The translations under genes were made by a program, and so were the position numbers. The notes under the pieces were generated by a model, which made no database searches, was not told the DNA's origin, and saw only the letters and a program-made list of their open reading frames with translations. 64,000 bases of DNA from Candidatus Moraniibacteriota bacterium (lineage in GTDB: Bacteria > Patescibacteriota > Minisyncoccia > Moranbacterales > GWC2-37-73), in NCBI GenBank assembly GCA_028715015.1, contig JAQTLF010000001.1:29243-93242 (forward strand). The letters are read 5' to 3'. Below, piece after piece: positions 1 through 64,000 of this stretch (positions are counted from its first letter, which is position 1; every line of letters begins with the position of its first letter).

Positions 1-1
1 A

Positions 2-538
2 CTCAACAACGAACCTTCCCGCTACTATTATATAAATTCCGAGCACAAAGAGCGTTGGAAAGAACCGACAGCCATAAAAAACAAAGGAGAGCAATTCTAT
101 CATAGCTTCTTCATCGAAAGCGCCTATTTCGACGCTTTCAGTTTCCAATCAGCTGACAGCGACCAACAAGAAGCTTTGATTGCCGGCACCCGCTCCGACG
201 CTCAATTCAAATTTCTGCGCAAAAAATTGGCCAACATTTTGCGCATCAAAAGAAGGCCATTTTTAAAGGGGTTTGCTGAGCAACTCTTGCTTGACTATGA
301 ACAGAAAAACATCTTGCCAACAGATGCCAAAGACAATCTCAAGCAGACCATAAAAATTCTCTATGAAATGCAGCCCAAAATCTTCACTTCATTGAATCTG
401 GAACAGAAAAAAATTCTAGTGGGATTGCTTGGTATTTTGCTTGAAAGCAACAAAACTGAAAACGTGGCCGGACTGCTTGGCGGAATAATCGAACTGACCC
501 CCGACGAACAATCCGAACTCACTCAGCTTTTTTTATAA
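2..538 (+). CDS. hypothetical protein, 5'-partial (reading frame open to window start)
   Basis: frame 2 has no stop from nt 2 to the TAA at 536-538, and the ORF track gives only its internal-Met part (176-538); an intrinsic terminator follows. Confidence 0.5.
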   Translation, partial: LNNEPSRYYYINSEHKERWKEPTAIKNKGEQFYHSFFIESAYFDAFSFQSADSDQQEALIAGTRSDAQFKFLRKKLANILRIKRRPFLKGFAEQLLLDYEQKNILPTDAKDNLKQTIKILYEMQPKIFTSLNLEQKKILVGLLGILLESNKTENVAGLLGGIIELTPDEQSELTQLFL

Positions 539-541
539 AAC

Positions 542-570
542 AAAAAAGACTCCCGAAGGAGTCTTTTTTA
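542..570 (+). terminator. rho-independent terminator
   Basis: A-run, GACTCC-cgaa-GGAGTC hairpin, T6 run. Confidence 0.7.
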
Positions 571-644
571 AGATAGAAGTGAAAAGTAAAACTATTTCAA
601 AACTACAGTTGCACCAGCTTTTCCTTGTTTTTCCAAATTTTTAA

Positions 645-686
645 TTTGGCAAAAAACAAGAGAACCCCGTCGTATGACGGGGCTCT
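645..686 (-). terminator. rho-independent terminator downstream of rplL
   Basis: minus-strand hairpin GAGCCCCGTCATACGACGGGGTTCTC followed by a T-rich run. Confidence 0.65.
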
Positions 687-713
687 CAATCAAGCTATAT
701 TTTTTGAAACAAC

Positions 714-1112
714 TTATTTCAAAACTACAGTTGCACCAGCTTCTTCAAGTTTCTTTTGAACTTCTTCAGCTTGCGCTTTGGCAATCTTTTCTTTGATCAC
801 TTTTGGAGCTGCATCAACCAAGTCTTTTGCTTCCTTAAGTCCAAGACCGGTGATTTCACGAACAGCTTTAATAACATTGATTTTCTGTGCTCCAGCTGAA
901 GTCAATTCAACATCGAACTCAGATTTTTCTTCAGCAGCTTCAGCAGCAGCAGGTGCCACGCCCATCATCATTGGAGCAGCAGCAGACACACCGAATTTTT
1001 CTTCAAGAACTTTCACAAGTTCAGAAAGATCCAAAACACTCATCTTTTCGATTTCTGCAACAAGTTTTTCAAATTTTGCAGGCACGATAACCTCTTTTTT
1101 ATCCTCTGTCAT
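714..1112 (-). CDS. rplL: 50S ribosomal protein L7/L12
   Basis: 132 aa with the conserved L7/L12 architecture: N-terminal dimerisation region, Ala/Glu-rich hinge, and a C-terminal domain ([24 protein letters not shown]). Confidence 0.95.
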
Positions 1113-1243
1113 AATAATTATCCTGCAAATCTACAAATCTTTTACAAATCTACAAATAAAATGCATTTCATTTGTATATTTGTGACCAATTTATATATTT
1201 GTGGGTTATAAATTTACTTTATTTAATAAAACCTACTTAAACT

Positions 1244-1765
1244 CTATGCTTTTTGCTCTTTAACAGCATTGAGTACCTGAACCAAACCTCTCAAATTGCC
1301 AGCCAACACATTGACGAAACCAGAGATCGGAGCATTCAATGTTCCAACCAATTGTCCCAAAAGTTGTTCCTTTGAAGGAATCTTTGCCAATGCTTTGACT
1401 TCAGCTGCGCTCATGACCTGTGTTCCAAGAACTCCGCCAAGCAATTTGATGTTTTCGTTGGTTTTAGCAAAAGTATCGATGATCTTAGCTGCAGCGACCT
1501 CATCATTGTTTGAGAGTGATATTGCAACCTGACCTTCCATACCTTTGATGCTTACTCCTTCGATTCCCGCATTTTTAAGTGCGATGTCGAGAAGAGTTTT
1601 GCGAACCACGAAATATCCGACACCTTCCGCTCTCAAGGATTTCTTGAGTTCGGTCAGATCTTTCACTTTGAGTCCTTTGAAATCAACAAAAACCAATGAT
1701 TTGGCAACTTTGATTTTCTCTGACAACTCTTTTACGAGTTCTATTTTCTGATTTTTTGTAAGCAT
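1244..1765 (-). CDS. rplJ: 50S ribosomal protein L10 (start refined to the internal ATG MLTKNQK)
   Basis: L10-family sequence directly upstream of rplL; the ORF-track N-terminal extension reads through leader sequence. Confidence 0.9.
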   Translation of the reverse strand: MLTKNQKIELVKELSEKIKVAKSLVFVDFKGLKVKDLTELKKSLRAEGVGYFVVRKTLLDIALKNAGIEGVSIKGMEGQVAISLSNNDEVAAAKIIDTFAKTNENIKLLGGVLGTQVMSAAEVKALAKIPSKEQLLGQLVGTLNAPISGFVNVLAGNLRGLVQVLNAVKEQKA

Positions 1766-1995
1766 TTGCTTTTTTCTACTTGTCACAAAACAATGTTTTA
1801 TGATTTTGCAGCAATTAAAAAATCTGCGTTTCCGCAGATCGACCTTTGAAACCACGACGACACACTTAGCAAGTGTCATCGAGCTCCTCGACAGGTCTTA
1901 AGCTTTTTCAAGCTGCCTGCTGTCTGCGGATACTGTGTCGCGTGATTAAATGTAATCATTTAATTTTACGCGATTCTATTAAAATTTCCCAAAAT
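1766..1995 (-). promoter_or_regulatory. candidate L10 (rplJ) autoregulatory leader / long 5'UTR
   Basis: ~230-nt non-coding leader that is GC-richer than its surroundings and has long-range complementary arms (CCGCAGA...TCTGCGG), at the position where L10-leader structures occur in bacteria. Confidence 0.35.
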
Positions 1996-2000
1996 TCTAT

Positions 2001-2342
2001 TTAAGCTTCTTTTACTTCTTCAACTGGAGCAGCTTCTTCAGCTTTTGCTTCCTCAACTGGAGCTTCTGGAGCAACCGGTTTTTCCATTTTCACAGCTCTT
2101 TTCTTTCCTTCAATCACACCTTCTTTGACAAAAAGGTTGTAGGCGCTGTCAGAAACTTGTGCTCCTTTGGCAATCCATTCTTTGATCTTATCTGCCTTCA
2201 GAACAGCCACTTTTGAATGTGGGTCATAACTGCCCAAAACTGCCACATGGCCGCCTGTAGGGGCTGCTGTGTGCTGCTGAAGCACTACTCTGAATTGAGC
2301 TCTATTTTTTCGTCCAACACGTGAGAATCTAATGGTCAACAT
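2001..2342 (-). CDS. rpsP: 30S ribosomal protein S16 with an Ala/Glu/Pro/Val-rich C-terminal tail
   Basis: N-terminal MLTIRFSRVGRKNRAQFRVV matches S16. Confidence 0.9.
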   Translation of the reverse strand: MLTIRFSRVGRKNRAQFRVVLQQHTAAPTGGHVAVLGSYDPHSKVAVLKADKIKEWIAKGAQVSDSAYNLFVKEGVIEGKKRAVKMEKPVAPEAPVEEAKAEEAAPVEEVKEA

Positions 2343-2427
2343 AATTTCCTTTTCTTTACGAATAAATTAGCAGGTAACATTTTTACCCTTGTTTAAGCCT
2401 CCATTTGGCTGTTTTTAGTACTTATCC

Positions 2428-2456
2428 AATATACTAGCTTGTTGACATTTTGTCAA
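2428..2456 (-). promoter_or_regulatory. sigma70-type promoter for rpsP
   Basis: minus-strand TTGACA (complement of 2451-2456), 17-bp spacer, TATATT (complement of 2428-2433); the -35 lies in the palindrome TTGACAAAATGTCAA. Confidence 0.55.
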
Positions 2457-2489
2457 GCGTTTGCCCACATATAAGCCATTTTGGCATAG

Positions 2490-3335
2490 TTATTTCAATA
2501 ATTTATTGTTTTTATTTGATGCTAAAAAATTTTGTCCGGTCACCACACTTTTTCCGGTTTTTTCTTCAAGTGCAAGTCTGGCATCTTTGGCAATTTTCCC
2601 ACCTTTTTTGGCTGGAATTTTGTTTTCTTCCAAACCTTTTGATTCCATGGTTTCAGCAATCTGACGCGTGGAAAGTTCAGCCAGTGCTGTGAAAACCAAT
2701 TCTGCATCTGACATGTGATCACGCAAATTCTGCGTTTTGAGATTTTTCAAATCTTTGTGTTCTCTGACTGACAAATCACTCCATTCTTCATGAATGATGT
2801 TTGTCAAAATTGCAAACTCATCTTGCTCTTTAACTTCATTGTTTTTCCAATAATCAGTCAACTTGTTTCTGATTTCCTGCCCCATCATTCTTTGCTGAAT
2901 CCATTTTTCACTTCTTCCCATTTTTTGCCAATATCCCCTTGAGCGATTCACGCCCTTTTCCGGATCAGACATGTCCTGAATTCTTTCATATCCAACTTTT
3001 GCCAGCCATAATTTGATTGGTTCCGCTTTCCTAGATGGGACAGATTGAACAAGACGCAAAATTGTTTCCACGTCTGCCACATCAGTTAAATATTTTTTAC
3101 CATCAGCAGCTTCCAATTTCAGTTTGTCACATTTTGTGACAGACTCATTGCCTTCTTTTCTTAAACGATTTTTTAGTGTTGTCCAATAACTTTGCGCTTT
3201 TTTAAAATCTGCCTGATCTATTAAGGCAGCAACAATATCAATCACTGAAAAATACCAAGTCTCAGTTTTTTCGTCGTAGTGCCGACGAATTTTGAAATTC
3301 TCAAAAATTGCCAGCGAATCTTTTTTATTTTGCAT
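2490..3335 (-). CDS. DinD / Bro-N-domain (phage antirepressor-like, RhuM-like) protein
   Basis: 281 aa; N-terminal Bro-N-like region ([10 protein letters not shown]) and a DinD-like C-terminal region ([22 protein letters not shown]). Confidence 0.6.
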
Positions 3336-3374
3336 CTGATTTGTTTTTATTACTTATTGTCTAGCAAAGTGAGC

Positions 3375-3453
3375 GAAATGAAAATAAATTTTCATTTCCG
3401 AACAAGCGACGACAACAAGTGACTTTTTGTCACTTATAGTGATATTTTATCAC
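3375..3453. promoter_or_regulatory. three palindromic operator-like sites upstream of the DinD-like gene
   Basis: GAAATGAAAAT-aa-ATTTTCATTTC (3375-3398), AAGTGAC-ttttt-GTCACTT (3417-3435), GTGATA-ttt-TATCAC (3439-3453). Confidence 0.45.
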
Positions 3454-3489
3454 CATGTCAAAAAGCCGTCAACTTGGCTGCAAAATCGA

Positions 3490-5283
3490 TCAATCCACAT
3501 CTCCCATTTGTTGCAGATCAAGAAGTTTTTTGTAGAGTCCGTCATTGACTTTGGAAAGTTCACTGTGCGATCCGGTTTCCACCACCATGCCTTTTTCCAA
3601 AACCACGATCTTATCAGCTTTTTTGATGGTGCTCAGGCGATGAGCAATGATGATGACGGTGCGATTTTTGGAAATTTTGTCCATGGCATCCTGGATGAGT
3701 CTTTCGCTTTGGGAATCAAGATTGCTGGTCGCCTCATCAAAAATGAGCACCTTAGGATTAGCCAAAATGGCGCGTGCAATTCCGATGCGCTGCCTTTGTC
3801 CTCCTGACAATTTTATGCCGCGTTCCCCCACAATCGTGTCGTAGCCATCGTTCAATTGCATCACAAACTCTTCTGCATTGGCAATCCTGGCTGCGGCCTC
3901 AATTTCCTTTTTGCTGGCAGATGGTTTGGCATAGGCGATGTTTTCACTGATACTGGCATTGAAAATTTCCACATCTTGCGGAACAATGGCAAAAAATTTG
4001 CGAAAACCATAGAGGTCATATTTTCTCAAATCCGTTCCATCCAAAAGAACAGCTCCTTGGGTGGGATCATAATGACGATAAATCATTCTGGCCAAAGTTG
4101 TTTTGCCTCCGCCTGACGGACCGATGAGCGCTGTTGTTGCACCTTCAGGAATAACCAGATTCACATTTTTGAGAGCTTTCATCTTGCTGTCCGCATAGGC
4201 AAAACTCATTTTTCTGAATTCCAAATTTCCTCTGACATTCTTGGGCACGATTCCGCCAATTGGATTTTTAATGTCAGGTTGCTCTTTGGACAGTTCATAA
4301 ATTCTTTCCACAGCCTCGGAACTTTCCATGATGCGATCATAGAGGCGCGAGATGCGATACAATGAAATCAACGCTTTTTCAGAAATCGTGAACACGAAAA
4401 CCAATGTTCCCACTGTGATGTTGCCTTTCCAAACAAGCCAGGCGCCGAAAAGCAGAATAAAAAGTCTGCCTGAATCAATCACAAAATTACGTTTCAGATT
4501 CTGGTTCAAAATGTTGCCAAATTCTGAAAGCACAGTGGTTCTCAATTCTTCACGCAACTTTCCAAAACGGGTGCACTCCCGTTTTTCCTGGGTAAATGAT
4601 TTGACAGTGTTAATGTTCACCACTGATTGGGTCATCAAGCCTGCTGCTTTTTCATAGATGTCAAAACGATTTTTTCTAAGTGGAAAAACTCTGCGATTGA
4701 CACGGATTGTCAAAAATACAAAGATGGGCACGAAAAAGAGAACCACCATGCCGAATCGCCAATCAACCCAAAAAAGAACCACGGTGGTGAAAATTATTTG
4801 CAAAATTGTCGGAGCAACTTCCCATGACAAATTGCTGAGCAAATCAATGATCTTATCAATTCCGCGCTGAACCTTGCTTATTTTGCTGCCAGTGTTTTCT
4901 TTTTCATGATAACCGAGTCCCAAATAGATGAGTTTTTTGTGCGCCTGCCCGGAAAGATTCGATTCCGTGTCAGCCAAAATCCTGAATATTCTCTTGTCAT
5001 TGGTGTATTGCAAAATGGAAACGATTTCATTGATGGCAAACATGGCAAAAATCAAAGCTGCGATTTGAGCAATTTTTTCCACCCTGAAATTCGTGATCAA
5101 ATCAATGATCAATTTGAGCGTATATGGACCCGCCAAACGCGTGATTTCAACCACCAACATCAAGGAAAAAACTTTTTTCATTCCGCCTTGCGCCGGCAAG
5201 AGCAATTTCCAAAGCCGCATCCAAAAACCTTTGATGTCAAAAGTTCTTTCAGTTTTATTGTTTTTTTGCTTTTTTTCTTTCAT
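3490..5283 (-). CDS. ABC transporter, fused permease/ATPase (exporter type)
   Basis: 597 aa; N-terminal 6-TM domain; Walker A GPSGGGKTT; ABC signature LSGGQRQRIGIARA; Walker B LIFDEATS. Confidence 0.9.
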   Translation of the reverse strand: MKEKKQKNNKTERTFDIKGFWMRLWKLLLPAQGGMKKVFSLMLVVEITRLAGPYTLKLIIDLITNFRVEKIAQIAALIFAMFAINEIVSILQYTNDKRIFRILADTESNLSGQAHKKLIYLGLGYHEKENTGSKISKVQRGIDKIIDLLSNLSWEVAPTILQIIFTTVVLFWVDWRFGMVVLFFVPIFVFLTIRVNRRVFPLRKNRFDIYEKAAGLMTQSVVNINTVKSFTQEKRECTRFGKLREELRTTVLSEFGNILNQNLKRNFVIDSGRLFILLFGAWLVWKGNITVGTLVFVFTISEKALISLYRISRLYDRIMESSEAVERIYELSKEQPDIKNPIGGIVPKNVRGNLEFRKMSFAYADSKMKALKNVNLVIPEGATTALIGPSGGGKTTLARMIYRHYDPTQGAVLLDGTDLRKYDLYGFRKFFAIVPQDVEIFNASISENIAYAKPSASKKEIEAAARIANAEEFVMQLNDGYDTIVGERGIKLSGGQRQRIGIARAILANPKVLIFDEATSNLDSQSERLIQDAMDKISKNRTVIIIAHRLSTIKKADKIVVLEKGMVVETGSHSELSKVNDGLYKKLLDLQQMGDVD

Positions 5284-5330
5284 ATAAACATCATATCACG
5301 ATTGATTTTACATATCAAAAAATAAACAAT

Positions 5331-5396
5331 GTCATTCCCGTGAAAACGGGAATGACAAAGCAAAATATCAAAAAACCCCGCCTAGGCGGGGTTTTG
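5331..5396 (-). terminator. tandem rho-independent terminators downstream of hup
   Basis: two hairpins, GTCATTCCCGtgaaaaCGGGAATGAC and CCCCGCCtaGGCGGGG, each flanked by A and T runs (bidirectional). Confidence 0.7.
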
Positions 5397-5418
5397 AGAA
5401 ATAGAAAAATCCTATCGA

Positions 5419-5715
5419 CTACAATACTGCTTCTTTGGCAGCTTTTGCAAGACGGAATTTAACCACAGTTTTTGCAGCAATTTTGATTTTTTCTCCAGTT
5501 GCTGGGTTCACTCCCATTCTTGCTTTTCTTTTTGCTTTAACCATTTTTCCGAAACCAGGAAGAACGAATTCTCCAGTCTTTTTCACTTCTTTGTATGCGA
5601 TTGTAACGAGTTCATCAAAAAACCCATTAACTTCCTTTTTTGCCAAGCCTGTTTTTTCAGACAAGACTGTCACCAATTGTGACTTTGTCATTTTTGCCAT
5701 AGTGCGTGTTTTCAT
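5419..5715 (-). CDS. hup: DNA-binding protein HU (true start probably MAKMTKSQL or MTKSQL)
   Basis: about 90-aa HU/IHF fold, with a GFGKF-like arm (GFGKMVKAKRKARMGVNPATGEKIKI). Confidence 0.85.
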   Translation of the reverse strand: MKTRTMAKMTKSQLVTVLSEKTGLAKKEVNGFFDELVTIAYKEVKKTGEFVLPGFGKMVKAKRKARMGVNPATGEKIKIAAKTVVKFRLAKAAKEAVL

Positions 5716-5880
5716 TTTTAGTCCGGTTTTATGCGGGCAAAAAACGAATTTTTATTTATTAATTTATTTCTTTTGCATGTTGGCTCATGCATGCTCCAAT
5801 TATACACCATTATTAAAAGCTTTGCTAGTGGCTTTTGAATTATTGTCAATAGTCATGGGGTCAATACCGATATTGGCATT

Positions 5881-6843
5881 CTATTTGTTGATAACTGGCG
5901 CAGCATCCGGTTTTTTCAGAGCAATTCTTTTAAAACAAAAATTGCCACCGTCATGCCTCCAATCGTTCAGATATGGGCCTTCTGACGATATTGCATCATT
6001 CAAACTTGAACGCATAAAATCGGCACATAACTGATATGAACTTTCATCCTCAATTTTATAGGTGACACCTTTTACGATCTGATTGCCAAAAGAAAATCTC
6101 GTCGCGCTAAGATCATCAAGTTTTTGTGGCAGCTTTTCTGTTTCGCCAAAGTAATTTTGAACGGAACTATCGATTGATTGCAAACTATTAACCATTTGTT
6201 GGTCGAGATTTTTCTGTCGTGATACTGTTGGCGAATCTATGATAAAAAATCCTGACACAAAAGTTGCAACAACCACCGCGATGCAAACAATCATAGTTAT
6301 TTTATTAATAGGAGAAGTTGTCTCGACTCTGCGCATGTCCCAAAAATAATATCCGAAAATTCCACCCGCAATCAAGAGAATCGCAAGAACTTTCAGCAAA
6401 AAACTGGATGTGAAATCGCCTCCAAGAAAATTAACCACCAGCGTAATGAGATCACCGATAATCGTTGCCGATGCAAAAAACAAAACAATGTATGTCAGCC
6501 ATTTTCTCACAACAGATTCTAGCAATATTTGCTGGTTATTGATTCTTTTTGTGATGATGCTCGAAACTACAAAGAAGATAGGAGCAGCAATAATAAGCGC
6601 TGCAATTCCAAATTTCACGCCACCCTGATTAAATGACGCATACGCAGAGGCCGACTCCCTGTCAGTGACAAATTTATCAACAAAACCGAACAAAATTGAA
6701 CCCTCCCCAAAGGAAACAAAAGTCAGCGACAAAAAAGTCACCAGATACAAAAAGAAATCTTGTGCGCCACCATTATTATTTTGTGGCTGTGGAGTTGAAG
6801 CTTGAATTTCCATAGATTTAAAAACTAAAAAATTAATATGCAC
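5881..6843 (-). CDS. hypothetical multi-pass membrane protein
   Basis: 320 aa with several hydrophobic helices followed by a soluble C-terminal domain; no recognisable motif. Confidence 0.5.
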   Translation of the reverse strand: MHINFLVFKSMEIQASTPQPQNNNGGAQDFFLYLVTFLSLTFVSFGEGSILFGFVDKFVTDRESASAYASFNQGGVKFGIAALIIAAPIFFVVSSIITKRINNQQILLESVVRKWLTYIVLFFASATIIGDLITLVVNFLGGDFTSSFLLKVLAILLIAGGIFGYYFWDMRRVETTSPINKITMIVCIAVVVATFVSGFFIIDSPTVSRQKNLDQQMVNSLQSIDSSVQNYFGETEKLPQKLDDLSATRFSFGNQIVKGVTYKIEDESSYQLCADFMRSSLNDAISSEGPYLNDWRHDGGNFCFKRIALKKPDAAPVINK

Positions 6844-6897
6844 GCTTATGGATAAAAGTGATCAAAAAAACAGAATCGAAAGATCCTGTTTTTAACT

Positions 6898-9204
6898 CTA
6901 TTTTCCGATGATTTTTCCGCCTTGCCCCACCTGGTCAAGCTTCACGGAAAGAAGTTTGGAAATTCCATCATCGCCCATGGTCACACCATAGAGAAGTGAG
7001 GCTTGTCGCATGGTTTCGCGATTATGGGTGATGGCGATGAATTGGGTCGTGCCGGAAAGTTCCTGCAAAATCTTGCTGAAACGTCGCGAGTTGGCTTCAT
7101 CAAGAGCCGCCTCCACTTCATCCAAAATCGCAAATGGCGGTGGGTTGTGAGAAATAATGGCAAAAAGAAGCGCCAAGGAAGTGAGCGATCTTTCGCCGCC
7201 AGAAAGCATGGAAAGATTGGCAATCTTTTTTCCCGGAGGACACGCAAAGATTTCCACTCCGATTTCATCGCGCTTTTCGTCTTCCGATTCCTGATTTTCA
7301 TCTTCCTGCTCATCAATTTCTGTTCCATCCTCAGCAACTTTCGCTTTGCGATTTTTTATTTTCAATTTGATCAGATGCGCATTTCCTCCGCCAAAAATGA
7401 TTCTGAAATATTTGGTGAATTCCTTGTTGATTTTTTCGAAAGCTTCCTCAAATTCAACCTTGATGCGTTGGTCCATTTCTTTGATGATGGCTTCCAAGGA
7501 AACAAGGGCATCAGCCAAATCTTTCAATTCCTGAGTGAGAAAATCAAAACGTGCGTTTGTCTCGCTGTATTCTTCAACGATCATCGGGTCAATTCCGCCG
7601 ATTTGTTCCATCTGAAGTTTCAGGCGTGAAATTTCCCTCTCCAGCATTTCCCTGTTGATCTCTTCACCATCAAATTTGAGCGCGGCAACTTCGCATTTAA
7701 GTTCGCTTCTGATTTCGTTGGTCAGATCTTCTTCGCGCACTTCCACGCGAGCCAGTTTTATTTTGGCATCATTGAATTGGTCTTTCAAAGTGTTGAGCTG
7801 TTCTTGTCTTACTCTGGATTCACGTTCCAATTGGAAAAAACGTTCGCGAAGCTGTCTGATTCTTTGATTTTCAGCCGTGATTTCTTTTTCAATTTTTTCA
7901 AGCTCGTCTCTGAGCTGGGTTTCTTTGAGTTGGAATCCTTTTTTCTTATTTTCAAGTTCTTCAATTTTTTTGTTGATCTCTCCGACTTCTTTGGAGTTGT
8001 CTTTCTTGATGGAAACTTCGCCTTTGCCAGATTCTTCATACAGATCAAAAAGTTGTTGTTGGATGGCCCGGGCAGATTCTTTGATGTCCTGCAAATCATC
8101 CATGTTTTCTGCTTCTTCCACTCGAAGAATCAATCTTTCCTGCGCCATGCGGATGTTGGAAAGCTTGGCTTGCACATATTTCAAATCAACAGGAATGATC
8201 TCGATGACTTTCTGATTGGCAAGTTTTTCTTTCTCAACAACGATGCGTCCTTCGGAAATTATCAGCTCGCGTTCAACATCATTGAGCTGCTGTCTTATTT
8301 GTGTTTTTTTTCTTTCCAACTCCTGTTCAGCTCCGCTATCTTGGGCTTTGCCTGATTCCTGATTGAGTTCATCTGTCATTTTGTCCACTTCGCGTTGCAT
8401 GTTCATCATGCCTGCTCCCAACGATTCTTTTTCTTGGGAAAATTTTTCACGTTCGCTTTGGAATTGATGCCACAAAAAAGAAAACAATTTTGTTTGTTTT
8501 TCTTTGAGTTCTTCGGCCACCACTTTTCCTTGCTGCGCTTTCTCAGCTTGGCGTTTGAGCATTTTCAAATGCGGCTCGATTTCACGGATCAACCCTGAAG
8601 TGCGCTGCATGTTTTCTCTGGTCGAATCGAGTTTTTTGACTGCCCTGTCTTTTTTGATCTGATATTGCTTCACTCCGGCAGCATCTTCCAAAACGCTGCG
8701 GCGATCCGCAGGAGTCGAATTTAGCAATGAGTCAGACATTCCCTGGTTGATAACGCAATAGCTTTCTTTTCCCACTCCAGCTTTGGCCAACAAATCCATG
8801 ACATCCAATAAACGTGAACGATTGCCATTGATCAGATATTCCGACTCTCCGGAACGATACAGTTTTCTAGTGATGATGACCTCCGTGAATTCAAGCGGGA
8901 TTCTTTTGTCGGCATTGTCAAAATGAAGAGAAACTTGGGCGCTGGAAAGACGCGCCTTTGTCCCAGACCCTGCAAAAATGATGTCCTCGGCTTTTTTTCC
9001 GCGCAGTGTTTTCATCGATTGCTCTCCCATCGCCCATTTGATCGCATCAGAGGTGTTGGATTTTCCTGATCCATTTGGTCCCACAATGGCCGTTATTCCG
9101 CGTGCTTCACTATCAACATTAAAATTCCCCGCTGGCAAAAATTCCAGCGTGGTTTTATTGGCAAACGATTTGAATCCTGATATTTCAACTTTTTTTAGAT
9201 ACAT
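6898..9204 (-). CDS. smc: chromosome partition protein SMC (short form, 768 aa)
   Basis: N-terminal Walker A GPNGSGKSN; coiled-coil middle; C-terminal signature LSGGERSLTSLALLFAI and Walker B ILDEVEAALD. Confidence 0.85.
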   Translation of the reverse strand: MYLKKVEISGFKSFANKTTLEFLPAGNFNVDSEARGITAIVGPNGSGKSNTSDAIKWAMGEQSMKTLRGKKAEDIIFAGSGTKARLSSAQVSLHFDNADKRIPLEFTEVIITRKLYRSGESEYLINGNRSRLLDVMDLLAKAGVGKESYCVINQGMSDSLLNSTPADRRSVLEDAAGVKQYQIKKDRAVKKLDSTRENMQRTSGLIREIEPHLKMLKRQAEKAQQGKVVAEELKEKQTKLFSFLWHQFQSEREKFSQEKESLGAGMMNMQREVDKMTDELNQESGKAQDSGAEQELERKKTQIRQQLNDVERELIISEGRIVVEKEKLANQKVIEIIPVDLKYVQAKLSNIRMAQERLILRVEEAENMDDLQDIKESARAIQQQLFDLYEESGKGEVSIKKDNSKEVGEINKKIEELENKKKGFQLKETQLRDELEKIEKEITAENQRIRQLRERFFQLERESRVRQEQLNTLKDQFNDAKIKLARVEVREEDLTNEIRSELKCEVAALKFDGEEINREMLEREISRLKLQMEQIGGIDPMIVEEYSETNARFDFLTQELKDLADALVSLEAIIKEMDQRIKVEFEEAFEKINKEFTKYFRIIFGGGNAHLIKLKIKNRKAKVAEDGTEIDEQEDENQESEDEKRDEIGVEIFACPPGKKIANLSMLSGGERSLTSLALLFAIISHNPPPFAILDEVEAALDEANSRRFSKILQELSGTTQFIAITHNRETMRQASLLYGVTMGDDGISKLLSVKLDQVGQGGKIIGK

Positions 9205-9250
9205 TATTCATGGAGCATGGAGCATGGAGCATGGAGCATAAATCATGAAT
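9205..9250 (-). repeat. heptamer CATGGAG x4 tandem repeat abutting the smc start codon
   Basis: catggagcatggagcatggagcatggagca directly 5' of the smc ATG; it creates clustered upstream AUGs, including a mini-ORF ending in UAAUG that overlaps the start. Confidence 0.8.
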
Positions 9251-9367
9251 GTTGGTGACATCTATATTTGTGCCAGATGTTCCACATTATAAGATTTATG
9301 AATATTGTTCTATGTTCTATGTTTTATGTTCTATGACATTGTACTACACTTTTTTATTTTGGGAAAG

Positions 9368-9408
9368 AAAAAAGGCTACAAAGAAATATCTTGTAGCGCT
9401 TTTGGGTG
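9368..9408. terminator. bidirectional intrinsic terminator
   Basis: A-run, GGCTACAAagaaatatCTTGTAGC hairpin, T-run. Confidence 0.55.
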
Positions 9409-9644
9409 GTTTTGGTCTGGGTACATTCGGGATCGAATTGTGCTTTTTGTGAACAAAAATCCACCGAACGCACCCAGCTTTGAGGTTCGCAAAATTTCAT
9501 CGAACCAAAATAGATAAAAAGGGCTTGTGCAGAGGGTTGGGGATGTGTAATGATTTCGTAAGTTTACGCATTACAATATACCCCAATCCCTCTGACACCT
9601 TCATCATATACCCACAGTGATCATTGTCAAGCAAAAATACATAG

Positions 9645-9690
9645 AAAAAAGCCCCGAGCAGAACGCGTCTGTCGGGGCATTTGGTTTTTG
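9645..9690. terminator. bidirectional intrinsic terminator
   Basis: AAAAAA, GCCCCGAGCAGAACGCGTCTGTCGGGGC hairpin, TTTGGTTTTT; adjacent to a perfect 7-bp GC hairpin at 9696-9720. Confidence 0.6.
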
Positions 9691-10165
9691 GGCGACCCGC
9701 GGGGAACTTTCTCCCGCGGGCGCATTATTATAGCACATTTTTTTCAAAATTTTGCGGAGGCAGGGGATTTTCATCCGCTAGCCTTTCCGCGGTCAGATAT
9801 CAGTTATTGGATAGCATCCGCTTACGAAGTCCTCAGCCTCGTGCTGATGCATTCGCCGGCGACGGTTCTTGTCCCGCAGCAGGTTTCCATTTACCGGGCT
9901 GGCAATACAAGTTTGCCAGATTGGATTCAGGAACATCCAGGCGGGAAAGAGAAAATGAATTAGCATCATTCCTCCTCTTTGGCGAAAACAACTTCACTCT
10001 GAGGCGGCCCATTTTTTAGGGCGGCCGAGACCGGGGCGCTACTCGCGCTGGGTTATCCCAGGGATGTGGCCGGCGCCGGCAGGTCGGGCGATCAGGTCGT
10101 TCTTCTTGAAGTCGTCTATGTTTGTATCAAGGGTGTTACGGCTCCACGGCGGACTGTGATTCGAC
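9691..10165. ncRNA. GC-rich (~58% GC) non-coding island of unknown class; candidate structured RNA, strand unresolved
   Basis: ~475 bp with no credible ORF on either strand, embedded in a ~35% GC genome; many short GC helices; an intrinsic terminator is immediately adjacent at its low-coordinate end; the segment GGCGGACUGUGAUUCGACAUG resembles a tmRNA 5' end but no tRNA-like 3' domain was found. Confidence 0.3.
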
Positions 10166-10394
10166 ATGTTACACCTCCAGATTTAAAGTCACCATTCCAT
10201 TTTATTGGAAGGCGCTAACAGAAAAGTATTTACATTGTCTTTCAAAAAATTTCTTACAAAAATACCTTTCCCGTTAGTGCCTTCCAAACATATTGTCTTT
10301 TCCAAAGAGCTGTACACTATTTCAGTGTAAATTTGAGTATAGCGCACTTTTGCAATCCTGTCAAGGGTTAAAAGCTAAAATACCAATTTTTGGC

Positions 10395-10520
10395 TCAAAT
10401 AAAGTAAAATTTTAGCATAAATCTTAATATCAAAATCCAAATGTCAAATAAAATTCAAAAACCAAAATTTTTAAAAAGTATTTTAGAAATTGAGTCATTT
10501 ATTTAACATTTGTCATTGAG
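10395..10520. repeat. degenerate copy of the AT-rich inverted-repeat family (TTTGGATTTTGTCATTTGG motifs)
   Basis: shares the motifs aaaatccaaatgtcaaataaaat, gagtcatttatt and gtcattgagattttggattt with the repeats at 19606-19746 and 21381-21590. Confidence 0.5.
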
Positions 10521-10529
10521 ATTTTGGAT

Positions 10530-11522
10530 TTAGCGCATTATATACGCTGCCATTTCCACCAAGCGATTAGAATATCCCCACTCATTGTCATACCATCCCA
10601 CAATTTTGACTTGATTTCCCATGCTCATGGTCAAAGGCAGATCAACAATGGAAGAATGTGGATTCATTTTGTAGTCCATGGAAACCAGCTCTTTGGTGGT
10701 CGCATCCAAAATGCCATGCAGGCTTCCCTGAGACGCTTTGACAAAAGCCGCATTGATTTCTTCCACGCTTTTCGGAGTTTTCACTGACGCGATGAAATCA
10801 ACAATTGAAACAACCGGGGTTGGCACACGCAATGCGATTCCGTCCAGCTTGCCGTTGAGATGCGGCATCACCTTTCCCACTGTCTTGGCTGCACCTGTGG
10901 TGGTTGGAATGATTGAAAGAGCAGCAGCGCGAGCGCGACGCAAATCACGATGCGGCAAATCCAAAAGGTTTTGATCGTTGGTATATGAATGTGTGGTGGT
11001 CATGAACCCTTGCTCAACATCACAAAGATCATCCAAAACTTTGATCATCGGAGCCAAACAATTGGTAGTGCAAGATCCATTGGAAACAACCGCCTCGCCC
11101 TTGTACTCTTTTTCATTGACACCCAACAAATATACCGGCACGTCATCTTTTGGCGGCGCGGAAAGAACAACTTTTTTTGCTCCGGCAATGAGATGTTTTC
11201 CAGCCGAAACATTGTCCAAAAAAATTCCCGTGCAATCCAAAACAACATCCACCCCGAGTTTGGCCCAAGGCAAATTCGCAGGATCCTTTTCGGAAAAATA
11301 TTTCACCGGTTTTCCGTCAATGATGATCTCATTGTTTTCTTTGTCAACGACAACTTCCCTGCCATACACTCCATAGGAAGAATCGTATTTGAGCAGATGC
11401 GCACTTGTCTCGATATCAGTCAAATCATTGACCGCCACGATTTCCATCTCTTCTTTTTCAAAAACTATTTTCAGTGATGGTCTGCCAATGCGACCAAAAC
11501 CATTGATTGCAACTTTAAGCAT
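10530..11522 (-). CDS. gap: glyceraldehyde-3-phosphate dehydrogenase (start refined to MLKVAINGFGRIGR)
   Basis: NAD-binding GFGRIGR motif and catalytic SNGSCTTNCLAP motif. Confidence 0.95.
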   Translation of the reverse strand: MLKVAINGFGRIGRPSLKIVFEKEEMEIVAVNDLTDIETSAHLLKYDSSYGVYGREVVVDKENNEIIIDGKPVKYFSEKDPANLPWAKLGVDVVLDCTGIFLDNVSAGKHLIAGAKKVVLSAPPKDDVPVYLLGVNEKEYKGEAVVSNGSCTTNCLAPMIKVLDDLCDVEQGFMTTTHSYTNDQNLLDLPHRDLRRARAAALSIIPTTTGAAKTVGKVMPHLNGKLDGIALRVPTPVVSIVDFIASVKTPKSVEEINAAFVKASQGSLHGILDATTKELVSMDYKMNPHSSIVDLPLTMSMGNQVKIVGWYDNEWGYSNRLVEMAAYIMR

Positions 11523-11567
11523 GCATGTAGCATGTATCATGTAGCATGTATCATGTATAAATGCACT
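11523..11567 (-). repeat. heptamer CATGTAG/CATGTAT tandem repeat abutting the gap start codon
   Basis: catgtagcatgtatcatgtagcatgtatcatg, period 7. Confidence 0.8.
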
Positions 11568-11622
11568 TAATGCGCCATCCTATACATAATACTTGATACA
11601 AGAATACTTTATACTTAATTTA

Positions 11623-11898
11623 TTAATTTCCTTCAATTTCCGTCAGATGCCAATGATTGCCTTGGATGGTTTTGATGTTGAATTTTGTTTTTTCCAAAAT
11701 GGTTCCCTTGGCGATGTTTTTGATTCCGAATTTCAAATTTTCAATGCTGATGTCTTCGACATGTTCATCAAGTCCGTCGTGCGCCAATGCGATCTGTCCG
11801 ATTTCAAGATTGACATGTTCGATCTGTGAAAGTTTCTCGCTCTTCACAATTTTCATGATGTCATCAACAATTTCCTTGGCCAACATAAAATCATGCAT
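11623..11898 (-). CDS. HypA-like hydrogenase maturation protein lacking the Zn-finger cysteines (tentative)
   Basis: about 92 aa; N-terminal MHDFMLAKEIVDDI and C-terminal IQGNHWHLTEIEG resemble HypA, but it has no CxxC pairs; adjacent to the [NiFe]-hydrogenase genes. Confidence 0.35.
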   Translation of the reverse strand: MHDFMLAKEIVDDIMKIVKSEKLSQIEHVNLEIGQIALAHDGLDEHVEDISIENLKFGIKNIAKGTILEKTKFNIKTIQGNHWHLTEIEGN

Positions 11899-11945
11899 GA
11901 GTTCATGTAACATGTAGCATATAGCATGTAGCATTTGAGACACGA
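11899..11945 (-). repeat. heptamer CATGTAA/CATGTAG/CATATAG repeat abutting the hypA-like start
   Basis: catgtaacatgtagcatatagcatgtagca, period 7. Confidence 0.75.
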
Positions 11946-11994
11946 AGTTCCCATCCGCATTTTTGTTATATGTTATATGTTGTATGTTATATGA

Positions 11995-13257
11995 TTAGTG
12001 TACCGCACAACTGATGCACGGATCATAGGCACGGATGAAAGCGCGCATTTTTCTTTCCATAGCTTTTTCATCTTTGCTCAGAATTCCTGGAATAAATGCC
12101 GCGATATCATCTTCCAAATGTGTCAAAAATTGGGCAGTCGGAGTGATGATGTTCACATTTTTGATATATCCTTTTTCGTCGATGTCAACCCAATAATACA
12201 AAGTTCCGCGTGGCGCCTCGACGGCGGCGGCTGCAGATCCTTCACGAACGACATATTCCTTAGTGATGGCATTTTCCAAATTTGCATGCGTCAACTCTTT
12301 CAATAATTGCAATGAATCCTCAACGCAATGGATCACCTCTGTCATTTGATACAGCACGTTGTGGAATGGATTGTAGTCAGGCATGTTGAAATTCAAGCTT
12401 TTCAAAAATTCCCGTGCGCCGTGACTGAGTTTTTCATGGTTGTTATTGACTCGTGCAATGGCTCCAACCATGTAGCTTGTTTTTCCATCATGCATGACGC
12501 GTTTGATGATTTCTTTCGGCCGTTGGAATTCATGGAAGTTTTCTTCGAATTTTTGCACATCCACATGCAATCCCTTGTTGGAAACGACATCTCCATCATA
12601 GATGGCATATTCCCCTTTTGTTTTCAGACAGACATATTCCGTGGGACGACTGAAATCAGGAGTTTTGATCGTGCGGAAAAAGGCCGCCAATTCCAAAGTG
12701 ATCGGAAGTGTTTCTTGAGCCTTTAAAATCAAACTTTTCAATTCATCTTGGGTGGGAACTTTTTTGAATCCTCCAACTTCATTGGTGAGCGGATGCACCA
12801 CGCGACCGCCAATGACCTTGATGATTTCCATGCCATATTCACGAATCTTCACCGCCATCTTTGTCTGTTCCGGATAGGCTTTCACCAGATCCATGTCATT
12901 TTCAATGTCCAAAAAATCTGCCAACGACAAAAAGAAAAGATGCAGCGCGTGTGAATGGATGAACTGGGCATGCTCCATGACCTTCCTGAGTTTTTCAGTT
13001 TCCGGACTTACCTCAATTTTCATGGCATTTTCAATGGCTTTGATTGCAGTCAGGTTGTGCACCACCGGACAAATGCCGCAAATTCTTTGCGCGATTGTCG
13101 GCATGTCTTTGTAGTGCCTTCCCACCAAGACGCCCTCGATAAGTCTGATTCCTTCCTGCACTTCAAATTTGGCAGATTTCACATCTCCCTTAATAACACT
13201 GGCCATAAAACCAGTGTGTCCTTCAATTTTTGCAATGTGATTTATTTTTATATTCAT
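11995..13257 (-). CDS. [NiFe]-hydrogenase large subunit (cytoplasmic group 3-like; start refined to MNIKINH)
   Basis: N-terminal RICGICPVVH (RxCGxCxxxH) and C-terminal DPCISCAVH (DPCxxCxxH) Ni-Fe ligand motifs. Confidence 0.9.
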   Translation of the reverse strand: MNIKINHIAKIEGHTGFMASVIKGDVKSAKFEVQEGIRLIEGVLVGRHYKDMPTIAQRICGICPVVHNLTAIKAIENAMKIEVSPETEKLRKVMEHAQFIHSHALHLFFLSLADFLDIENDMDLVKAYPEQTKMAVKIREYGMEIIKVIGGRVVHPLTNEVGGFKKVPTQDELKSLILKAQETLPITLELAAFFRTIKTPDFSRPTEYVCLKTKGEYAIYDGDVVSNKGLHVDVQKFEENFHEFQRPKEIIKRVMHDGKTSYMVGAIARVNNNHEKLSHGAREFLKSLNFNMPDYNPFHNVLYQMTEVIHCVEDSLQLLKELTHANLENAITKEYVVREGSAAAAVEAPRGTLYYWVDIDEKGYIKNVNIITPTAQFLTHLEDDIAAFIPGILSKDEKAMERKMRAFIRAYDPCISCAVH

Positions 13258-13292
13258 AATTTCATGTAGCATGCAACATGTATCATGTAACA
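13258..13292 (-). repeat. heptamer CATG repeat abutting the hydrogenase large-subunit start
   Basis: catgtagcatgcaacatgtatcatgtaac; creates a mini-ORF whose UGA overlaps the start (AUGA). Confidence 0.75.
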
Positions 13293-13337
13293 AGCACGGT
13301 TTTTTGAATTTTTGTTTTATGCTATATGTTATACGCT

Positions 13338-14129
13338 TTATGCAGCGTGGTCTTTTTCCCAATCTTCAACATCATCTTTTAATCCAAAAATTTCAGTCGT
13401 GTTTTCAAATTCGTCATCTGTCATCATTTGTTTCAAAGTCATTTTCATGGCTTTGACATTTCCTGTCGGACGGAGTCCTCGGCATCCTTGGCAGCCCATG
13501 CGCGCACTTGGGCACACAGCATCGCAACCTCCCAAAATCATCGGACCAAAACAAGGTTTTTTGTCCAACAACAAGCAGCGATTGCCTTTTTTCTTGCATT
13601 CCAAACAAACCGGACTGTCAGGAATTTCCGGAAGTTCGGTTCCCATCTTCACATTTGCCAGCAATATCGGAAAATATTTCAAAAATTCTTCTCCCGTGAT
13701 CGGACATCCAGGGAAAGTGAAATCAACTTTCACGAAATTGTCCACTTCCTGAATTTCCTCGTTTTCAATTCCTTGGATATATTTGTACACGTGCTTGATC
13801 GTCTGTTTTTGTTGTTGATAATTTTTGATCTCAGGAATTCCACCCATGGCTGCGCAGTTTCCAATCACCACCAAAAGCTTGCTTCTTCTGCGAAGTTCAA
13901 GCAAAGTTTTTTTATTGGCATCGGTGGCAGGATTTCCTTCCACAAAAGCGATGTCGATGCTTTCTCCGGCATCTTCTTCATCTTCCAAAAGCCTAAAATC
14001 AACCATTTCAACCTGACCCATCGCCTCCAGAAATCTTTCCCCCAAATCAAGCAAAGCAAACTGACAACCCTCACAGGAAGTCAAACTAACAATGGCAATT
14101 TTTGGTTTTTTTATTTCCAATTTTTCCAT
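13338..14129 (-). CDS. [NiFe]-hydrogenase small subunit (group 3 type, FeS-cluster protein)
   Basis: N-terminal IAIVSLTSCEGCQ proximal-cluster motif; C-terminal Cys clusters (CPITGEE; CLECKKKGNRC...CFGPMILGGCDAVCP). Confidence 0.85.
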   Translation of the reverse strand: MEKLEIKKPKIAIVSLTSCEGCQFALLDLGERFLEAMGQVEMVDFRLLEDEEDAGESIDIAFVEGNPATDANKKTLLELRRRSKLLVVIGNCAAMGGIPEIKNYQQQKQTIKHVYKYIQGIENEEIQEVDNFVKVDFTFPGCPITGEEFLKYFPILLANVKMGTELPEIPDSPVCLECKKKGNRCLLLDKKPCFGPMILGGCDAVCPSARMGCQGCRGLRPTGNVKAMKMTLKQMMTDDEFENTTEIFGLKDDVEDWEKDHAA

Positions 14130-14192
14130 AACTTTTAAATACTTTTATTTTTATTTTCACATCAATAAGGCTATTGTAACATATTTTTTGGA

Positions 14193-14224
14193 AATAAAAA
14201 ACAGGAATCTTTTCAGATTCCTGT
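14193..14224 (-). terminator. rho-independent terminator
   Basis: CAGGAATCttttcaGATTCCTG hairpin followed by T6 on the minus strand. Confidence 0.6.
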
Positions 14225-14227
14225 CTG

Positions 14228-14941
14228 TCATATTTCTCCCTTGGCAATTTTTAATGACCGCGGAAAATAATGCATGTCTTCAAAATCAATTCCGTTATCA
14301 CGGATCAATTTGCGTGTTTCGGAAAAAAGGCCTGAATGAAAATTTCCTCGCAACGTGTTTTCACTTTCTTTTTTTGAAGCTTTTTTCAAGACAAACCCAT
14401 AATGCACAAGCACCACATCATGAGGCTGCAAGTCATCCGAAAATGACAAGACATTGCGCATAGTAATAATGTTTTCGCCATCTTCATACACACCATGGAC
14501 ACGATCACCTTCGATACTCTCAATGCGCATAACCACAAGCATATGAGCAAAAAGAACTTTGCGAGCATAAATCATTCCCCAATCCTTACCATGTTCATTC
14601 AAAATTTCTGCCCATATTTTTTCCGCATGATGCTGACCGGAAAAAAAATGTATGATAGAGATTCCATCCACTGTCAGCCCGGAAACTTCCTTGATATGAG
14701 CATACACATCATACAAGGCATCTAATAAGCAAGAATCAGCATGTTCGGCATATTTCTTCTTCCATGCATTCATGGATTCAGAAAAACGAGCAAAATCAAT
14801 ATCGGTTTTCATTTCAGAAAACTTCTTCAAAATCAATTTGGCTTCCCGTCCACCATTGGTGGGAGAATCGGGACAACTACACATAACCAGATGAAGTATT
14901 TCCAGTCCGTCTGAGGTTATGAATTCTTTTTTAGTTAACAT
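14228..14941 (-). CDS. hypothetical protein with a C-terminal HypC-like domain that lacks the N-terminal Cys (novel fusion)
   Basis: residues ~140-200 (MRIESIEGDRV...DVVLVHYGFVL) resemble the HypC/HupF fold; the N-terminal ~135 aa are unassigned. Confidence 0.4.
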   Translation of the reverse strand: MLTKKEFITSDGLEILHLVMCSCPDSPTNGGREAKLILKKFSEMKTDIDFARFSESMNAWKKKYAEHADSCLLDALYDVYAHIKEVSGLTVDGISIIHFFSGQHHAEKIWAEILNEHGKDWGMIYARKVLFAHMLVVMRIESIEGDRVHGVYEDGENIITMRNVLSFSDDLQPHDVVLVHYGFVLKKASKKESENTLRGNFHSGLFSETRKLIRDNGIDFEDMHYFPRSLKIAKGEI

Positions 14942-14962
14942 AATTACGATCCCCCCTCTCTT

Positions 14963-15169
14963 TTAGTGATTTTTATCAAGCAAAGAAATAATTTCCATGG
15001 CTTCATCTTCTTCAAGTTTTTCCAAGATAATATTCTGTTGTGAAATAACAAAATCTCCGACAGCCAATTCTATCAGGGTTTTCAATTCTTGTCTATTGCC
15101 ATCATGATTCTCAACAACAACAGAATTTTCTTTTATTTCAATGACTTTTTTTGGCAAAGTTAGACACAT
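14963..15169 (-). CDS. hypC: hydrogenase assembly chaperone HypC/HupF
   Basis: 68 aa, MCLTLPKKVIEI N-terminus (MC[LI]xxP) and C-terminal VGDFVI. Confidence 0.8.
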   Translation of the reverse strand: MCLTLPKKVIEIKENSVVVENHDGNRQELKTLIELAVGDFVISQQNIILEKLEEDEAMEIISLLDKNH

Positions 15170-15259
15170 ACTTGCTTCGCAAAGTCTAAAGTTTCAAGTC
15201 TAAAGCTAAAAGCAACCTAAACTTTATAAACATTGCAACATTATAAACCTTATAACTAT

Positions 15260-16126
15260 CTAAATCCTTCCGGCACTGCCGAAACTTTGCATTTTTTGGA
15301 TGATTGCAAGCTTGGCAGCCTCGCGGGCATCGCCCAAGACCTTGCGGATGTCAAAAGTCACGCTTGTGCCATTGTTGCAAGCGGTTTTCATGAGATTGTT
15401 CATAAAAGCAACACGGGTGGCTGTGTCGACATTGAAACAGCATATTCCGCGCTTGATGACTTCTTGAACGCGATCATTTTCCCAGTCAGAAGCGCCATGC
15501 AAAACCAAAGGCACACTCACCACTTTTCTGATTTCCTCTAGGCGGGCATAATCAGGCACACTGCGTTCTTTGAAAAATCCATGCGCGTTGCCGATGGCCA
15601 CAGCCAAAGTGTCTATGCCTGTCTGCTCAACAAAAATTTTCGCTTCGGATGGCACTGTCATATATTTATCCCAAATAATGTCAGTCATGTCAGTCTCTCC
15701 GATGTATGGCACACTTCCCAACTCTCCTTGCACGGTGATGTTTTTGTCTTTGCAATATTCCACAACTTGCTTGGTCAACATGGTGTTGTCTTCAAGACTT
15801 TTGCGAGAACCGTCATACATGACAGAATTGAAACCGATGTTCACACAGCGCTGCACAGCCTCAATGCTTTTGCCATGATCCAAATGAATTCCCACTGGAA
15901 CTTCCGGAGCATAAAATTCGGCAATGTTTTTCACAATATTATACAAAGCTCGTCCTCCTGCGTATTCCATACTTTTTTCCGTGATCTGGACAATGACAGG
16001 CGACCGTGTTTCCTTGGCTGCTTCCAGAATTGCCTGGGTCATTTCCAAATTGAGGGTGTTGAAAGCACCGACAGCATAACCGCCCTCCTGAGCTTTGAGC
16101 ATAATTTCTTTGACTGATGTAACCAT
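15260..16126 (-). CDS. fba: fructose-bisphosphate aldolase, class II
   Basis: GYAVGAFN, HLDHG and VMYDGS motifs of class II FBA/tagatose-bisphosphate aldolase. Confidence 0.9.
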   Translation of the reverse strand: MVTSVKEIMLKAQEGGYAVGAFNTLNLEMTQAILEAAKETRSPVIVQITEKSMEYAGGRALYNIVKNIAEFYAPEVPVGIHLDHGKSIEAVQRCVNIGFNSVMYDGSRKSLEDNTMLTKQVVEYCKDKNITVQGELGSVPYIGETDMTDIIWDKYMTVPSEAKIFVEQTGIDTLAVAIGNAHGFFKERSVPDYARLEEIRKVVSVPLVLHGASDWENDRVQEVIKRGICCFNVDTATRVAFMNNLMKTACNNGTSVTFDIRKVLGDAREAAKLAIIQKMQSFGSAGRI

Positions 16127-16225
16127 AAAATTTTAAATTCTAAGTTATAAATTTTAAATCAATTTCAAATGATTCAATTTTAAATTTAGTAATTTTAATT
16201 TGATTTAAAATTAAAAATTTAAAAC

Positions 16226-16999
16226 TTAAAATTGATTTGCGTTTATTATTTCTGCGATTTTGATAAATTCATTGGGAATCAGACTCTCACGACCGACCAA
16301 GACTCCATCCATGCCTGCATCAGTGCAAACCTGTTTGGCACTGGCAGCTTTCACGCTTCCGCCATACAAAACTTTTATTTTTTCCGCCACGGTTATGCCA
16401 TAGGCATCAGCAAAGATTCTTTTCAGCAAAATCTTGACCTGCATGATTTCGTCACTTTTGGGAATCACATCGCTGCCGACAGCCCAAACCGGTTCATAGG
16501 CCACCACGATCGAAGCCGCCTTGGCTGATGAAATGTCAGCAAAACCCTCCACGATTTGTTCCGCAATCACCTGCGATTCATTTCCGGCTTCCCTGTCTTC
16601 TTTTGTTTCGCCAACGCAATAAATCGGAACCAAACCATTTTTCAAAGCATTTTTTATTTTTGCATTCGCATCAACATTTGTTTCGCTAAAATATTTTCTT
16701 CTTTCACTGTGACCCACGATCACATATTGCGCTCCCAAATTTTTCAACATCGCAGCTGAAATTTCCCCAGTGTAAGATCCCCTGTCTTCCCAAAAAATGT
16801 TTTGTCCGCCAATGGCGACATTCTTGGTTTTGTTTTTTTTGACAAAATTTTCCACATGCACTGCGGGCGGACAAAGCACGACATCCAGATCGGAAATCTT
16901 TGACTTTTTCAATTCTTTTTTGAAGGATTCAAGATATTGGTCACGTTCAGCAATCGTTAGCAGGTTCATTTTAAGATTGCCGATGATTATTTTTTGCAT
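16226..16999 (-). CDS. tpiA: triosephosphate isomerase
   Basis: IIGNLKMN, YVIVGHSERR and AYEPVWAVGS motifs. Confidence 0.95.
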   Translation of the reverse strand: MQKIIIGNLKMNLLTIAERDQYLESFKKELKKSKISDLDVVLCPPAVHVENFVKKNKTKNVAIGGQNIFWEDRGSYTGEISAAMLKNLGAQYVIVGHSERRKYFSETNVDANAKIKNALKNGLVPIYCVGETKEDREAGNESQVIAEQIVEGFADISSAKAASIVVAYEPVWAVGSDVIPKSDEIMQVKILLKRIFADAYGITVAEKIKVLYGGSVKAASAKQVCTDAGMDGVLVGRESLIPNEFIKIAEIINANQF

Positions 17000-17019
17000 A
17001 ATATTTTTGTGATTCCTTC

Positions 17020-17652
17020 TTAAATTGCAGCAGCCTCATTTTTCTTGATGTTCAAATGTCTTTTCACAAACCAGACAACTCCAACAAACAAGATGGCGCC
17101 TATCACCAAATCAAATTTATGGAAATATACTCCCAAAGTGTCCCAATTGTCTCCCAATTTCAAGCCCAAATATCCCAAAGCATAGGTCCATGGCAAAGAA
17201 CCCAAAAACGAATAGACCACGAATTTTGCAAAATTCATTTTGGCAATCCCGGCAGGAAGCGAAATGAATGTTCTCACGACAGGCAACAACCTTGAAAAAA
17301 ACACTGCACCAGATCCATATTTAAGAAAAAAACGGTCAGCAATGTCCAGATCATGTTTGGTTATCAAGAAATATTTTCCATATTTTTCAATAAAAGTCCG
17401 ACCGCCATAAACACCGACCCAATAGGCCAGCACGCTGCCGATGACACATCCGATCGCACCTGCCAATGCAATCCCCCAAAGAGTGAAACGCCCCTGAGAA
17501 ACCAAAAAGCCGGCAAAGGGCATGATTATTTCAGATGGAAGAGGAATACACATGCTTTCAATCGCCATCATGATGGCCACTCCGGCATATCCAAACATGG
17601 AAATCCCTCCGATAATAAACACTGCCAAAACACCAATAATTTGCGTAATCAT
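17020..17652 (-). CDS. DedA-family membrane protein
   Basis: 210 aa multi-TM protein with the DedA core (FFSRLLPVVRTFISLPAGIAKMNF). Confidence 0.8.
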   Translation of the reverse strand: MITQIIGVLAVFIIGGISMFGYAGVAIMMAIESMCIPLPSEIIMPFAGFLVSQGRFTLWGIALAGAIGCVIGSVLAYWVGVYGGRTFIEKYGKYFLITKHDLDIADRFFLKYGSGAVFFSRLLPVVRTFISLPAGIAKMNFAKFVVYSFLGSLPWTYALGYLGLKLGDNWDTLGVYFHKFDLVIGAILFVGVVWFVKRHLNIKKNEAAAI

Positions 17653-17679
17653 TTTTTTATCTTTACAGGTTAATGTTAT

Positions 17680-18729
17680 TTATAGCTGCTTTCTTAAAAA
17701 TTCGGCTGCCACTTCGGGTTGAAGAGTTGAGATTTCAATTCCAGTGTCCAATTCAAATCCTGCCCAATTCGCCGTATGCGGCAAAATTTCAATGTGCCAA
17801 TGAAAATTTTTATAATCCTGACCATCGCAAGGCGCCGTGTGGATGTAAAAATTGTAAGGCGGATCATTCAAGGCTTTATAAACCGATCCAAGCGCTTTAC
17901 TGAAAACTTCTGCCAGTGAAACTTTCTGCTCATCCGTGATGCGTTCAAAATATGGACTGTGGAATTTTGGCATCACATGCACTTCAAAGGCCGCTCTCGA
18001 AGCAAATGGGCAAAAGGCAATGAAATCATCATTTTCAAAAACGATTCTTTTCTTTTCCAAACTTTCATGTTCGATCACTGTGCAAAAAACACAATGCTTG
18101 TTGCTTTTGTGATATTTTTTTGCTCCATCCAATTCAAGTTGGATGTAGGGTGCAACCACAGGAATTGCCATCAATTGTGAATGTGGATGAGAAATCGATG
18201 CACCAGCTTCCTTGCCATGATTGTGAAAAATGGCGATATAATTCACATTTTTCTTGTTCATCAGATCAAGATATCTGTCCTGGTAAGCATCAAAAACTTC
18301 AGCAATTTCCATAACATCCATAATCGCCAATTGCCTGTAATGATCGCGCGTCACCACGATTTCATGATATCCCAAGCCGGCCATCGCCACATATGGTCCT
18401 TCGGAAACAGGATGCTCCAATTTTCCCTGGGAAAATGCCGGATATTTATTGGGAAAAACACGCAGCGTCCAATCTCCGTCAGCTTTGTGATAGATCAAAA
18501 CATCTTTTTCTTGTCCTGAAGCGACAGGATCTTCAAAAAGACATTCGTGGATTCCTTTGTCATCTTTGATTCTTTCAAAATTCGCAAAATCATCCGGCCG
18601 CTTGGCACGACCAGTGGCAATCACCACCCAATCACCAGAAACAATGTCCTGCCTCAATTCAGAAGCTGGAATTATTTTTGATTCTTCCTCATCTTTATTT
18701 TTTTCCAAATTGTTAATTGAGATGTTCAC
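17680..18729 (-). CDS. galactose-1-phosphate uridylyltransferase-like (GalT/HIT superfamily)
   Basis: 349 aa tandem HIT-like halves; active-site HPHSQ (HxHxQ). Confidence 0.7.
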   Translation of the reverse strand: MNISINNLEKNKDEEESKIIPASELRQDIVSGDWVVIATGRAKRPDDFANFERIKDDKGIHECLFEDPVASGQEKDVLIYHKADGDWTLRVFPNKYPAFSQGKLEHPVSEGPYVAMAGLGYHEIVVTRDHYRQLAIMDVMEIAEVFDAYQDRYLDLMNKKNVNYIAIFHNHGKEAGASISHPHSQLMAIPVVAPYIQLELDGAKKYHKSNKHCVFCTVIEHESLEKKRIVFENDDFIAFCPFASRAAFEVHVMPKFHSPYFERITDEQKVSLAEVFSKALGSVYKALNDPPYNFYIHTAPCDGQDYKNFHWHIEILPHTANWAGFELDTGIEISTLQPEVAAEFLRKQL

Positions 18730-18774
18730 AATTTTTATTTTTTTGTTTTTTTATTTTCTCCCGATTGCTGGTCA

Positions 18775-19524
18775 CTATTTTTTGATGTTGTATTTTCCAG
18801 TGATCAAGCGCAATTTTGTTTTGAACAAATCTATCAGCACTTGGATGAATCCATTAGGGCCAGTAAGGCTTACTGTTGAACCTTCTTCATTGAGCCATCG
18901 CACGGGCATCTGTTTTATTTTGAATCCCAGAGCTTTTGCCAAAATTATAAGTTCAAAATCGAATCCGAATCTGTCAACAACCATTCTGCTGGCAACCGCA
19001 TGGGCAGCCTCGCCTGTCAACATTTTGAAACCGCATTGCGTGTCTGGAAAACTCCAGAGTCCCAGCACGATTCTGATGAGCCAATTTCCGCCTTCGCCCA
19101 TGAATTCACGATACTTTGGTTGATGCACTTGCACGAAAGCTCCTTGGATTTTTCTTGAACCCACGATGACGTCATTCCCAGCTTCCAACTCCGGCAAAAA
19201 TTTTTCCACATGAGTGATCGAAGTTGATCCATCAGCATCCAAAAAGACAACATATTTTCCTTTGGTCTCAAGCAATCCTTGACGCACCACATATCCTTTG
19301 CCGTGGTTGACCTCATTATTTATCACACGCAAATTTTTGATCTGCTTGGCATAATTGCCAGCAACCTCAGCGGTATTGTCAGGCGAACCATCCACGACAA
19401 TGATGACTTCGTATTCAAATTCCTTTGTTGATAAAAATTTTTCAATTTCCAACAAATTGCTTCCGATGCGTTCTTTTTCCTTATAGGCCGGGATAACCAC
19501 CGACAAGTATGGTGTCTGCTCCAT
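18775..19524 (-). CDS. family-2 glycosyltransferase (polyprenyl-phosphate sugar transferase, DPM1-like)
   Basis: VVIPAYKE...VDGSPDNT...LDADGS GT-A motifs. Confidence 0.85.
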   Translation of the reverse strand: MEQTPYLSVVIPAYKEKERIGSNLLEIEKFLSTKEFEYEVIIVVDGSPDNTAEVAGNYAKQIKNLRVINNEVNHGKGYVVRQGLLETKGKYVVFLDADGSTSITHVEKFLPELEAGNDVIVGSRKIQGAFVQVHQPKYREFMGEGGNWLIRIVLGLWSFPDTQCGFKMLTGEAAHAVASRMVVDRFGFDFELIILAKALGFKIKQMPVRWLNEEGSTVSLTGPNGFIQVLIDLFKTKLRLITGKYNIKK

Positions 19525-19605
19525 TGTTTTGATTTTATTCTATTGATTAAATTATCTTATCTAAAGTATAGCATATTATGGCAAAAAGACCACACTACGT
19601 CCAAA

Positions 19606-19746
19606 GATACAATGACCAAAAAATCTCAAATCTCAATTTCCAATGTCAAATAAAATCCAAAATCTCAAATCCTAAAAATTTTTTAGACATTTTGGCTTGA
19701 GTCATTTATTGGAAATTTGGATTTTGTCATTTGGATTTTAGTTTGA
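19606..19746. repeat. left arm of a long inverted repeat flanking the ruvX-map segment
   Basis: 19649-19746 is the exact reverse complement of 21381-21479; 19606-19648 matches RC(21547-21590) with one mismatch. Confidence 0.9.
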
Positions 19747-19770
19747 TGTTTGTTTCTTGTATCTTGTTGT

Positions 19771-20178
19771 TTAAAGAATTTGATTGTCCAGCCAGCTTTG
19801 CAAAATGATCCGGGCCGCTTCTTGATCATCAAGATTGGCGATGTTTGTGCCGCCTCGCATCTTGATGTTTTCCTGGGCCATCTTGGTCGTGAACATCTCT
19901 TCTTGGAATTCAATCCTGATTCCAGTTTCTTTTTCAAGCATTTTGGCAAAATCCAATTTCTCCTGGACGCTTTGCTGGTCTTTGTCGTGCTTGGTCATGC
20001 CAAGAACGATCGTTTTGACATTCTCACACGCAACAATTTCTTTTAAGTTACTGCGAAAGTCTTTGTCATTTTTGAGCGTATCAAAAGCAAAGGCCATTTT
20101 GGTCTCCTCATCAGCAATGGCCAATCCAATCTTGCTTTGACCATAATCTATACCCAAAATTGTGCTTATTTGAGCCAT
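19771..20178 (-). CDS. ruvX: Holliday-junction resolvase-like YqgF/RuvX (start refined to MAQISTILGIDYG)
   Basis: ILGIDYGQSKIGLA N-terminal motif and RNase H-like fold pattern. Confidence 0.8.
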   Translation of the reverse strand: MAQISTILGIDYGQSKIGLAIADEETKMAFAFDTLKNDKDFRSNLKEIVACENVKTIVLGMTKHDKDQQSVQEKLDFAKMLEKETGIRIEFQEEMFTTKMAQENIKMRGGTNIANLDDQEAARIILQSWLDNQIL

Positions 20179-20204
20179 ATTTTTCATTTTCATGCTTATT
20201 TTGC

Positions 20205-20233
20205 TTGACATTTTCATTATATCATGCTAATAT
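20205..20233 (+). promoter_or_regulatory. strong sigma70-type promoter
   Basis: TTGACA (20205-20210), 17-bp spacer, TAATAT (20228-20233). Confidence 0.6.
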
Positions 20234-20283
20234 TATTAAAACAAAAAGCAGTAAAAATCCAATAACAAGCGGAGGTAGCACCA

Positions 20284-20520
20284 ATGGAACCAATGGTTAT
20301 CCTAGGTCTCGTCATCGTTGTGTATGGTTTTTACATTTCTCATAAGGATGACGACTTGTTCTGCATCCGAATGCTTAAAAAAGTAATGCGATTCAATTCA
20401 CCCAAGGTGGAAAAGATTCTAGCAAAAGAATCCAAACCGCCTATTGGTAGAGTTGTGAAAAGCAGCGAGAGTATTTCCTACGTGCAGGTCGGACATCAAC
20501 AAGTACGACTATACCACTAA
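20284..20520 (+). CDS. small membrane-anchored protein (78 aa), stand-alone plus-strand transcription unit
   Basis: GGAGGT SD 8 nt upstream of the ATG; single N-terminal TM helix (MEPMVILGLVIVVYGFYI); own promoter and terminator. Confidence 0.6.
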   Translation: MEPMVILGLVIVVYGFYISHKDDDLFCIRMLKKVMRFNSPKVEKILAKESKPPIGRVVKSSESISYVQVGHQQVRLYH

Positions 20521-20544
20521 GAAGCTATGCGCTGCGTCATCAAT

Positions 20545-20586
20545 TGTGCACATTTCGTCAAAGACGATTTTGTGCACTTTTTTTAT
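20545..20586 (+). terminator. rho-independent terminator
   Basis: GTGCAC...TCGTCaaaGACGA...GTGCAC nested hairpin followed by T8. Confidence 0.65.
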
Positions 20587-21347
20587 TGTGTCAAAACTTC
20601 AACTCCATTTTTTGTTATCAAAATAGTATTTTCATAATGGGCGGAAAGTTTTCGGTCGGCTGTTAAAAACACCCAACCATCTGGTCCGATAGAATTGAGA
20701 TGTGTGCCGACATTCACCATGGGCTCCAATGCCAAAGTCATTCCTTCCTGCAAAACCAGATCCCTGAAACCTTTTTCAAAATAGTTGGGAACTTGCGGAT
20801 CTTCGTGAAGATTCCTGCCGATGCCATGACCGACCAAATTTTTCACCACTGAAAAACCAGCTGATTCGATTGTTTGCTGGGCAGCCTTGGAATAGTCGCT
20901 GAGTTTTGCTCCGGCTTTCAGATTCTTGATGCCTTTCCAAAATGATTTTTCTGTGATTTCAATCAGTTTTTGAGCTTCATTGCTGATTTTTCCCACAGCG
21001 AATGTGCGTGCCATGTCAGAATAGAATCCTTCGATTTCGATGCCCAAATCAACTTTGAAAATATCCCCTTCTTCCAAAATCCTGTCGTCACTGGGAATGC
21101 CATGCACGATTTCATCATTGATTGACGCGCAGATTGTGGCTGGAAACGGATTGCTGCGGTCTCCATATCCCTTGAAAGCTGGCGTGCCTCCAGAGCGCAA
21201 AATCAGCTCTTCAGCGAGCTTGTCGATCTGCATCGTGCTCACACCCGGACACACTTCGGCTTCAATTTCACGCATAACTTCAGCCAAAGCTTTGCCAGCC
21301 CGACGCATGATATTCAACTCAAATTCACTTTTTATATGTATAGACAT
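20583..21347 (-). CDS. map: methionine aminopeptidase, type I
   Basis: MetAP pita-bread fold with the conserved metal-ligand Asp/His/Glu pattern. Confidence 0.95.
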   Translation of the reverse strand: MSIHIKSEFELNIMRRAGKALAEVMREIEAEVCPGVSTMQIDKLAEELILRSGGTPAFKGYGDRSNPFPATICASINDEIVHGIPSDDRILEEGDIFKVDLGIEIEGFYSDMARTFAVGKISNEAQKLIEITEKSFWKGIKNLKAGAKLSDYSKAAQQTIESAGFSVVKNLVGHGIGRNLHEDPQVPNYFEKGFRDLVLQEGMTLALEPMVNVGTHLNSIGPDGWVFLTADRKLSAHYENTILITKNGVEVLTQ

Positions 21348-21380
21348 ATTTTATCAATAATAAAGATACAAGAAGCAAAT

Positions 21381-21590
21381 ATCAAACTAAAATCCAAATG
21401 ACAAAATCCAAATTTCCAATAAATGACTCAAGCCAAAATGTCTAAAAAATTTTTAGGATTTGAGATTTTGGATTTTATTATCAAACGTAGCGAGTGTAAT
21501 AAAAAATTTTTTATTACCGAGCAAGTGCAGATAATATGGTAACCCATATTTGACATTGGAAATTGGGATTTGAGATTTTTTGGTTATTGT
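21381..21590. repeat. right arm of the long inverted repeat (carries a 67-bp internal insertion at 21480-21546)
   Basis: reverse complement of 19606-19746; the insertion contains the perfect palindrome GTAATAAAAAATTTTTTATTAC. Confidence 0.9.
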
Positions 21591-21604
21591 TTTTTGTTTC
21601 CTGA

Positions 21605-22246
21605 TTATTCTAATTCACTAACTATATCTCCAAAAACTTCTTCCACTCCCCTGTTTCCATCAACTTCAATCAGCATTCCTTTGTGGCGATAATGTTCAAT
21701 GACTGGAATGGTGATTTCATAGAAAGTGTCCAATCTTTTTTTGATTCCGTCTGGCGTGTCATCATTTCTTTGCATGATCGGTCCTCCGCATGTCGGACAA
21801 GGCTCTTCAGTGTTGTGGATATGTTTGCCAAGAACGAAATGGCGATAACAAACAGTGCATGCATAACGTTTGGTGATGCGCCTGACTGATTCGTCATAAG
21901 GCAAAGTGATGTATATGGCCTTATCTATTGGACGATTCATTTCTTGGAGCATCTTCTCCACTGGAACAATCTGACCAGATGTGCGTGGTGCGCTGTCCAG
22001 CAAGACGCCCCTTTCCGGGGAAACTTTTTCCAAACGATCTTCAAGAACTTCCAAAGTGATGTCATCCGGAATCATTTCTTTTTGATCCAAAATTTCCTTA
22101 ACATTTCTTCCGAGATCAGATTCTTCCCTGGAAATTTCCCTGAAAATAAGACCGGTTTCAATATGCGCCAAGTTGTATTTTTCACAGAGCAAATCAGCTT
22201 GTGTTCCCTTCCCGCTTCCCTGCGGACCAAAGATAATAATATTCAT
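21605..22246 (-). CDS. adk: adenylate kinase (zinc-lid type)
   Basis: P-loop GPQGSGKGT; lid CxxC...CxxC (CTVCYRH...CPTCGG). Confidence 0.95.
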   Translation of the reverse strand: MNIIIFGPQGSGKGTQADLLCEKYNLAHIETGLIFREISREESDLGRNVKEILDQKEMIPDDITLEVLEDRLEKVSPERGVLLDSAPRTSGQIVPVEKMLQEMNRPIDKAIYITLPYDESVRRITKRYACTVCYRHFVLGKHIHNTEEPCPTCGGPIMQRNDDTPDGIKKRLDTFYEITIPVIEHYRHKGMLIEVDGNRGVEEVFGDIVSELE

Positions 22247-22300
22247 GTTTTAGCTTTTTAGGCTTTAGCTTCTTAGCTTCTTAGCTTCTTGAAAAACTCA
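22247..22300 (-). repeat. octamer AAGAAGCU x3-5 repeat abutting the adk start
   Basis: minus-strand sense caAGAAGCTAAGAAGCTAAGAAGCTAAAGCCTAAAAAGCTAAAAC-ATG. Confidence 0.75.
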
Positions 22301-22348
22301 TTCAAATTCCTGAAAAGCTAATTGCCTAAAAAGCTATGAAGCTGTTAA

Positions 22349-23620
22349 TTAGAATCCTTCGTAATCTCTCATGACAAGTTGTCCTTCGATTTGTTTGATT
22401 GTTTCAATCACAACTGAAACAACAATAAGAATACTGGTGCCGCCAATCTTGAGAGACTGGATGTTTGTCATCCCTTGAATGACAAATGGCAGCACAGCAA
22501 TGGTTCCCAAGAAAATTGATCCGGTAAGTGTGATCCTATTCATGATCTTGTACAAAAAGTCGGCAGTTGTTTTTCCGGGTCTTATCCCTGGAATGTAGCC
22601 TCCTTGTTTTTGAAGATTTTCCGCAATTTTGACAGGATCAAAAACGACTGCGGTATAGAAATATGTGAACATGACAATCAAAATAAAATACAGACTGCTG
22701 TAAAAAACTTGGTTTTGGAAAAGGGTGTTCACGAATGCGGCCGCATGCGCAACCGCAGGATTTGAGGCTTTCATGAGGAAAGTAGCAATCATTCCAGGAA
22801 AAAGCATGATTGACATAGCGAAAATAATTGGAATAACTCCAGCTTGGTTGACTCGCAACGGCAAATGCGTTGTTGAACCGCCATAAGTCTTGTCGCCCCT
22901 CACTCTCTTGGCATATGAAACCGGAATGTTTCTTTGTCCTTCAGTCACCAACACAACACCGGCAATAGTGATCAGTGTGACAGCCAAAAGCGCAATGTAT
23001 GTAAAAATCTGGGTTGAATCCAAAGTCAAAAGAAGTTTGGAAATTCCGGAAGGAAGTCCGCTGACAATACCGGCAAAAATGATCAGGGACACGCCATTGC
23101 CTATGCCTTTTTCTGTGATAAGCTCGCCCAACCACATCAAAAATATAGTTCCAGCTGTGGCTATGATCACAATAACTGCAATATCAAAAGGTGCCGAGAC
23201 TGACAAAACCCCTTGTGAACGCAACAAGGTGATCAAACTGAAAGTCTGCAGAACTGCCAATGGCACAGTGAGCCATCTTGTCCACATGTTGAATTTTTGT
23301 CTTCCAGCTTCACCTTCCTCTTTATAGAGCTGCTCCACTCGCGGCACGATCATGGTCAAAAGCTGCATGATGATTGATGCGGTGATATATGGTCCGACGC
23401 CCAACATGACAATCGAAATGTTCGTCAATCCTCCGCCAGAAAAAACATTCAACATGCCCAAAAATTGATTGCCCTCAAAAAGACGTCTCAATTGTTCGAT
23501 ATTCACACCTGGAACCGGCACATTGGCAGCAATCCTGAAAACAACAAGAATCCCCAAAATGAAGAGGATCTTGTTGCGCAGTTCTGGTATTTTGAAGATT
23601 TGTGTTATTTTTTCAAGCAT
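22349..23620 (-). CDS. secY: preprotein translocase subunit SecY
   Basis: 423 aa, 10-TM SecY topology, in the conserved position after rplO. Confidence 0.95.
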   Translation of the reverse strand: MLEKITQIFKIPELRNKILFILGILVVFRIAANVPVPGVNIEQLRRLFEGNQFLGMLNVFSGGGLTNISIVMLGVGPYITASIIMQLLTMIVPRVEQLYKEEGEAGRQKFNMWTRWLTVPLAVLQTFSLITLLRSQGVLSVSAPFDIAVIVIIATAGTIFLMWLGELITEKGIGNGVSLIIFAGIVSGLPSGISKLLLTLDSTQIFTYIALLAVTLITIAGVVLVTEGQRNIPVSYAKRVRGDKTYGGSTTHLPLRVNQAGVIPIIFAMSIMLFPGMIATFLMKASNPAVAHAAAFVNTLFQNQVFYSSLYFILIVMFTYFYTAVVFDPVKIAENLQKQGGYIPGIRPGKTTADFLYKIMNRITLTGSIFLGTIAVLPFVIQGMTNIQSLKIGGTSILIVVSVVIETIKQIEGQLVMRDYEGF

Positions 23621-23624
23621 TTCA

Positions 23625-23720
23625 AATAGCTTCTCAGCTTCTTAGCCTTTCAGCTTCTTAGCTTTAAAGATAGCATTAGTTTTTTTAATTTCCTAAGAAG
23701 CTAACAAGCTAATGCCTCAG
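23625..23720 (-). repeat. octamer/nonamer GCTAAGAAG-type repeats upstream of secY
   Basis: sense ...AAGCTAAGAAGCTGAAAGGCTAAGAAGCTGAGAAGCTATTTGAA-ATG. Confidence 0.7.
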
Positions 23721-23723
23721 AAG

Positions 23724-24161
23724 CTACTCTAGGATTTTTCCACCTGCTTTGATTATAGCATCTTTGGCAGTTTGTGAAAGAAGTATTTCTGCTGAAATAG
23801 TAAGTTTTTTGGCAATTGTTCCGCTGGCAAGAATCTTTAGACCGTTTTTAACGTCAGCCTTGTCCACAATTTTTGCTCCAAGCAAAGTTTCAACCGAAAT
23901 GATGTCATTGTCTTTGAAAGCTTTTTCCAAAGTTTCCAATTTTATCACAGTTTTCTTGGCATTAAGAGATTTGAAACCTCGCACTTTTTTCAAGCGTTCA
24001 ACAAGTGAAGATCGTCCACCTTCAAACAACGGATCGATTGATGCTCCAGAGCGAGCTTTCTGACCTTTGTTTCCACGACCAGAATAAGTTCCGCGCTTTC
24101 CGCCACGACCAACTGTTTTTTTGTCCTTGCGTTTTTTTACTTTAAGTTGATGAATTTGCAT
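23724..24161 (-). CDS. rplO: 50S ribosomal protein L15
   Basis: Gly/Arg-rich N-terminus (GRGGKRGTYSGRG) and position between rpsE and secY. Confidence 0.9.
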   Translation of the reverse strand: MQIHQLKVKKRKDKKTVGRGGKRGTYSGRGNKGQKARSGASIDPLFEGGRSSLVERLKKVRGFKSLNAKKTVIKLETLEKAFKDNDIISVETLLGAKIVDKADVKNGLKILASGTIAKKLTISAEILLSQTAKDAIIKAGGKILE

Positions 24162-24241
24162 AAATTTAACTTATAACTTATAACTAACCACTTATAACGA
24201 ATTTTTACGTATTTCTGTTGTTTGTTATTTGTTATTGGTAA

Positions 24242-24760
24242 TTAGTTAGTCGCTGCTACTTCCTTGGCTGGCTCAACAACTTCCTTGATACGAGGTGCTT
24301 TCAAAGCTTTCAAAGCTTCAATTGTCACACGTGCCACATTAAGTTTGTTTGATGTCCCCAAAGATTTTGAAACGATGTCTCGAATACCAGCCAAGTCAAC
24401 AACTGCGCGTACAGCTCCTCCAGCAATAACTCCGCGTCCTTTTGAAGCAGGTTTCAATAAAACCTTAGCGCTTCCAAGTTTCATACTGATGTCGTGGGCG
24501 ATAGTGTTGTCAGACAATTTCACAGTGATCATCGATTTTTTGGCATCATTGTAAGCTTTGCCAATAGCATCAGAAACATCAGACCCTTTGGAAACTCCGA
24601 CTCCAACTCTTCCTTTGCGGTCACCAATAACCAATGTTGCGCGGAAACGAAATCTTCGTCCTCCTTTTACCACGCGGGTAACGCGAGCCAAGTCCAAAAG
24701 TTTTTGTTCAAACTCTGGTTTTTCTCTTCGTTGCTGTTTTTTTCCTGGTCTCTTATTCAT
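24242..24760 (-). CDS. rpsE: 30S ribosomal protein S5 (start MNKRP)
   Basis: S5 dsRBD-like and C-terminal domains; operon position. Confidence 0.95.
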   Translation of the reverse strand: MNKRPGKKQQRREKPEFEQKLLDLARVTRVVKGGRRFRFRATLVIGDRKGRVGVGVSKGSDVSDAIGKAYNDAKKSMITVKLSDNTIAHDISMKLGSAKVLLKPASKGRGVIAGGAVRAVVDLAGIRDIVSKSLGTSNKLNVARVTIEALKALKAPRIKEVVEPAKEVAATN

Positions 24761-24805
24761 AATTATCATTAATCATGGAACATGGAGCATGGAACAAAAA
24801 TTCCA
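24761..24805 (-). repeat. heptamer CATGGAA/CATGGAG repeat abutting the rpsE start
   Basis: aatcatggaacatggagcatggaac. Confidence 0.8.
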
Positions 24806-24852
24806 ATCTGCCACACAATGTTCTATGTTTTATGCTCTATGTTATGTGTTAT

Positions 24853-25203
24853 TTAAAACTGCAATCCACCTTCTCTGGCACCCTCAGCCAAAGCCTTAAC
24901 TTTTCCATGATATCTATATCCGGCTCTATCATAGGTAGCTGTGGTTATTTTAGCTGCAATGCATTTCTCAGCAAGCAACTTTCCCACTTCCTTGGAGCCT
25001 TCAACTGTGTTTTTGGCATTTTTAATCTCAGTAAGATTGGCGCTTGCAAGAGTTTTTCCTGCCACGTCATCAATTGCCTGGACATAAATTCCACGCAAAC
25101 TCTTGAAAACAGCCAAACGTGGTTTTTCTTGAGTTCCAGAAATTTTTGCTCGAACTCTGCGCTTTCGCTGCAGTCGTCCACTATTGCTACTTATTTTTTT
25201 CAT
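24853..25203 (-). CDS. rplR: 50S ribosomal protein L18
   Basis: L18 family sequence; operon position. Confidence 0.9.
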   Translation of the reverse strand: MKKISSNSGRLQRKRRVRAKISGTQEKPRLAVFKSLRGIYVQAIDDVAGKTLASANLTEIKNAKNTVEGSKEVGKLLAEKCIAAKITTATYDRAGYRYHGKVKALAEGAREGGLQF

Positions 25204-25245
25204 AATTTATAATGAATCATGGAACATGGAGCATGGAACATATTT
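25204..25245 (-). repeat. heptamer CATGGAA/CATGGAG repeat abutting the rplR start
   Basis: aatcatggaacatggagcatggaaca; a mini-ORF stop (UGA) overlaps the start (AUGA). Confidence 0.8.
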
Positions 25246-25287
25246 TTTATTATCTTGCTCTATGCTTTATGCTCTATGTTATGTGAT

Positions 25288-25824
25288 TTACTTGGATGAT
25301 TTCTTTCCTTCTTTTCTACGTACATGTTCTCCGACATATTTAAATCCTTTTCCCTTATACGGTTCGACTGGCTTAAGAGCTCTAATATTGGCAGAAAACT
25401 GTCCGACTGCATGCTTGTCTATTCCACTTACTGTCATGGTGTTACCTTCAATGACAACATCCAATCCAGCAGGCACTTCAACAATAACGGGATGTGAAAA
25501 TCCGAGTGCAAGAGTAATGGTCTTTCCTGCGATAGCCATACGAAAACCAACTCCATTGAGTTCGAGTTGTTTTTTGAAACCACTCACCACTCCTTCAATC
25601 ATATTTTCAATTCTACGAGCAGTTGTTCCCCAAATAGCTGGGACATGTTTTCCCTTGCTTTCCTTTTCAACTGTGAATTCATTTTCCCCAAATTTAATCG
25701 AAACATCAACATGATGTTCAAATGTCATTTCACCCTTTGGTCCTTTTACGGTAACAATGTTTTTGTCAGTTGTTACAGTTACACCCGCTGGGATAGCTAC
25801 TGGTTTTTTTCCAATTCTACTCAT
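25288..25824 (-). CDS. rplF: 50S ribosomal protein L6
   Basis: two-domain L6 sequence; operon position. Confidence 0.95.
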   Translation of the reverse strand: MSRIGKKPVAIPAGVTVTTDKNIVTVKGPKGEMTFEHHVDVSIKFGENEFTVEKESKGKHVPAIWGTTARRIENMIEGVVSGFKKQLELNGVGFRMAIAGKTITLALGFSHPVIVEVPAGLDVVIEGNTMTVSGIDKHAVGQFSANIRALKPVEPYKGKGFKYVGEHVRRKEGKKSSK

Positions 25825-25919
25825 ACTATTTTATCGTTCTAATTGTTATAATTGTTCTATGCGTTCTAGTTGTTTTTTCAATTACAACAGTTACAACATT
25901 TAGAACACTAGCACATCTA

Positions 25920-26324
25920 TTACCAAACTTCGCAAATTATTTCTCCACCAAGTCCCATTTTTCTTGCCTTATCACCAGTCATCATACCCTTAGATGTTGA
26001 CACGATCGAAATTCCATATCCATTCTTCACGCGTTTGATGTCAGTCTTTTTAACATAGATTCTCTGACCTTGGCGACTTACGCGTTTGATTTCTCGAATT
26101 GCAGGATTTTTTTCAGTATTTGAAACAACATCATACTTCAAAACAATCTTAAGTATCGGGAATGATTCACCCATTTCTTTCTTAACTGATTCGATAAAAT
26201 TTCTTTGCTCTAAAATTTTAGCGATAGACAGCTTTAGCTTCGAAAAAGGCACTGACACCTCGCGGTGTTTTACCATTTGCGCATTTCGAATTCTTGTAAG
26301 CATGTCTGCTATTGGATCTAACAT
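25920..26324 (-). CDS. rpsH: 30S ribosomal protein S8
   Basis: S8 family sequence; operon position. Confidence 0.95.
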   Translation of the reverse strand: MLDPIADMLTRIRNAQMVKHREVSVPFSKLKLSIAKILEQRNFIESVKKEMGESFPILKIVLKYDVVSNTEKNPAIREIKRVSRQGQRIYVKKTDIKRVKNGYGISIVSTSKGMMTGDKARKMGLGGEIICEVW

Positions 26325-26405
26325 ATACGAATTTCTTATACTAATTATTTTCTAATTACAATACAACTTTTTATAAAAATAAATTCTGTCGGAATCAATT
26401 TTGAT

Positions 26406-26591
26406 TTACCAACTGCTCTTGGTTACTCCCGGCAATTCTCCCTTACTTGCCAACTCCCGGAAACAAATCCTGCAGATATCGTAGGCGCGAAGGTATCCAT
26501 GCTTTCGACCACATCGCCAACAGCGGCGCACAATGCGGGTTGAAAACTTGGGTTTCTTCTCTGCTCTAGCTTCTGTAGATGTTTTTGCCAT
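26406..26591 (-). CDS. rpsZ: 30S ribosomal protein S14 type Z (zinc-binding)
   Basis: 61 aa with CxxC...CxxC ([10 protein letters not shown]...CRIC). Confidence 0.95.
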
Positions 26592-26677
26592 AATTTATCG
26601 TGAAACGTGGGGCGCGTAGCGTGGAGCGTTTGCATTCCTACGTTATGCGTTTTACGTTATGCGTTTTACCCTTTTAC

Positions 26678-27226
26678 TTATTCGCTTTTTAGCGGAAATC
26701 CTAATAATTTAAATAATTCCAGTCCTTCTTTTTGAGAATGCGCATTGGTTGAAACCGTGATCTGCATTCCAAAGGCATGTCGCACTTTTTCAGGAGATAT
26801 TTCAGGAAAAATCAGATGCTCTTTGATACCGATGTTCAAATTTCCTCCCATATCAACAGCTTTACGGTTAATTCCTTGGAAATCCCTTGTTCGTGGAAGT
26901 GTTGCACCAACAACCCTGTCAATGAACTGCCACATGCGAACTCCTCGCAAAGTAACTTTCACACCGATTTCCATTCCTTCGCGAATCTTGAATCCAGAAA
27001 TAGCTTTTTTGGCTTTGGTTTTTACTGGTTTTTGTCCAGTAATTGCAGTCAAGGCGCTCACGATTTCTTCAATCTTGTCATTTTCTTTGACAATTTTTCC
27101 AATTCCGACATTAACCACAACCTTCTGGATGCGAGGCACTGCCATGACGCTTTTGTAGCTGAATTTTTTCATCATCTCAGCTGCCGCCACCTTGGTATAT
27201 TTCTCTTTTGCTGGAGTTATATTCAT
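26678..27226 (-). CDS. rplE: 50S ribosomal protein L5
   Basis: L5 family sequence; operon position. Confidence 0.95.
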   Translation of the reverse strand: MNITPAKEKYTKVAAAEMMKKFSYKSVMAVPRIQKVVVNVGIGKIVKENDKIEEIVSALTAITGQKPVKTKAKKAISGFKIREGMEIGVKVTLRGVRMWQFIDRVVGATLPRTRDFQGINRKAVDMGGNLNIGIKEHLIFPEISPEKVRHAFGMQITVSTNAHSQKEGLELFKLLGFPLKSE

Positions 27227-27276
27227 ACGATTCGCTCTTAAAACAAATAAAATAATATTAATCTATATTTCTAAAT

Positions 27277-27582
27277 TTATAATTCTTTACCACATTTCTT
27301 ACAAAGTCTGACTTTTTTGTCACCAACCTTGGAATATGATACGCGAGTTGCTTTGGCACACGCCGGGCAAATGATCATAGCATTTGAAGCATCAAACGGG
27401 GCAGCGATTTCCACGCGTTGTCCGCGTTGTCCTTCTCTGCGAGCCTTTTGGTGTTTCTTCACAATATTCATTTTTTCCACCACTATCTTTCCCTCGCTAG
27501 GCACAGTTCTAAGAACCTTTCCTTGCTTACCTTTATCTTTGCCTGCTATTTTTTTTACGAGGTCTCCTTTTTTAATTCTCAT
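27277..27582 (-). CDS. rplX: 50S ribosomal protein L24
   Basis: KOW motif (MRIKKGDLVKKIAGKDKGKQGKV). Confidence 0.95.
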   Translation of the reverse strand: MRIKKGDLVKKIAGKDKGKQGKVLRTVPSEGKIVVEKMNIVKKHQKARREGQRGQRVEIAAPFDASNAMIICPACAKATRVSYSKVGDKKVRLCKKCGKEL

Positions 27583-27682
27583 ATATTTTAGTCAAAAGTC
27601 TTTCAAGTCTTTCAAGTCTTTCAAGCCAATGCATTTCTGCTTTATGGACTTTATGGACTTTCGACTTTATGGACTGCAATTA
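27583..27682 (-). repeat. ~95-bp composite repeat element, copy A (AAGTCTTTC x3 + aatgcatttctgc + TTTATGGAC x3)
   Basis: fills the rplN-rplX intergenic spacer; nearly identical to copies at 28049-28149 and 30483-30585. Confidence 0.9.
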
Positions 27683-28048
27683 TTATAATACTTCAGGTGC
27701 CAATGATACGATTTTTGCAAATCCCTTCTCTCTAAGCTCTCTGGCAATCGGTCCGAAAATTCGAGTTCCCTTTGGCTCCTTGTCATTCAAAACCACAGCA
27801 GCATTCTCATCAAAACGGATATAAGAACCGTCTTTGCGACGAATAGCTTTTTTTGTTCTAACCACAACTGCGCGAATCTTATCACCTTTCTTTACCAATC
27901 CTCGCGGTTCAGCTGATTTTACTGAGCAAACAATAATATCACCAACAGAAGCATAGCGTCTGCGAGATCCACCGAGAACTTTGAAGCACTCAATGATTTT
28001 TGCGCCTGAATTATCGGCTGCTCTTAACTTTGTTTCTGCTTGAATCAT
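27683..28048 (-). CDS. rplN: 50S ribosomal protein L14
   Basis: [18 protein letters not shown]-terminus. Confidence 0.95.
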
Positions 28049-28149
28049 ATATTTTAGTCAAAAGTCTATCAAGTCTATCAAGTCTATCAAGCTAATGCAT
28101 TTCTGCTTTATGGACTTTATGGACTTTCGACTTTATGGACTGCTATTAT
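28049..28149 (-). repeat. ~95-bp composite repeat element, copy B (AAGTCTATC x3 variant)
   Basis: the same substitution is present in all three tandem units of this copy (concerted variant). Confidence 0.9.
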
Positions 28150-28392
28150 TTATGCTATTACTGTGTGACTTTTGTCTTTGCTGATAGGTCGGCATTGGAT
28201 AAATTCAACCTTGTCACCTTTCTTGAATTTATTTTCCGCATCATGAACCTTGTATTTCTTGGTTGAGCGGTATTTTTTCAAATATTTCGGATGAGTTTTC
28301 AATGATTCAACGGCCACAACGATTGTTTTGTCCATCTTATCACTAACAACAACACCTTTCTTCTTTGCTAAATTTTTGATTATGTTTGCCAT
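28150..28392 (-). CDS. rpsQ: 30S ribosomal protein S17
   Basis: S17 OB-fold family sequence; operon position. Confidence 0.95.
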   Translation of the reverse strand: MANIIKNLAKKKGVVVSDKMDKTIVVAVESLKTHPKYLKKYRSTKKYKVHDAENKFKKGDKVEFIQCRPISKDKSHTVIA

Positions 28393-28421
28393 ATGTATAT
28401 TAATGCCCTTTCTAAAAATAA

Positions 28422-28616
28422 TTATTTTTGCTCGATGCGCTGATTCAATATGGTCAGTGCTCTTGCAATATCAGTCTTCAAAACTCGATACTGCCGGTGA
28501 TTTTTCACTTGTCTGGCAGCTATGTCAAATCTGAGCTTGACCGCCTGAGTTTGTTTCTCAGCAATCAGCTTTTTCAACTGCTCATTATTCATATCCTTAA
28601 TTTCCTGAATTTTCAT
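28422..28616 (-). CDS. rpmC: 50S ribosomal protein L29
   Basis: 64-aa helical L29; operon position. Confidence 0.9.
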   Translation of the reverse strand: MKIQEIKDMNNEQLKKLIAEKQTQAVKLRFDIAARQVKNHRQYRVLKTDIARALTILNQRIEQK

Positions 28617-28716
28617 AGGAGTATCGTTTTTTCAACTAAATTATTATCGAGCGTAACGGGTGAAATGATTCGCCAGCAGGTGAACATTTCCGAGTGAGCG
28701 ACGATATCAAAAATCT

Positions 28717-29130
28717 TTATTTTTCCTTAACCACAAACTTCGTTTTAACATTAAGCTTATGTGAGGCCAAGCGCATTGCTTCTTTGGCAATTGCTTCAGT
28801 GATGCCATCCATTTCAAACAAAACTCTTCCTTGCTTGGTCTTTGCCACGAAATGGTCAACACTTCCTTTTCCTTTACCCATAGGTGTTTCATCACCTTTT
28901 TTGGTCATAGGTTTGTCAGGAAAAATTCTGATCCAAATCTTACCACCACGCTTGACATATCTTGTCATTGCGCGACGTGCAGCTTCAATCTGACGAGCAG
29001 AAATAAGTCCGGATGTCATGGCTTTCAAACCATAGGTTCCAAAACTAACCGTATTGCCCTTAGTTGCAACTCCACGGATCTCTCCGCCTCGGTGAATCTT
29101 TCTGTGTTTAACTTTTTTCGGCATCAACAT
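28717..29130 (-). CDS. rplP: 50S ribosomal protein L16
   Basis: [16 protein letters not shown]-terminus. Confidence 0.95.
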
Positions 29131-29209
29131 ATGCGTATCTTTTAATTCAAAATGTAAACTTCGATTTGTTTATTATTATCGAGCGAGTGATGATAACAAG
29201 CTCTGCTTA

Positions 29210-29857
29210 CTATTGTTTGTCAAACACTTCTCCCTTATAGAGCCAAGTCTTGACTCCGATTGCTCCATAAGTTGTAAACGCGGTTGCTTTGGCAAAATCA
29301 ATATCAGCGCGAAGTGTGTGCAAAGGAACTGTTCCTCTGGAAAGCCACTCTCTGCGAGACATCTCTGCTCCACCCAAACGTCCAGAAACTTCAATTTTCA
29401 CTCCTTTGATATTCTTGTTCTTTTCGACTTGATCCAACATTGATTTCAGAATTCTGCGGAATGGAACACGTTTTTCCAGCTGTTCAGCCACATTTTGAGC
29501 AACCAAGGAAGCATTTTCCTCAAATTGTCTGACTTCCTGCGCTTCAATCTTGATATCGATCTTCTTTCCTGCAAAAAACTTTTTCTTGATAACCACAACC
29601 ATATCACCAATCCCTGTGCCGCCTCTTCCGATCAGAACTCCTGGACGAGATGTTTTGATGATCAATTTCAAAATGTTTGCGCTTCGTTCAATTTCCACAT
29701 CAGCAATTGCTGCAGATTTCCATTTCTTCATGACGAAATCACGAACCTGAACATCTTCCTTGAGTTTTTTAGTATAATCCTTACCTGCAAACCAGCGTGA
29801 TTTCCAAGTTGTAGTGATTCCTAGGCGCAGCCCTGTTGGATTGACTTTATGTCCCAT
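29210..29857 (-). CDS. rpsC: 30S ribosomal protein S3
   Basis: KH-domain S3 (MGHKVNPTGLRLG). Confidence 0.95.
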   Translation of the reverse strand: MGHKVNPTGLRLGITTTWKSRWFAGKDYTKKLKEDVQVRDFVMKKWKSAAIADVEIERSANILKLIIKTSRPGVLIGRGGTGIGDMVVVIKKKFFAGKKIDIKIEAQEVRQFEENASLVAQNVAEQLEKRVPFRRILKSMLDQVEKNKNIKGVKIEVSGRLGGAEMSRREWLSRGTVPLHTLRADIDFAKATAFTTYGAIGVKTWLYKGEVFDKQ

Positions 29858-29912
29858 AATTTTATAAATCTCTAATTAACTGTATTTTTTAGCTTTTATT
29901 ATTTCTAATATC

Positions 29913-30482
29913 CTATGCTCCTGATTTTCTTTGGAAAACTTTTTTCAAAAATCCACTGTCTTGACCCTTCTTTATTGTCTCTTTTTTTGCAGCCACTTTT
30001 TTGACAGATGTTTTTTCAGAAACTATTTCTTCTTCTTTTTCCTCTTTTTCGAATTCAGCCAAATGTTCCTTCATCATTTTTTCACGAGCAGCTTCCCTGT
30101 CAGCTCTTTCTTTTTCCAATTCTTTCTTTGATTTCCTGTTTTTTCCTTCAACTTTTTCTTCGAGTTCCAATTTGATATGAGAAGTTCTTTTCAAAATCAA
30201 TGTTGCACGTCCTTGTGCTCTTGGAAGCCATCTTTTCAGTTTAGCTCCTTCACCCACCAAAATGCTGCTCACGAACAAATTGTCCGCATCCAAACCGAAA
30301 TTGTTTTCAGCATTAGCAATGGCGCTTTTTAATAATTTTTCAAGTGGCTCGCTTGTTTTCTTCACAACATGCTGAAGTTGCACAAGAGCGGCACTGGCAT
30401 TCATCCCAACAATACTGTCTGTTACCAAACGGACTTTTCGTGGAGATGTTCTTAAATTGTTGAGTGATGCTATAACTTTCAT
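29913..30482 (-). CDS. rplV: 50S ribosomal protein L22 with a ~75-aa K/E-rich C-terminal extension
   Basis: L22 core followed by a low-complexity tail EEKVEGKNRKSKKELEKERADREAAREKMMKE... Confidence 0.9.
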   Translation of the reverse strand: MKVIASLNNLRTSPRKVRLVTDSIVGMNASAALVQLQHVVKKTSEPLEKLLKSAIANAENNFGLDADNLFVSSILVGEGAKLKRWLPRAQGRATLILKRTSHIKLELEEKVEGKNRKSKKELEKERADREAAREKMMKEHLAEFEKEEKEEEIVSEKTSVKKVAAKKETIKKGQDSGFLKKVFQRKSGA

Positions 30483-30585
30483 AAATGTTAGTCAAAAGTC
30501 TTTCAAGTCTTTCAAGTCTTTCAAGTCAATGCATTTCTGCTTTATAGACCTTATGAACTTTATAACTTTATGGACTGGATATTAC
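30483..30585 (-). repeat. ~95-bp composite repeat element, copy C (more diverged 3' half)
   Basis: AAGTCTTTC x3 + aatgcatttctgc + TTTATAGAC/TTATGAACT/TTTATGGAC. Confidence 0.85.
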
Positions 30586-30927
30586 TTATTTTTTCTTTGC
30601 CGGGGTATCATTTTTTGCAGCCTTCATAGCATCTTGCTGCTTTTGTTTTGCAGCTTGTTCCATTTCTTTCTGCATCTTACCTCCATGTCTGTTGAATTTG
30701 CGAGTTGGAGCAAATTCTCCAAATCTGTGTCCAACCATTTCTTCAGTTACATACACAGCGGTGTGCTCTCTTCCATTGTGAACTCCGAATGTAAAACCGA
30801 TCATTTCAGGTGCGATTGTGCAAGCTCTGGACCAAGTCTTGATTGTTCCTTCGCCAGGCTTAGCATTGATAACTTTTTTCATCACACGTGGGTCCACATA
30901 CAACCCTTTCTTTAAACTTCTTGACAT
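30586..30927 (-). CDS. rpsS: 30S ribosomal protein S19 with a basic C-terminal extension
   Basis: [13 protein letters not shown]-terminus; [13 protein letters not shown] core. Confidence 0.95.
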
Positions 30928-30983
30928 AATTTTAATTGAGTAGTTGATTAGCTAATTGATGTTCAACCAATTAACCATTTTAA

Positions 30984-31814
30984 CTATTTCTTAATCCTTC
31001 GTTTTACAATAAATTTATCACTATATCTGTTCTTCTTTCTTGTTTTCTTTCCAAGTGCTGGTTTTCCCCAAGGAGTTTTCGGATATTTCAAACCGATTCC
31101 TTGTCGTCCTTCTCCTCCTCCATGTGGATGATCAACAGGATTCATGGCTGATCCGCGAACTTCCGGTCTCTTTCCCTTCCATCTGTTTCTTCCAGCCTTT
31201 CCGAGTTTTTCTGCACTATGTTCAAAATTGCTAACTCTTCCGATTGTGGCATAGCATTCTTTGCTTACCAATCTGATCTCACCTGATGACATCTTAAGTT
31301 GTGCCATTTTGTCATCGATAGCCATCAATGTTGCTCCGCTTCCGGCGCTGCGAGTGATCTGTCCACCTTTTCCAGCAATCAATTCGATGTTTGAAACAAC
31401 TGTTCCTGATGGAATGTTTTTAAGAACTGTGCGGTTTCCTTTTTTGATCGGCGCATCAACTCCTGTCATAATTTCCATCCCGGCTTTCATACCTTCAGTC
31501 GCAAGCACATATTTTTTGTCCCCATCAATATATGAAATAAGACAGATAAGGGCGCTTCTGTTTGGATCCTTTTCCACAGAAACGATACGTCCAAGGACAC
31601 CAAATTTCTGTTGCTTGAAATCAACCAAGCGATATCGACGCTTGTGACCTCCACCTTGATGACGAGTTGAGATTTTTCCATGAGATCTTCCTGCTTTCTG
31701 TGTCATTGGTGCAAGCAAGGATTTTTCAGGTTTTTTGTCTGTCAAATTGTCAGGTTTAACAATAGACATGTTTCGCCTTCCTGCTGTATTTTTCTTGTAT
31801 ACTTTAATTGCCAT
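30984..31814 (-). CDS. rplB: 50S ribosomal protein L2
   Basis: GRNRWKGKRPEVRGSAMNPVDHPHGGGEG motif. Confidence 0.95.
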   Translation of the reverse strand: MAIKVYKKNTAGRRNMSIVKPDNLTDKKPEKSLLAPMTQKAGRSHGKISTRHQGGGHKRRYRLVDFKQQKFGVLGRIVSVEKDPNRSALICLISYIDGDKKYVLATEGMKAGMEIMTGVDAPIKKGNRTVLKNIPSGTVVSNIELIAGKGGQITRSAGSGATLMAIDDKMAQLKMSSGEIRLVSKECYATIGRVSNFEHSAEKLGKAGRNRWKGKRPEVRGSAMNPVDHPHGGGEGRQGIGLKYPKTPWGKPALGKKTRKKNRYSDKFIVKRRIKK

Positions 31815-31898
31815 AATATTTTTTAGGTTTTAGCTTTTTAGCCTTTAGCTTTTCAGGAAAAACCTGAGAAGCTTAGAAGCTAATGCCTGAACAGCTAT
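31815..31898 (-). repeat. octamer AAAAAGCU-type repeats abutting the rplB start
   Basis: sense GAAAAGCTAAAGGCTAAAAAGCTAAAACCTAAAAAATATT-ATG. Confidence 0.7.
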
Positions 31899-32291
31899 TT
31901 ATGCTCCTTGGAATAATTCGATCTTATCTCCTTGTTTCAATGTCACGGTTGCTTTTTTGAATCCTGATTTCGTTCCTTCATGGCGTCCATAAGCCTTTTT
32001 CTTTGGCTGAATGTTCACAACAGTGATTTTTTCAACTTTTACAGCATATATACCTTCGATGGCTAGTTTCACCTGTTTTTTGGTGGCACTGTTGATAACT
32101 TTGAAAGTATATTTATTGTGAGCCATCGCAGCATGAGTCTTTTCAGTAATCCAGGGTTCCACAAGAATCTTATATGCGATCCCGGAATTCTGCGCAGCCA
32201 CAACTGGCTTAGCTTCCGCCTTCTTGGCAACTTTTTTTGCTGCCACCTTTGGCTTATCAACTATTTCTTTTTTCTCTTCAATTGCTGCCAT
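31899..32291 (-). CDS. rplW: 50S ribosomal protein L23 with a ~35-aa Ala/Lys-rich N-terminal extension
   Basis: L23 core (AYKILVEPWITEKT...) preceded by AAKKVAKKAEAKPVVAA. Confidence 0.9.
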   Translation of the reverse strand: MAAIEEKKEIVDKPKVAAKKVAKKAEAKPVVAAQNSGIAYKILVEPWITEKTHAAMAHNKYTFKVINSATKKQVKLAIEGIYAVKVEKITVVNIQPKKKAYGRHEGTKSGFKKATVTLKQGDKIELFQGA

Positions 32292-32334
32292 ATGCTTTTC
32301 ACTTAATTCAAAATTTAAATTTCAATATTCAAAA

Positions 32335-32964
32335 TTATTTTGCGAATTTTTCTTCCAAAAATGCGATTGATGTCTTGCTCAAAAGCAAATATTTGTTGTT
32401 CAACAGATCCATCACATTCAAATCTTTTGTCTCAATATTGCTGATGTTTTTAAGGTTTCTGCTGATCACGGATGTTTTCTTTTCTTGTTCAGACAAGGAA
32501 ACCAAAACTTTTCCAGTAAGTTTTAGGTTTTTGATCACAGCAGCAAATTCCTTGGTCTTTGATTTCTCAACAAGCAATGAATCAAGCGCTACCAATGTTC
32601 CCTGACGAAGCTTTTCACTGATCGCAATCACGACAGCCTTTTGCTTCATTTTTTTGTTCAAATCTCTCTTGAAATTTCTTTCATTAGTAGGACCAAAAGC
32701 GACACCTCCGCCTTTCATCACAGGATTTCTTTTCTGTCCTTGTCTGGCTGATCCAGTTCCCTTTTGTTTGAAAGGTTTCTTTCCTGATCCGGCAACCTCA
32801 CTTTTATCCTTGGTGTGAGCAATCGGATTTCTTTGATTTCCAGCAATAACCATAAAAACCTGATGCAAGAGCTCGTCATTTGCTTTGGCAGCAAAAACAG
32901 CATCTGATACGGTCAAGTCTTCTATTTTTTTTCCTTCTTGATTGTGAACAGCAATTGTAGCCAT
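32335..32964 (-). CDS. rplD: 50S ribosomal protein L4
   Basis: L4 family sequence; operon position. Confidence 0.95.
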   Translation of the reverse strand: MATIAVHNQEGKKIEDLTVSDAVFAAKANDELLHQVFMVIAGNQRNPIAHTKDKSEVAGSGKKPFKQKGTGSARQGQKRNPVMKGGGVAFGPTNERNFKRDLNKKMKQKAVVIAISEKLRQGTLVALDSLLVEKSKTKEFAAVIKNLKLTGKVLVSLSEQEKKTSVISRNLKNISNIETKDLNVMDLLNNKYLLLSKTSIAFLEEKFAK

Positions 32965-33021
32965 AATGTTTCAAATATCTAATTTCTAATTTCTAATGCC
33001 CAATCTCTAAAAAAATTTAAA

Positions 33022-33582
33022 TTATCCTCTCACTTCAACAATTCTACCAACAACTCCCGGTACAGCTCCCAACACTCCCATAATATTCTTTTCACTGTCG
33101 ATATATACAACTTTGATTCCCTTGGTTGTTGATCTCTTGCCTCCCATGCGTCCAGCCATTCTTTTTCCTTTGATGACATGCTGTGGTTGCTGAGCACCAA
33201 TTGAACCAGGAGCTCTGTGGTCATGCTTGTGTCCATGAGTCGCAGGAGAACCTTTGAATCCATGGCGCTTCACAACTCCTTGGAATCCTTTTCCTTTGGT
33301 TATTCCACTGATTTGTACTTCATCGCCCAATTGGAAACTTTCAATTGTAAGTTTGTCGCCAACTGTCACAGTTGCAGCTTCTTCTAAACGGAATTCCTTG
33401 CGGTGAGTGACATTCTTTGTTTTGGCAAGCTCCAATTGAACTGCATCATAACCATTCTTTTCCTGTGTGCGAACAACAGAAACAGTGTTCTCAGGACATT
33501 CAATCAATGTCACATTCAAAGCACCCTGCAACTTGTCGTACAGTGTTGTCATTCCGATTTTTTTTCCTAAAATGTATTTCAT
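33022..33582 (-). CDS. rplC: 50S ribosomal protein L3 (start refined to MKYILGKKIGMT)
   Basis: GKKIGMT N-terminus typical of L3. Confidence 0.95.
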   Translation of the reverse strand: MKYILGKKIGMTTLYDKLQGALNVTLIECPENTVSVVRTQEKNGYDAVQLELAKTKNVTHRKEFRLEEAATVTVGDKLTIESFQLGDEVQISGITKGKGFQGVVKRHGFKGSPATHGHKHDHRAPGSIGAQQPQHVIKGKRMAGRMGGKRSTTKGIKVVYIDSEKNIMGVLGAVPGVVGRIVEVRG

Positions 33583-33767
33583 ATATGTGTAAATATTCGT
33601 TGATTTCGCTTTTTGCTTAAAAAAAATCTGGCGTTCAGCCAGCATAATCCAGGAAAATTCCTGATTCAGCTAGTTGAGTATCCCGAATATTCAGGACTTT
33701 AACTAGAATTTTTTCTTTTTTCTAACTTATCTATATTAAACCACTTCTCAAAATAATGCAAGACCTT

Positions 33768-34100
33768 TTACATCTTTATTTCCACATCAACTCCAGCTGG
33801 CAAATCAAGACTGGTGAGGTTCTCAATTGTCTTGGCGGTTGGATCCCAGATATCAATCAGGCGTTTGTGAATTCGCATTTCGTACTGGTCTCTTGCATCC
33901 TTATATACGAAAGTCGATTTATTCACAGTAACCTTATGGATTTCTGTTGGAAGCGGTACAGGTCCAGTGAATTTTGATCCGCTACGTTCAACAGTTTCCA
34001 CTATTTTACGTGCAGATTGATCAATCACTTTGCTGTCATAAGCTTTGATCTTGATCCTTATTCTTGTAGCTTGTTCGTTTTCTGTTTTTTTCGCAGCCAT
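33768..34100 (-). CDS. rpsJ: 30S ribosomal protein S10
   Basis: IRIKIKAYD...PTAKTIENL motifs. Confidence 0.95.
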
Positions 34101-34191
34101 CTGAGTCTTTTAAATAAACGATTAAAATTATTGTTCAGGTTAACAGTCGCAAGCATGAGATGAATCTCATGCCTGCTCAATTATCTGAAAA

Positions 34192-35385
34192 CTATTTGAT
34201 GATTTTTGTTGTAACACCAGCTCCGACAGTCTTGCCACCTTCGCGGATAGCGAAGCGCATTCCTTCTGCCATAGCTACAGGAGCAATCAATTTGATAACC
34301 AAGTTGATTGTATCTCCAGGCATAACCATTTCAGTTCCTTCTGGAAGGATAACTTCTCCAGTCACATCGGTTGTACGGATGTAGAATTGAGGTTTGTATC
34401 CTTTGAAGAATGGAGTGTGACGTCCGCCTTCTTCCTTGGTCAAAATGTAAATCTCACCTTCAAATTCAGTATGAGGAGTGATTGAACCTGGTTTAGCCAA
34501 AACTTGTCCGCGTTCAACATCTTCCTTTTTGATTCCACGAATCAAAAGTCCGGCGTTGTCTCCAGCCATACCACTGCTCAATGATTTGTTGAACATTTCG
34601 ATTCCAGTCACAACTGTTTTTGCAGTTGGGCGAAGACCAACGATTTCAACTTCTTCATTGATGTTGATTTGTCCTGATTCGATTCTTCCTGTTACCACTG
34701 TTCCGCGACCTTCAATTGAGAAGATGTCTTCGATAGGCATAAGGAAAGGTTTGTCAGTTTCACGCACAGGTTCCGGGATTTGTGCATCCAAAGCGTCCAT
34801 CAAGTCATAGATTGGTTTCAGAGCAGCGTCATCAGCAGATGCAGCTTCAAGAGCCTTGGTGGCTGATCCACGGATAACAGCAGCGTTGTCACCATCAAAT
34901 TCATATTTTGAAAGAAGTTCACGAACTTCAGCTTCAACCAAATCAACAAGTTCAGCATCATCAACTGCATCAACCTTGTTAATGAAAACAACGATTGCAG
35001 GCACACCGATCTGGCGAGCAAGCAAAATGTGTTCGCGAGTCTGTGGCATAGGACCATCAGTAGCAGAAACAACCAAGATTGCTCCATCCATCTGAGCAGC
35101 ACCAGTGATCATGTTCTTGATGTAGTCAGCATGACCTGGACAATCAACATGAGCGTAGTGACGAGTATCAGTTTCATATTCACAATGAGAAGTAGCAATG
35201 GTAATTCCGCGTTCTCTTTCTTCTGGAGCGTTGTCGATTTCACCAACTCCTCTTTCTTTTGCAAATCCTTTCTTGGATTGTCCGTGCAAAATAGCCGCGG
35301 TCAAAGTTGTTTTGCCGTGGTCAACGTGTCCGATTGTTCCAACATTTACATGTGGTTTTGTTCGCTCAAATGTTCCTACTGCCAT
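34192..35385 (-). CDS. tuf: elongation factor Tu (probable start [13 protein letters not shown]; an alternative upstream ATG lies at 35424)
   Basis: [11 protein letters not shown]-loop; DCPGHADY; NKVD. Confidence 0.97.
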
Positions 35386-35645
35386 AGTGTTTTTTTCGCA
35401 TTTCTCTTCAAGCTTTTTGCCCAAGAGTGCGATTGTTTAGGATAATTATTTATTTATCTTAACATGAATTTACTTCAATGAGCAAATTCAAAAATTCCTT
35501 ATGTGGAAATTAGATACTTAATTATTTTACACGAATGAGAATATATGTCAAGGGTCAAAAATCAATCTTTAACATTTTATTATTAATATGCGGTTTTTAA
35601 GGATATTTTGGCTTAAACAATGGATGTTGCCCTATAAATATCCAA

Positions 35646-35674
35646 ATGCAAAAACAGCCCTTTTCAAGGCTGTT
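35646..35674 (-). terminator. rho-independent terminator
   Basis: ACAGCC-cttttcaa-GGCTGT hairpin followed by a T-run on the minus strand. Confidence 0.6.
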
Positions 35675-35693
35675 TTAGAAAGTGTGTTTTTTT

Positions 35694-36026
35694 TCAAGAC
35701 TGATGCGACAAAGAAAGGTTTTCCAACTTGACGACACGTTTTTCCAATCTTTCAAATTCTTCAGCATCAACTTTTCGTTTCAGCTCAAATTTCACCTCCA
35801 CCATGTCGTCTTGAAGCCTGTCTATCTTTGTTTCAACAAGATCAAGCCTGTTATCTATACCATCAAGCCTAACATCAATGCCATCAAATCGAGCATTAAC
35901 ATTTTCAAATTTGATTTCCATAACTTCCGCAAGTGTTTCGATCTTTCCGTCCATTTTTTCCAAAATGGCCCCGATCTCATTTACTGTGAAAGTTTTTTCT
36001 GTTGTTGTTTGTGATGCGTTTTTCAT
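35694..36026 (-). CDS. hypothetical coiled-coil protein
   Basis: 110 aa, heptad-like DxxRLDGIDxRLD repeats; no known domain recognised. Confidence 0.5.
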   Translation of the reverse strand: MKNASQTTTEKTFTVNEIGAILEKMDGKIETLAEVMEIKFENVNARFDGIDVRLDGIDNRLDLVETKIDRLQDDMVEVKFELKRKVDAEEFERLEKRVVKLENLSLSHQS

Positions 36027-36062
36027 GTTCGTATTTTATAACTATAAATTGAGGCGGTCAAA

Positions 36063-36290
36063 TCATTTCAGATAAGTTTTTGCTTCCTCTATTGTAGCAA
36101 TGAAATTTGCAACATGATCTTTGAATATCAGTGTCCTATTGGTGACATTTTCACCTTTTTGATTTTTGTAGGAGTCAGTGATGGTCAGATAGTTGCTGCC
36201 ATTACTGGCTTTTTTCACATCAAAAAAATAGTTTTTACTCCCGGCACGAAGCATTTTGGAGAATACGCTCTCTCTTGAATTGTTTTCCAT
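36063..36290 (-). CDS. DUF3276 / PUR-alpha-like nucleic-acid-binding protein
   Basis: VFSKMLRAGSKNYFFDVKKASNGSNYLTITDS matches the DUF3276 (PurA-like) repeat signature. Confidence 0.65.
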   Translation of the reverse strand: MENNSRESVFSKMLRAGSKNYFFDVKKASNGSNYLTITDSYKNQKGENVTNRTLIFKDHVANFIATIEEAKTYLK

Positions 36291-36462
36291 GTGTTTTTGT
36301 CTTTTGTCTTGCCAAATCCTGTCACTGACAGAAAATTTAACAAGGATTTTAATTTTTATATTGTTTGCTGAGCGTGGCCATCGCTCGCAGTGTCATCTTA
36401 TCACTGATTCAATATCACTGCAAGTATCAACGGCTGTGGATAACTTTATTCCCCAACAAGTC

Positions 36463-36495
36463 AAAAAAGCAATCTGGATCAAGATTGCTTTTTTG
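36463..36495 (-). terminator. bidirectional intrinsic terminator downstream of the pfkB-family gene
   Basis: A6, GCAATCtggatcaaGATTGC, T6. Confidence 0.7.
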
Positions 36496-36522
36496 AAATT
36501 TGCCAATATTAAATAATGAAAG

Positions 36523-37506
36523 TTATAGTAGCTTATTCGTGATGTCATCTTCATTCAGCAAGCCTTTTTGTCCGCCATATTCCATCACACAGCTACTACT
36601 GTTGGCATTGCCCCATTTCAAGGATTCAAACAAATTTTTCCCTTTGAGGTGGGCTGCAAAAAAGCCGCTAGTGAAGGCGTCGCCAGCGCCGGTGCTGTCG
36701 ACAGCCTTGAGCATTTTGGCATCAACATGCACGACATCGATTCCATCATAGGCCCAAGAACCCCTGGCGCCATCAGTGATCACCACAATTTTCGCACCAA
36801 GATTGTGAAGTTGCTTGAGAAGAAATTCTTCTTCTTCCAGCAATTCCTGCAGAATTTCCCGTTGGAATCCATTCACAATCTCCATGGCCTCATCTTTGTT
36901 CAGAAAAAGCATCTCACATTTTGAAATCGCATAAATCACTTCTACGGGACCCGTTTTGATATTTTTTTGTCCTGGATTAAAAGCAAGACGAATTTTTTTC
37001 TCTTTAGCTATGGACAATATTTCTTTCAAATGTTTTTGCCAATCCCCATTGAGCGAGCTTATGAAGATCCATTCAGCAAAACTCAATTTTTCCGGAATTA
37101 TGGTGAGCTTGTCATTTGCTTCCCTGTCGGAAAATATCGTTCGCTCACCAGAGGATGCGTCCACAATTATCAACGAAAGGTCACTCTTGCAATTATTTTC
37201 GATTTCCAAAGCTTCCATGCCGACATTCGCATTGCTGAAAGTTTTTTTTATCCAACGTCCAAGTTCATCATCGCCGATCTTGGAATAGCAGGCTGATTGT
37301 TCGCCAAGCTTGGCCAAGCCGACAGCCACGTTGGCAGCGCAACCACCCAAGGCTTCAAATCTTTCTTTGACTTGATATTTCGCTCCCAATTCAAAAGCGA
37401 TTTTTTTTTGCGCAAGAATGTCTTCAGGAGTTTCCAAAACAATTCCTTCCTTGGTTGGAAAAAAAATATCTTTGGATGTTGATCCTATGCAAATTATTTT
37501 TACCAT
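36523..37506 (-). CDS. PfkB-family carbohydrate/nucleoside kinase
   Basis: C-terminal DTTGAGD-type motif (VDSTGAGDAFTSGF) and N-terminal GG dipeptide region. Confidence 0.85.
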   Translation of the reverse strand: MVKIICIGSTSKDIFFPTKEGIVLETPEDILAQKKIAFELGAKYQVKERFEALGGCAANVAVGLAKLGEQSACYSKIGDDELGRWIKKTFSNANVGMEALEIENNCKSDLSLIIVDASSGERTIFSDREANDKLTIIPEKLSFAEWIFISSLNGDWQKHLKEILSIAKEKKIRLAFNPGQKNIKTGPVEVIYAISKCEMLFLNKDEAMEIVNGFQREILQELLEEEEFLLKQLHNLGAKIVVITDGARGSWAYDGIDVVHVDAKMLKAVDSTGAGDAFTSGFFAAHLKGKNLFESLKWGNANSSSCVMEYGGQKGLLNEDDITNKLL

Positions 37507-37512
37507 ATAAAT

Positions 37513-38808
37513 TTATTTCAGTTCTTGCTCAATTTTCATAAGTCTGTTGTATTTGCAAAGACGCTCACCACGGGAAAGCGATCCTGATTTCATAAATTCA
37601 GCTGCCGTTCCAACTGCCAAATCGGCAATGAAATCGTCAGTGGTTTCTCCTGATCGGTGCGAGATCGTTATTTTCAACTTGTTGGCTTTTGCCAAACGTA
37701 TGCACTCAAGCGTTTCTGAAAGACTTCCGATCTGATTGACCTTGATCAGCACCGCGTTGCAAGCTTTTTCCTTGATTGCTCGCTGAACCCTTTTCACATT
37801 GGTCACCAAAAGATCATCGCCGATCAATAAGTTTTCATTCAAAACATTTTTGGGGATGCCTGGCAGAATCGGTTTTTTGGCAATTTTTTCAGTCATGATG
37901 GCCCAGCCTTCCCAATCATCCTCAGTCAATCCGTCCTCAATGGACACAACGTGATATTTATCAATCCATTCTTTGTACATATTGATCAAACGTTCCCGTT
38001 CCAAAAGAACTCCTTCGGGCTTGAAAACATAGTGATTTTCTTCTTCATCATAAAAATTGCTGGCTGCCGCATCCACACCGAGATTAAGTTCGCTGCCAAG
38101 TTCATAGCCGCTTTGAGTGATTGCTTGGTTGATAAGTTCCAAAGCTTGCGTGTTGCTTTCCAATTTCGGTGAAAAACCGCCTTCATCGCCAACCCCGCTG
38201 CTGTGGTGGGCGGCTTCAAGAATTTTTTTGAGCTTATGAAAAATTTCACTACCAGCTCTCAATTGCTCGGCAAAACTTTTAATTCCTGTAGGAATTATTT
38301 TGAATTCCTGAATGCTCAAGCCACTGTCGCTGTGCATTCCTCCGTTAAGCACATTGAACATGGGCACCGGAAGTTTCGGTTTGACATTTAAATTTGAAAT
38401 TTCATTGATGTATTGATAGAGCGGGATTTTTTTAGCATTGGCCACGGCGCGACAAACAGCCAGTGAAACACCCAGAATAGCATTGGCACCCAGATGCGAT
38501 TTGTTCTCACTGCCATCAAGCTCGAGCATTGCTTCATCAATGGCCAACTGGTTACTGGCGTCCTTTCCCAAAAGCGCATCTTTGATCAGAGTGTTCACAT
38601 TTTTCACTGCATTTCTGACGCCGAGTCCGCCATAACGATTTTCGTCGCCATCCCTAAGTTCCAAGGCTTCAAAAGTTCCAGTTGAGGCTCCGGACGGAAC
38701 TGCAGCCACAGCGGAATTTCCGCCACTCAAAAAAACTTCCACTTCCACAGTAGGATTTCCTCGTGAATCCAAAATTTCCCTTGCTGCAATATCGGTTATT
38801 TTAAACAT
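37513..38808 (-). CDS. eno: enolase
   Basis: SHRSGETTDDFIADLAV and metal-binding DD/E motifs. Confidence 0.97.
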   Translation of the reverse strand: MFKITDIAAREILDSRGNPTVEVEVFLSGGNSAVAAVPSGASTGTFEALELRDGDENRYGGLGVRNAVKNVNTLIKDALLGKDASNQLAIDEAMLELDGSENKSHLGANAILGVSLAVCRAVANAKKIPLYQYINEISNLNVKPKLPVPMFNVLNGGMHSDSGLSIQEFKIIPTGIKSFAEQLRAGSEIFHKLKKILEAAHHSSGVGDEGGFSPKLESNTQALELINQAITQSGYELGSELNLGVDAAASNFYDEEENHYVFKPEGVLLERERLINMYKEWIDKYHVVSIEDGLTEDDWEGWAIMTEKIAKKPILPGIPKNVLNENLLIGDDLLVTNVKRVQRAIKEKACNAVLIKVNQIGSLSETLECIRLAKANKLKITISHRSGETTDDFIADLAVGTAAEFMKSGSLSRGERLCKYNRLMKIEQELK

Positions 38809-38829
38809 ATTTTTTTTATTTTAAGCTTG

Positions 38830-39441
38830 TTATTTGAAATTTATCCAATCGAACAAATTTTGAAATGGATTGTAGAAAATCAAGGAAACCAAAAGAATCA
38901 GATAATATGCGCTCAGATATTTGAGAGTCAAAAAATATTGCCCGTGACAATCAAGCGATGTTTCAACATTTTGCAAAAAAATCTTTCTGGCTTCCAAGAA
39001 AAATTTCACATGCACGAACATTATCACCATTATCGACAATATCACCAAAGCAATGACCATGGACACTTGGCTGTTGTACAGAAAAAACGTTCCGAAAAAA
39101 AACAGTGGCAAAATCCAAAAAGTTTCCCTGTCCCAAAAATCAATATCTCTTTTGAAGTTGTTGAAACTTGAAAAATACAAAAATGGAATGAAGATAAAAT
39201 TAATCAAAAGTCCGATAAAAAAGACGGATATCGTCAGCCAATTAAGCGTTGTCCCAAAATAGTTTCCAGGCTCGACGATGTCGAAGTTATTGAACAATAT
39301 CAGTAGAATTCCCAGTAGCAGCAATGTCTGAGATGTGTAGAGTGCGATCCAGGATCGCAAATCAACCATTCTCAATTCATCCAAAATAACTTTCTTGTTG
39401 AACACAGCTGTCCCGCCTACTTTGAATTTAAGACTGCCCAT
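38830..39441 (-). CDS. hypothetical multi-pass membrane protein
   Basis: 203 aa, 5-6 hydrophobic helices, Phe-rich; no motif. Confidence 0.5.
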   Translation of the reverse strand: MGSLKFKVGGTAVFNKKVILDELRMVDLRSWIALYTSQTLLLLGILLILFNNFDIVEPGNYFGTTLNWLTISVFFIGLLINFIFIPFLYFSSFNNFKRDIDFWDRETFWILPLFFFGTFFLYNSQVSMVIALVILSIMVIMFVHVKFFLEARKIFLQNVETSLDCHGQYFLTLKYLSAYYLILLVSLIFYNPFQNLFDWINFK

Positions 39442-39531
39442 AATTTTATTTATTTTTGTATCTTATTGTAATGCATCCATGCTTATTATATCACGGCACA
39501 TGGACTTTTCAAAAAATGCCTCGATTTTGTT

Positions 39532-40581
39532 TTATTCATTCTTTTTGAGCGCCTCGATGCCAGGCATAATGTTGCCGCTCAAATATTCCAACATGGCGCC
39601 GCCGCCAGTGGAGACAAAAGATATCTTGTCCATCAATCCCCCTTCTTCCAAAACTTGCACTGATTCTCCACCACCAATCAAAGTGAAAGCATTACTGGAA
39701 ATTACGGCCTCCAAAATTTCCCGCGTTCCCCGGTCATAAGGCGTCTGCTCGAATTTTCCCATCGGACCGTTCCAAACAATCACCTTCGCTTCGGAAATTA
39801 TTTGTTTGAATTTTTCAATCGTTTTTTCCCCGATGTCCAACCGATCATCGGCAAAATCAAGAGGCAGAATGACTTTTGCTGAAAAAGTCATGCCCTGGTC
39901 ATTAGCCTCATTAGCAATCTTTCCGCCAACCAAAATGTTGGCATATTTGTTTTCAAAAACTTTTATCAACGGCAATTTGGTTTCAATTTTGGCACCTCCG
40001 ATGATGGCCACTGCCGGCTGGGAAGGTTGATTCATAACCTTGTCCAGATTTTCCATTTCTTTTTGCAGCCAAAATCCGCCAAAGCCCGGAATAAAATTGG
40101 TCACGCCTGTCACTGAAGATTGGTCGCGATGACAGACACTGAAAGCTTCATTGACAAAGACATTGAAATTTTCAGCCAACTGTTTTGCAAATGATTCGTC
40201 ATTTTTTTCTTCACCTTCATGGAAACGCACGTTTTCCAACAAAAGAATTTCCCCAGCTTTAATTTCCTCAAGCGCCTTGGCAACATTTTTCCCCACACAA
40301 TCATCCACAAAAACAATTTTTTTTGCCAAAATTGTTTCGAGCTCGTCTTTGATTTGCCTGAGTGAGAATTCCGCATTGACCTTTCCGTCAGGACGACCGA
40401 GATGCGAAATCAAAGCAATTTTTGCGCCCTCTTGTGCCGAAAGAAACTCAATGGTTTTTTTGCAGGCTTCCAGTTTGAATTTTTCCTGTATTTTTCCATC
40501 AACAATGCCCACATTGAAATCAGCCCTCACCAATATTTTTTTATTTTCAAAATTTCCATCTCGTATTTTTTTTATTTCCAT
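39532..40581 (-). CDS. pgk: phosphoglycerate kinase (compact, 349 aa)
   Basis: KKILVRADFNV N-terminus; GGGAMLEYLSG; hinge and nucleotide-site motifs. Confidence 0.9.
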   Translation of the reverse strand: MEIKKIRDGNFENKKILVRADFNVGIVDGKIQEKFKLEACKKTIEFLSAQEGAKIALISHLGRPDGKVNAEFSLRQIKDELETILAKKIVFVDDCVGKNVAKALEEIKAGEILLLENVRFHEGEEKNDESFAKQLAENFNVFVNEAFSVCHRDQSSVTGVTNFIPGFGGFWLQKEMENLDKVMNQPSQPAVAIIGGAKIETKLPLIKVFENKYANILVGGKIANEANDQGMTFSAKVILPLDFADDRLDIGEKTIEKFKQIISEAKVIVWNGPMGKFEQTPYDRGTREILEAVISSNAFTLIGGGESVQVLEEGGLMDKISFVSTGGGAMLEYLSGNIMPGIEALKKNE

Positions 40582-40610
40582 TGTTTTATATTTGCAAAAT
40601 ATTTTTTAAT

Positions 40611-41723
40611 CTAATTTCCAAAATGTTTGCCCATGCCGAAGATGGCGATGAGCACACCTATTAGAGCTGTCATCATGGTGAAGATCCAAACACGCATGGT
40701 CACTTTCGTTTCCGGCCAACCTTTGGCTTCGAAATGATGATGGAGAGGCGCCGAAAGAAAAACTTTTTTGTGAAAAAGTTTTTTGCTGGTGAGCTGGATG
40801 ACCACACTGCCAGATTCCAGCACATACCAAAAGACAATCACAAAAAGAATCAAAACTGAATTGGTCAGCATGGCCACCACGCCCAAAGTTGTGCCCAGCG
40901 CCATAGCACCAGTGTCGCCCATAAAAAATCTGGCCGGATATATATTGAACCAAAGGAATGCCATTATGGCTCCGGCCATGGCAGCGCAAAAAGCGGAGAG
41001 ATCAACTTTGTTTTGCATGAAAGCAATGATGGAAAAAGAGAAAAAGGCCATCAAAAGGACTCCTCCATTAAGACCATCCAGTCCGTCAGTTTCATTGGAT
41101 GAGATGGCAGCAAAAAGAATCACAAAAATAAAAAGAGGAATGTACCACCAACCGATGGAAAAATCACCCACTGCCGGAATATGCAAACGATCCCAGCCAA
41201 GTTTTTCATAAAACCACCATGATCCTGCACTGGCAATAACAACCAGCCACCAAAAACGCATAGCGAAACGCATGCCTCCTCCTTTGTTTTTGCCGCAACC
41301 TTTAATGCTCATATAGTCATCAAAAAGCCCCAAAATTCCGGCAGTCACCAGCACAAAAAGAGGCAGCCATACTTGTTTGCGACTCAGAAAATCCAAACGG
41401 GCCACAAAATTGATATTAAAAAGTCCAGCAAGCAAAGGGAAAATGTAATGTGAAGCAAAAACCAAAATCAAAATCGTGACCCACACGATCACCCCTCCCA
41501 TAGTCGGAGTGCCTGATTTGTGAGCATGAAGCTGATTGACATAGCTCAATTTTTCACCATTGACATCATTGCATTTGATCTTGATGCCTATTTTGTATTT
41601 GTATAAGATGTGCGTCCAAAGAGGCGTAATGGCAAAAGCCAAAATAAAAGCGATGACGCCTGTCAGCATCACTTTCAAAACTTCGACCAGCACTGGGATT
41701 GTTTGTATTTGAGCAAATTGCAT
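40611..41723 (-). CDS. mraY: phospho-N-acetylmuramoyl-pentapeptide transferase
   Basis: SNETDGLDGLNGG and PLHHHFE motifs; about 10 TM helices. Confidence 0.9.
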   Translation of the reverse strand: MQFAQIQTIPVLVEVLKVMLTGVIAFILAFAITPLWTHILYKYKIGIKIKCNDVNGEKLSYVNQLHAHKSGTPTMGGVIVWVTILILVFASHYIFPLLAGLFNINFVARLDFLSRKQVWLPLFVLVTAGILGLFDDYMSIKGCGKNKGGGMRFAMRFWWLVVIASAGSWWFYEKLGWDRLHIPAVGDFSIGWWYIPLFIFVILFAAISSNETDGLDGLNGGVLLMAFFSFSIIAFMQNKVDLSAFCAAMAGAIMAFLWFNIYPARFFMGDTGAMALGTTLGVVAMLTNSVLILFVIVFWYVLESGSVVIQLTSKKLFHKKVFLSAPLHHHFEAKGWPETKVTMRVWIFTMMTALIGVLIAIFGMGKHFGN

Positions 41724-41752
41724 AAAAATAAATCAATTACAAGGTTATGATC

Positions 41753-42784
41753 TTATTGCCACGTGTATGAACTGAAGGCCCAATTTGCCATGGTTTTTAT
41801 GTCGGCCCATCTGGTGTTGTCATCCAAAACAACTGCGACAATGCGATGCTTCTTGGTTGGATCAGCCACCGTCATCACCAAAGAATATCCAGCCATAGGT
41901 GTGAATCCTGTTTTTGATCCGATTATGTTAGGCATCTGATCAAGCAGTTGATCCGTGTTCAAGATTGTGTGTTGCAACTTTCCATCAATCGAAGTAACGA
42001 TCGTGTTGCTTGGTTGTCTGGCAATTTTCCAAATTGTGTCATAGCGCAGTGAATAGGCGGCGATGCGCGCGATGTCATAGGCTGAAGAATAACATCCGGC
42101 TGCAGCACTTTCATCATCCAGATCGAGTCCTGAGGCTGTGCAAAAATGGGTGTCATTGAGCCCCAATTCTTTGGCTTTGGCATTCATGACATCCACGAAA
42201 GCATCCTGCGTGCCGGCAATATGTTTTCCTAAAGCGATGGCGCTGTCATTAGCACTGTTCATCAGCATGGCTTGCAACAAACTTCTGGCAGAAATTTCCT
42301 CGCCGACTTTCAGGCGCTGCGAAATGCAATAACCGCTGCGAGGACATCCTACCTTGGTGCCATCAGCATACACCGGTTCTTCATCAATCGTCACAGCCTC
42401 ATCAAGATTTGGAATTTTTTCCATCACCAAAATGGCTGTCATGAGTTTTGTGAGTGAGGCAATCTGTCTGTGGGTGCGACCCTCACTGTAGTGCAAAATT
42501 GTGCCAGTGTCAGCATCAATAATGACTGAAGCATGAGCCCCAGGCACGACAAGGTCTTTGATACCGCTCTTGCGCACCGGTTGATACTGCGGATCGTCCG
42601 TGGCCTGAGCTTTCAATGTTTCAATTTTTTTTGTTTCAACTCCAGCCACCAAACCTTGAATGCTTTTTTCATTGGAAACAACATCGGCTTGCACCTGATT
42701 GGGAGCCGCCAAATTTTCACGCAAAAACAAAAAAGAGTTCAGTGGAAAAAGCACTATCATCAAAATGGTTACCCCTATACCCAT
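41753..42784 (-). CDS. D-alanyl-D-alanine carboxypeptidase (serine type, PBP5/6 family)
   Basis: SLTKLMT (SxxK), SANDSA (SxN) and KTGFT (KTG) motifs; N-terminal signal/anchor. Confidence 0.85.
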   Translation of the reverse strand: MGIGVTILMIVLFPLNSFLFLRENLAAPNQVQADVVSNEKSIQGLVAGVETKKIETLKAQATDDPQYQPVRKSGIKDLVVPGAHASVIIDADTGTILHYSEGRTHRQIASLTKLMTAILVMEKIPNLDEAVTIDEEPVYADGTKVGCPRSGYCISQRLKVGEEISARSLLQAMLMNSANDSAIALGKHIAGTQDAFVDVMNAKAKELGLNDTHFCTASGLDLDDESAAAGCYSSAYDIARIAAYSLRYDTIWKIARQPSNTIVTSIDGKLQHTILNTDQLLDQMPNIIGSKTGFTPMAGYSLVMTVADPTKKHRIVAVVLDDNTRWADIKTMANWAFSSYTWQ

Positions 42785-43332
42785 TATTCTTGTGGAATTA
42801 TAGAATTAATTCTTTCATCTACTGACAGTATATCATATTCAGGAAGTTTTTTCACTGATTCCACTCCCAACTTTTTCAAAAAATCAAAGGAAATTACATA
42901 GACATATCCTCTGGAGTCACGCGGATTGTCCCCGCGCTCAATGAGACCACGCAAAAGCAAATTGCGCAAGGTGTAGGAACAATTGACACCGCGAATGGCT
43001 TCAATTTCTGTTTTGGAAATGGGACCACGATATGCGATGATGGAAACCACTTCCATGGCTGCAGTTGAAAGTGCGTCTTGCAACTCGTTTTTCACCAATT
43101 TTTCCACAAAATCTCCATTCTCGGCTTTGGTGACAAGCTGCAATTCATCGCCTTTCACCAGCAGACTCAGACCGCTGCCAACAAGATCGTAGCGCTGCCT
43201 CAAAGCTTCAATTGCCAGATCCAATTTTTCAACTTCAACCGCTGCCACCTTTGCCAATTTGCCGCGTTTCACTGGCTCGCCACTGACAAACAAAACACTT
43301 TCTATGATGGCCATCAATTTTTCCTGTTCCAT
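42784..43332 (-). CDS. scpB: segregation and condensation protein B
   Basis: tandem winged-helix ScpB (IIESVLFVSGEPV...). Confidence 0.85.
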   Translation of the reverse strand: MEQEKLMAIIESVLFVSGEPVKRGKLAKVAAVEVEKLDLAIEALRQRYDLVGSGLSLLVKGDELQLVTKAENGDFVEKLVKNELQDALSTAAMEVVSIIAYRGPISKTEIEAIRGVNCSYTLRNLLLRGLIERGDNPRDSRGYVYVISFDFLKKLGVESVKKLPEYDILSVDERINSIIPQE

Positions 43333-43356
43333 ATTTCAATATTATTAATTCAAAAA

Positions 43357-44082
43357 TTATTTTTCCCTGTGTTTCAATTGGATTTCTGAAAACAGTTCGC
43401 CTTGCTCAACATGGATCATCCTTTGCTTCACCAGTTCCAGCATGGCCAAAAATGAAACCACCACTTCAACTTTGTCTTTCGCATTTGCCACCAATTCGGA
43501 AAAAGATGTTTGGATTTTTTCGCGCAATGTTTCTTGCAGATGGACAATCCTGTCTTCCAAGGTGAGAATTTCTTTAACCATATCCTCTTCCAATTTTTCC
43601 ACCACTGGAATTTCTCCCAAAACCTTATTGAAAGCTTTCAACAGATCATCGGCGGTGATGTTTTCCGGAGGATAAAAAACTGTGCCCAGTCCTGAAAAGC
43701 CTTCGCGTGAAAAACTTGTCTGGGTTGAGTCGAACAGTGAAGCCAGATTTTTGCTGGCTTCTTTGAATTTTTTGTATTCCGCCAATTGATGTTCCAGATC
43801 TTTGATTTCTTCCTCCTCTTCTTCAGTAAATTCCAGCATCGGCAAAAGAGCTTTTGATTTTATCAAAATAAGCCTGGCAGCCACCGACAAAAAATCAGCC
43901 AGGTGTGCCAAAGTTATATCCTTGGCCTGCGCTATGTATTCCAAATATTGATCCGCGATTTGTGCCAGACTCACCCTGGTGATGTCCAGCTTCTCCTGTT
44001 CAGTGAGCTGCAACAGCAAATCAAGCGGACCTTCGAATTGTTCAAGTTTTATGTGATATGCCATAAATATTTCAATAATCAA
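43357..44082 (-). CDS. scpA: segregation and condensation protein A (kleisin)
   Basis: LEQFEGPLDLLLQLTEQEKLDITRVSLAQI N-terminal motif. Confidence 0.85.
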   Translation of the reverse strand: MIIEIFMAYHIKLEQFEGPLDLLLQLTEQEKLDITRVSLAQIADQYLEYIAQAKDITLAHLADFLSVAARLILIKSKALLPMLEFTEEEEEEIKDLEHQLAEYKKFKEASKNLASLFDSTQTSFSREGFSGLGTVFYPPENITADDLLKAFNKVLGEIPVVEKLEEDMVKEILTLEDRIVHLQETLREKIQTSFSELVANAKDKVEVVVSFLAMLELVKQRMIHVEQGELFSEIQLKHREK

Positions 44083-45338
44083 TCAGCCAGCTCATATTCC
44101 AAATCAAGTTCAGCTTCACTTTTGTTGTCAACCAATCTTATTGCAGGATAAAGTCCGATCAAAACCAAGCCAGCCACCAACAAAAATATGTACTTCATCG
44201 GAGCGATGATGAGCAGCATCGCTGAAACTCCAGTGGCCACCATATAGGCAACCGCTCTGGTGGTGCGAAAAAAACTTATAAGATCGACATCGCGTCCATC
44301 GATTTTTTTGTAAAAATATGAATCTCTCAGTGTTTCGACCGTAGCAGCCCCGATGCGTGTGGACAAAAGCACCAATGACCAAACAACGATTGAAACGGAA
44401 TGGATGAAAAAAATGGAAGCGGATGATACGCCCATCAAGAGCAAGCCCATGATGATCATTTCCTTTTCCCCGAATTTTTTGTCAGCCAAAAACCCTATCG
44501 GATATTCCAAAACGACAAACGGAATCAGCATCACCGTGAAAACGACACCGATTTGTTGCCATGAAAGTCCCAGATCAAGCAGGTACAAAGGCGTGTAGAC
44601 AATCATCAAGGCATAGAAAGCTTCCAATGCGAGTGAAATCACATAGATGTTCAGCACATCTTTGTTGGTCAGAATTTTCAAACCGACATCTTTGATGGTG
44701 AGCTGACCGCGAAATTTTCCACTGACATCACTGAGTCCGATCAAACCGATCACAAACATGACAACATTGAGCACCAATGTTGCAACAAACAGACCATCAA
44801 AACCGAAGTCGGAAAGAATTTTTGTCGAAAGAAACGGCCCCAGCAAAACTCCCGCACTCAAAATCATCAAATGAAATCCGCGTATTCTGCCGGATTTTTT
44901 ATCCTCTGAATATTCCTCAATGATGACATCCAGAATGACCCAGACGAAATAGTTGGCGACGATGTAGAGCATCAAAAAAATTATGCCCAAAAGCGACGGC
45001 TTGATGAAAATCAAACCGACCAAAAAACATATCTGCGCGAAAAAAAACAAGAAAAATGACATGGCCTTGCCTATTTTTTTGACAACCTTGTGCATGTTAA
45101 GCAAACCGATCAAAGCAATCACATAAGTTATGAAATAGAAGGAGCTGACATTTTCATTGCCAAGAGCATTTCGGAAATAATCCGAAGTGACATAGAGCAG
45201 CAATGCTTGCGCAAATCCGAACAAAAAAGAAATCAGACCCAAAAGTTCCAATTTCTTTTTCCCGTTTTTCTTGCTTTTTACTTGTTTTTTGTTGGCCATT
45301 TTTTTATTTTTATTCACCAATAATGAGGTCATGCACAA
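44079..45338 (-). CDS. MFS transporter (track start is TTG; ATG candidates at ~45332 or MANKKQ)
   Basis: 12-TM major-facilitator topology. Confidence 0.75.
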   Translation of the reverse strand: MCMTSLLVNKNKKMANKKQVKSKKNGKKKLELLGLISFLFGFAQALLLYVTSDYFRNALGNENVSSFYFITYVIALIGLLNMHKVVKKIGKAMSFFLFFFAQICFLVGLIFIKPSLLGIIFLMLYIVANYFVWVILDVIIEEYSEDKKSGRIRGFHLMILSAGVLLGPFLSTKILSDFGFDGLFVATLVLNVVMFVIGLIGLSDVSGKFRGQLTIKDVGLKILTNKDVLNIYVISLALEAFYALMIVYTPLYLLDLGLSWQQIGVVFTVMLIPFVVLEYPIGFLADKKFGEKEMIIMGLLLMGVSSASIFFIHSVSIVVWSLVLLSTRIGAATVETLRDSYFYKKIDGRDVDLISFFRTTRAVAYMVATGVSAMLLIIAPMKYIFLLVAGLVLIGLYPAIRLVDNKSEAELDLEYELAD

Positions 45339-45508
45339 TATATGGTTTCAAATATTAACTTTTGTTTTTTGCTTTGCCTGTTTTCTTTTGAGGCCATCCG
45401 CAGCGAGAGCAAGGACGAGCGAGCAATCATAGTTCTTCGATTGCGAAGCGTGCCGAAAAAGGAAATAGGCAAAGCAAAAAAAGTCAGAGAAAACTATATA
45501 TTGCGCAT
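45332..45508. mobile_element. MITE-like element copy 1 (~177 bp, imperfect 15-17-bp TIRs, GC-richer core)
   Basis: about 90% identical, in inverse orientation, to 59965-60144; the TIR resembles TGCACAATATATGG ... CTATATATTGCGCA. Confidence 0.75.
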
Positions 45509-45583
45509 TAACCCAATAATGCTGTTTTATAAGTTGTCACTGAAGAATCAAATCTGAGAAATGATTCTTCAGTGACACAAGTT

Positions 45584-46999
45584 CTAGACGATCTTCTTTT
45601 TCTTGGTGACAATTTTGATGCCAGCTTCAACAAGTTGCTTTTCATCCAGAACGCTTGGCGCTTCCATCATCGGATCTTCCGCTTCCCCGGTCTTGGCAAA
45701 AGCGATGACTTCACGGATGTTCGGTTCATTTTGCAAAATCATCACCAAGCGGTCGATTCCTGGTGCAATTCCTCCGTGCGGTGGAGCGCCATATTTGAAA
45801 GATTCAAGCATGTGTCCATAGTCACGTTGCACATTTTCTTCGGAAATTCCCATGATTTCCAAAACCTTGCGCAAAGCTTTGGGCTCATGATTCCTGATGC
45901 TTCCTCCGCCTGCTTCATATCCATTGAGCACGATGTCATATTGGGTCGTCAAAATGTCAGCGATGTTTTCCTTGTTCATAAGTTGCTCCATGAATTCAGG
46001 CTTCGGACGTGAAAACGGATTGTGTGTGAATGTCCAACCAGTCGATGATTCCTCATCTTTTTCAAAAAATGGAAAATCAACCACCCAACAGAATGCCAAA
46101 AGATTCGGATCATTCTTGTCTTCCCTGATGTCAGGTTTGTCATTGCCATATTTTTCCATCGATTCTTTATATGACAAACGCGGGAATGGTATTTCCTGGA
46201 TTCTTTTTTCCGGAAATTGTGTCTGCACCAGTTTGATCAACATTTCTTCCACCACATTCATCACGTCTTCCTGCTCCACAAAACTCATCTCCATATCCAA
46301 TTGAGTGAACTCCGGTTGACGATCACCGCGAGTGTCTTCGTCTCTGAAACATCTGGCGATTTGAAAATATTTTTCAATTCCAGCCACCATCAGCAACTGT
46401 TTGTATTGTTGAGGAGATTGTGGCAAAGCATAGAATTTTCCTTTGTAAATTCGTGATGGCACAACATAATCCCTTGATCCCTCGGCCGTGGTCTTTCCTA
46501 AAATCGGAGTTTCAACTTCGATGAAACCTTGTTCTCCCAAGAAATCCCTGAAGAATTTGACCACTTTGTATCTGGTCAAAATGTTGTTTTTCATTCTCTC
46601 CGATCTGAGATCAAGATAACGATATTTCAAGCGCAATTTTTCATCAACTTCCTTGGTGTCTTTGGTTATTTCAAACGGTGTGGTTTTGGCTTCATTCAAA
46701 ATTTCTATGGAAGTAACTTCCAATTCGACTCCGCCTGTGGGAGATTTTTCATTCTTGGCGCTCATCGGACGCTCCTTCACGATTCCCTCCATTTCAATCA
46801 CAAACTCGTTTCTGAGTCTTTTGGCGTTGTCATGAGCTTCAACATGATCGGGAATAATGACAGTCTGGATGATTCCGCTGCGATCACGCAAATCAACAAA
46901 AATCAATTTTCCATGATCTCTGCGGATGTGGACCCAACCGGCCAATTTGACGGTCTTTCCAATAAACTTAGGTGTGTCGATAATGTTTGTTCGTTGCAT
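45584..46999 (-). CDS. aspS: aspartyl-tRNA synthetase (compact, 471 aa, non-bacterial-type length)
   Basis: N-terminal OB domain; class II motifs; FRDEDTRGDRQPEFTQLDMEMSF; GAPPHGGIAPGIDRLVM. Confidence 0.9.
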   Translation of the reverse strand: MQRTNIIDTPKFIGKTVKLAGWVHIRRDHGKLIFVDLRDRSGIIQTVIIPDHVEAHDNAKRLRNEFVIEMEGIVKERPMSAKNEKSPTGGVELEVTSIEILNEAKTTPFEITKDTKEVDEKLRLKYRYLDLRSERMKNNILTRYKVVKFFRDFLGEQGFIEVETPILGKTTAEGSRDYVVPSRIYKGKFYALPQSPQQYKQLLMVAGIEKYFQIARCFRDEDTRGDRQPEFTQLDMEMSFVEQEDVMNVVEEMLIKLVQTQFPEKRIQEIPFPRLSYKESMEKYGNDKPDIREDKNDPNLLAFCWVVDFPFFEKDEESSTGWTFTHNPFSRPKPEFMEQLMNKENIADILTTQYDIVLNGYEAGGGSIRNHEPKALRKVLEIMGISEENVQRDYGHMLESFKYGAPPHGGIAPGIDRLVMILQNEPNIREVIAFAKTGEAEDPMMEAPSVLDEKQLVEAGIKIVTKKKKIV

Positions 47000-47014
47000 A
47001 TGTTTAAACTTAGA

Positions 47015-47812
47015 TTAATTCAGCAATTCCTTCACACGCCGGGCAAGATCACTGGGAACCAATTGGGTTTTTTCATAAAACTCACTTATTCCCAAATCCC
47101 GCACCGGCTTGATATCCTCTTCGATCAATGAGGCGGAAAGCACGATGATCGGAATATTGTTTTTTGTCTCATCCAACCTTATACGTTTAATGATCTCATC
47201 GCCGCCCATAGCCGGCATGACCATGTCGGTAATGATCAGATCAAAATCTTTTTCTGCTGCCAATTTGCTTCCCCAGGCACCATTCTTGGCATATTCAACA
47301 ACATAGCCTTCGCTTTCAAGTTTTTTTCCAAACATCTCCAGAAAAATTTCCTCGTCTTCAATAAAAAGAATCTTTTTGCCAGTCGAGGCATTGTCTTCAG
47401 ATGAAATGTTGAGTCGCGCTTTGTTTTTTTTCTGTTCTTCATATTCATTCAAAAGTCGCTGCACCACCCCGACCAATTCGGAAGGACTATATTCTGTTTT
47501 GCCGATAAAATCATTGGCGCCATTTTTTCTGGCCTCAACTTCATGTTCGGTCTTGTTCAAGTTGCTGAAAACAACAACTTTCAAATCGCTTTTATATTCC
47601 GTGTTGCCTCGCAATTCTTTCAAAACATCCATCCCGCTCATTTCAGGCAGCACCATATCCAACAGAATTAGGTCAAAATTGCCTTCTAGTGCATATTTCA
47701 AAACTTCTTTTCCTGTGACAGCATTAACAACCTCAAAGCCAGCCGCTTCAAATTTCTTCGTATATATCTCAGCAATCATCTGGTCATCCTCAACCAGCAT
47801 TATTTTGGCCAT
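47015..47812 (-). CDS. response regulator with two tandem receiver domains and no output domain (start refined to MAKIMLVEDD)
   Basis: two REC domains with phospho-acceptor Asp contexts (LILLDMVLPEMSG; LIITDMVMPAMGG). Confidence 0.85.
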   Translation of the reverse strand: MAKIMLVEDDQMIAEIYTKKFEAAGFEVVNAVTGKEVLKYALEGNFDLILLDMVLPEMSGMDVLKELRGNTEYKSDLKVVVFSNLNKTEHEVEARKNGANDFIGKTEYSPSELVGVVQRLLNEYEEQKKNKARLNISSEDNASTGKKILFIEDEEIFLEMFGKKLESEGYVVEYAKNGAWGSKLAAEKDFDLIITDMVMPAMGGDEIIKRIRLDETKNNIPIIVLSASLIEEDIKPVRDLGISEFYEKTQLVPSDLARRVKELLN

Positions 47813-47883
47813 AATAGTCATTTTTTGTTTAAATATACCACATAACAAGTATACCGAGAGCAAAGAAAAAAAGCAATAATTTC

Positions 47884-47914
47884 AAAAAAAAATACCAATT
47901 TTAAAAAATTGGTA
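47884..47914 (-). terminator. hairpin / terminator-like element
   Basis: TACCAATTttaaaaAATTGGTA followed by a T-run on the minus strand. Confidence 0.35.
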
Positions 47915-48087
47915 TGAATATGGTTATTTCTACAATGCTTAATTCTAAATTTACCATCTTATAAAGATTTCTTTGTAAATCAGACTAAAATTCGCCTAAC
48001 TACATTTGACTTATATTTAAGCTTTATGTTTAAATACAATACTGGAATCAAAGTATTCCAAATATCCCAAAATGGAGGTTCTTTAAA

Positions 48088-48387
48088 ATGAAAAGTATGC
48101 TAATAGTTATTGTTTCGTTTTCTCTCTTTGCGTGTACAAACATATTTGATCGCACTACTAAAGGTTTAGTTCAGGCGATTGGCAAAAACAGTGTCACTTT
48201 ATCTACAGAAAAAGAATTAGTATCCATAGAAAATATTGAAAACTTGGAAGCATATCAGACTGAACTTGCAAATTTCAAAAAATCAAATCGACAAATTGTA
48301 ATTTATTACTACGAGCAACGAACTCGTAAAATTTCAACAGGAGATGATACATGGTACAAAACAATAACAAAAATTGTTAAAAAATAA
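48088..48387 (+). CDS. small predicted lipoprotein
   Basis: GGAGG SD; signal peptide with lipobox LFAC; 99 aa. Confidence 0.55.
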   Translation: MKSMLIVIVSFSLFACTNIFDRTTKGLVQAIGKNSVTLSTEKELVSIENIENLEAYQTELANFKKSNRQIVIYYYEQRTRKISTGDDTWYKTITKIVKK

Positions 48388-48497
48388 TCAGTATCAATTG
48401 AATTGGCCATTCCTAGCTTTGGGGTGGCCTTTTTACTTAAAAATTTCAAAAAGACCATACGACTAAATAAGCATTTGAGCCATTAAGCCAAAAAAAA

Positions 48498-48821
48498 TTA
48501 TTTTTTAAACAACTTTCCAAAAAAAATTGTTATTTCTCCAACTAGACGTGGTGAGAAAAATGCCAAAAATAACCATACCAGGACAAAAAGGATGTTTATT
48601 TTAATAATTCCATATAGACCAATTAAAAACAACACTAGCATCATAACCTTGCGACTTGAGTCGACTGGTAACCACGAACTAAGTATAGCCCCAGCAAGTT
48701 GAGATTTTAATTGTTCAAATTTAGCCTTCTCTTGGTCTGTTAAATTCAAATCTTTGTTTTTTAATGCTTCATCAATTTTAAGAAATGTTGTCTTTAATTG
48801 GTCGTGTTGATTTTTATTCAT
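48498..48821 (-). CDS. hypothetical small membrane protein
   Basis: 107 aa; soluble N-terminus plus two TM helices. Confidence 0.45.
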   Translation of the reverse strand: MNKNQHDQLKTTFLKIDEALKNKDLNLTDQEKAKFEQLKSQLAGAILSSWLPVDSSRKVMMLVLFLIGLYGIIKINILFVLVWLFLAFFSPRLVGEITIFFGKLFKK

Positions 48822-48973
48822 ATCATTTGTTTAAAAATAATCTTGCTTAACTTATGAGTTGCATATTTCTTGCTTTACAATATGCTAAATACATTATCAC
48901 ATTCTAATGCATAAATAACATAACAAAAGTTATCCATTATCAAAACTTTGTGCAAAATTGCGGGTTTGTATTT

Positions 48974-49846
48974 TCAGTATTTTTTAATTTTTTCCAAAAC
49001 CTCATCAATGATCCATTTCGGTGTTGATGCTCCGGCGGTTATGGCTACCTTTTTGCAGCCAGCAAACCACTGGCTTTTGAGCTCGGAAGCCCTTTGGATA
49101 AAGTAAGAGGCAGGATTGACCCTTTGAGAAATTTCCCAAAGACGTGTTGAATTGGCGCTTTCAGGAGATCCAATAGCAATGATGACATCATTTTTTTCAG
49201 CCAATTGTTTTATTTCCGTTTGGCGATGATGAGTGGTCAGACAGATCGAATCAATAACTTCAGCCTGCGGATATTTTTTGGAAATCTGCGCAGCCGCGCG
49301 ATCAACAAATTCTTGATCCTGCGTAGTTTGCGAAATGACCGCAATTTTTTTGCCAGGATCAACATCAAAACCGCACAGATCCTCATCTGTTTCAATAAAA
49401 ATGGCTTTTTTGTTGGCCCATTCATAAATGCCTTTTACTTCCTTATGATTTTTTTCACCGATAATCACGATCTGCGTGTTTCTGTCAAAAAAAGCCTTGG
49501 CCAACCTCTGGACTTTGATCACGCGTGGACAAGTCGTGTCCACCAAATCAACTTTGTGTTTCTTGGCAAGCTCATAGATCTTTGGCCCGATGCCGTGGGC
49601 AGTGATGACCAATGTTCCCACTTCGTTTTTTATTTTTTCGAAAAAGTCTTCCAGCGGACCTTCCACGTGGATTTTTTGCACTCCCATCTTTTCAATTTTT
49701 GCCACCACGTCGTCATTGTGCACTAAAGAACCCAACACAAAAATCGGCCGCTTCACCAGCGGATCTTTGGCGATTTTTTCCACAATGTCATATGCCCTTT
49801 CCACACCTTCGCAGAAGCCCGCATACTGGCTTAATGTAATTTCCAT
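48974..49846 (-). CDS. ispH: 4-hydroxy-3-methylbut-2-enyl diphosphate reductase
   Basis: AGFCEGVERA N-terminal Cys motif; three-Cys LytB architecture. Confidence 0.9.
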   Translation of the reverse strand: MEITLSQYAGFCEGVERAYDIVEKIAKDPLVKRPIFVLGSLVHNDDVVAKIEKMGVQKIHVEGPLEDFFEKIKNEVGTLVITAHGIGPKIYELAKKHKVDLVDTTCPRVIKVQRLAKAFFDRNTQIVIIGEKNHKEVKGIYEWANKKAIFIETDEDLCGFDVDPGKKIAVISQTTQDQEFVDRAAAQISKKYPQAEVIDSICLTTHHRQTEIKQLAEKNDVIIAIGSPESANSTRLWEISQRVNPASYFIQRASELKSQWFAGCKKVAITAGASTPKWIIDEVLEKIKKY

Positions 49847-49859
49847 TTGGCAATTATAG

Positions 49860-51101
49860 CTATTTGTTCAACATTTGCAATAGAGCTTCAACTGTCATGA
49901 TTTTGCTTTCGTTTTCGCTGCGTTTTTTCACTTCAATTCCGCCAGCCGCCAAAGATTTTTTGCTCACCACAATGCGCCATGGGATTCCGATCAGGTCACT
50001 GTCGGCAAATTTTTCTCCGGCGCTTACCTCGCGATCATCAAGCAAAACTTCAATTCCTTTGCTTTTTAGTTCAGCATAAATCTTTTCCGCTTCCTCGTTT
50101 TCACCAAGATTCAAAAGATGCACTGCAAACGGAGCAATGTTTTCAGGCCACACCAGACCTTTGTCATCAGCAAACAGCTCCGCAACAACACCCATCAGAC
50201 GACTGACACCGATTCCATAACAACCCATCACAATTGATTGCTTTTCGCCATTCTCATCACTGTAATACAAATCCAATGCATTCGTATATTTGGATTCCAA
50301 ATGAAAGGTGTTTCCAACTTCAACACCTTTTTTCTGCACCAATTCATCTCGCTTAAGATCAAGCTTTTCCAAATTTTCATCAGTCAATATTTCTTCATTG
50401 ATGGCAACTCGTTTTTTTTCATCAACATAAATCGTGTCCTCACCAACTTCACTCAACGTTTGAAATTCATCACTAAAGCGAGGCGTAAAAATTCCACCAT
50501 CAGCATAAGTCCGATATGTTATATCACCCAGTCCCAATCTGTCGTAAACCTTATAATATGCTGCCACAATCTTTTCATATTCTTGCTCATGCTGAGCTTG
50601 ATCGCGACAAAATGTGTACATGTCTTTCATTAAAAATTCGCGACCGCGCAGCAATCCACTTTTGGCACGTTTTTCATTTCTGAATTTATTTTGAATCTGA
50701 TATACCGCAAATGGCATATCCTTATATGAATTCAGATAGTTGCTGACCGCATCAACAATCGGTTCTTCATGAGTGAGTCCCACTCCCAGTTCCGCACCGT
50801 TGGCAAGCTTGGTTTTGAACCAATTGTCGACTTTGGCATCATCCCAACGATCTGTCTTTTCCCAGATCTCTTTTGGCTGCAAAGTTGTCATCATGAGCTC
50901 TTGCCCACCGACAGCATTCATTTCTTCGCGCACAATTTTTTTGATATTTTCCAATACACGCAAGCCTAGTGGCATGTAAGCATATACGCCCGCCATTTCC
51001 TTGTGAATAAAACCAGCCCTAATCAAGAGCTGCGCATTTTTGGCAACCTCATCAGATGGCGCTTCTTTTTTAGTCCTGGTGAATAATTGTGATTGTTTCA
51101 T
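49860..51101 (-). CDS. proS: prolyl-tRNA synthetase (compact, 413 aa, no editing domain)
   Basis: LLIRAGFIHKEMAGVYAYMPLGLRVLENIKKIVREEMN class II ProRS N-terminus. Confidence 0.8.
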   Translation of the reverse strand: MKQSQLFTRTKKEAPSDEVAKNAQLLIRAGFIHKEMAGVYAYMPLGLRVLENIKKIVREEMNAVGGQELMMTTLQPKEIWEKTDRWDDAKVDNWFKTKLANGAELGVGLTHEEPIVDAVSNYLNSYKDMPFAVYQIQNKFRNEKRAKSGLLRGREFLMKDMYTFCRDQAQHEQEYEKIVAAYYKVYDRLGLGDITYRTYADGGIFTPRFSDEFQTLSEVGEDTIYVDEKKRVAINEEILTDENLEKLDLKRDELVQKKGVEVGNTFHLESKYTNALDLYYSDENGEKQSIVMGCYGIGVSRLMGVVAELFADDKGLVWPENIAPFAVHLLNLGENEEAEKIYAELKSKGIEVLLDDREVSAGEKFADSDLIGIPWRIVVSKKSLAAGGIEVKKRSENESKIMTVEALLQMLNK

Positions 51102-51179
51102 AAAAAAAGTTTATAAAGTTATAAAGTTCGTAAAGTTTATCAAGCAATAGCAACAAATTCAAGTCTTATTGCAAACAAA

Positions 51180-51632
51180 CTAATTTTTGATTTTTTCAGC
51201 CAATTTGGCAAGCTCTGCGTCGTCAGCTCTTTGGGAATCGTGCGTCGAGATGTAACCGGGATATTTTTCAAAATATGTCTCGATGTCGGACCCTATGGCT
51301 TGCCAGTTGTCCATTTTTGTTCCATGCATCGGAAAAAGTTTGGCATGCACATGGTCAACTCCGAAACCTTCAAAAACCAACGCTGTCCTGCCCACATCTT
51401 CCAATTTTTCATCCAAAATCTTGGCCACCTCACGAGCTGCTTCCACCAATTCAACTCTAACCTCTTTGGACAAATCAAAAACATAACTTGAATAATGCTC
51501 TTTAGGAATGACAACTGTCACACCTTCAGTGTTGGGAAAAATGGAAAGAAAAGCCAAGAATTTTTCATTTTCCCAAACCTTGTGACTTGGAATTTCACCC
51601 TCGACAATTTTGCAAAAAATACAGTCCGACAT
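51180..51632 (-). CDS. HIT-family (histidine triad) hydrolase
   Basis: HVHAKLFPMHG (HxHxHxx) motif. Confidence 0.85.
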   Translation of the reverse strand: MSDCIFCKIVEGEIPSHKVWENEKFLAFLSIFPNTEGVTVVIPKEHYSSYVFDLSKEVRVELVEAAREVAKILDEKLEDVGRTALVFEGFGVDHVHAKLFPMHGTKMDNWQAIGSDIETYFEKYPGYISTHDSQRADDAELAKLAEKIKN

Positions 51633-51642
51633 AGGTTTTGTC

Positions 51643-52896
51643 TTATTTGAGAAATTTTAGTTTTACAAAGCCAAGCTTTCCTATCTTGAAAACTTTTCCG
51701 TCATGTGAAGAATCGATCATCGCATTTGTGTCAGTGATTTTCTCGCCATCAACACTGACTCCTCCTTGTTCAACCTTGCGACGCGCATCGCCCATGCTGG
51801 TTGCGTTTTTCGATTCAACCAATAATTCCAACAATTTTATTTCTTTGCCATCAATTTCAAACTCAGCAACTTCATCAGGAATTTCCTTATTGGAAATGGT
51901 TTTGACAAAATATTCTTTGGCTTTTTCCGCCACATCTTCGCCATGGTAGATCTTCACAATTTCTTTGGCCAAATCCAGTTTCGCATCGCGAGGATTCAAA
52001 ATCCCGCCAGCCATGTCAGCTTCAACTTTTTTCACAATTTCCATCGGCACGCGGGTGCAATGGATGTAATATTTCACAATCAGATCATCCCCCATGCTCA
52101 TGACTTTTCCAAACATGTCATTCGGCTGATCCATAATCTTGATCACATTTCCCCAACTGGAACTCATCTTTCTTCCATCAAGACCTTCGATCAGATTCAA
52201 CATCAACACGTCTTGCGGTTTTTGCTGATAGCGTCTTTGCAATTCGCGCCCTGCCAAAAGATTGAAACGTTGGTCGGTTCCGCCAATTTCCAAATCGGCT
52301 TTCAGCACCACGCTGTCATAACCCTGCATCAAAGGATACAAAAGTTCGCGAAGTGAAATCCTTTTTCCTTCATCCAATCTTTTTTTGATGTTTTCACGCG
52401 CAATAAATTCAGCCAAAGAAAAAACATCGGCTTGCTCGGAAATTTCTCCATAGGTCAATTTTCCCAGCCACTGCGAGTTTCTCACCACTTCCACCTTACT
52501 CATGTCCAAAATCTTTCCAGCCTGATCCATGTATGTCTTCATGTTCTCGTCCACAACTTTCTGTTCCAACATCGGACGCTCACTGTCTTTGTCTGAAGTA
52601 TCTCCAATGACACCAGTGAAATCACCGATCAAAAAAACAATTTGGTGACCCAAGTCTTGCAAGTCACGCAGTTTGAGCAGTGCCACGGCGCGACCCAAAT
52701 GTATGCTTGGGCTTGTCGGATCAGTGCCGAATTTGATGCGCAATTTCTCACCAGAAAGAAGTTTTTTTCGCAAACTCTCACAATCAATAACCTCCGCAAC
52801 ACCGCGACTCAAGATTTCATCCACAATTTGCTCTTTGGTTTTCATATTTTTAATCATTGCTTTTAGTTTAATATGGTCATATTCAAAAGAAAACAC
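51643..52896 (-). CDS. tyrS: tyrosyl-tRNA synthetase
   Basis: HIGH-like PTSPSIHLGRAV; KMSSS; C-terminal S4 domain. Confidence 0.9.
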   Translation of the reverse strand: MFSFEYDHIKLKAMIKNMKTKEQIVDEILSRGVAEVIDCESLRKKLLSGEKLRIKFGTDPTSPSIHLGRAVALLKLRDLQDLGHQIVFLIGDFTGVIGDTSDKDSERPMLEQKVVDENMKTYMDQAGKILDMSKVEVVRNSQWLGKLTYGEISEQADVFSLAEFIARENIKKRLDEGKRISLRELLYPLMQGYDSVVLKADLEIGGTDQRFNLLAGRELQRRYQQKPQDVLMLNLIEGLDGRKMSSSWGNVIKIMDQPNDMFGKVMSMGDDLIVKYYIHCTRVPMEIVKKVEADMAGGILNPRDAKLDLAKEIVKIYHGEDVAEKAKEYFVKTISNKEIPDEVAEFEIDGKEIKLLELLVESKNATSMGDARRKVEQGGVSVDGEKITDTNAMIDSSHDGKVFKIGKLGFVKLKFLK

Positions 52897-52954
52897 AAAT
52901 CGAACATAACCCGTTTAATATAGCCATAATAGCAAATTTTTGCCTTTTTGCAAA

Positions 52955-52984
52955 CCAAAACAGCCTTGATTGGCTGTTTTGGTT
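52955..52984 (-). terminator. bidirectional intrinsic terminator downstream of the histidine kinase
   Basis: AAAACAGCCttgattGGCTGTTTT. Confidence 0.65.
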
Positions 52985-53006
52985 GTTTCAAATTCATTTT
53001 TTATTT

Positions 53007-54731
53007 TCATGCCACATGCACAACTGGAATTTCAATCATAAATTTTGAACCCTGTCCGGCGCCGTCTGACTCAACCCAGATCTGACCGTGGTGGGCTTCA
53101 GCAATGGCTTTGCCCACAAAAAGACCCAGACCGGTGCCACCAACATGCAAGCGCGACACGTCTTTGCCGCGTGAAAACTTTTTGAAAAGATATGGAATTT
53201 CTTCTTTGGGAATTCCGATGCCAGTGTCGGAAACCGTGATGCGGACAACTTTTCCAAATTCTGATTTCTTTTCAGGAATCACAAATCCGTTTTCATCAAC
53301 AACAACGCCTTCATTTCTGATTTCGACGCGAACAGTCACTCCGCCTTTCTCTGTGTATTTCAAAGCGTTGTCAATGAAATTGGAAACGAGCTCGCGGATT
53401 TTAGCACCGTCCATCACGATTTCAGGAAGCGGTGTTTCGGGCAATTTCAAATCCAGATAGAATTGTTTGTTTTTGGCAATCAAAAGAAAATTGTCACGAA
53501 GTTCGCCAAGCAATTCTTTTATGCTTGCAGCCTTGAAAGAAAAAGTCATGCGACCTGACTCGATACGCGAAACATTCAGCAGATCTTCAATCAGATTTGT
53601 CAGGCGTTCGGTGGAAATGTATATTTTGTTCAAAGCTCCATGCACGCTCTCGCTGACCTCTCCATATGAACCTTCCAAAAGAAGCGAGGAAAAACCTTTG
53701 ATGGCAGTGATCGGAGTCCTGAGCTGATGAGAAGCGATCGAAATGAATTCCGTCTTAGCATTGTCCAATTTTCTCAGCGAATCATTGGCCTGCGCCAATT
53801 TGCTTGCCATAAGCTGAAGCTCTTCTTTTCTTTCAACTTCCTGTTTGACACTTCGAATAAGCGCAATTCCGATGCCGCCAACCAAAACCAAAGTGACACC
53901 AGTCAAAACATTGCTGGTCATGTTTTGCGCAAAGAAAAATTGGGAACCAACCAAAGCAACCAACGACACAACCAACGCTTGGGCACCGATAAGTTTTATC
54001 TTGAATGCGTGATATTGGACAATCAGATATGCAAGAAAACTCATGAATATTGTCATGCCGAAAAGACCATACACCTCCAAATTAAAATTATCAATCGCAC
54101 TAGACAAATAGCCAGTAATAAAAAAGGAAAACAAAAACAATTCAACCCCGACAGCCAACAACAATATCTGCTTTCTATTCCCCTTCGGTGCTTTTTTATA
54201 TCTGTCTATTATTACAGCCAAAATCCAAAAGAATATACCCAGACCCACAAGATAATAATAATTGGTAAAATATTGACCTTCTTTTGCTTCACAATTAGCG
54301 ACATCGAATCCCGACAGATTCAAATGTGATGGCGTCAATACCACCAAAGGAAGAAAAAGCAAAATGAACACGATTTTTTTGCCAACAGATATATCCTTCT
54401 TATCAATATAGACATACACAAAATACAGGCACAGCGTGAAAATCAACAAATCCAAGATTCCCAACAGGGACCAGGAAAACATAAGCACCCTGCTGTCATA
54501 TCTTGTCCAGATGGCAAGATCAAAAAAAGACCAAAGAGAGAATGCGATTGTTATTGCAAATAAAATCTTAGCAACCAGGTCTTTTTTGTTTTTAAAATAG
54601 ACAAAAAAGCCGATCAGCAATGACAAAATCGCTGTTGGCACATGTGAATAATAAACAAATTTAAGAAAATCAGCATTTTGACTTACGAAAGTAAAGCATG
54701 ATTCCAATTTTGTCACAAGGTTAAAATCCAT
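53007..54731 (-). CDS. sensor histidine kinase with an N-terminal ~7-TM sensing domain
   Basis: H-box SHQLRTPITAIKGF; N, G1 and G2 boxes (GGTGLGLFVGKAIAEAHHGQI). Confidence 0.9.
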   Translation of the reverse strand: MDFNLVTKLESCFTFVSQNADFLKFVYYSHVPTAILSLLIGFFVYFKNKKDLVAKILFAITIAFSLWSFFDLAIWTRYDSRVLMFSWSLLGILDLLIFTLCLYFVYVYIDKKDISVGKKIVFILLFLPLVVLTPSHLNLSGFDVANCEAKEGQYFTNYYYLVGLGIFFWILAVIIDRYKKAPKGNRKQILLLAVGVELFLFSFFITGYLSSAIDNFNLEVYGLFGMTIFMSFLAYLIVQYHAFKIKLIGAQALVVSLVALVGSQFFFAQNMTSNVLTGVTLVLVGGIGIALIRSVKQEVERKEELQLMASKLAQANDSLRKLDNAKTEFISIASHQLRTPITAIKGFSSLLLEGSYGEVSESVHGALNKIYISTERLTNLIEDLLNVSRIESGRMTFSFKAASIKELLGELRDNFLLIAKNKQFYLDLKLPETPLPEIVMDGAKIRELVSNFIDNALKYTEKGGVTVRVEIRNEGVVVDENGFVIPEKKSEFGKVVRITVSDTGIGIPKEEIPYLFKKFSRGKDVSRLHVGGTGLGLFVGKAIAEAHHGQIWVESDGAGQGSKFMIEIPVVHVA

Positions 54732-54748
54732 ATTTTTTATGTTTATTT

Positions 54749-55621
54749 TTATTTCTTATCAATAACGGCTAATATTTTTTCATCATATGCCCTGGCCTTC
54801 AATATGTTTTCATTGCCATCACCGTGCAATCTCACAATTATTGGCTTCAAATTGAATTCTTTGAAAACGGCGGAGAAACTTGGCAGAACTATTTCGTGAG
54901 TAAATTTGTTTTCATTTTTATTTTCCAAATAATCTTCAAACAAAATCCCAAAACAAACAAACAAGGCGAAAAATCGCTCATAATACAGCGAGGGTTTTTT
55001 ACCGTTACTTTTTATCCATTCTGATGCGTCAATTATTTGACAATCACCATCTTTCAAGAAAAAATTCAGCAATCTATGATGGAAATCTATAAAATTTTCT
55101 CCGCTCAATGTTTTCATTTCATGCAAAAAAGCGCCTTCCGATAAATTAAAATCGATAATATTTTTATTGCTCCTATTCTCACAAACATTCTTATTGCCTG
55201 ATTTGCAAAAAAAGACCATTTTGCCTAAATAATATTTATCCTCATTTTCAGCCCTGAATTTATCACTCAAATATTCCAAACAAACAGGATTCAGTCCCGC
55301 ATCCTTGGCCAAATCCAAATATCTGATTAATTCATTGTTGGGGCTTGCAATATGACGAGCCAAAACTGCTTTTGGACCATCGTGAAAACATCCAGGGATG
55401 TTCCCATTTAAATATTTTTCAACCTTTTTTCTCAATTCCTTATCATTCCATCTTTTCCAAACTTCCTCCTTTGCATCTGGCAATGCCATATACAAAGCAT
55501 CGACTGACAAAACATCCTCACTGTTGTTAATTTCATCCTTAACATCTTTTGATTCGGCAACACCGCAAGAAAAAAGTGACCTTATGGGTTTTAATAATAT
55601 ATCAATCATACAAAACATCAT
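54749..55621 (-). CDS. hypothetical protein (290 aa, no recognisable domain)
   Basis: ORF only; its start abuts the stop of the upstream gene. Confidence 0.45.
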   Translation of the reverse strand: MMFCMIDILLKPIRSLFSCGVAESKDVKDEINNSEDVLSVDALYMALPDAKEEVWKRWNDKELRKKVEKYLNGNIPGCFHDGPKAVLARHIASPNNELIRYLDLAKDAGLNPVCLEYLSDKFRAENEDKYYLGKMVFFCKSGNKNVCENRSNKNIIDFNLSEGAFLHEMKTLSGENFIDFHHRLLNFFLKDGDCQIIDASEWIKSNGKKPSLYYERFFALFVCFGILFEDYLENKNENKFTHEIVLPSFSAVFKEFNLKPIIVRLHGDGNENILKARAYDEKILAVIDKK

Positions 55622-56173
55622 TTAGAAAAATTTTATTACAGTTTCTTTCAATGTCGACACAGCGACAAATGCGATGCCCGTCCACCAAACATTTGAAACT
55701 ATGGTACTTCCCAAAAATATTTTCCAATCTCTCCTGGTCAGCCCATTGTACAAATGATATCCCGGCCTCATATATATTGAGGTTATGAGCGGATCAAAAT
55801 GAATAGAAAGAAAAAGAAACTGACCGATCTTATTTTTGTGAAAAAGCCAATACATCATCCTTTTTCCAGTTCTTCGCCAACTTTTTTTGGCAATATCTTC
55901 CTCTTGTTTGAAAAAATTCTCCACCAATTCCTTTACTGCCTCAATACCCAGCCAGTCTTTTTCCAGAAGATCATAAACCCACAAAATAAAAAGACAAATT
56001 ACAGTTGCAAGAATTCCCATCACGATCCCACCCAAAAGCGGACCATATTTATATATAACAAACGGATATAAAACATAGTCGAACGCATAGTCAAAAGAAT
56101 TGAACACAACCAACCCGATTGCCAATATTTTCAGATTAAACTTTCTTATCCATTCAAACTTCATAAGTTTCAA
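55622..56173 (-). CDS. hypothetical 4-5-TM membrane protein
   Basis: ORF only; tightly coupled to its neighbours. Confidence 0.45.
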   Translation of the reverse strand: MKLMKFEWIRKFNLKILAIGLVVFNSFDYAFDYVLYPFVIYKYGPLLGGIVMGILATVICLFILWVYDLLEKDWLGIEAVKELVENFFKQEEDIAKKSWRRTGKRMMYWLFHKNKIGQFLFLSIHFDPLITSIYMRPGYHLYNGLTRRDWKIFLGSTIVSNVWWTGIAFVAVSTLKETVIKFF

Positions 56174-56644
56174 TCATTCATTTGGGTTATTGCCACCATC
56201 CTGGGCAGCCACACATTCAGCATCATCCTCTTGGCAAGTTGCAGTTTCATCGGCAGCTGGGTGATCGATATTGTATTGCTCGGGATCGCTGCATTCCCCA
56301 TCTTTTCCGACCGTCTTTTCGTCGCAAAAAGTGGTGGCGCATTCTTTTTCTCCTTCAGGGCAAACCAGGGCCTTACAATTTTCATCAGCCGGGTCGCAAA
56401 GCGGGATGTTAGCTGCGTTTCTTTGGATAAGTTTATAGTATGAAGTGTCTTGCTCGGCGTCGCCTGTGCATGTTTCAGTGGCGGAATCACAATAATAGAT
56501 GAAACATTTTTCCGTGGTCGGATCACAATCAGCCTGTGCTTCGACCAAATAATCTTTCTTGATCATGATCCGCCAATATGTCACCCCGATAGAACCGACA
56601 ATCAAAATTCCCAAAACCCACAGCAGCAATTTGTTTTTGTTCAT
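56174..56644 (-). CDS. membrane-anchored, acidic, cysteine-rich extracytoplasmic protein
   Basis: N-terminal TM anchor; 16 Cys and high Asp/Glu content in ~125 aa. Confidence 0.5.
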   Translation of the reverse strand: MNKNKLLLWVLGILIVGSIGVTYWRIMIKKDYLVEAQADCDPTTEKCFIYYCDSATETCTGDAEQDTSYYKLIQRNAANIPLCDPADENCKALVCPEGEKECATTFCDEKTVGKDGECSDPEQYNIDHPAADETATCQEDDAECVAAQDGGNNPNE

Positions 56645-56732
56645 GCAAAAAAGTTTTAATGTTTGCTTCCATTATATCACAAAAAACATCCGCACTGAAT
56701 GGCGGATGTTTTTTGGCTGTTTTTGAAAATTT

Positions 56733-58178
56733 TTATTTCAATTTTTCAGCGAAGAATGTTGGCAGGTCGGCAATTTTCACACGCTCCTGCTGCATCGTGT
56801 CGCGGTCGCGGACTGTCACGGCACCATCTTCCAGCGAATCAAAATCCACAGTCACGCAATATGGTGTTCCGATCTCATCCTGGCGGCGATATCTTTTTCC
56901 CACATTTCCATTGTCATCAAACTCACACATGAAATCCATTTTCAATGTGTCAAAAATTTCCTTTGCTTTGGCAACCAATTCTGGCTTGTTTTTCATCAGC
57001 GGAAAGATTGCAACTTTGATCGGTGCCAGACGTTTGTCCAATTTCAACACAGTACGGACATCGCCATCATTTTCTTCTTGAGTGTACGCCTTATCAAGAA
57101 ACATCAAAAAGAGACGCGCCAATCCTGCGGAAGTTTCCATGATGTGCGGAATAAATCTCTCGCCAGTTTTTTCATCGAAGTATGAAAGATCAACTCCTGA
57201 AAATTTTGAATGTTGCGAAAGATCCCAATCGCCACGAGCATGAATTCCTTCAACCTCTTTAAAACCACCCAATGACTTGAAATTATATTCAACGTCATAA
57301 GCTTCGGATGCATAATGTGCCAATTTTTCATGCTCATACCAACGAATGTCTTCTTTTGCAATTCCATATTCCAAATACCAATTCCAACGAACCTGTTTCC
57401 AATCGTCATATTTTTCCTTCATGATGCTTGGATGCAAAAAGTATTGCATTTCCATTTGTTCAAATTCACGAGTGCGAAAAACAAATTGGCGAGCCACAAT
57501 CTCATTGCGAAATGCTTTTCCAACTTGCGCAATACCGAATGGCAATTTCACACGAGTGGAATCAACAGTGTTCTTATATTCCAAATAAATTCCTCCGCAT
57601 GTTTCAGGACGAAGATATACGACATTTTCCTCACTAAGCGCATCAGTGGGACTGCCAAGATTTGATTTTACCATCAAGGAAAATCTTTTCGCTTCGGTCA
57701 CATCGGTCGAACCGCAATTCTGACATTTCAATTTTCCAAGTTCACGAAGTTTATCAAGTTCAATGTTTATAAAATCAAGCGGTTGCTTGTCAGCATTTAT
57801 CCCAAAAAGTTCCAGCACATGATCTGCACGCATTCTGGCGTTACATTTTTTGCAATCAATTTGTGGATCATCAAAACTATCGATATGTCCGGAAGCTTTC
57901 CAGGTTGTCGGATGCATAAAGATGGCACTATCCAGACCCACGATATCATCGCGATATTGAACCATGTGCTTCCACCAAGCATCACGAATATTATTCTTCA
58001 AAAGCGTTCCATAATGACCATAGTCATAAATGGCAGCAAACCCTCCATAAATTTCCGATGACGGAAACACGAATCCGCGTCTTTTTGCTAATGAAACGAT
58101 TTCCTCCATTGCAGTCTGTTTTTTTTCTTCAGCCATAGTTTTTACTGGAGCGAGGATATTTTTTCTTTTTTCACTCAA
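56733..58178 (-). CDS. glyQS: glycyl-tRNA synthetase (homodimeric alpha2 type)
   Basis: class II motifs; GFAAIYDYGHYG; C-terminal anticodon-binding domain. Confidence 0.9.
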   Translation of the reverse strand: MSEKRKNILAPVKTMAEEKKQTAMEEIVSLAKRRGFVFPSSEIYGGFAAIYDYGHYGTLLKNNIRDAWWKHMVQYRDDIVGLDSAIFMHPTTWKASGHIDSFDDPQIDCKKCNARMRADHVLELFGINADKQPLDFINIELDKLRELGKLKCQNCGSTDVTEAKRFSLMVKSNLGSPTDALSEENVVYLRPETCGGIYLEYKNTVDSTRVKLPFGIAQVGKAFRNEIVARQFVFRTREFEQMEMQYFLHPSIMKEKYDDWKQVRWNWYLEYGIAKEDIRWYEHEKLAHYASEAYDVEYNFKSLGGFKEVEGIHARGDWDLSQHSKFSGVDLSYFDEKTGERFIPHIMETSAGLARLFLMFLDKAYTQEENDGDVRTVLKLDKRLAPIKVAIFPLMKNKPELVAKAKEIFDTLKMDFMCEFDDNGNVGKRYRRQDEIGTPYCVTVDFDSLEDGAVTVRDRDTMQQERVKIADLPTFFAEKLK

Positions 58179-58518
58179 AACAAGTCACCTTGGTGTTATG
58201 TCAAAAGTTGCAATTGTTTTGCCGTGACAAAAAGAAAAATGTATCCGAGCGGTTTAAAATATAAATTTATAAATAATTAAAAAAAGACCCATCCTGCACA
58301 AACCAAAAATTAATTTGATATGCACGGGACGAGCCTTGAAACTTATTCATCTAGAGCTAGGAAGCTAAAGTCTGATAAGCTGTTTTGGTTCGCGGTTCCA
58401 CCCGACTTCCCCGACGAAAACATCGGGACCACTCTTTTCACGCAAATTCGATTTTCCTTTATACAAGGGAAAAGGTGCCACCCTCTTCATCTCATTCACA
58501 TACATATATTATACTCCT

Positions 58519-58547
58519 ATTGACAAAAAATGTCAAACGTATTACAA
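58519..58547 (+). promoter_or_regulatory. sigma70-type promoter of the helicase gene
   Basis: TTGACA (58519-58524), 17-bp spacer, TACAAT (58542-58547); the -35 lies in the palindrome TTGACAAAAAATGTCAA. Confidence 0.5.
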
Positions 58548-58657
58548 TAGCTTTTTATGTTAATACCTTCGGTTGTTTAGTCATCAAGTGTATATATGCA
58601 TAAAAAGATTTAATTTTTTATGCAATAAGAAAAGCTTCTGAAAATCTTTCAGCAGTT

Positions 58658-59899
58658 TTGATTATAATATACATGCATAGCAGAAACTTTAAGGCGGGCA
58701 GTTCACGCCCTCCGCGCTCAAGAGCGCCATTCCAAGGTGGACGAAAAAATCCTTTCAATAATGGCGGTGGAAGTGGACGCAAAAAGCGCTTCACTGGAAA
58801 CTACATCGACGTCAGCAGATTCATCAACAAGGCGGTTCCGCAAGTTGCTGAAGAAAAATATGTTCCTGATACGATTTTTGCTGATTTCAAAATAGAAGAG
58901 TCCATCAAAAAAAATATTGCTGCTCGCGGATTTGAACATCCGACTCCGATCCAAGACAAGACCATTCCTCACATTCTGGCTGGAAAAGATCTGATCGGAC
59001 TTGCCAACACAGGAACCGGAAAAACAGGAGCTTTCCTGCTTCCGATGCTTGATAAGATCATTAAAAATCCCAACGAGAAATTGTTGGTGGTTGTGCCGAC
59101 ACGAGAATTGGCAATCCAGATCCAGGAAGAATTCCGCGCTTTTGCCGCCGGTCTTCGAATCGGCAGCGTGGTGGTTGTCGGTGGAGCCAACATCCGCACC
59201 CAGATCGAGTGTCTGCGCTCACGCTACAATGTTGTCATCGGAACACCAGGACGTTTGAAAGATCTAATCCAACGCAAAAATCTTCATCTCAATTCTTTTG
59301 CCAATGTGGTGCTTGATGAGGCTGACAGAATGTTGGACATGGGATTCATGCCTGACGTGCGATATCTGCTTTCACTCATTGCTCCAAAAAGACAGACTTT
59401 GTTTTTCTCAGCCACCCTTGCTCCGGAAATTGAAAAATTGATCCAGGAATTCTTGAATGACCCGGTTAAAATTTCCATCAAGACCCGCGAAACATCTTCC
59501 AACATCGATCAAGATGTGGTGAGAGTGAAACCAGGCGAAGACAAGATCGAAGTTTTGCAAGACCTTCTCAGAAAAGCGAATTTTTCCAAAGTTCTGATTT
59601 TTTCCCGCACCAAACACGGAGCAGAAAAACTTTCAGTGATTTTGAGCAAAAACGGATTCAAAGCACAATCGATCCATGGAGACAAATCCCATGCCAAACG
59701 TCAGAAAGCTTTGAAATTGTTCAAGGAAAACTATGTCGAAATTTTGGTTGCCACTGATGTGGCCGCCCGAGGATTGGACATCCCTGATGTTTCCCATGTG
59801 ATCAACTTCGATGTTCCTGCCACCTATGATGACTATGTCCACCGCATCGGACGAACCGGACGAGCCGGCAAAACTGGAACGGCGCTGACATTTGTCTAA
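58658..59899 (+). CDS. DEAD-box ATP-dependent RNA helicase with an RG-rich N-terminal tail (track start is TTG; the ATG for MHSRNF lies 15 nt downstream)
   Basis: Q-motif; GLANTGTGKT; DEAD (VLDEADRMLDMGF); SAT; HRIGRTGRAG. Confidence 0.9.
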   Translation: MIIIYMHSRNFKAGSSRPPRSRAPFQGGRKNPFNNGGGSGRKKRFTGNYIDVSRFINKAVPQVAEEKYVPDTIFADFKIEESIKKNIAARGFEHPTPIQDKTIPHILAGKDLIGLANTGTGKTGAFLLPMLDKIIKNPNEKLLVVVPTRELAIQIQEEFRAFAAGLRIGSVVVVGGANIRTQIECLRSRYNVVIGTPGRLKDLIQRKNLHLNSFANVVLDEADRMLDMGFMPDVRYLLSLIAPKRQTLFFSATLAPEIEKLIQEFLNDPVKISIKTRETSSNIDQDVVRVKPGEDKIEVLQDLLRKANFSKVLIFSRTKHGAEKLSVILSKNGFKAQSIHGDKSHAKRQKALKLFKENYVEILVATDVAARGLDIPDVSHVINFDVPATYDDYVHRIGRTGRAGKTGTALTFV

Positions 59900-59913
59900 A
59901 AAATTTGCACAAA

Positions 59914-59948
59914 CAAAAAAAGAAGTCTCGCTCGAGACTTCTTTTTTG
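59914..59948 (+). terminator. rho-independent terminator
   Basis: A-run, GAAGTCTCGCTCGAGACTTC, T6. Confidence 0.7.
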
Positions 59949-59964
59949 TTGAAATTTATTGGTT

Positions 59965-60144
59965 CATACGCAATATATGGTTCTCTCTGACTTTTTTGCT
60001 TAGCCTATTTCCTTTTTCGGCACGCTTCGCAGTCGCAAGACCATGACTACTCGCTCGTCCTCGCTGTCGCTGCGGATGGCCTCAAAAGAAAACAGGCAAA
60101 GCAAAAAAACAAAAGTTAATATTTGAAATCATATATTGCGTATG
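59965..60144. mobile_element. MITE-like element copy 2 (180 bp, perfect 15-bp TIRs CATACGCAATATATG)
   Basis: TIRs at 59965-59979 and 60130-60144; sub-terminal inverted motifs TTTTTTGCTTAGCC / GGCAAAGCAAAAAAA; GC-rich core. Confidence 0.8.
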
Positions 60145-60151
60145 AGCCAAA

Positions 60152-61321
60152 TTATTTTCCTGAAAGAATCTTGTTTATGACATTTTCATCCTGGCAAGAA
60201 TAGGAATTGTCAGGCGAATAGAATTTCTTTTTGGGCCCCCTGCAACCATTGTTTTCATTGTTGATGACACCGAACATGGGCATCATGAAGCCGGTTTTTC
60301 TGGTTGAAAACTTTTTGTACAAATTTTTGAGAGTTTGGGCTCTTGTCGACTGATCCATTCTGGCGAATATGTCCAGATCGTCACTCAAGATGCCAGTCCA
60401 ATCCAAATTCAAAAGCACATTGTTGGCTTTGCTGGAAAATTGGTCATTCCAAAGGAGCGCCCAACAACTTCCCCTGGTTGAAAGGCAAGCTCCGTCTTCC
60501 ACATTTCCTTGCGAATCAATGCCGACTCCGCCTTCGACATAGTCAAAAAGTTTGAGATATTTTTCATCGGTGATGTCGCCTGTCTGCGCCCCGATGATGA
60601 TGTCCACGCCTTGCTGACTGGCATAGTCGCGCATCTCCTGCACAATTTTGGGAGCAAAATCTTTGCTACCGCCACCCTCCTGCATATATATCTGTCCGAA
60701 AGTGAAACTCTGAACGCCAAGATCGATGGCTTTTCGTGTTATGTATTGCAAATATCTGCGATATTCCTTGCTGGAAAAAGTCGGTTTGCAAGTTCCCTCT
60801 CCCCAAGCATTGTTGCTGCCATCGCGACACATGGCTTTGAAATCAAATTCGTGACCGCTGTCAGCATCAGCATAATCACTTCTGACATTGATGGCTTCAG
60901 CGATGAACATGCCGAAGACCACATCTTTTTTGGTGATTTTATTCATGATATATTCCGCCTTCAAAAAATCTGGCGGAGTGAGCCATGTTTCGATGGATCT
61001 GTGCAAATAATAACAATTGGATCTGTTTATCAGATCGATGAATTTGTCATTTTCAGGATTGTATTCACTCAAAAGTCCGTCAGCCACACAGCCTTGGGAT
61101 TTTACTCTGTCCATGGAAACCGGCAAAGGTTTTGGTTTTTGCAAGATTTCAAATCTGGCCGCGATTGCTGCCTGATCATCAACTGGAACCGGTTGGGCAG
61201 CCTGGGCATTGTCGATGTTGATACTCTTAGTGCTTTCCTTGCCAAAGAAAAACCAGCCCGCAACAGAAATTGCCAGCAAAGAAAAAAACGAAACAAAAAA
61301 GATTATTTTTCCTTTTTTCAA
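60152..61321 (-). CDS. hypothetical secreted protein (possible TIM-barrel glycoside-hydrolase-like fold)
   Basis: signal peptide / TM at the N-terminus; 389 aa; no motif recognised (track start is TTG). Confidence 0.5.
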   Translation of the reverse strand: MKKGKIIFFVSFFSLLAISVAGWFFFGKESTKSINIDNAQAAQPVPVDDQAAIAARFEILQKPKPLPVSMDRVKSQGCVADGLLSEYNPENDKFIDLINRSNCYYLHRSIETWLTPPDFLKAEYIMNKITKKDVVFGMFIAEAINVRSDYADADSGHEFDFKAMCRDGSNNAWGEGTCKPTFSSKEYRRYLQYITRKAIDLGVQSFTFGQIYMQEGGGSKDFAPKIVQEMRDYASQQGVDIIIGAQTGDITDEKYLKLFDYVEGGVGIDSQGNVEDGACLSTRGSCWALLWNDQFSSKANNVLLNLDWTGILSDDLDIFARMDQSTRAQTLKNLYKKFSTRKTGFMMPMFGVINNENNGCRGPKKKFYSPDNSYSCQDENVINKILSGK

Positions 61322-61392
61322 GACTTTTTTGGTTATGTCTTAGACCATACAATTTAATACGCTTTCAGATCAAACATAATTTCTTTTCATAT

Positions 61393-61425
61393 AAAAAAGG
61401 CACCCAAATTTGGATGCCCATTTTA
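61393..61425 (-). terminator. terminator / attenuator-like hairpin
   Basis: GGGCATCCAAATTTGGGTGCC followed by CTTTTTT on the minus strand. Confidence 0.45.
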
Positions 61426-61631
61426 AGGAAGCTTAATTCTGCACTGTTTCAGATATACATGTATAAATCCCAGTTTGGTTGTACATCATTGTCTGATGTT
61501 TGCAGATTAGCACCTTTCTTCATCTTTTCTTTTTTTGCACGTTTTTTTGATTTCTCGTTTTTCATCTGCGCATCCTCCTTTTATGGAATGGCCTGCTTGA
61601 TAAAATCAATGATATCAAAAAATATTTTAGA

Positions 61632-61747
61632 ACTTACGCATTTGCCCTCGACCAAACATCAAAGTTCATCATAAGCGGGTTTTTATGAAACAAAAATAAT
61701 CTTTGGGCTGACCTCACCTGATGTTTGGCTCGGACAAACGCGTAAGT
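61632..61747. repeat. ~115-bp long imperfect inverted repeat (hairpin)
   Basis: ACTTACGCATTTGCCCTCGACCAAACATC ... GATGTTTGGCTCGGACAAACGCGTAAGT. Confidence 0.6.
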
Positions 61748-61810
61748 CATATATTTATTATTTTAAACAACCATCAATATCACCAAATTTAAAACAAATC
61801 CAAATAAAAA

Positions 61811-63931
61811 TCAAATTCTGGGTTTGATGTCGGATTGCTCGCCGGCATTGAAAACGTTTTGGAAAAGTTCTTTGATTTGGTCATAGTTGTCGCCTTGAGG
61901 AAGCAAGATGTAGCCTGTTTCGGGGGTTGATTTCGGCGCATACAGCAATCCTTGTTTTGAATCTTCCAACACTTTCTGATAGATCTTGGGATTTTTCATG
62001 CCATTATACAGATCGAAAATCTTTCTCATTTCCCAAAGCTGCATGTCGGTCTGCACATTGTTTCCCAAATTGTCCAAAATGGCATTCACTTTTCCGAATT
62101 CGTTGAAATTGAGTTGGGTGACTTTTTGTTTGAGTTGTTGCAACAAAAGCTGTTGTCTTTTGGCTCTTTCAAAATCACTGGTCAGATAGCGTGAACGCAC
62201 AAAACAAAGCGCTTGCTGTCCGCCAAGCGTGTTTTTTCCGGCAGGCAGATGGAAGTCGCCTCCACATTCAGGATTTTTGTTTTTGCAAAGCGGATATTCA
62301 GCCGTGACTTTACCTTTCTTGTTTTTCTTGGTTTGAAATTCTCCAGTGGGAATGGTGTAGACATCCGGATCGCAAACATTGACATCAGCAAATTGGGCAC
62401 TTTCATCGAATGGTTTGGAAAGATCGATTTCAACTCCGCCAACAGTGTCGACCAATTGTGAAAAACCTTGAGTGCTGACAACCGCAGCATAGTCAATGGA
62501 AAGTCCGGAAATGTCACCAACCATTTTTTCCATGTCTGCAATTCCTTGTCCGGCGCCTTTTTCTTCGCCATATTCATAGACTGCATTGATTTTGCTTTTG
62601 GTGTTTTTGCCAGGATCAATGACCCACAAGTCTCGAGGGATTGAAACCAAGGAAATTTTGTTGGCTTTGGGAGAAATGCTGGCCACCATGATCGTGTCGG
62701 TGTTTAGTCCTCCTCCTGGATGATTAGCACCAAGAATTCCCAACAGAAGGATATTGATCCTGTCATCAGCCTCACCTTTCACTTGTCCCTGATTTGGCAG
62801 ACTTGCCTGCACGATGCTGCCGACAGATTCTCCTTTGGTGGAAATTTTATTCAAAGTGTTTTCAATTTTCCAAAAAAACATGGTTCCCGCAACAACAAAA
62901 AATGTCGCGATGACCCCGAAAGTGATCCACCATTTTCTGCTTTTGTTTTTCAGTTTACTGGCATGTTTTTTGGCATGGGCATGCACGTGATGGAGCCACA
63001 TTTTCTTGCCAACCGCAATCAAAATTCCGCGAACTCTTTTCCGAGAAAAAAATCTTACGATTTTTATAAGATATTTCCTGACAAAAATTAACACCAAAAG
63101 AAGTGTTCCACTTAAAATCAACAGCATGCCTTGTAATTGATGATTTGTTTTCAGTTTGCTCCAAAAAGTTTCAGTCTCCACTGTTTTTTTCTGAACGATA
63201 TTTTTGGGAAAATCAACAACAGTCGTCATGCTCTGTCCTGCCACCAATCCCTTGTATGAATAATCAGCCACCATATCCTTTTTACCCTCAAGCCGATCAA
63301 TGCAATCCATGGTGGCTTTGTGCAATCCGACAAAACATTGCTTGGTCACGTTTTCGCTGTCGATTTTTTGCGGAAGAGTCACTTTGATCTCCGGATATTT
63401 CACATAGACAGGCCATCTGTCACCGGTTATGTCCCAAAAAAATTCATCGTGGCCATTCAGAAATCTGATTGCTCCATTGGCGACATAGTGGATGATATAT
63501 GTCTTTGCGCCTGTCACAGATTCGCTTTGGTTTCCAAGGGCAATTCCCAGATACAATTTTTTCGAGTCGGCGCTCAAAACCCGCGATGTCGCAAAAACAT
63601 ATGGATTGTTGTTTTCATCAGTGACTGAAACATTGGAAACTTCCACTGAAAAATTCGATCCGTTCAGATCCTGATAATTCAAAGGCACATATCTGATCGG
63701 TCCAGGATTGGACTGCATCCCATTGTCATAACTTATTTTTTCCGTCACGGAAACTGTGGCATCCTGATTCACAACCATGTCCACCGCATATGACTCGATG
63801 TGTTCCACACCATCAGGAACAATGCTTTCGGCCTTGGCCTGAAAAGCAAAAATTTGCGCCCACAAAAAAAGACTGATTGAAAACAAAAATATTTTTTTCA
63901 TTTGGAATATATTATCTGGCAAAATCCTCAA
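61811..63931 (-). CDS. LytR-CpsA-Psr (LCP)-family protein with a large N-terminal extracytoplasmic/membrane domain
   Basis: C-terminal LCP core (RINILLLGILGANHPGGGLNTDTIMVASI...VSIPRDLWV); N-terminal signal peptide and TM segments. Confidence 0.7.
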   Translation of the reverse strand: MRILPDNIFQMKKIFLFSISLFLWAQIFAFQAKAESIVPDGVEHIESYAVDMVVNQDATVSVTEKISYDNGMQSNPGPIRYVPLNYQDLNGSNFSVEVSNVSVTDENNNPYVFATSRVLSADSKKLYLGIALGNQSESVTGAKTYIIHYVANGAIRFLNGHDEFFWDITGDRWPVYVKYPEIKVTLPQKIDSENVTKQCFVGLHKATMDCIDRLEGKKDMVADYSYKGLVAGQSMTTVVDFPKNIVQKKTVETETFWSKLKTNHQLQGMLLILSGTLLLVLIFVRKYLIKIVRFFSRKRVRGILIAVGKKMWLHHVHAHAKKHASKLKNKSRKWWITFGVIATFFVVAGTMFFWKIENTLNKISTKGESVGSIVQASLPNQGQVKGEADDRINILLLGILGANHPGGGLNTDTIMVASISPKANKISLVSIPRDLWVIDPGKNTKSKINAVYEYGEEKGAGQGIADMEKMVGDISGLSIDYAAVVSTQGFSQLVDTVGGVEIDLSKPFDESAQFADVNVCDPDVYTIPTGEFQTKKNKKGKVTAEYPLCKNKNPECGGDFHLPAGKNTLGGQQALCFVRSRYLTSDFERAKRQQLLLQQLKQKVTQLNFNEFGKVNAILDNLGNNVQTDMQLWEMRKIFDLYNGMKNPKIYQKVLEDSKQGLLYAPKSTPETGYILLPQGDNYDQIKELFQNVFNAGEQSDIKPRI

Positions 63932-64000
63932 ATAACACAGAAATCCAGGTCACCAGACCGGATTTTTGGACTACTTCAACAACTGATTCAGTGTAGCATA

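Follow-up and report, generated by a model that had tools for sequence, protein, structure and literature searches.

A DinD-type gene with a predicted DdrC-like fold and a putative SOS-type operator in a Moranbacteria genome

The closest described proteins to the one reported here are Escherichia coli DinD and Deinococcus radiodurans DdrC. The E. coli dinD gene is a classical LexA-regulated gene and its operator is a LexA box. DdrC belongs to the Deinococcus damage regulon, in which its regulator is DdrO/IrrE and not LexA. DinD is described, in the part of PMC4849656 that cites Uranga 2011, as removing RecA filaments. DdrC is described as a damage-induced, Deinococcus-specific protein without homologues and with a Dachshund-like N-domain; as a dimer it is reported to sense nicks and breaks and to compact DNA (PMC9303277, PMC11347143). 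No literature connecting DdrC with DinD was found; a review names both without linking them. A third point of comparison is PDC-S13 of PADLOC, a candidate single-gene defence system for which no published function was found in the literature.

The gene described here was found in a window of 64,000 nucleotides from a Candidatus Moraniibacteriota bacterium (GCA_028715015.1 JAQTLF010000001.1:29243-93242). The window is the whole stretch of DNA that was analysed, and positions are counted from its first letter. The protein encoded by the gene is identical to NCBI entry PHW24_00200. The gene and its flanks are as follows:

2001 to 2342, minus strand: rpsP
2490 to 3335, minus strand: coding sequence of 281 aa, DinD superfamily subfamily A (assigned from profile matches, alignment and model)
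3490 to 5283, minus strand: ABC exporter of 597 aa

On the minus strand the order is ABC exporter, a 154-nt spacer, the 281-aa open reading frame, rpsP, L10 and L7/L12. Considering the evidence below, we find it on balance the most plausible reading that this gene encodes a LexA-repressed, damage-inducible DinD/DdrC-like factor that would bind DNA or RecA filaments.

Protein family and predicted fold

An N-terminus of Bro-N type, as had been proposed for this protein in the initial annotation, draws support from a slightly sub-threshold match to the Pfam model Bro-N (PF02498), at 20.9 bits (E 5.8e-4, residues 18-113) against a gathering cutoff of 25.6 bits. The same model scored 32 bits against E. 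coli DinD (1.5e-7) and 48 bits against a subfamily-B paralogue, and PF02498 is carried by all subfamily-B paralogues and by many of the homologues whose identity is at least 76%. The proposed DinD-like C-terminus was upheld. The PADLOC PDC-S13 model PDLC04920 matched the window protein over its full length (4.4e-115, residues 4-277) and matched the C-terminal half of DinD from E. coli MG1655 (2.2e-16, residues 122-250), a protein that is itself matched by PDLC04919 at 2.4e-121. PHROG 15286, whose function is not annotated, matched the window protein at 5e-87. No match to the window protein was obtained in NCBIfam or with Pfam RhuM, and neither the single protein nor profiles retrieved a relevant entry from PDB sequences.

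Direct comparison with E. coli DinD was not significant by BLASTP (E 0.18) and weak by hhalign (probability 8%, E 0.004, 47 columns), the aligned columns covering the LRDHM..EL motif. Since the PDC-S13 profile is shared with E. coli DinD and the direct similarity is not significant, the window protein is best classed as a paralogous DinD subfamily (A) and not as an orthologue of E. coli DinD. The subfamilies are named here as A for the window protein, B for sequences about 43% identical to A, and C for the E. coli type. They coexist in several genomes. Among the related loci, which are numbered with the prefix L, L015 carries A followed by B, and L083 carries A and B 5 kb apart. A motif, N203-L-R-D-H-M208..E212-L213, is invariant.

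The structure of the monomer was predicted with AlphaFold from an alignment of subfamilies A and B (alignment A1), giving a model with a pLDDT of 84.9. A beta-hairpin and a winged helix-turn-helix (residues 18-98), in keeping with the Bro-N assignment, are followed in this model by long helices (about 105-260). When the model was compared with the PDB by Foldseek, DdrC of D. radiodurans was the sole significant match, with six chains retrieved at E 1.5e-5 to 2.4e-4 and probability 1.0. The whole protein is thus predicted to have the DdrC fold. The relation appears to lie at the fold level only, without a sequence signal: the window protein and DdrC are 11-13% identical, and profiles built from alignments A1 and A2 missed DdrC in the PDB with the E cutoff relaxed to 10. 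Structures of DdrC for comparison are PDB 7qvb, 7udi and 8u0g. DdrC forms an asymmetric domain-swapped dimer, whereas the window protein is known here from a monomer model. This predicted link of a DinD-type family to DdrC may be new, and E. coli DinD, Deinococcus DdrC and the PDC-S13/Bro-N family would appear to be one fold family.

The match to PDC-S13 also brings in the main rival explanation, which we regard as possible but rather unlikely. According to it, the protein would be an anti-phage defence effector that aborts infection on sensing phage DNA or the inhibition of a defence system next to it, and the palindromes upstream would be the operator of a dedicated repressor of defence or mobile genes and not of LexA. 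The PDC-S13 match speaks for it, as does the finding that a DinD-like domain makes up the N-terminus in a PADLOC model of a type I specificity subunit. However, PDC systems are candidates, and the predicted fold is that of a DNA-damage protein with no recognisable enzyme or toxin domain. This explanation partly overlaps the preferred one, because SOS-controlled defence is possible.

Distribution and genomic setting

Homologues fall into more than 8000 clusters at 90% identity, the best 120 being 76-100% identical to the window protein. In a full HMMER search 8986 sequences, each representing one 50%-identity cluster, reached E 1e-3 or better, and 621 of them reached 1e-30 or better. The best 80 loci in species-representative genomes encode proteins 67-82% identical and come from more than 15 phyla. 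Their hosts include many candidate-phyla classes, Bacteroidota, Ignavibacteria, Desulfobacterota, Gammaproteobacteria, Planctomycetota, Acidobacteriota, Nitrospirales, Omnitrophota and others. Several of these 80 loci lie on contigs of 0.2-1 Mb. The third-codon GC of the gene ranges from 0.24 to 0.81 across hosts and follows the GC of the flanks (r = 0.85), and the identity of 67-82% is therefore attributed to strong purifying selection after long residence. Recent transfer, or the spread of one element, was considered as the cause of the high identity and rejected on the same third-codon GC. The strong conservation of the family may be a new observation. Together with the host-adapted codon composition it implies that the partner is universal, RecA or DNA ends for example, and this could help to work out what DinD does in the cell.

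These data also bear on the suggestion that the gene is a phage antirepressor or the remnant of a mobile element, with the palindromes as leftover operators of CI/Cro type. Phages commonly encode Bro-N and AntA proteins, the TATCAC half-site resembles that of a lambda operator, and the protein matches PHROG 15286. Homologues were nevertheless present in just 4 of 50,697 phage records, all of them short and unannotated, and in 24 plasmid records, where they are uncommon. Around the gene in the window no phage genes, integrase genes or tRNAs were found and base composition and GC were normal, and the third-codon GC of the gene is equilibrated to its hosts. A scan of viral contigs for the operator described below gave 120 matches, all apparently by chance, with no DinD or RhuM gene downstream. 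A prophage origin is thus not supported and is considered very improbable.

The housekeeping setting noted in the initial annotation was confirmed, with the gene lying between rpsP and the ABC exporter and without neighbours of phage type. The accompanying statement that it had been inserted there holds in a limited sense. In L084, the closest relative, the ribosomal proteins are 90-93% identical and the DinD-like protein 90% identical to those of the window. The L084 gene likewise lies beside rpsP, but it has other upstream DNA and an extra NUDIX gene, and nucleotide homology between the window and L084 begins exactly at the ATG. No promoter of the kind found in the window precedes it, and an E. 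coli-type DinD paralogue ends 8 nt ahead of it. Because the upstream DNA differs, the site beside rpsP is taken to be variable, and the promoter cassette does not date back to the ancestor that the window and L084 share. It is in this variation between close relatives that the insertion claim stands.

No conserved partner gene was found for the family, as 118 of 125 neighbour families were singletons. A minority of homologues lie inside defence loci: in several loci they directly follow hsdM or other restriction-modification genes, one from Arcobacter belongs to a type I-B CRISPR-cas operon, with cas4 on one side of it and cas1 on the other, and one from Parabacteroides is beside a nucleotidyltransferase and DUF86 gene pair. 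Such loci would be expected of an anti-phage effector. Against that reading stand the housekeeping neighbours of the window gene, which has no defence context, and the lack of a conserved partner in the family as a whole. In being a single gene without a fixed partner, and in having relatives in restriction-modification and CRISPR loci, the window gene nevertheless resembles the system that PADLOC describes as PDC-S13.

Promoter and palindromes upstream of the gene

Three perfect palindromes, with arms of 11, 7 and 6 bp, had been reported upstream of the gene, and all three are present as described in the 154-nt region. In 5000 dinucleotide shuffles of this region, the probability of at least three palindromes was 0.025, that of a summed arm length of at least 24 was 0.007, and that of an arm of at least 11 bp was 0.001; the average across the window is 0.6 such palindromes per 154 nt. 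Because shuffles reach three or more palindromes in 2.5% of cases and an 11-bp arm in 0.1%, the layout is real and modestly beyond chance. The elements of the region are:

3467 to 3472, minus strand: -35 hexamer TTGACG of the gene's own promoter (TTGACG-N17-TAAAAT, 10/12, with TG)
3444 to 3452, minus strand: extended -10 element TGATAAAAT from the promoter scan, with TG at 3452-3451 and TAAAAT at 3449-3444
3438 to 3454, no strand assigned: putative operator 1, minus-strand sequence GGTGATA-AAA-TATCACT, with the -10 box at its centre and containing the palindrome GTGATA-N3-TATCAC at 3439-3453
3417 to 3435, no strand assigned: putative operator 2, AAGTGAC-AAAAA-GTCACTT, at about +4 to +20 and containing AGTGA-N7-TCACT
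3375 to 3398, no strand assigned: 11-bp-arm palindrome GAAATGAAAAT-TT-ATTTTCATTTC, within the leader of about 100 nt
3336 to 3437, minus strand: predicted 5' leader, about 102 nt long and lacking a Shine-Dalgarno sequence

Judged from these elements, the promoter is of sigma-70 type and belongs to the gene itself, and transcription would start near 3437. The same layout is repeated in the relatives L001, L005 and L014. The palindromes at 3417-3435 and 3439-3453 both fit AGTGA-N7-TCACT, so that they are not parts of a set of three different operators as had been supposed, but two copies of one motif with the same half-sites and spacing and with centres 20 bp apart, or about two helical turns. 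The window has just four copies of the AGTGA-N7-TCACT core at one mismatch or less: two here, and the other two at the promoter of a DUF3276 gene. In operator 1 the right arm, TATCACTATAA (3444-3434), agrees perfectly with the consensus of the lineage, TTATAGTGATA-N3-TATCACTATAA, while the left arm is degenerate and agrees in GTGATA only.

The third, 11-bp-arm palindrome is unconserved: it was absent from all related loci fetched and occurs once in the window. A scan of viral contigs with its core gave 36 matches in AT-rich and giant-virus contigs and was uninformative. It lies in an extra segment of about 80 nt, flanked by the two copies (3344-3360 and 3424-3440) of an imperfect 17-nt direct repeat. 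It may be an RNA hairpin or a site for another factor; a reading as a Fur/Zur box was considered and is not adopted here. Operator 2 would also give a hairpin at the 5' end of the mRNA.

An RNA role for the two palindromes at 3375-3398 and 3417-3435 was considered in this connection. As hairpins of the 5' leader they could stabilise the mRNA, tune translation or stop read-through from the exporter. The leader folds into exactly those two hairpins (MFE -24.7 kcal/mol, z = -3.5) and is unusually long in comparison with the leaders of relatives, which are only 14-27 nt. Neither stem is followed by a U-tract, however, and the scan of the intergenic region for terminators found none. A Rfam search of the leader gave no family match, and the palindrome at 3417-3435 is an exact match to the core of the DNA operator. 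An RNA role is therefore judged unlikely, and control at the DNA level is the reading that is followed here.

The operator in related genomes and the proposed regulon

In genomes of related Moranbacteria and of other candidate phyla the operator has the consensus TTATAGTGATA-N3-TATCACTATAA and is placed on the -10 box. The ATG usually follows after 14-27 nt, and the palindrome often has arms of 11-12 bp. Perfect arms of this sequence are found in L083, which has an 85% homologue, and in L051. The arms are also perfect in other loci, among them L003, where ATTATAATGATA-CAA-TATCATTATAAT shows a compensatory change from G:C to A:T. A metagenome scan with the exact sequence TATAGTGATA-N3-TATCACTATA gave 35 loci, and in about 28 of them an open reading frame starts 14-23 nt downstream. 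The genes downstream of the exact operator were:

7 loci: RhuM
4 loci: subfamily A
4 loci: subfamily B
3 loci: subfamily C (E. coli-type DinD)
remaining loci: DNA methylases, HaeIII endonuclease, a methylase-specificity fusion, AntA and MazE

One exact operator precedes, by 88 nt, a bona fide LexA gene whose product carries PF01726 and PF00717. Four further Moranbacteria have lexA promoters with the motif on the -10 box at 1-3 mismatches, in the chromosomal context uvrB..lexA..uvrA. Individual lexA promoter operators were perfect in L207, had one mismatch in L242 and L244, and had two mismatches in L240, which is the lexA locus of the same genome as L083. The uvrA promoters beside lexA have at most a half-site. 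When the window and about 700 kb of related loci were scanned, 19 sites with at most two mismatches came up, of which 17 were promoter sites of the same narrow gene set. In 18 of the 35 loci a GTTATCCACAG box, which matches the DnaA-box consensus, is found at most 50 nt from the perfect operator, often about 10 nt upstream of the -35 hexamer; in forward orientation it is absent at the window DinD-like promoter. Two of the three palindromes thus belong to a recurrent operator, as anticipated when a motif scan was proposed for defining a regulon; the 11-bp-arm palindrome does not.

A recurrence of the TATCAC half-site upstream of the window's DUF3276 gene had also been pointed out. It is real and stronger than claimed, as that gene is headed by a full promoter module:

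36063 to 36290, minus strand: DUF3276 (Pur-alpha-like) gene of 75 aa (Pfam 1.2e-13)
36380 to 36444, minus strand: second copy of the regulatory module, upstream of the DUF3276 gene
36444-36434, minus strand: GTTATCCACAG box
36423-36418, minus strand: -35 hexamer TTGCAG, overlapped by a CAGTGATA half-site
36400-36395, minus strand: -10 hexamer TAAGAT, inside the palindrome
36405-36389, minus strand: putative operator CAGTGATA-AGA-TGACACTG

Read on the minus strand, the upstream region contains AAGTTATCCACAG-N10-TTGCAGTGATA-N7-AGTGATAAGATGACACTG. The segments 36389-36405 and 36403-36419 each have two mismatches to AGTGATA-N3-TATCACT. Sites with at most three mismatches to this sequence number six in the window against 1.9 expected, and six were reached in 1 of 100 shuffles. 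The design of the DUF3276 module is repeated at the lexA promoters of L242 and L244 and, with a perfect operator, at a DUF3276 homologue in L219. DUF3276 is thus taken to be a conserved co-member of the regulon.

An explanation by autorepression, in which the Bro-N winged helix binds the palindromes and the gene forms a self-contained single-gene cassette, can be weighed against these sites. Bro-N-type domains bind DNA, in several lineages the gene is accompanied by its promoter and operator, the promoter is duplicated along with paralogues in L015 and L040, and no regulator gene lies beside the cassette. However, an identical operator precedes LexA, MazE, HaeIII endonuclease, methylases, DUF3276, RhuM and DinD of subfamilies A, B and C, the proteins behind it have unrelated or divergent N-domains, and the operator is missing from many genomes that carry the gene. 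Autorepression is accordingly considered quite improbable.

Since the operator lies on the -10 box of lexA, DUF3276 and other genes across genomes, we conclude that it serves a regulon, and its likeliest identity is the LexA (SOS) box of the lineage. We hold with high confidence that the gene is a member of the DinD family and, jointly, that its operator is one of a regulon; LexA is the probable binder. The SOS-like, repressor-controlled arrangement envisaged in the initial annotation gains support from the promoter-proximal palindrome, which the gene has in common with lexA promoters of related Moranbacteria. Motif searches of the 64-kb window found none of recA, uvrA, lexA or dnaA. Since lexA, recA and uvrA are not in the window, the link between operator and lexA is drawn from the related genomes. 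A weak LexA-like tblastn match at 45407-45859 (E 0.08) was dismissed as spurious because it overlaps an aspartyl-tRNA-synthetase-like open reading frame on the opposite strand.

The same sites bear on the anti-phage reading from both sides. The genes headed by the operator are mostly of restriction-modification, toxin-antitoxin, RhuM and AntA type, and a dedicated defence-island repressor could control lexA too. Nevertheless, the operator also heads the chromosomal lexA of the uvrB-lexA-uvrA arrangement and DUF3276.

In the preferred reading of a LexA-repressed, damage-inducible gene, LexA dimers on both operators would block RNA polymerase. DNA damage or phage attack would activate RecA, LexA would cleave itself, and the gene would be expressed. 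The product, probably a dimer, would then bind damaged DNA or RecA-DNA filaments, a step modelled on DdrC, which binds nicks and breaks, and on E. coli DinD, which acts on postsynaptic RecA filaments. Of this scheme, the biochemical role of binding DNA or RecA filaments is predicted tentatively.

A broader conjecture, which we consider possible but well short of established, joins three parts. First, an SOS-type regulon of Moranbacteria and related candidate-phyla bacteria would be defined by TTATAGTGATA-N3-TATCACTATAA, often paired with the DnaA-box-like GTTATCCACAG. Second, restriction-modification, toxin-antitoxin, RhuM and three DinD subfamilies would share the control of lexA. Third, the DinD superfamily, whose conservation between phyla would equal that of core translation factors, would be the wider family of DdrC, a protein supposed to be confined to Deinococcus. 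If all of this were true, there would be a pan-bacterial, damage-induced class of proteins that handles DNA ends or RecA filaments and has been recruited by SOS, restriction-modification and CRISPR loci. The definition of the operator and its regulon, and the tie to genes of defence type, may be new. A LexA motif for Patescibacteria was reportedly published by Sanchez-Osuna et al. in 2017, with which the operator definition may overlap. In either case, the sites described here give a concrete operator and regulated gene set for a stress regulon in hard-to-culture candidate-phyla bacteria, and they suggest that defence genes are wired to the DNA-damage signal in these tiny genomes.

In comparison with known systems, the window protein is similar in length to E. 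coli DinD (b3645; 281 aa and 274 aa), and both have a Bro-N-type N-domain, the same PDC-S13 C-domain model, the (L/R)DHM..EL motif and a palindromic operator on the promoter. E. coli DinD nevertheless belongs to another subfamily, and true E. coli-type genes coexist with subfamily A, as in the tandem of L084, where A follows C after 8 nt. Virulence_RhuM (PF13310) genes have the same operator and promoter module, can be operon partners (L040, L051) and are similarly inserted in restriction-modification loci, although their protein family differs from that of the window protein. The LexA boxes of other phyla are likewise palindromic, placed over the -10 and -35 elements, present on the promoter of lexA itself and found as tandem sites. 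They differ in sequence, being CTGT-N8-ACAG in E. coli and GAAC-N4-GTTC in Gram-positive bacteria, in comparison with AGTGATA-N3-TATCACT, often with a GTTATCCACAG box, here. Unlike the LexA/SOS boxes of other phyla, the present operator heads genes that are mostly of defence or mobile type.

Transcription units and leader of the DinD-like gene

Strong sigma-70-type promoters were found for both neighbors of the DinD-superfamily gene, and two terminator hairpins lie upstream of that of the exporter.

Window 2428-2456, minus strand: rpsP promoter, 11/12 matches
Window 5290-5318, minus strand: ABC exporter promoter, 10/12 matches
Window 5330-5395: two GC-rich terminator hairpins

With rpsP and the exporter each having its own promoter, and terminators preceding that of the exporter, the exporter, the DinD-like gene and rpsP are predicted to be transcribed separately, as three units. 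The leader of the DinD-like gene contains an extra segment of about 80 nt that is flanked by the two imperfect copies (82% identical; window 3344-3360 and 3424-3440) of a 17-nt direct repeat and holds both operator 2, a copy of the AGTGA-N7-TCACT palindrome, and the palindrome with 11-bp arms. Compared with the leaders of homologues, which measure 14-27 nt, this segment looks like an insertion or duplication.

Shared promoter modules and the lexA-uvrA slot

The regulatory module (upstream box, -35 and operator-embedded -10) recurs in full about 98 nt upstream of the DUF3276 gene.

Window 36380-36444, minus strand: regulatory module, full copy
Window 36063-36290, minus strand: DUF3276 gene, 75 amino acids

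This copy comprises a GTTATCCACAG box, a -35 hexamer TTGCAG with CAGTGATA overlapping it, and the palindrome on a -10 TAAGAT. A DUF3276 homologue in a metagenome locus (L219:844 onwards) is preceded by this module too, and there the operator, at L219:682, is perfect. The conserved aGTTATCCACAgg box, positioned about 8-10 nt 5' of the -35 hexamer, was present in 18 of the 35 operator-bearing promoters (L205-L239), and also in lexA promoters (L242:~2795 and L244:~2857) and DUF3276 promoters (L219:645-655). It is identical to the DnaA-box consensus, TTATCCACA; DnaA or some other factor may bind it.

In Moranbacteria, the content of the slot between lexA and uvrA varies.

L240:3682-4479: DUF3800
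L242:3707-5643: unknown gene and DNA cytosine methylase
L244:3693-4070: 23S_rRNA_IVP family gene
L246:3660-3670: empty, lexA adjoining uvrA

A DUF3800 gene at L003:5328 also carries the operator.

Selection, tandem copies and defense-locus relatives

Across the homologue loci L001-L080, the gene's third-codon GC varies between 0.24 and 0.81, tracking the GC of the host flanks (r = 0.85, gene versus flanks), and protein identity stays at 67-82% despite this spread. For an accessory gene, such purifying selection is unusually strong. DinD-superfamily paralogues and RhuM genes also form tandem arrays.

L084:2-655 and 664-1509
L015:4001-4843 and 5033-5851
L040:93-1124, 2952-3980 and 3995-4819
L070:2970 and 4001

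In L015 and L040 the promoter/operator is duplicated with each array copy, with more than 45 nt of identical upstream sequence.

A 48%-identical homologue lies between cas4 and cas1b (L285:6010-6906) in the type I-B CRISPR-cas operon of Arcobacter cloacae plasmid pACLO. The PADLOC model PDLC03083 (Specificity_I) matched E. coli DinD with an E-value of 3e-114, and the DinD-like domain takes up positions 1 to ~267 of this type I restriction specificity-subunit model, which has 717 positions in all. That PDLC03083 begins with a DinD-like domain implies that DinD-HsdS fusion proteins probably exist.

What the first reader, a model, noticed from the sequence alone, without database searches (positions are those of the whole stretch)
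9205..9250. Four perfect CATGGAG heptamers with a UAAUG stop-start overlap at the smc start
This is the cleanest copy of the heptamer leader. It has four identical units, then AUGAAUA-AUG. The -14 and -35 AUGs open a mini-ORF (MLHAPCSMLHE* / MLHE*) whose UAA shares its final A with the smc AUG. ORF callers extend N-termini through these repeats (for example MIHATCMLKV for gap and MIIMNKRP for S5), so the starts of the affected genes need manual refinement.
Basis: seen in the sequence. Interest (0 to 1): 0.55.

Follow-up and report, generated by a model that had tools for sequence, protein, structure and literature searches.

The report
Heptamer-repeat palindrome forming the smc leader
The four CATGGAG repeats are real, but they are one arm of a fast-evolving palindrome built of 7-base repeats that fills the untranslated leader of smc; it is one of about 18 such spacer elements in this candidate-phyla-radiation bacterium, and I found no report of them for this group.

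Summary
Confirmed. The + strand at 9209-9236 holds four perfect CATGGAG units. smc (6898-9204) is on the minus strand, so its leader reads AUG(CUCCAUG)4AAUA-AUG. The -35 and -14 AUGs do open MLHAPCSMLHE*/MLHE*, ending in a UAAUG overlap.

However, the run is only one arm of a ~130-nt palindrome built of tandem heptamers. Its partner is TGTTCTA x4 at 9306-9335. The palindrome fills the whole smc 5' UTR, just downstream of a promoter shared with one orthologue.

About 18 stop-to-start spacers in the window carry such elements, in five sequence families (gap, hydrogenase, ribosomal-protein operon, secY, adk). The organism is a Moraniibacteriota (CPR) with almost no Shine-Dalgarno sites.

- The elements are absent from the nearest relative's orthologous spacers.
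- They differ among smc orthologues, which all keep the MYLKK-type start.
- One whole spacer is swapped between strains with identical coding flanks.
- Period-7 arrays are about 30-fold enriched and occur across CPR loci.
- The uORF layout is not conserved among family members.

The closest known things are cyanobacterial STRR heptamer hairpins and REP-like palindromes. My best reading is fast-turnover repeat palindromes co-transcribed with genes. In the smc copy, nine A.C mismatches keep the mRNA open. N-terminal over-extension of gap and S5 is confirmed. Function is untested.

The parts
9209..9239 (-). Start-proximal (3') arm: ATG(CTCCATG)4 in gene sense, which is CATGGAG x4.4 on the + strand. 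This is the finding itself.
   Evidence: it forms the helix 9208-9238 with 9306-9336 in the + strand fold
9204..9239 (-). Mini-ORF MLHAPCSMLHE* (with MLHE* nested inside), whose TAA overlaps the smc ATG (TAATG)
   Evidence: the layout is not conserved in the five sister leaders
9240..9305 (-). Centre of the palindrome (66-67 nt), with an inner hairpin and a TATAAT-like hexamer at 9286-9291. It is about 45-57 nt longer than the 10-nt centre of the homologous element in L207.
9306..9336 (-). Promoter-proximal (5') arm: CATAGAA/CATAAAA x4.3 in gene sense (TGTTCTA on the + strand)
9338..9365 (-). Promoter-like site TTCCCA-16-TACAAT just upstream of the 5' arm. It is shared with the smc leader of L207 (TTCCCA...TATAAT). 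It implies that the whole palindrome is the smc 5' UTR.
   Evidence: the transcription start site is inferred, not shown
9375..9397 (-). Terminator-like hairpin plus T-run that closes the upstream non-coding unit
6898..9204 (-). smc (SMC_N ATPase, 768 aa). Start ATG at 9204-9202.
11523..11622 (-). CATG-family element filling the hypA-gap spacer. The last CATG of the array supplies the gap start codon (true start 11522).
11899..11994 (-). CATG-family element between the hydrogenase large subunit and hypA (CATATAA x4 ... CTACATG x4)
13258..13337 (-). CATG-family element between the hydrogenase small and large subunits
24761..24852 (-). CATG-family element in the L18-S5 spacer
25204..25287 (-). 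CATG-family element in the L6-L18 spacer
26592..26677 (-). ACG-family element in the L5-S14 spacer. It shows the same strand asymmetry (12 G.U pairs in the + strand helix).
27583..27682 (-). 9-mer family (GTCCATAAA / CTTGAAAGA) in the L14-L24 spacer. In the strain on contig L082 it is wholly replaced by an AACA-family element.
28049..28149 (-). 9-mer family in the S17-L14 spacer
30483..30585 (-). 9-mer family in the S19-L22 spacer
31815..31898 (-). AGCTT 8-mer family in the L23-L2 spacer
23621..23723 (-). AGCTT family in the L15-secY spacer
22247..22348 (-). AGCTT family in the secY-adk spacer
25825..25919 (-). AACA family in the S8-L6 spacer. It is the closest relative of the element that replaces the L14-L24 spacer in L082.
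24162..24241 (-). AACA family in the S5-L15 spacer

Best explanation
The CATGGAG run is the start-proximal arm of a roughly 130-nt quasi-palindrome whose two arms are inverted arrays of tandem heptamers. In gene sense these are CATAGAA x4 at 9336-9306 and CTCCATG x4 at 9236-9209. The element begins right after a promoter shared with L207 and ends 4 nt before the smc ATG, so it makes up the whole smc 5' UTR. It is one copy of a dispersed class of spacer-filling tandem-repeat palindromes, with about 18 spacers and five sequence families in this window. The host is a Moraniibacteriota (CPR) genome that makes almost no use of Shine-Dalgarno sites. Shown: the elements turn over very fast. They are missing from the nearest relative, differ among smc orthologues, and in one case are swapped whole between strains. 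They also recur in other CPR species, at other loci and in either orientation. Inferred: copy number changes by replication slippage, since the perfect 4x arrays look recent. Whole elements are copied between spacers by ectopic conversion or template switching, helped by the hairpin and by 3-5 nt of microhomology at the stop and start codons. In this they behave like cyanobacterial STRR or enterobacterial REP repeats. The elements are transcribed with their genes. In most CPR copies the mRNA strand can fold (G.U exceeds A.C). In start-adjacent copies such as smc, every transition mismatch is A.C in the mRNA, so the leader stays about half unpaired and the A/U-rich start stays accessible. On this view the five upstream AUGs and the UAAUG overlap are by-products: a 7-nt repeat containing the CATG palindrome puts AUG in all three frames. 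At most they damp SMC translation.
For: - Paired arms: the + strand folds into a perfect 31-bp helix (-61 kcal/mol, z about -8 to -10).
- Class and families: 18 of 20 candidate spacers have z of -2.5 or lower on at least one strand, and near-identical copies lie in different spacers.
- Enrichment: 11 period-7 arrays against 0.35 expected, 10 of 11 non-coding.
- Taxonomic spread: 92 arrays per 1.15 Mb in 73 CPR loci against 0 per 135 kb in 7 non-CPR loci. 41 of 92 are followed by an ATG-ORF within -7..+30 nt, against 19% of random positions.
- Turnover: the nearest relative L057 (r-proteins 73-93% identical) has spacers of 12-56 nt with no such elements, against 80-103 nt here.
- smc orthologues: L207 has a degenerate CATG-family element with a 10-nt centre. 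L206 has a different family. L141 has different heptamers. L208 has a 12-nt spacer. All have the same start.
- Strain swap: L082 is 100% identical over the S17-L14-L24 coding sequence, but its L14-L24 spacer is replaced, from stop to start, by a ~90% copy of the S8-L6 element.
- Same family elsewhere: the S14-S8 spacer of L184, and flipped after rnhB in L141.
- SD-poor: 2 of 55 starts have GGAG or GAGG. PMC9297842 reports the anti-SD motif missing in about half of Parcubacteria.
- Open mRNA: smc has 0 G.U and 9 A.C. The real 5' UTR folds at -26.5 kcal/mol with the 3' arm 0.44 unpaired. It would reach -79.9 kcal/mol and be fully paired if the nine A were G.
- Position trend: helices far from starts show a sense G.U excess (28 against 13 helices), while those within 15 nt of a start do not.
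Against: - No transposase, HUH or RAYT-type domain was found in any main ORF of the window, and no target-site duplications were seen. The copying mechanism is therefore conjecture.
- Only one strain-level swap was observed, and it rests on a 1-kb metagenome contig.
- Retention of 60-90 extra nt per spacer in streamlined CPR genomes, and co-evolution of the two arms (window against L207), argue for a selected function rather than mere tolerance.
- The perfect 31-bp pairing on the antisense RNA strand is not required by this model, and the model explains it only indirectly.
- The near-start against far-from-start difference is significant only when single pairs are counted (p = 0.02), not at the level of helices (p = 0.75).
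- Some start-adjacent elements (gap, secY, adk) fold well in the mRNA sense.
Confidence: 0.5

Rival explanations
1. The elements are functional mRNA hairpins. As intercistronic or 5'-UTR stem-loops they would protect mRNA ends, act as RNase III-type processing sites, or couple translation of neighbouring cistrons by bringing the stop and start codons together. These are the roles proposed, but never shown, for cyanobacterial STRR hairpins.
For: The elements span exactly from stop codon to start codon, or from promoter to start. Several fold well in the mRNA sense (gap -30, secY -32, adk -31 kcal/mol, z -5 to -6). Across CPR loci, sense G.U exceeds A.C in helices away from starts (28 against 13 helices, p = 0.03). 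The arms co-vary between the window and L207. They are widespread in streamlined genomes. PMC2670836 states this proposal for STRR.
Against: The smc copy itself, and its CATG and ACG sisters, are barely structured in the mRNA sense (z -0.9 to -3.2; 0 G.U and 9 A.C). The elements are dispensable in the nearest relative and in L208. Different families are interchangeable at one spacer. The same element occurs flipped.
Confidence: 0.25
2. The functional strand is the antisense (+) strand. Antisense transcripts through the spacers would fold into long G.U-containing hairpins. These hairpins could stop or destroy antisense RNA, or act as cis-antisense regulators over the start regions.
For: The + strand RNA folds at -61 kcal/mol (z -8.3) against -28.6 (z -1.9) for the mRNA strand. 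The same bias appears in hypA, S14, S5, L18, L14 and L2 and in another species, L184 (-41.3, z -8.3, against -20.4). The bias is large only with RNA parameters, not DNA parameters. The expected deamination bias would give the opposite pattern (an inference from general knowledge).
Against: No promoter or U-tract consistent with a + strand unit was seen. Nearly all genes lie on the minus strand. Other families and other CPR loci show the opposite bias or none. In L141 the same element lies with its strongly folding strand in the mRNA sense. There is no Rfam match.
Confidence: 0.08
3. One reading: the array encodes a regulatory mini-ORF whose UAA overlaps the smc AUG, so SMC is made by termination-reinitiation.
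For: The overlap is real (TAATG). In L18 an upstream ORF ends in ATGA over the start. SD-less genomes may rely more on reinitiation (an inference).
Against: The layout differs in all six family members, and gap and hypA have open in-frame upstream AUGs. smc orthologues have other heptamers or no leader at all. The peptide is just the repeat read in frame. Also, 10 of 55 starts have an upstream ORF ending within 8 nt of the start, and 3 of 55 have TAATG.
Confidence: 0.07
4. The arrays are operator sites on double-stranded DNA for a protein that binds contiguous 7-bp heptads in direct and inverted orientation. This would resemble the omega repressor of inc18 plasmids or MetJ-type ribbon-helix-helix proteins (from general knowledge), here bracketing the smc promoter region.
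For: The geometry fits: contiguous heptads, one array direct and one inverted, next to a promoter. Some families are inverted arrays with little predicted RNA structure (AACA family, z -1.4 to -3.6).
Against: There are at least five unrelated heptad or nonamer sequences in one 64-kb window. Most copies lie inside operons, where no promoter is expected. No candidate regulator domain was found among the main ORFs. The arms co-vary as complements rather than keeping one motif.
Confidence: 0.05

Closest known systems
STRR (short tandemly repeated repetitive) sequences of filamentous cyanobacteria
   Same: Both are tandem 7-bp units in non-coding DNA and are often arranged so that they can form a hairpin between genes. 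Examples lie between the hydrogenase genes hupS and hupL. Their function is unknown, with transcript stability or translational coupling proposed (PMC2670836). Here too one element lies between the hydrogenase small and large subunits.
   Different: The phylum differs (CPR Moraniibacteriota) and the unit sequences differ, with several families per genome. Here the elements fill the spacer exactly from stop codon to start codon and carry the pre-ATG region. Strain-level replacement and a strand-asymmetric mismatch pattern are documented here. I know of no equivalent report for STRR (from memory).
REP/BIME repetitive extragenic palindromes of enterobacteria and pseudomonads
   Same: Both are dispersed imperfect palindromes confined to intergenic DNA, co-transcribed with genes, found in both orientations, and variable between strains. 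REPs are thought to affect mRNA stability (general knowledge).
   Different: REPs are single 20-40-nt palindromes, not arrays of tandem heptamers. They are mobilised by a RAYT transposase, and no such gene was seen in this window. They mostly lie 3' of genes rather than abutting start codons.
Correia/NEMIS-type MITEs of Neisseria, and similar elements (RUP, ERIC)
   Same: Both are short elements with inverted-repeat ends, inserted next to genes and transcribed into hairpins that can change expression (general knowledge).
   Different: Those elements have defined terminal inverted repeats and target-site duplications, and one conserved sequence. Here the arms are microsatellite-like arrays, no duplications were seen, and many sequence families coexist.
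Overlapping stop-start (UAAUG/AUGA) translational coupling and leader uORFs
   Same: The smc leader has a short ORF whose UAA overlaps the AUG.
   Different: The arrangement is not conserved in sister leaders or orthologues, and the peptide is the repeat read in frame.

Membership tests
STRR-type tandem heptamer repeats | Tandem repetition of a 7-bp unit | tested here: met
   4.4 perfect copies at 9209-9239. There are 11 period-7 arrays in the window against 0.35 expected.
STRR-type tandem heptamer repeats | Confined to non-coding DNA between genes | tested here: met
   10 of 11 arrays lie in the 16% of the window that is non-coding. The spacers run from stop codon to start codon.
STRR-type tandem heptamer repeats | Able to form a hairpin through inverted arrays | tested here: met
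   31-bp helix between 9208-9238 and 9306-9336. It is strong on the + strand and weak in the mRNA sense.
STRR-type tandem heptamer repeats | Host is a filamentous or heterocystous cyanobacterium, with the canonical STRR unit sequences | tested here: not met
   SecY and operon relatives are Moraniibacteriota/Patescibacteria. The units are CTCCATG, CATAGAA and others. The canonical STRR units are recalled from memory.
REP/BIME | Imperfect palindromes, dispersed in intergenic DNA, in both orientations | tested here: inconclusive
   Several near-identical copies per family occur in 64 kb, all in one orientation here. One flipped copy occurs in L141. No whole genome was available.
REP/BIME | Cognate RAYT (Y1 HUH) transposase gene in the genome | tested here: inconclusive
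   No such Pfam domain in any main ORF of the window. The rest of the genome was not seen.
MITE (Correia-like) | Terminal inverted repeats flanked by a target-site duplication | tested here: not met
   The arms are inverted, but no direct duplication flanks the copies compared.
MITE (Correia-like) | Transcribed hairpin cleaved by RNase III | not testable with these tools
   No transcript data. An rnc gene is present in the relative L141.
Stop-start coupled leader uORF | uORF stop codon overlaps the main start codon | tested here: met
   TAATG at 9206-9202.
Stop-start coupled leader uORF | Arrangement conserved in paralogous leaders and in orthologues | tested here: not met
Stop-start coupled leader uORF | uORF is translated | not testable with these tools
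   Needs ribosome profiling or reporters.
Heptad operator arrays (omega/RHH type) | Contiguous 7-bp repeats, direct and inverted, at a promoter | tested here: met
   This holds for smc only; most other copies lie inside operons.
Heptad operator arrays (omega/RHH type) | One conserved heptad motif recognised by one regulator | tested here: not met
   At least five unrelated unit families occur in the window.

The most novel reading that the evidence does not exclude
CPR bacteria carry a phylum-wide class of modular spacer cassettes. These would be tandem-heptamer palindromes that run exactly from the stop codon (or promoter) to the next start codon, carry the translation-initiation region of the downstream gene, and are exchanged between spacers and strains. 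On this reading they are a selected way of punctuating operons and setting translation in lineages that have lost Shine-Dalgarno pairing, and the strand-asymmetric G.U/A.C design tunes whether the mRNA or only the antisense RNA can fold.
Probability: 0.15. Interest if true: 0.8.

Novelty: new variant of a known kind. Interest (0 to 1): 0.55.

Why it matters
- Annotation: gene starts next to these arrays are easily mis-called. gap and S5 are affected here, and so are P0001 and rnhB in relatives.
- Assembly: contigs break inside the arrays.
- Biology: the elements add 60-90 nt to many spacers in genomes otherwise selected for compactness. They occur across CPR lineages and change faster than anything else in the operon, so they may serve as strain markers.
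- Open questions: they offer a possible handle on how operon expression and Shine-Dalgarno-independent initiation are organised in a major uncultured group.
- Link to STRR: the parallel with cyanobacterial STRR hairpins, whose role has been open since they were first described, suggests a shared cause that comparison of the two groups could expose.

Tried and rejected
- **Rfam:** no family matched at gathering score over the whole window. Only chance miRNA-like hairpin hits appeared at E of 0.05 or higher around the locus.
- **tRNA and tmRNA:** none found.
- **CATG restriction-modification or methylation idea:** CATG has an observed/expected ratio of 0.96 in the window, so I dropped it.
- **Mutational-bias origin of the asymmetry:** C-to-T deamination on the exposed sense/leading strand predicts sense G.U, the opposite of what is seen. 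This is an inference, using the skew.
- **DNA-hairpin reading of the asymmetry:** with DNA parameters the two strands differ little (-18.7 against -14.9 kcal/mol).
- **Intrinsic terminator for antisense transcripts:** no U-tract directly follows the + strand hairpins.
- **TATAAT in the centre as the smc promoter:** replaced by the shared upstream TTCCCA-16-TACAAT.
- **Copy-number variation of the smc array between strains:** exact-protein look-ups returned only the same sample for smc, S5, L18 and hypA, and nothing for L24, S8 and S19.
- **Metagenome scan for (CTCCATG)3:** more than 120 contigs matched, mostly long heptamer arrays from unrelated, higher-GC organisms. Only four were paired CPR-type elements, too few for an orientation census.
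- **Literature:** five searches found no description of such repeats in CPR.
- **gap-smc non-coding region:** no detectable similarity to the syntenic regions of relatives.

Full report
**The observation**

The + strand carries four exact CATGGAG units at 9209-9236. Tandem Repeats Finder scores the array at 9209-9239 as period 7, 4.4 copies, 100% matches.

The gene beside it is on the minus strand. ORF 6898-9204 begins MYLKKVEISGFKSF and matches Pfam SMC_N from residue 2. In gene sense the leader therefore reads ATG(CTCCATG)4-AATA-ATG.

- The AUGs at -35 and -14 give MLHAPCSMLHE* and MLHE*, ending in a TAA that shares its last A with the smc ATG.
- The in-frame AUG at -21 is closed by TGA at -6..-4. 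This is why the mechanical ORF list does not extend smc.
- The AUGs at -28 and -7 end at +18..+20.

An independent assembly (Logan, SRR22315509) is identical over the locus, and its contig begins inside the array.

**The run is half of a larger unit**

A second period-7 array, TGTTCTA x4.3, lies at 9306-9335. It is the approximate reverse complement of the first.

Folded as RNA, the + strand gives an uninterrupted 31-bp helix between 9208-9238 and 9306-9336. Its energy is -61 kcal/mol, with z about -8 against shuffles. The gene-sense strand reaches only -28.6 kcal/mol, z -1.9.

The difference arises because every non-Watson-Crick position is G.U on the + strand and therefore A.C in the mRNA. 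The count is 22 Watson-Crick, 0 G.U and 9 A.C in sense. If the nine A were G, the 5' UTR would fold at -79.9 kcal/mol instead of -26.5 and the start-proximal arm would be fully paired. As it is, the arm is 0.44 unpaired. With DNA parameters the two strands differ little.

**Where the element sits in the transcript**

A terminator-like hairpin at 9397-9375 closes the upstream unit. A promoter-like TTCCCA-16-TACAAT lies at 9365-9338.

The smc leader of a relative (L207, 83% identical SMC N-terminus) aligns over this stretch (TTCCCA...GTAGTATAAT). It then runs into a homologous but degenerate CATG-family element with a 10-nt centre.

I infer that transcription starts at about 9331. The whole palindrome would then be the smc 5' UTR. 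The TATAAT-like hexamer in the centre is probably incidental.

**The same architecture fills many other spacers**

Printing the sequence upstream of every gene and folding both strands shows about 18 spacers of the same build. Each runs: stop codon (or promoter), a 5' array of 7-9-nt repeats, a short centre, an inverted 3' array, then 0-13 nt to the ATG.

The families are:
- **CATG family:** smc, gap, hypA, hydrogenase large subunit, S5, L18.
- **GTCCATAAA nonamer family:** L22, L14, L24.
- **AGCTT octamer family:** L2, secY, adk.
- **AACA family:** L6, L15.
- **ACG family:** S14.

Gene identities come from Pfam. In gap, the last CATG of the array is the start codon itself.

Period-7 arrays are about 30-fold enriched (11 against 0.35 expected), whereas periods 5 and 6 are not. 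Ten of the 11 arrays lie in the 16% of the window that is non-coding.

**The organism**

SecY relatives are Candidatus Moraniibacteriota and other Patescibacteria. The nearest species representative is 88% identical. There is no L30 gene between S5 and L15.

Only 2 of 55 starts have GGAG or GAGG at -22..-4. The region before starts is A/T-rich and G-poor. This agrees with the report that the anti-SD motif is missing from about half of Parcubacteria 16S rRNAs (PMC9297842).

**Evolutionary behaviour**

Nearest relative. In L057 (ribosomal proteins 73-93% identical) the orthologous spacers are 12-56 nt long and contain no such elements. Here they are 80-103 nt.

smc orthologues. All share the MYLKK-type start, but their leaders differ:
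- L207 has a degenerate CATG-family element.
- L206 has a GTCCATAAA-type element.
- L141 has different heptamers (CTTGCTA/CTTTCTA).
- L208 has a 12-nt spacer and a GTG start.

Strain-level swap. The JGI contig L082 is 100% identical to the window through S17, L14, the start of L24 and the S17-L14 element. Its L14-L24 spacer, however, is replaced from the stop codon to the start codon by a ~90% copy of the AACA-family element that lies between S8 and L6 in the window. Only 3-5 nt of similarity exist at the junctions.

Same family in other species. The CATAGAA/CTCCATG family recurs elsewhere. In L184 it lies between S14 and S8, where its last CATG is the S8 start codon and the antisense bias is the same. 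In L141 it lies in the opposite orientation, directly after rnhB, so that the strongly folding strand is the mRNA strand.

Spread across CPR. Seventy-three CPR loci hold 92 period-7 arrays in 1.15 Mb, against none in 135 kb of seven non-CPR loci. Of the 92, 41 are followed within -7..+30 nt by an ATG-ORF, against 19% of random positions.

**Which strand matters**

In this window seven elements fold clearly better on the + strand, five fold better in the mRNA sense, and the rest fold equally.

Across the other CPR loci, helices that end more than 15 nt from a start show more sense G.U than A.C (92 against 54 pairs; 28 against 13 helices). Helices that end within 15 nt of a start do not (19 against 25 pairs). 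The contrast is significant only when pairs are counted (p = 0.02), not when helices are counted (p = 0.75).

I read this as weak support for two points:
- The elements generally fold in the mRNA.
- Stable structure is disfavoured next to SD-less starts. Among transitions, only G-to-A or U-to-C breaks a pair, and both leave A.C in the sense strand.

The deamination bias expected on the exposed sense strand would give the opposite pattern. A function of the antisense RNA cannot be excluded.

The claim that ORF callers over-extend N-termini holds.
- For gap, PDB GAPDHs align from ORF residue 7-8, and related contigs call a 330-aa protein.
- For S5, the nearest relative has an in-frame TAA 6 nt upstream of its ATG-AAC-AAG start, and an independent gene call gives 172 aa.

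The repeat-encoded residues are not conserved in SMC homologues, so the stated refutation condition is not met.

The mini-ORF as a coupling device is not supported.
- The fates of the upstream AUGs differ in all six CATG-family leaders. gap and hypA have open in-frame AUGs.
- Upstream ORFs that end within 8 nt of a start occur at 10 of 55 genes.
- A 7-nt repeat containing the palindrome CATG necessarily puts AUG in all three frames.

**Comparison with what is known**

The closest described objects are the STRR sequences of filamentous cyanobacteria. These are 7-bp tandem repeats that can form hairpins between genes, including between hupS and hupL. Their function is unknown, and transcript stability or translational coupling has been proposed (PMC2670836). 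Here one element also lies between the hydrogenase small and large subunits.

REP/BIME and MITE-type palindromes share the dispersed, intergenic, co-transcribed habit. They are not tandem-repeat built, and no RAYT or transposase domain or target duplication was seen here.

Five full-text searches found no description of such repeats in CPR or Patescibacteria. A metagenome scan showed that (CTCCATG)n arrays also occur in many unrelated contigs of varied GC content. Heptamer arrays as such are therefore not CPR-specific.

**Verdict**

It is best described as one arm of a fast-turnover, STRR-like tandem-heptamer palindrome that forms the smc leader. This is a new variant of a known kind.

Its mode of spread (slippage plus ectopic copying) and its effect on expression are inferred, not shown. 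The strand asymmetry and the preference for period 7 remain unexplained.

Noticed in passing
window 9398-10530 (minus strand): About 1.1 kb between gap and the smc promoter has no ORF. It holds two units bounded by a strong promoter-like site and a terminator-like hairpin. The first runs from TTGACA-17-TATACT at 10364-10336 to a terminator near 9650 (about 650 nt, GC-rich). The second runs from TTGACA-16-TATGAT at 9630-9603 to the terminator at 9397-9375 (about 220 nt). There is no Rfam, tRNA or tmRNA match, and no similarity to the syntenic gap-smc spacers of relatives.
   Followed up: partly
L082:768-862 against window 27583-27682: Between strains with identical S17, L14 and L24 coding sequence, the whole L14-L24 spacer is exchanged for an element of another family. 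That element is about 90% identical to the S8-L6 spacer. The junctions fall at the stop and start codons.
   Followed up: yes
L141:8805-8925: A CATAGAA/CTCCATG element lies in the opposite orientation directly after rnhB. The rnhB ORF reads 7 codons into the (CATGGAG)3 array before its stop. The strongly folding strand is the mRNA strand here.
   Followed up: partly
L104, around 1640-1760: A CATG-family element appears to lie in frame inside a CCA-adding-enzyme-like ORF, between RRDFTMNAIA and IVDPFDGQKDL. This is reminiscent of Rickettsia palindromic elements.
   Followed up: no
window 6898-9204, 42784-44082: The SMC homologue is only 768 aa. It is 793 aa in L141, and L208 splits it into 458 + 311 aa. 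ScpA and ScpB are encoded 34 kb away in the same window.
   Followed up: no
centres of the elements, e.g. window 27625-27640, 28091-28106, 26628-26640, about 1160-1175; L207 about 1150: Many elements of different families have the palindrome ATGCAT (AAATGCATT) at their centre.
   Followed up: no
window 1-64000, gene starts: Only 2 of 55 starts have GGAG or GAGG at -22..-4. There is a strong preference for T at -1 and A at -6..-3. No L30 gene lies between S5 and L15.
   Followed up: partly
L073:5317-5400 and 7718-7770: In a Microgenomates (Curtissbacteria) locus, heptamer arrays are followed by CCTCC...GGAGG, a possible Shine-Dalgarno-sequestering hairpin, just before the ATG.
   Followed up: no
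window 10420-10529 and 1113-1243: Further tandem-repeat palindromes lie directly after the gap stop codon and upstream of L7/L12. They are AT-rich, with AAATCCAAAATC and TTTGTAGA units.
   Followed up: partly

What the first reader, a model, noticed from the sequence alone, without database searches (positions are those of the whole stretch)
9691..10165. A ~475-bp GC-rich non-coding island between gap and smc, probably an unclassified structured RNA
GC content rises sharply (to ~58% against a ~35% background) over ~475 bp with no plausible ORF on either strand; the only ORFs are low-complexity. The island contains many short G-C helices, for example a perfect 7-bp hairpin at 9696-9720, and is bounded at its low-coordinate end by a strong bidirectional intrinsic terminator (9645-9690), consistent with a minus-strand transcript ending there. 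An extended -10 (TGCTATAAT, complement of 9727-9735) lies just inside that end. A segment GGCGGACUGUGAUUCGACAUG (10148-10168, plus strand) resembles the tmRNA 5' end, but I could find no tRNA-like T-arm or ACCA partner, and RNase P P4 motifs and SRP domain IV are also absent. It is a candidate novel large ncRNA or a degenerate or permuted known one.
Basis: partly seen in the sequence, partly recalled or inferred. Interest (0 to 1): 0.6.

Follow-up and report, generated by a model that had tools for sequence, protein, structure and literature searches.

The report
Hypervariable small-ORF RNA cassette upstream of smc
The GC-rich "island" is the body of a short, separately transcribed unit found in the same slot of related Moranbacteria genomes; it has a conserved hairpin leader and small ribosome-site-led reading frames that differ from strain to strain, and it is neither one large conserved RNA nor any known RNA family.

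Summary
The island is real. It has 54.3% GC against a window mean of 40.2%, the highest 475-nt stretch in the window, and it lies between gap and smc. It matches no Rfam family, tRNA/tmRNA, Pfam family, phage or plasmid.

It is not ORF-free, and it is not one conserved large RNA. On the minus strand it reads as a ~720-nt unit:
- an 11/12 sigma-70-type promoter (10364-10336)
- a 31-bp leader hairpin (10287-10205)
- GGAGGTG-ATG and ORF1 (42 aa)
- a GC hairpin
- GAGGAGG-ATG and ORF2 (58 aa, an orphan)
- a conserved 3' hairpin module
- an intrinsic terminator (9682-9644)

About 15 related Moranbacteria loci carry the same promoter and, in most, the leader upstream of smc. What follows the leader differs greatly. 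ORF1 alleles run from 24 to 57 aa, tiny SD-led ORFs vary, and one 89%-GAPDH relative has almost no island.

Across the cassettes, 23 of 39 sense-strand GGAGG motifs are followed by ATG at start-site spacing. Chance predicts about 4, and the antisense strand has 0 of 10.

My best reading is an unannotated, strain-variable small-peptide (possibly dual-function) RNA locus. Its function is unknown.

The parts
10336..10364 (-). Sigma-70-type promoter, TTGACA-17-TATACT (11 of 12 matches), with TG upstream of the -10 in most relatives
   Evidence: Promoter scan. The same promoter is conserved in 12 related cassettes.
10314..10328 (-). Small 5'-proximal hairpin (ACACU-GAAAU-AGUGU)
   Evidence: Sequence. 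Relatives have different stem sequences at the same place (UAAC/GUUA, CAC/GUG, ACGC/GCGU).
10205..10287 (-). Conserved long leader hairpin (about 31 bp).
   Evidence: Inverted repeat I2. 11-sequence alignment: 98.8% of cells paired against about 50% when slid, with 2 pairs changed on both sides. Leader profile (promoter plus hairpin): nhmmer E=2e-43 in the window and 1e-32 to 7e-51 in relatives with the full leader.
10172..10178 (-). Shine-Dalgarno sequence GGAGGTG, 4 nt before the ORF1 ATG
10039..10167 (-). ORF1, 42 aa: MSNHSPPWSRNTLDTNIDDFKKNDLIARPAGAGHIPGITQRE. It belongs to a hypervariable small-ORF family (24-57 aa). Its 3' half contains the GC-richest stretch and the palindrome GCCGGCGCCGGC.
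   Evidence: Shared motifs with relatives: HGPP/HSPP, TNI, NDL[IV], GAG. GC3 is 74% against 45-46% in gap and smc.
10003..10026 (-). GC hairpin with an A-rich loop (GGCCGCCC-UAAAAAAU-GGGCCGCC), about 12 nt after the ORF1 stop
   Evidence: Folds. L002 has a hairpin at the same place with a different stem and a similar loop, CUCGGCGGC-UAAAAUG-GCUGUCGAG.
9971..9977 (-). Shine-Dalgarno sequence GAGGAGG ahead of the ORF2 start (ATGATG)
9793..9969 (-). ORF2, 58 aa, an orphan: a hydrophobic N-terminal ~24 residues followed by RDKNRRRR. This is the part of the island that has no relative.
   Evidence: No homologue. The only HMMER hit is a weak match summed over repeats. No blastn match in related loci.
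9754..9790 (-). Nested hairpin of the conserved 3' module (GCGGAAAGGC...GCCUCCGC)
   Evidence: About 80% identical to L087 over window 9798-9685. Sequence comparison. Folds.
9727..9735 (-). Extended -10-like TGCTATAAT. It could start a ~75-nt RNA (hairpin, A-rich linker, terminator).
   Evidence: Conserved as TGGTGTATAAT in L087 and L081, deleted in L002.
9696..9720 (-). GC hairpin CCCGCGGG-N9-CCCGCGGG
   Evidence: Relatives have CCCGAGGG...CCCTCGGG, one pair changed on both sides.
9644..9682 (-). Intrinsic terminator (GCCCCGA...UCGGGGC followed by UUUUUU)
   Evidence: I10. Equivalent terminators end the cassettes in relatives.

Best explanation
The island is the body of an independent minus-strand transcription unit of about 720 nt, from a start near 10329 to the terminator at about 9645. 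The unit sits in a variable slot upstream of smc in Moranbacteria (Candidate Phyla Radiation).

How it most likely works:
- A strong promoter drives an RNA with a conserved leader (a small 5' hairpin plus a 31-bp hairpin).
- Ribosomes start at two canonical Shine-Dalgarno sites and make two small peptides. ORF1 (42 aa) belongs to a strain-variable peptide family. ORF2 (58 aa) is an orphan with a hydrophobic head and a basic tail.
- GC-rich hairpins between and after the ORFs most likely stabilise the RNA and terminate transcription, and they may carry an RNA-level function of their own.

The high GC comes from two sources: these hairpins and palindromes, and GC-ending codons in ORF1.

Shown: the anatomy, the strand, conservation of the promoter, leader and Shine-Dalgarno-ORF1 arrangement, family-wide enrichment of start signals, and mosaic replacement of ORF1 alleles.

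Inferred: that the peptides are actually made and are the functional products, and that ORF1's variability reflects diversifying selection (for example a signalling, toxin or recognition peptide) rather than drift.
For: - Promoter, Shine-Dalgarno sites, ORFs and terminator all lie on one strand.
- The same promoter and leader occur upstream of smc in 13 related loci from genomes and metagenomes, and two more (L003A, L107) keep the promoter and small 5' hairpin without the long hairpin.
- In all but two of the cassettes examined (L107, L115), the first strong Shine-Dalgarno site is followed by an ORF of 24-57 aa with recurring motifs: M-K/T-x-x-H/K-G-P/S-P/S, TNI/NIS, NDL[IV], VSTI.
- Across 14 cassettes, GGAGG occurs 39 times on the sense strand and 10 times on the antisense strand. 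23 of the 39 are followed by ATG 3-9 nt later; chance gives 4.0 (maximum 11 in 500 trials), and the antisense strand gives 0 of 10.
- L083 and L102 are 96-100% identical for 330 nt downstream of ORF1 and 85-95% identical in the leader, yet their ORF1 bodies are unalignable.
- L083 differs from L112 by a 57-nt in-frame deletion inside ORF1.
- Tiny ORFs recur with amino-acid-preserving changes: MKPFF/MKPFY, MYTSGFV/MDTYTTGFV, and an identical MTKPILLYDTIC with one synonymous change.
- One gene caller annotated two ORF1 alleles as proteins.
Against: - There is no expression or proteomic data.
- The ORF1 peptides align poorly overall: mean column identity 21%, with only Met1 invariant.
- Part of the apparent peptide conservation is really at the nucleotide level. 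The GC motif TGCCGGCGCCGGCCACATC lies inside ORF1 in the window but after the stop codon in L082, and similar GCGCCGG motifs lie just after the stop in most relatives.
- ORF lengths of 24-57 codons are not unusual for random GC-rich sequence.
- ORF2 has no relative anywhere.
- Most gene callers call nothing in these regions.
- Hairpins at equivalent positions with different stems suggest RNA-level constraint.
Confidence: 0.5

Rival explanations
1. It is a non-coding small RNA, or a set of them. The functional product is the structured RNA itself, and the Shine-Dalgarno/ATG sites recruit ribosomes only to stabilise the RNA or act as decoys. The ORFs are incidental.
For: - The GC content exceeds that of the AT-rich genome, as is typical of structured RNAs.
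- Hairpins sit at equivalent positions with different stem sequences.
- A conserved nucleotide motif is coding in one genome and untranslated in another.
- The leader hairpin is strictly kept.
- The whole unit folds better than shuffles, z = -3.57.
- Many of the 'ORFs' are only 5-16 codons long.
Against: - The island core without its terminators folds only marginally better than shuffles, z = -1.87.
- The body is not conserved between relatives, and is largely absent in L099.
- ATG at start-site spacing after GGAGG is about six-fold over chance; a pure Shine-Dalgarno stabiliser would not need it.
- There is an in-frame deletion and amino-acid-preserving changes.
- No Rfam family matches.
Confidence: 0.25
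2. It is a type I toxin-antitoxin-like locus. ORF2 (hydrophobic head, RRRR tail) would be a small membrane toxin whose translation is held in check by RNA structure, for example the leader segment 10309-10293 pairing with 9991-9975 next to the ORF2 ribosome site. The ~75-nt RNA from the internal TGCTATAAT would act as the antidote.
For: - The ORF2 composition.
- A 17-nt, 82% complementary pairing between the leader and the ORF2 ribosome-site region (I4).
- The long structured 5' region.
- An intergenic, unannotated, strain-variable location.
- A possible small RNA promoter.
Against: - No antisense promoter lies opposite ORF2.
- The putative small RNA is on the same strand and shows no evident complementarity to ORF2.
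- ORF2 exists only in this genome, whereas the conserved ORF1 is hydrophilic.
- The 17-nt pairing is within what chance gives in 1 kb.
Confidence: 0.1
3. It is a decayed remnant of a foreign, GC-rich protein gene, or neutral junk in an insertion hot spot, with no function of its own.
For: - The gap-smc spacer ranges from 200 to 2700 bp among relatives and hosts an ISL3 transposase or other ORFs in some.
- ORF1, ORF2 and a third ORF share one reading frame interrupted by stops.
- ORF1 has unusually high GC3.
Against: - Nothing in the conceptual translations matches Pfam. The two database searches with ORF2 found only one weak, repeat-summed hit, and the ORF1 alignment found only two ORF1 alleles.
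- There is no phage or plasmid DNA match.
- The promoter, leader, Shine-Dalgarno sites and terminators are intact and conserved, which junk would not keep.
Confidence: 0.07
4. It is a long cis-regulatory leader of smc, such as a riboswitch or attenuator.
For: It is always upstream of smc and on the same strand.
Against: - At least two strong terminators intervene, together with another promoter-hairpin-terminator unit (9630-9369).
- A separate conserved extended -10 promoter lies just before smc.
- Relatives with 200-460-bp spacers lack the cassette altogether.
Confidence: 0.05

Closest known systems
Dual-function small RNAs and small-ORF transcripts (e.g. Staphylococcus RNAIII/hld, Bacillus SR1/SR1P, E. 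coli SgrS/SgrT, the psm-alpha operon). From general knowledge.
   Same: A stand-alone promoter and terminator. A hairpin-rich RNA of a few hundred nucleotides. One or several Shine-Dalgarno-led ORFs too small for routine annotation. In the psm-alpha operon, several tiny ORFs each have their own ribosome site.
   Different: There is no sequence or structure homology to any of them (Rfam). No target or regulatory role can be inferred. The ORF1 peptides are hydrophilic and hypervariable.
Allelic peptide loci under diversifying selection (agrD, comC pherotypes; bacteriocin precursors). From general knowledge.
   Same: Conserved flanks with an abruptly divergent short peptide-coding core (L083 against L102).
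   Different: No processing, export or sensor genes are adjacent; the neighbours are gap, hydrogenase genes and smc. There is no recognisable leader-cleavage motif.
Type I toxin mRNAs (hok, tisB, zorO, aapA1). From general knowledge.
   Same: A long structured 5' region, a small ORF with a hydrophobic segment (ORF2), and an intergenic, unannotated location.
   Different: No antisense or divergent antitoxin RNA was found. ORF2 is not conserved. The family-defining ORF1 is not hydrophobic.
Known GC-rich structured RNAs of AT-rich genomes (tmRNA, RNase P RNA, SRP RNA, 6S RNA, OLE, GOLLD, HEARO, ROOL, raiA)
   Same: A GC-rich, ORF-poor island in an AT-rich genome.
   Different: No covariance-model hit even at E<=10. 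ARAGORN found no tmRNA. The island is not conserved among close relatives and is dispensable.

Membership tests
tmRNA (standard or permuted) | A tRNA-like domain (acceptor stem and T-arm) plus a tag reading frame | tested here: not met
   ARAGORN found 0 genes in the window. Rfam gave no hit at gathering thresholds or at E<=10. The 'tmRNA-like' 10148-10168 segment is the antisense of the ORF1 start.
RNase P RNA / SRP RNA / 6S RNA / group I-II introns / large ncRNAs in Rfam | A match to the family covariance model | tested here: not met
   Rfam 15 gave no match at gathering thresholds in the whole window and in 12 related loci. At E<=10 over 9300-10600 the only hits were chance miRNA-type hairpin matches, outside or at the edge of the island.
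Essential housekeeping RNA | Present and alignable in all close relatives | tested here: not met
   The cassette is absent from L004, L006, L007, L008, L010 and L011. The island body is absent from L099 and L107.
Small-ORF (possibly dual-function) transcript | Its own promoter and terminator on the ORF strand | tested here: met
Small-ORF (possibly dual-function) transcript | A Shine-Dalgarno-led ORF kept open in relatives | tested here: met
   ORF1 is present after the first Shine-Dalgarno site in 13 cassettes plus L112. The start-signal statistic is 23 of 39 against 4 expected. For ORF2 this cannot be tested, because it has no relatives.
Small-ORF (possibly dual-function) transcript | The peptide is actually produced, or the RNA has a regulatory target | not testable with these tools
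   This needs metatranscriptome, metaproteome or ribosome-profiling data.
Type I toxin-antitoxin | A small hydrophobic toxin ORF | tested here: inconclusive
   ORF2 has a hydrophobic N-terminal ~24 aa and an RDKNRRRR tail, but it is unique to this genome.
Type I toxin-antitoxin | An antisense or partly complementary antitoxin RNA with its own promoter | tested here: not met
   No plus-strand promoter lies inside the island. No convincing complementarity exists between the putative 75-nt RNA and the ORFs.
cis-regulatory leader of smc | An uninterrupted transcript into the regulated gene | tested here: not met
   Two terminators and another promoter-terminator unit lie between the island and smc.
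Foreign (phage or plasmid) DNA remnant | Similarity to mobile-element DNA or proteins | tested here: not met
   blastn against phages and plasmids found nothing. Pfam found nothing. Viral contig scans gave only chance matches.

The most novel reading that the evidence does not exclude
The promoter-leader-ORF1 cassette is a previously undescribed, Moranbacteria-specific system. A conserved RNA scaffold presents a rapidly exchanged ~100-nt segment: a peptide allele, or possibly an RNA specificity segment. This segment would serve strain-level recognition, signalling or antagonism in these episymbiotic, reduced-genome bacteria. The GC-rich downstream modules and tiny ORFs would be interchangeable accessory parts.
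Probability: 0.25. Interest if true: 0.7.

Novelty: new variant of a known kind. Interest (0 to 1): 0.45.

Why it matters
Candidate Phyla Radiation genomes are about 1 Mb and tightly packed, so keeping 1-2.7 kb of gene-free DNA with several promoter-to-terminator units next to smc is unexpected. Routine annotation misses all of it.

If the peptides or RNAs are expressed, this locus gives a concrete, comparable family for studying small-protein and small-RNA biology in uncultured episymbionts. It would also provide a strain-variable marker. The family has roughly 15 loci, a conserved leader that can serve as a search handle, and sharply mosaic alleles.

For the scan itself, the case shows that 'GC-rich and no long ORF' does not imply a single large structured RNA.

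Tried and rejected
- **tmRNA, RNase P, SRP, 6S, introns and large ncRNAs.** Rfam at gathering thresholds and at E<=10, plus ARAGORN, found nothing.
- **The window's own genome in the gene-position index.** Exact-protein look-ups of GAPDH failed for two start choices.
- **Foreign DNA.** There is no phage or plasmid blastn match. Viral-contig scans with the leader 20-mer and two island motifs gave only chance hits or none.
- **ORF2 homologues.** The word-index search found none. A full HMMER search of 1.84 billion representatives gave one hit, to a 1232-aa repeat protein (10/25 identities per repeat, score summed over 4 repeats). I judged it spurious.
- **Pfam on all candidate ORFs of both strands.** Nothing.
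- **Repeated or mobile element.** The island has no second copy in the 64-kb window.
- **CsrA-sponge idea** (GGA motifs around the leader). No CsrA-like ORF is in the window. Not pursued further.
- **Integron attC-like reading of the leader hairpin.** The arms do not fit RYYYAAC/GTTRRRY, and the variable segment begins after the hairpin rather than inside it (sequence reading).
- **Diversity-generating retroelement.** The ORF1 alleles differ by indels and complete replacement, not by adenine-specific substitutions, and no reverse transcriptase is nearby.
- **Covariation in the 3' module.** With only four sequences the alignment is poor and the test uninformative.

Full report
**1. The observation**

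Window 9691-10165 has 54.3% GC. The mean for 475-nt windows is 40.2% (sd 3.8), and this is the highest such stretch in the 64 kb. The best 200-nt sub-window reaches 57.5%.

The flanking genes are confirmed as GAPDH (10530-11522, minus) and SMC (6898-9204, minus). The spacer 9208-10529 is one of the longest stretches without a large ORF in the window, and it is the most GC-rich of them.

- the 8-bp hairpin at 9696-9720
- the stem plus U-tract at about 9644-9682
- TGCTATAAT on the complement of 9727-9735

The contrast of '58% against 35%' is overstated.

**2. Known families**

Rfam 15 finds nothing at gathering thresholds in the whole window. At E<=10 over 9300-10600 it finds only chance miRNA-type hairpin hits, outside or at the edge of the island. 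ARAGORN finds no tRNA or tmRNA.

Phage and plasmid collections have no similar DNA. None of the ORFs on either strand matches Pfam.

**3. Anatomy on the minus strand**

Read on the strand of gap and smc, the region is an orderly transcription unit:

| Coordinates | Feature |
|---|---|
| 10364-10336 | Promoter TTGACA-17-TATACT, 11 of 12 |
| 10328-10314 | Small 5' hairpin |
| 10287-10205 | ~31-bp hairpin |
| 10178-10172 | GGAGGTG |
| 10167-10039 | ATG and a 42-aa ORF1 |
| 10026-10003 | GC hairpin with an A-rich loop |
| 9977-9971 | GAGGAGG |
| 9969-9793 | 58-aa ORF2: hydrophobic first ~24 residues, then RDKNRRRR |
| 9790-9754 | Nested hairpin |
| 9735-9727 | TGCTATAAT |
| 9720-9696 | CCCGCGGG hairpin |
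| 9682-9644 | Terminator |

So 'no plausible ORF' does not hold.

The whole unit folds better than shuffles on both strands (z = -3.57 and -3.18). Without the 3' hairpin and terminator the excess is marginal (z = -1.87, 5 of 100 shuffles as good). That is weak support for one large, globally folded RNA.

**4. Relatives**

GAPDH-anchored loci identify the organism's relatives as Moranbacteria (Candidate Phyla Radiation). In these genomes the gap-smc spacer ranges from about 200 to 2700 bp.

blastn of the window's spacer against the relatives aligns only the leader region, not the island. A 20-mer from the leader hairpin retrieved further true homologues from metagenomes. Look-ups of close GAPDH homologues and of one ORF1 allele added more.

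A leader profile finds exactly one copy in the window. It finds one copy in each of L002, L005, L081, L082, L083, L087, L096, L099, L100, L102, L112 and L115. L003 has two copies, and L107 has a truncated one.

Wherever the flank is available, smc lies downstream on the same strand. gap is not always upstream.

The leader hairpin is kept in all 11 sequences aligned: 98.8% of cells are paired against about 50% when the partner is slid. It is so conserved in sequence that only 2 pairs show changes on both sides.

**5. What follows the leader varies**

The content after the leader is modular and highly variable.
- L099 (89% GAPDH identity) has the leader, a Shine-Dalgarno site, a 25-aa ORF1 and then terminators. 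Most of the island is simply absent.
- L107 has only a promoter, a small hairpin, a Shine-Dalgarno site, MKPFY and a terminator.
- L002 and L081 have 600-nt bodies that are 65% identical to each other. They include a hairpin with a conserved loop (UCUCGACAUG) and a stem that differs at three positions on both sides.

For the window's own island:
- the ORF1 region aligns weakly with L002, L082 and L081 (67-74%)
- the last ~115 nt (9798-9685) aligns with L087 at about 80%
- the middle ~215 nt, including ORF2, aligns with nothing

ORF2 has no credible protein relative in 5.8 billion clustered or 1.84 billion representative sequences.

**6. Coding or not**

*Evidence for translation*

Across 14 cassettes GGAGG is four-fold enriched on the sense strand (39 against 10). 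23 of the 39 are followed by ATG 3-9 nt downstream. Chance gives 4.0 (maximum 11 of 500 trials), and the antisense strand gives 0 of 10.

The first such site is followed by an ORF of 24-57 aa in all but two of the cassettes examined (L107, L115). These ORFs share recurring motifs (HGPP/KGST, TNI/NIS, NDL[IV], VSTI, GAG), which the window's ORF1 also carries (HSPP, TNI, NDLI, GAG).

L083 and L112 differ by a 57-nt in-frame deletion within ORF1.

Tiny ORFs recur with amino-acid-preserving differences:
- MKPFF and MKPFY
- MYTSGFV and MDTYTTGFV
- MTKPILLYDTIC, with one synonymous change

*Evidence against a purely peptide view*

The ORF1 alignment is poor overall (21% mean column identity).

The 19-nt GC motif TGCCGGCGCCGGCCACATC is inside ORF1 in the window but lies after the stop codon in L082. 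Similar GCGCCGG palindromes sit just after the stop in most relatives.

Hairpins at equivalent positions keep their pairing with different sequences.

*My reading*

I conclude that both layers exist: translated small ORFs embedded in hairpin-rich RNA.

ORF1's GC3 of 74%, against 45-46% in gap and smc, fits either RNA-structure constraint or biased codon choice.

**7. Mosaicism**

L083 and L102 are 85-95% identical in the promoter and leader, and 96-100% identical for 330 nt from the last two ORF1 codons to the terminator. The segment between the leader hairpin and the ORF1 stop is unalignable and differs in length.

This is replacement of an allele inside a conserved scaffold, not uniform drift. 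It resembles loci under diversifying selection, but that remains an inference.

The slot as a whole is an insertion hot spot. An ISL3 transposase sits in it in L105, a 415-aa ORF in L009, and two tandem cassettes in L003.

**8. Verdict**

The most likely explanation (about 0.5) is an unannotated, strain-variable small-peptide transcript, possibly dual-function, whose GC-rich hairpins stabilise and terminate it.

The rivals are:
- a purely non-coding small RNA with ribosome-binding stabilisers (0.25)
- a type I toxin-like reading centred on ORF2 (0.1)
- a decayed foreign gene or junk (0.07)
- an smc leader (0.05)

The last is contradicted by the intervening terminators, by a further promoter-hairpin-terminator unit at 9630-9369, and by smc's own promoter.

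The locus belongs to no described family. In kind it is closest to small-ORF and dual-function RNAs. The absence of ORFs and the idea of a single ~475-nt structured RNA are not.

Noticed in passing
window 9369-9630 (minus strand): A second small transcription unit lies between the island and smc. It has a promoter TTGACA-16-TATGAT (9630-9603), a long hairpin at 9530-9594 (GUGUCAGAGGGAUUGG...CCAACCCUCUG) and a terminator at 9369-9403. It recurs in L099, L107, L083/L084, L004, L096, L098 and L100/L101 (weakly, E about 0.002, in the last three), including a locus that lacks the cassette. Its order relative to the cassette differs between genomes. It matches no Rfam family.
   Followed up: partly
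window 9209-9239 and 9306-9335; also 24773-24843: 7-nt tandem repeats lie just upstream of the smc start: CATGGAG x4.4 and TGTTCTA x4.3. The same pair of motifs occurs in another intergenic region of the window. Relatives carry different short repeat units at the same place (for example ataaagt/cataaagt, catgtta).
   Followed up: partly
window 10431-10529; 19642-19739; 21389-21473: AT-rich motifs (aaatccaaaat / tttggatttt) are shared between the region just downstream of gap and two other intergenic regions, partly as inverted copies.
   Followed up: no
L112 480-680; L005 7500-7640; L003 7590-7770; L096 5450-5640; L102 4830-5000: A third conserved non-coding unit (...GAAGATACTGTGGCAA...GCTAAAATTTTCACTGCGC...) occurs in the gap-smc spacer of several relatives, often preceded by a 'gtcattccggac...tccggaatccagg' palindrome. 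It is absent from the window.
   Followed up: no
L105 2845-4032; L009 7326-8573; L003 7856-9545: The gap-smc spacer is an insertion hot spot. It holds an ISL3-family transposase in L105, a 415-aa ORF in L009 and two cassettes in tandem in L003.
   Followed up: partly
window 10167-9604 (minus strand): ORF1, ORF2 and a third 56-aa ORF (9774-9604, running through the terminators) are all in the same reading frame, separated by TAG, TGA, TGA and TAG stops. No homology supports a former single gene.
   Followed up: partly
window 10194-10204 and the equivalent positions in L002, L081, L082, L087, L099: The CCUUCC 3' arm of the leader hairpin is followed within 4-13 nt by a second GGAAGG-like element. 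In L099 this becomes GAAAGG where the arm is CCUUUC. This gives a possible alternative small hairpin or an extra ribosome-site-like element just upstream of the true Shine-Dalgarno sequence.
   Followed up: no
L099 3539-3940; L103 1-195; L005 3343-3723: Genes of the 23S_rRNA_IVP/bAvd four-helix-bundle family lie upstream of gap, within the hydrogenase cluster, in some relatives. No reverse transcriptase or template/variable repeat pair was seen.
   Followed up: no
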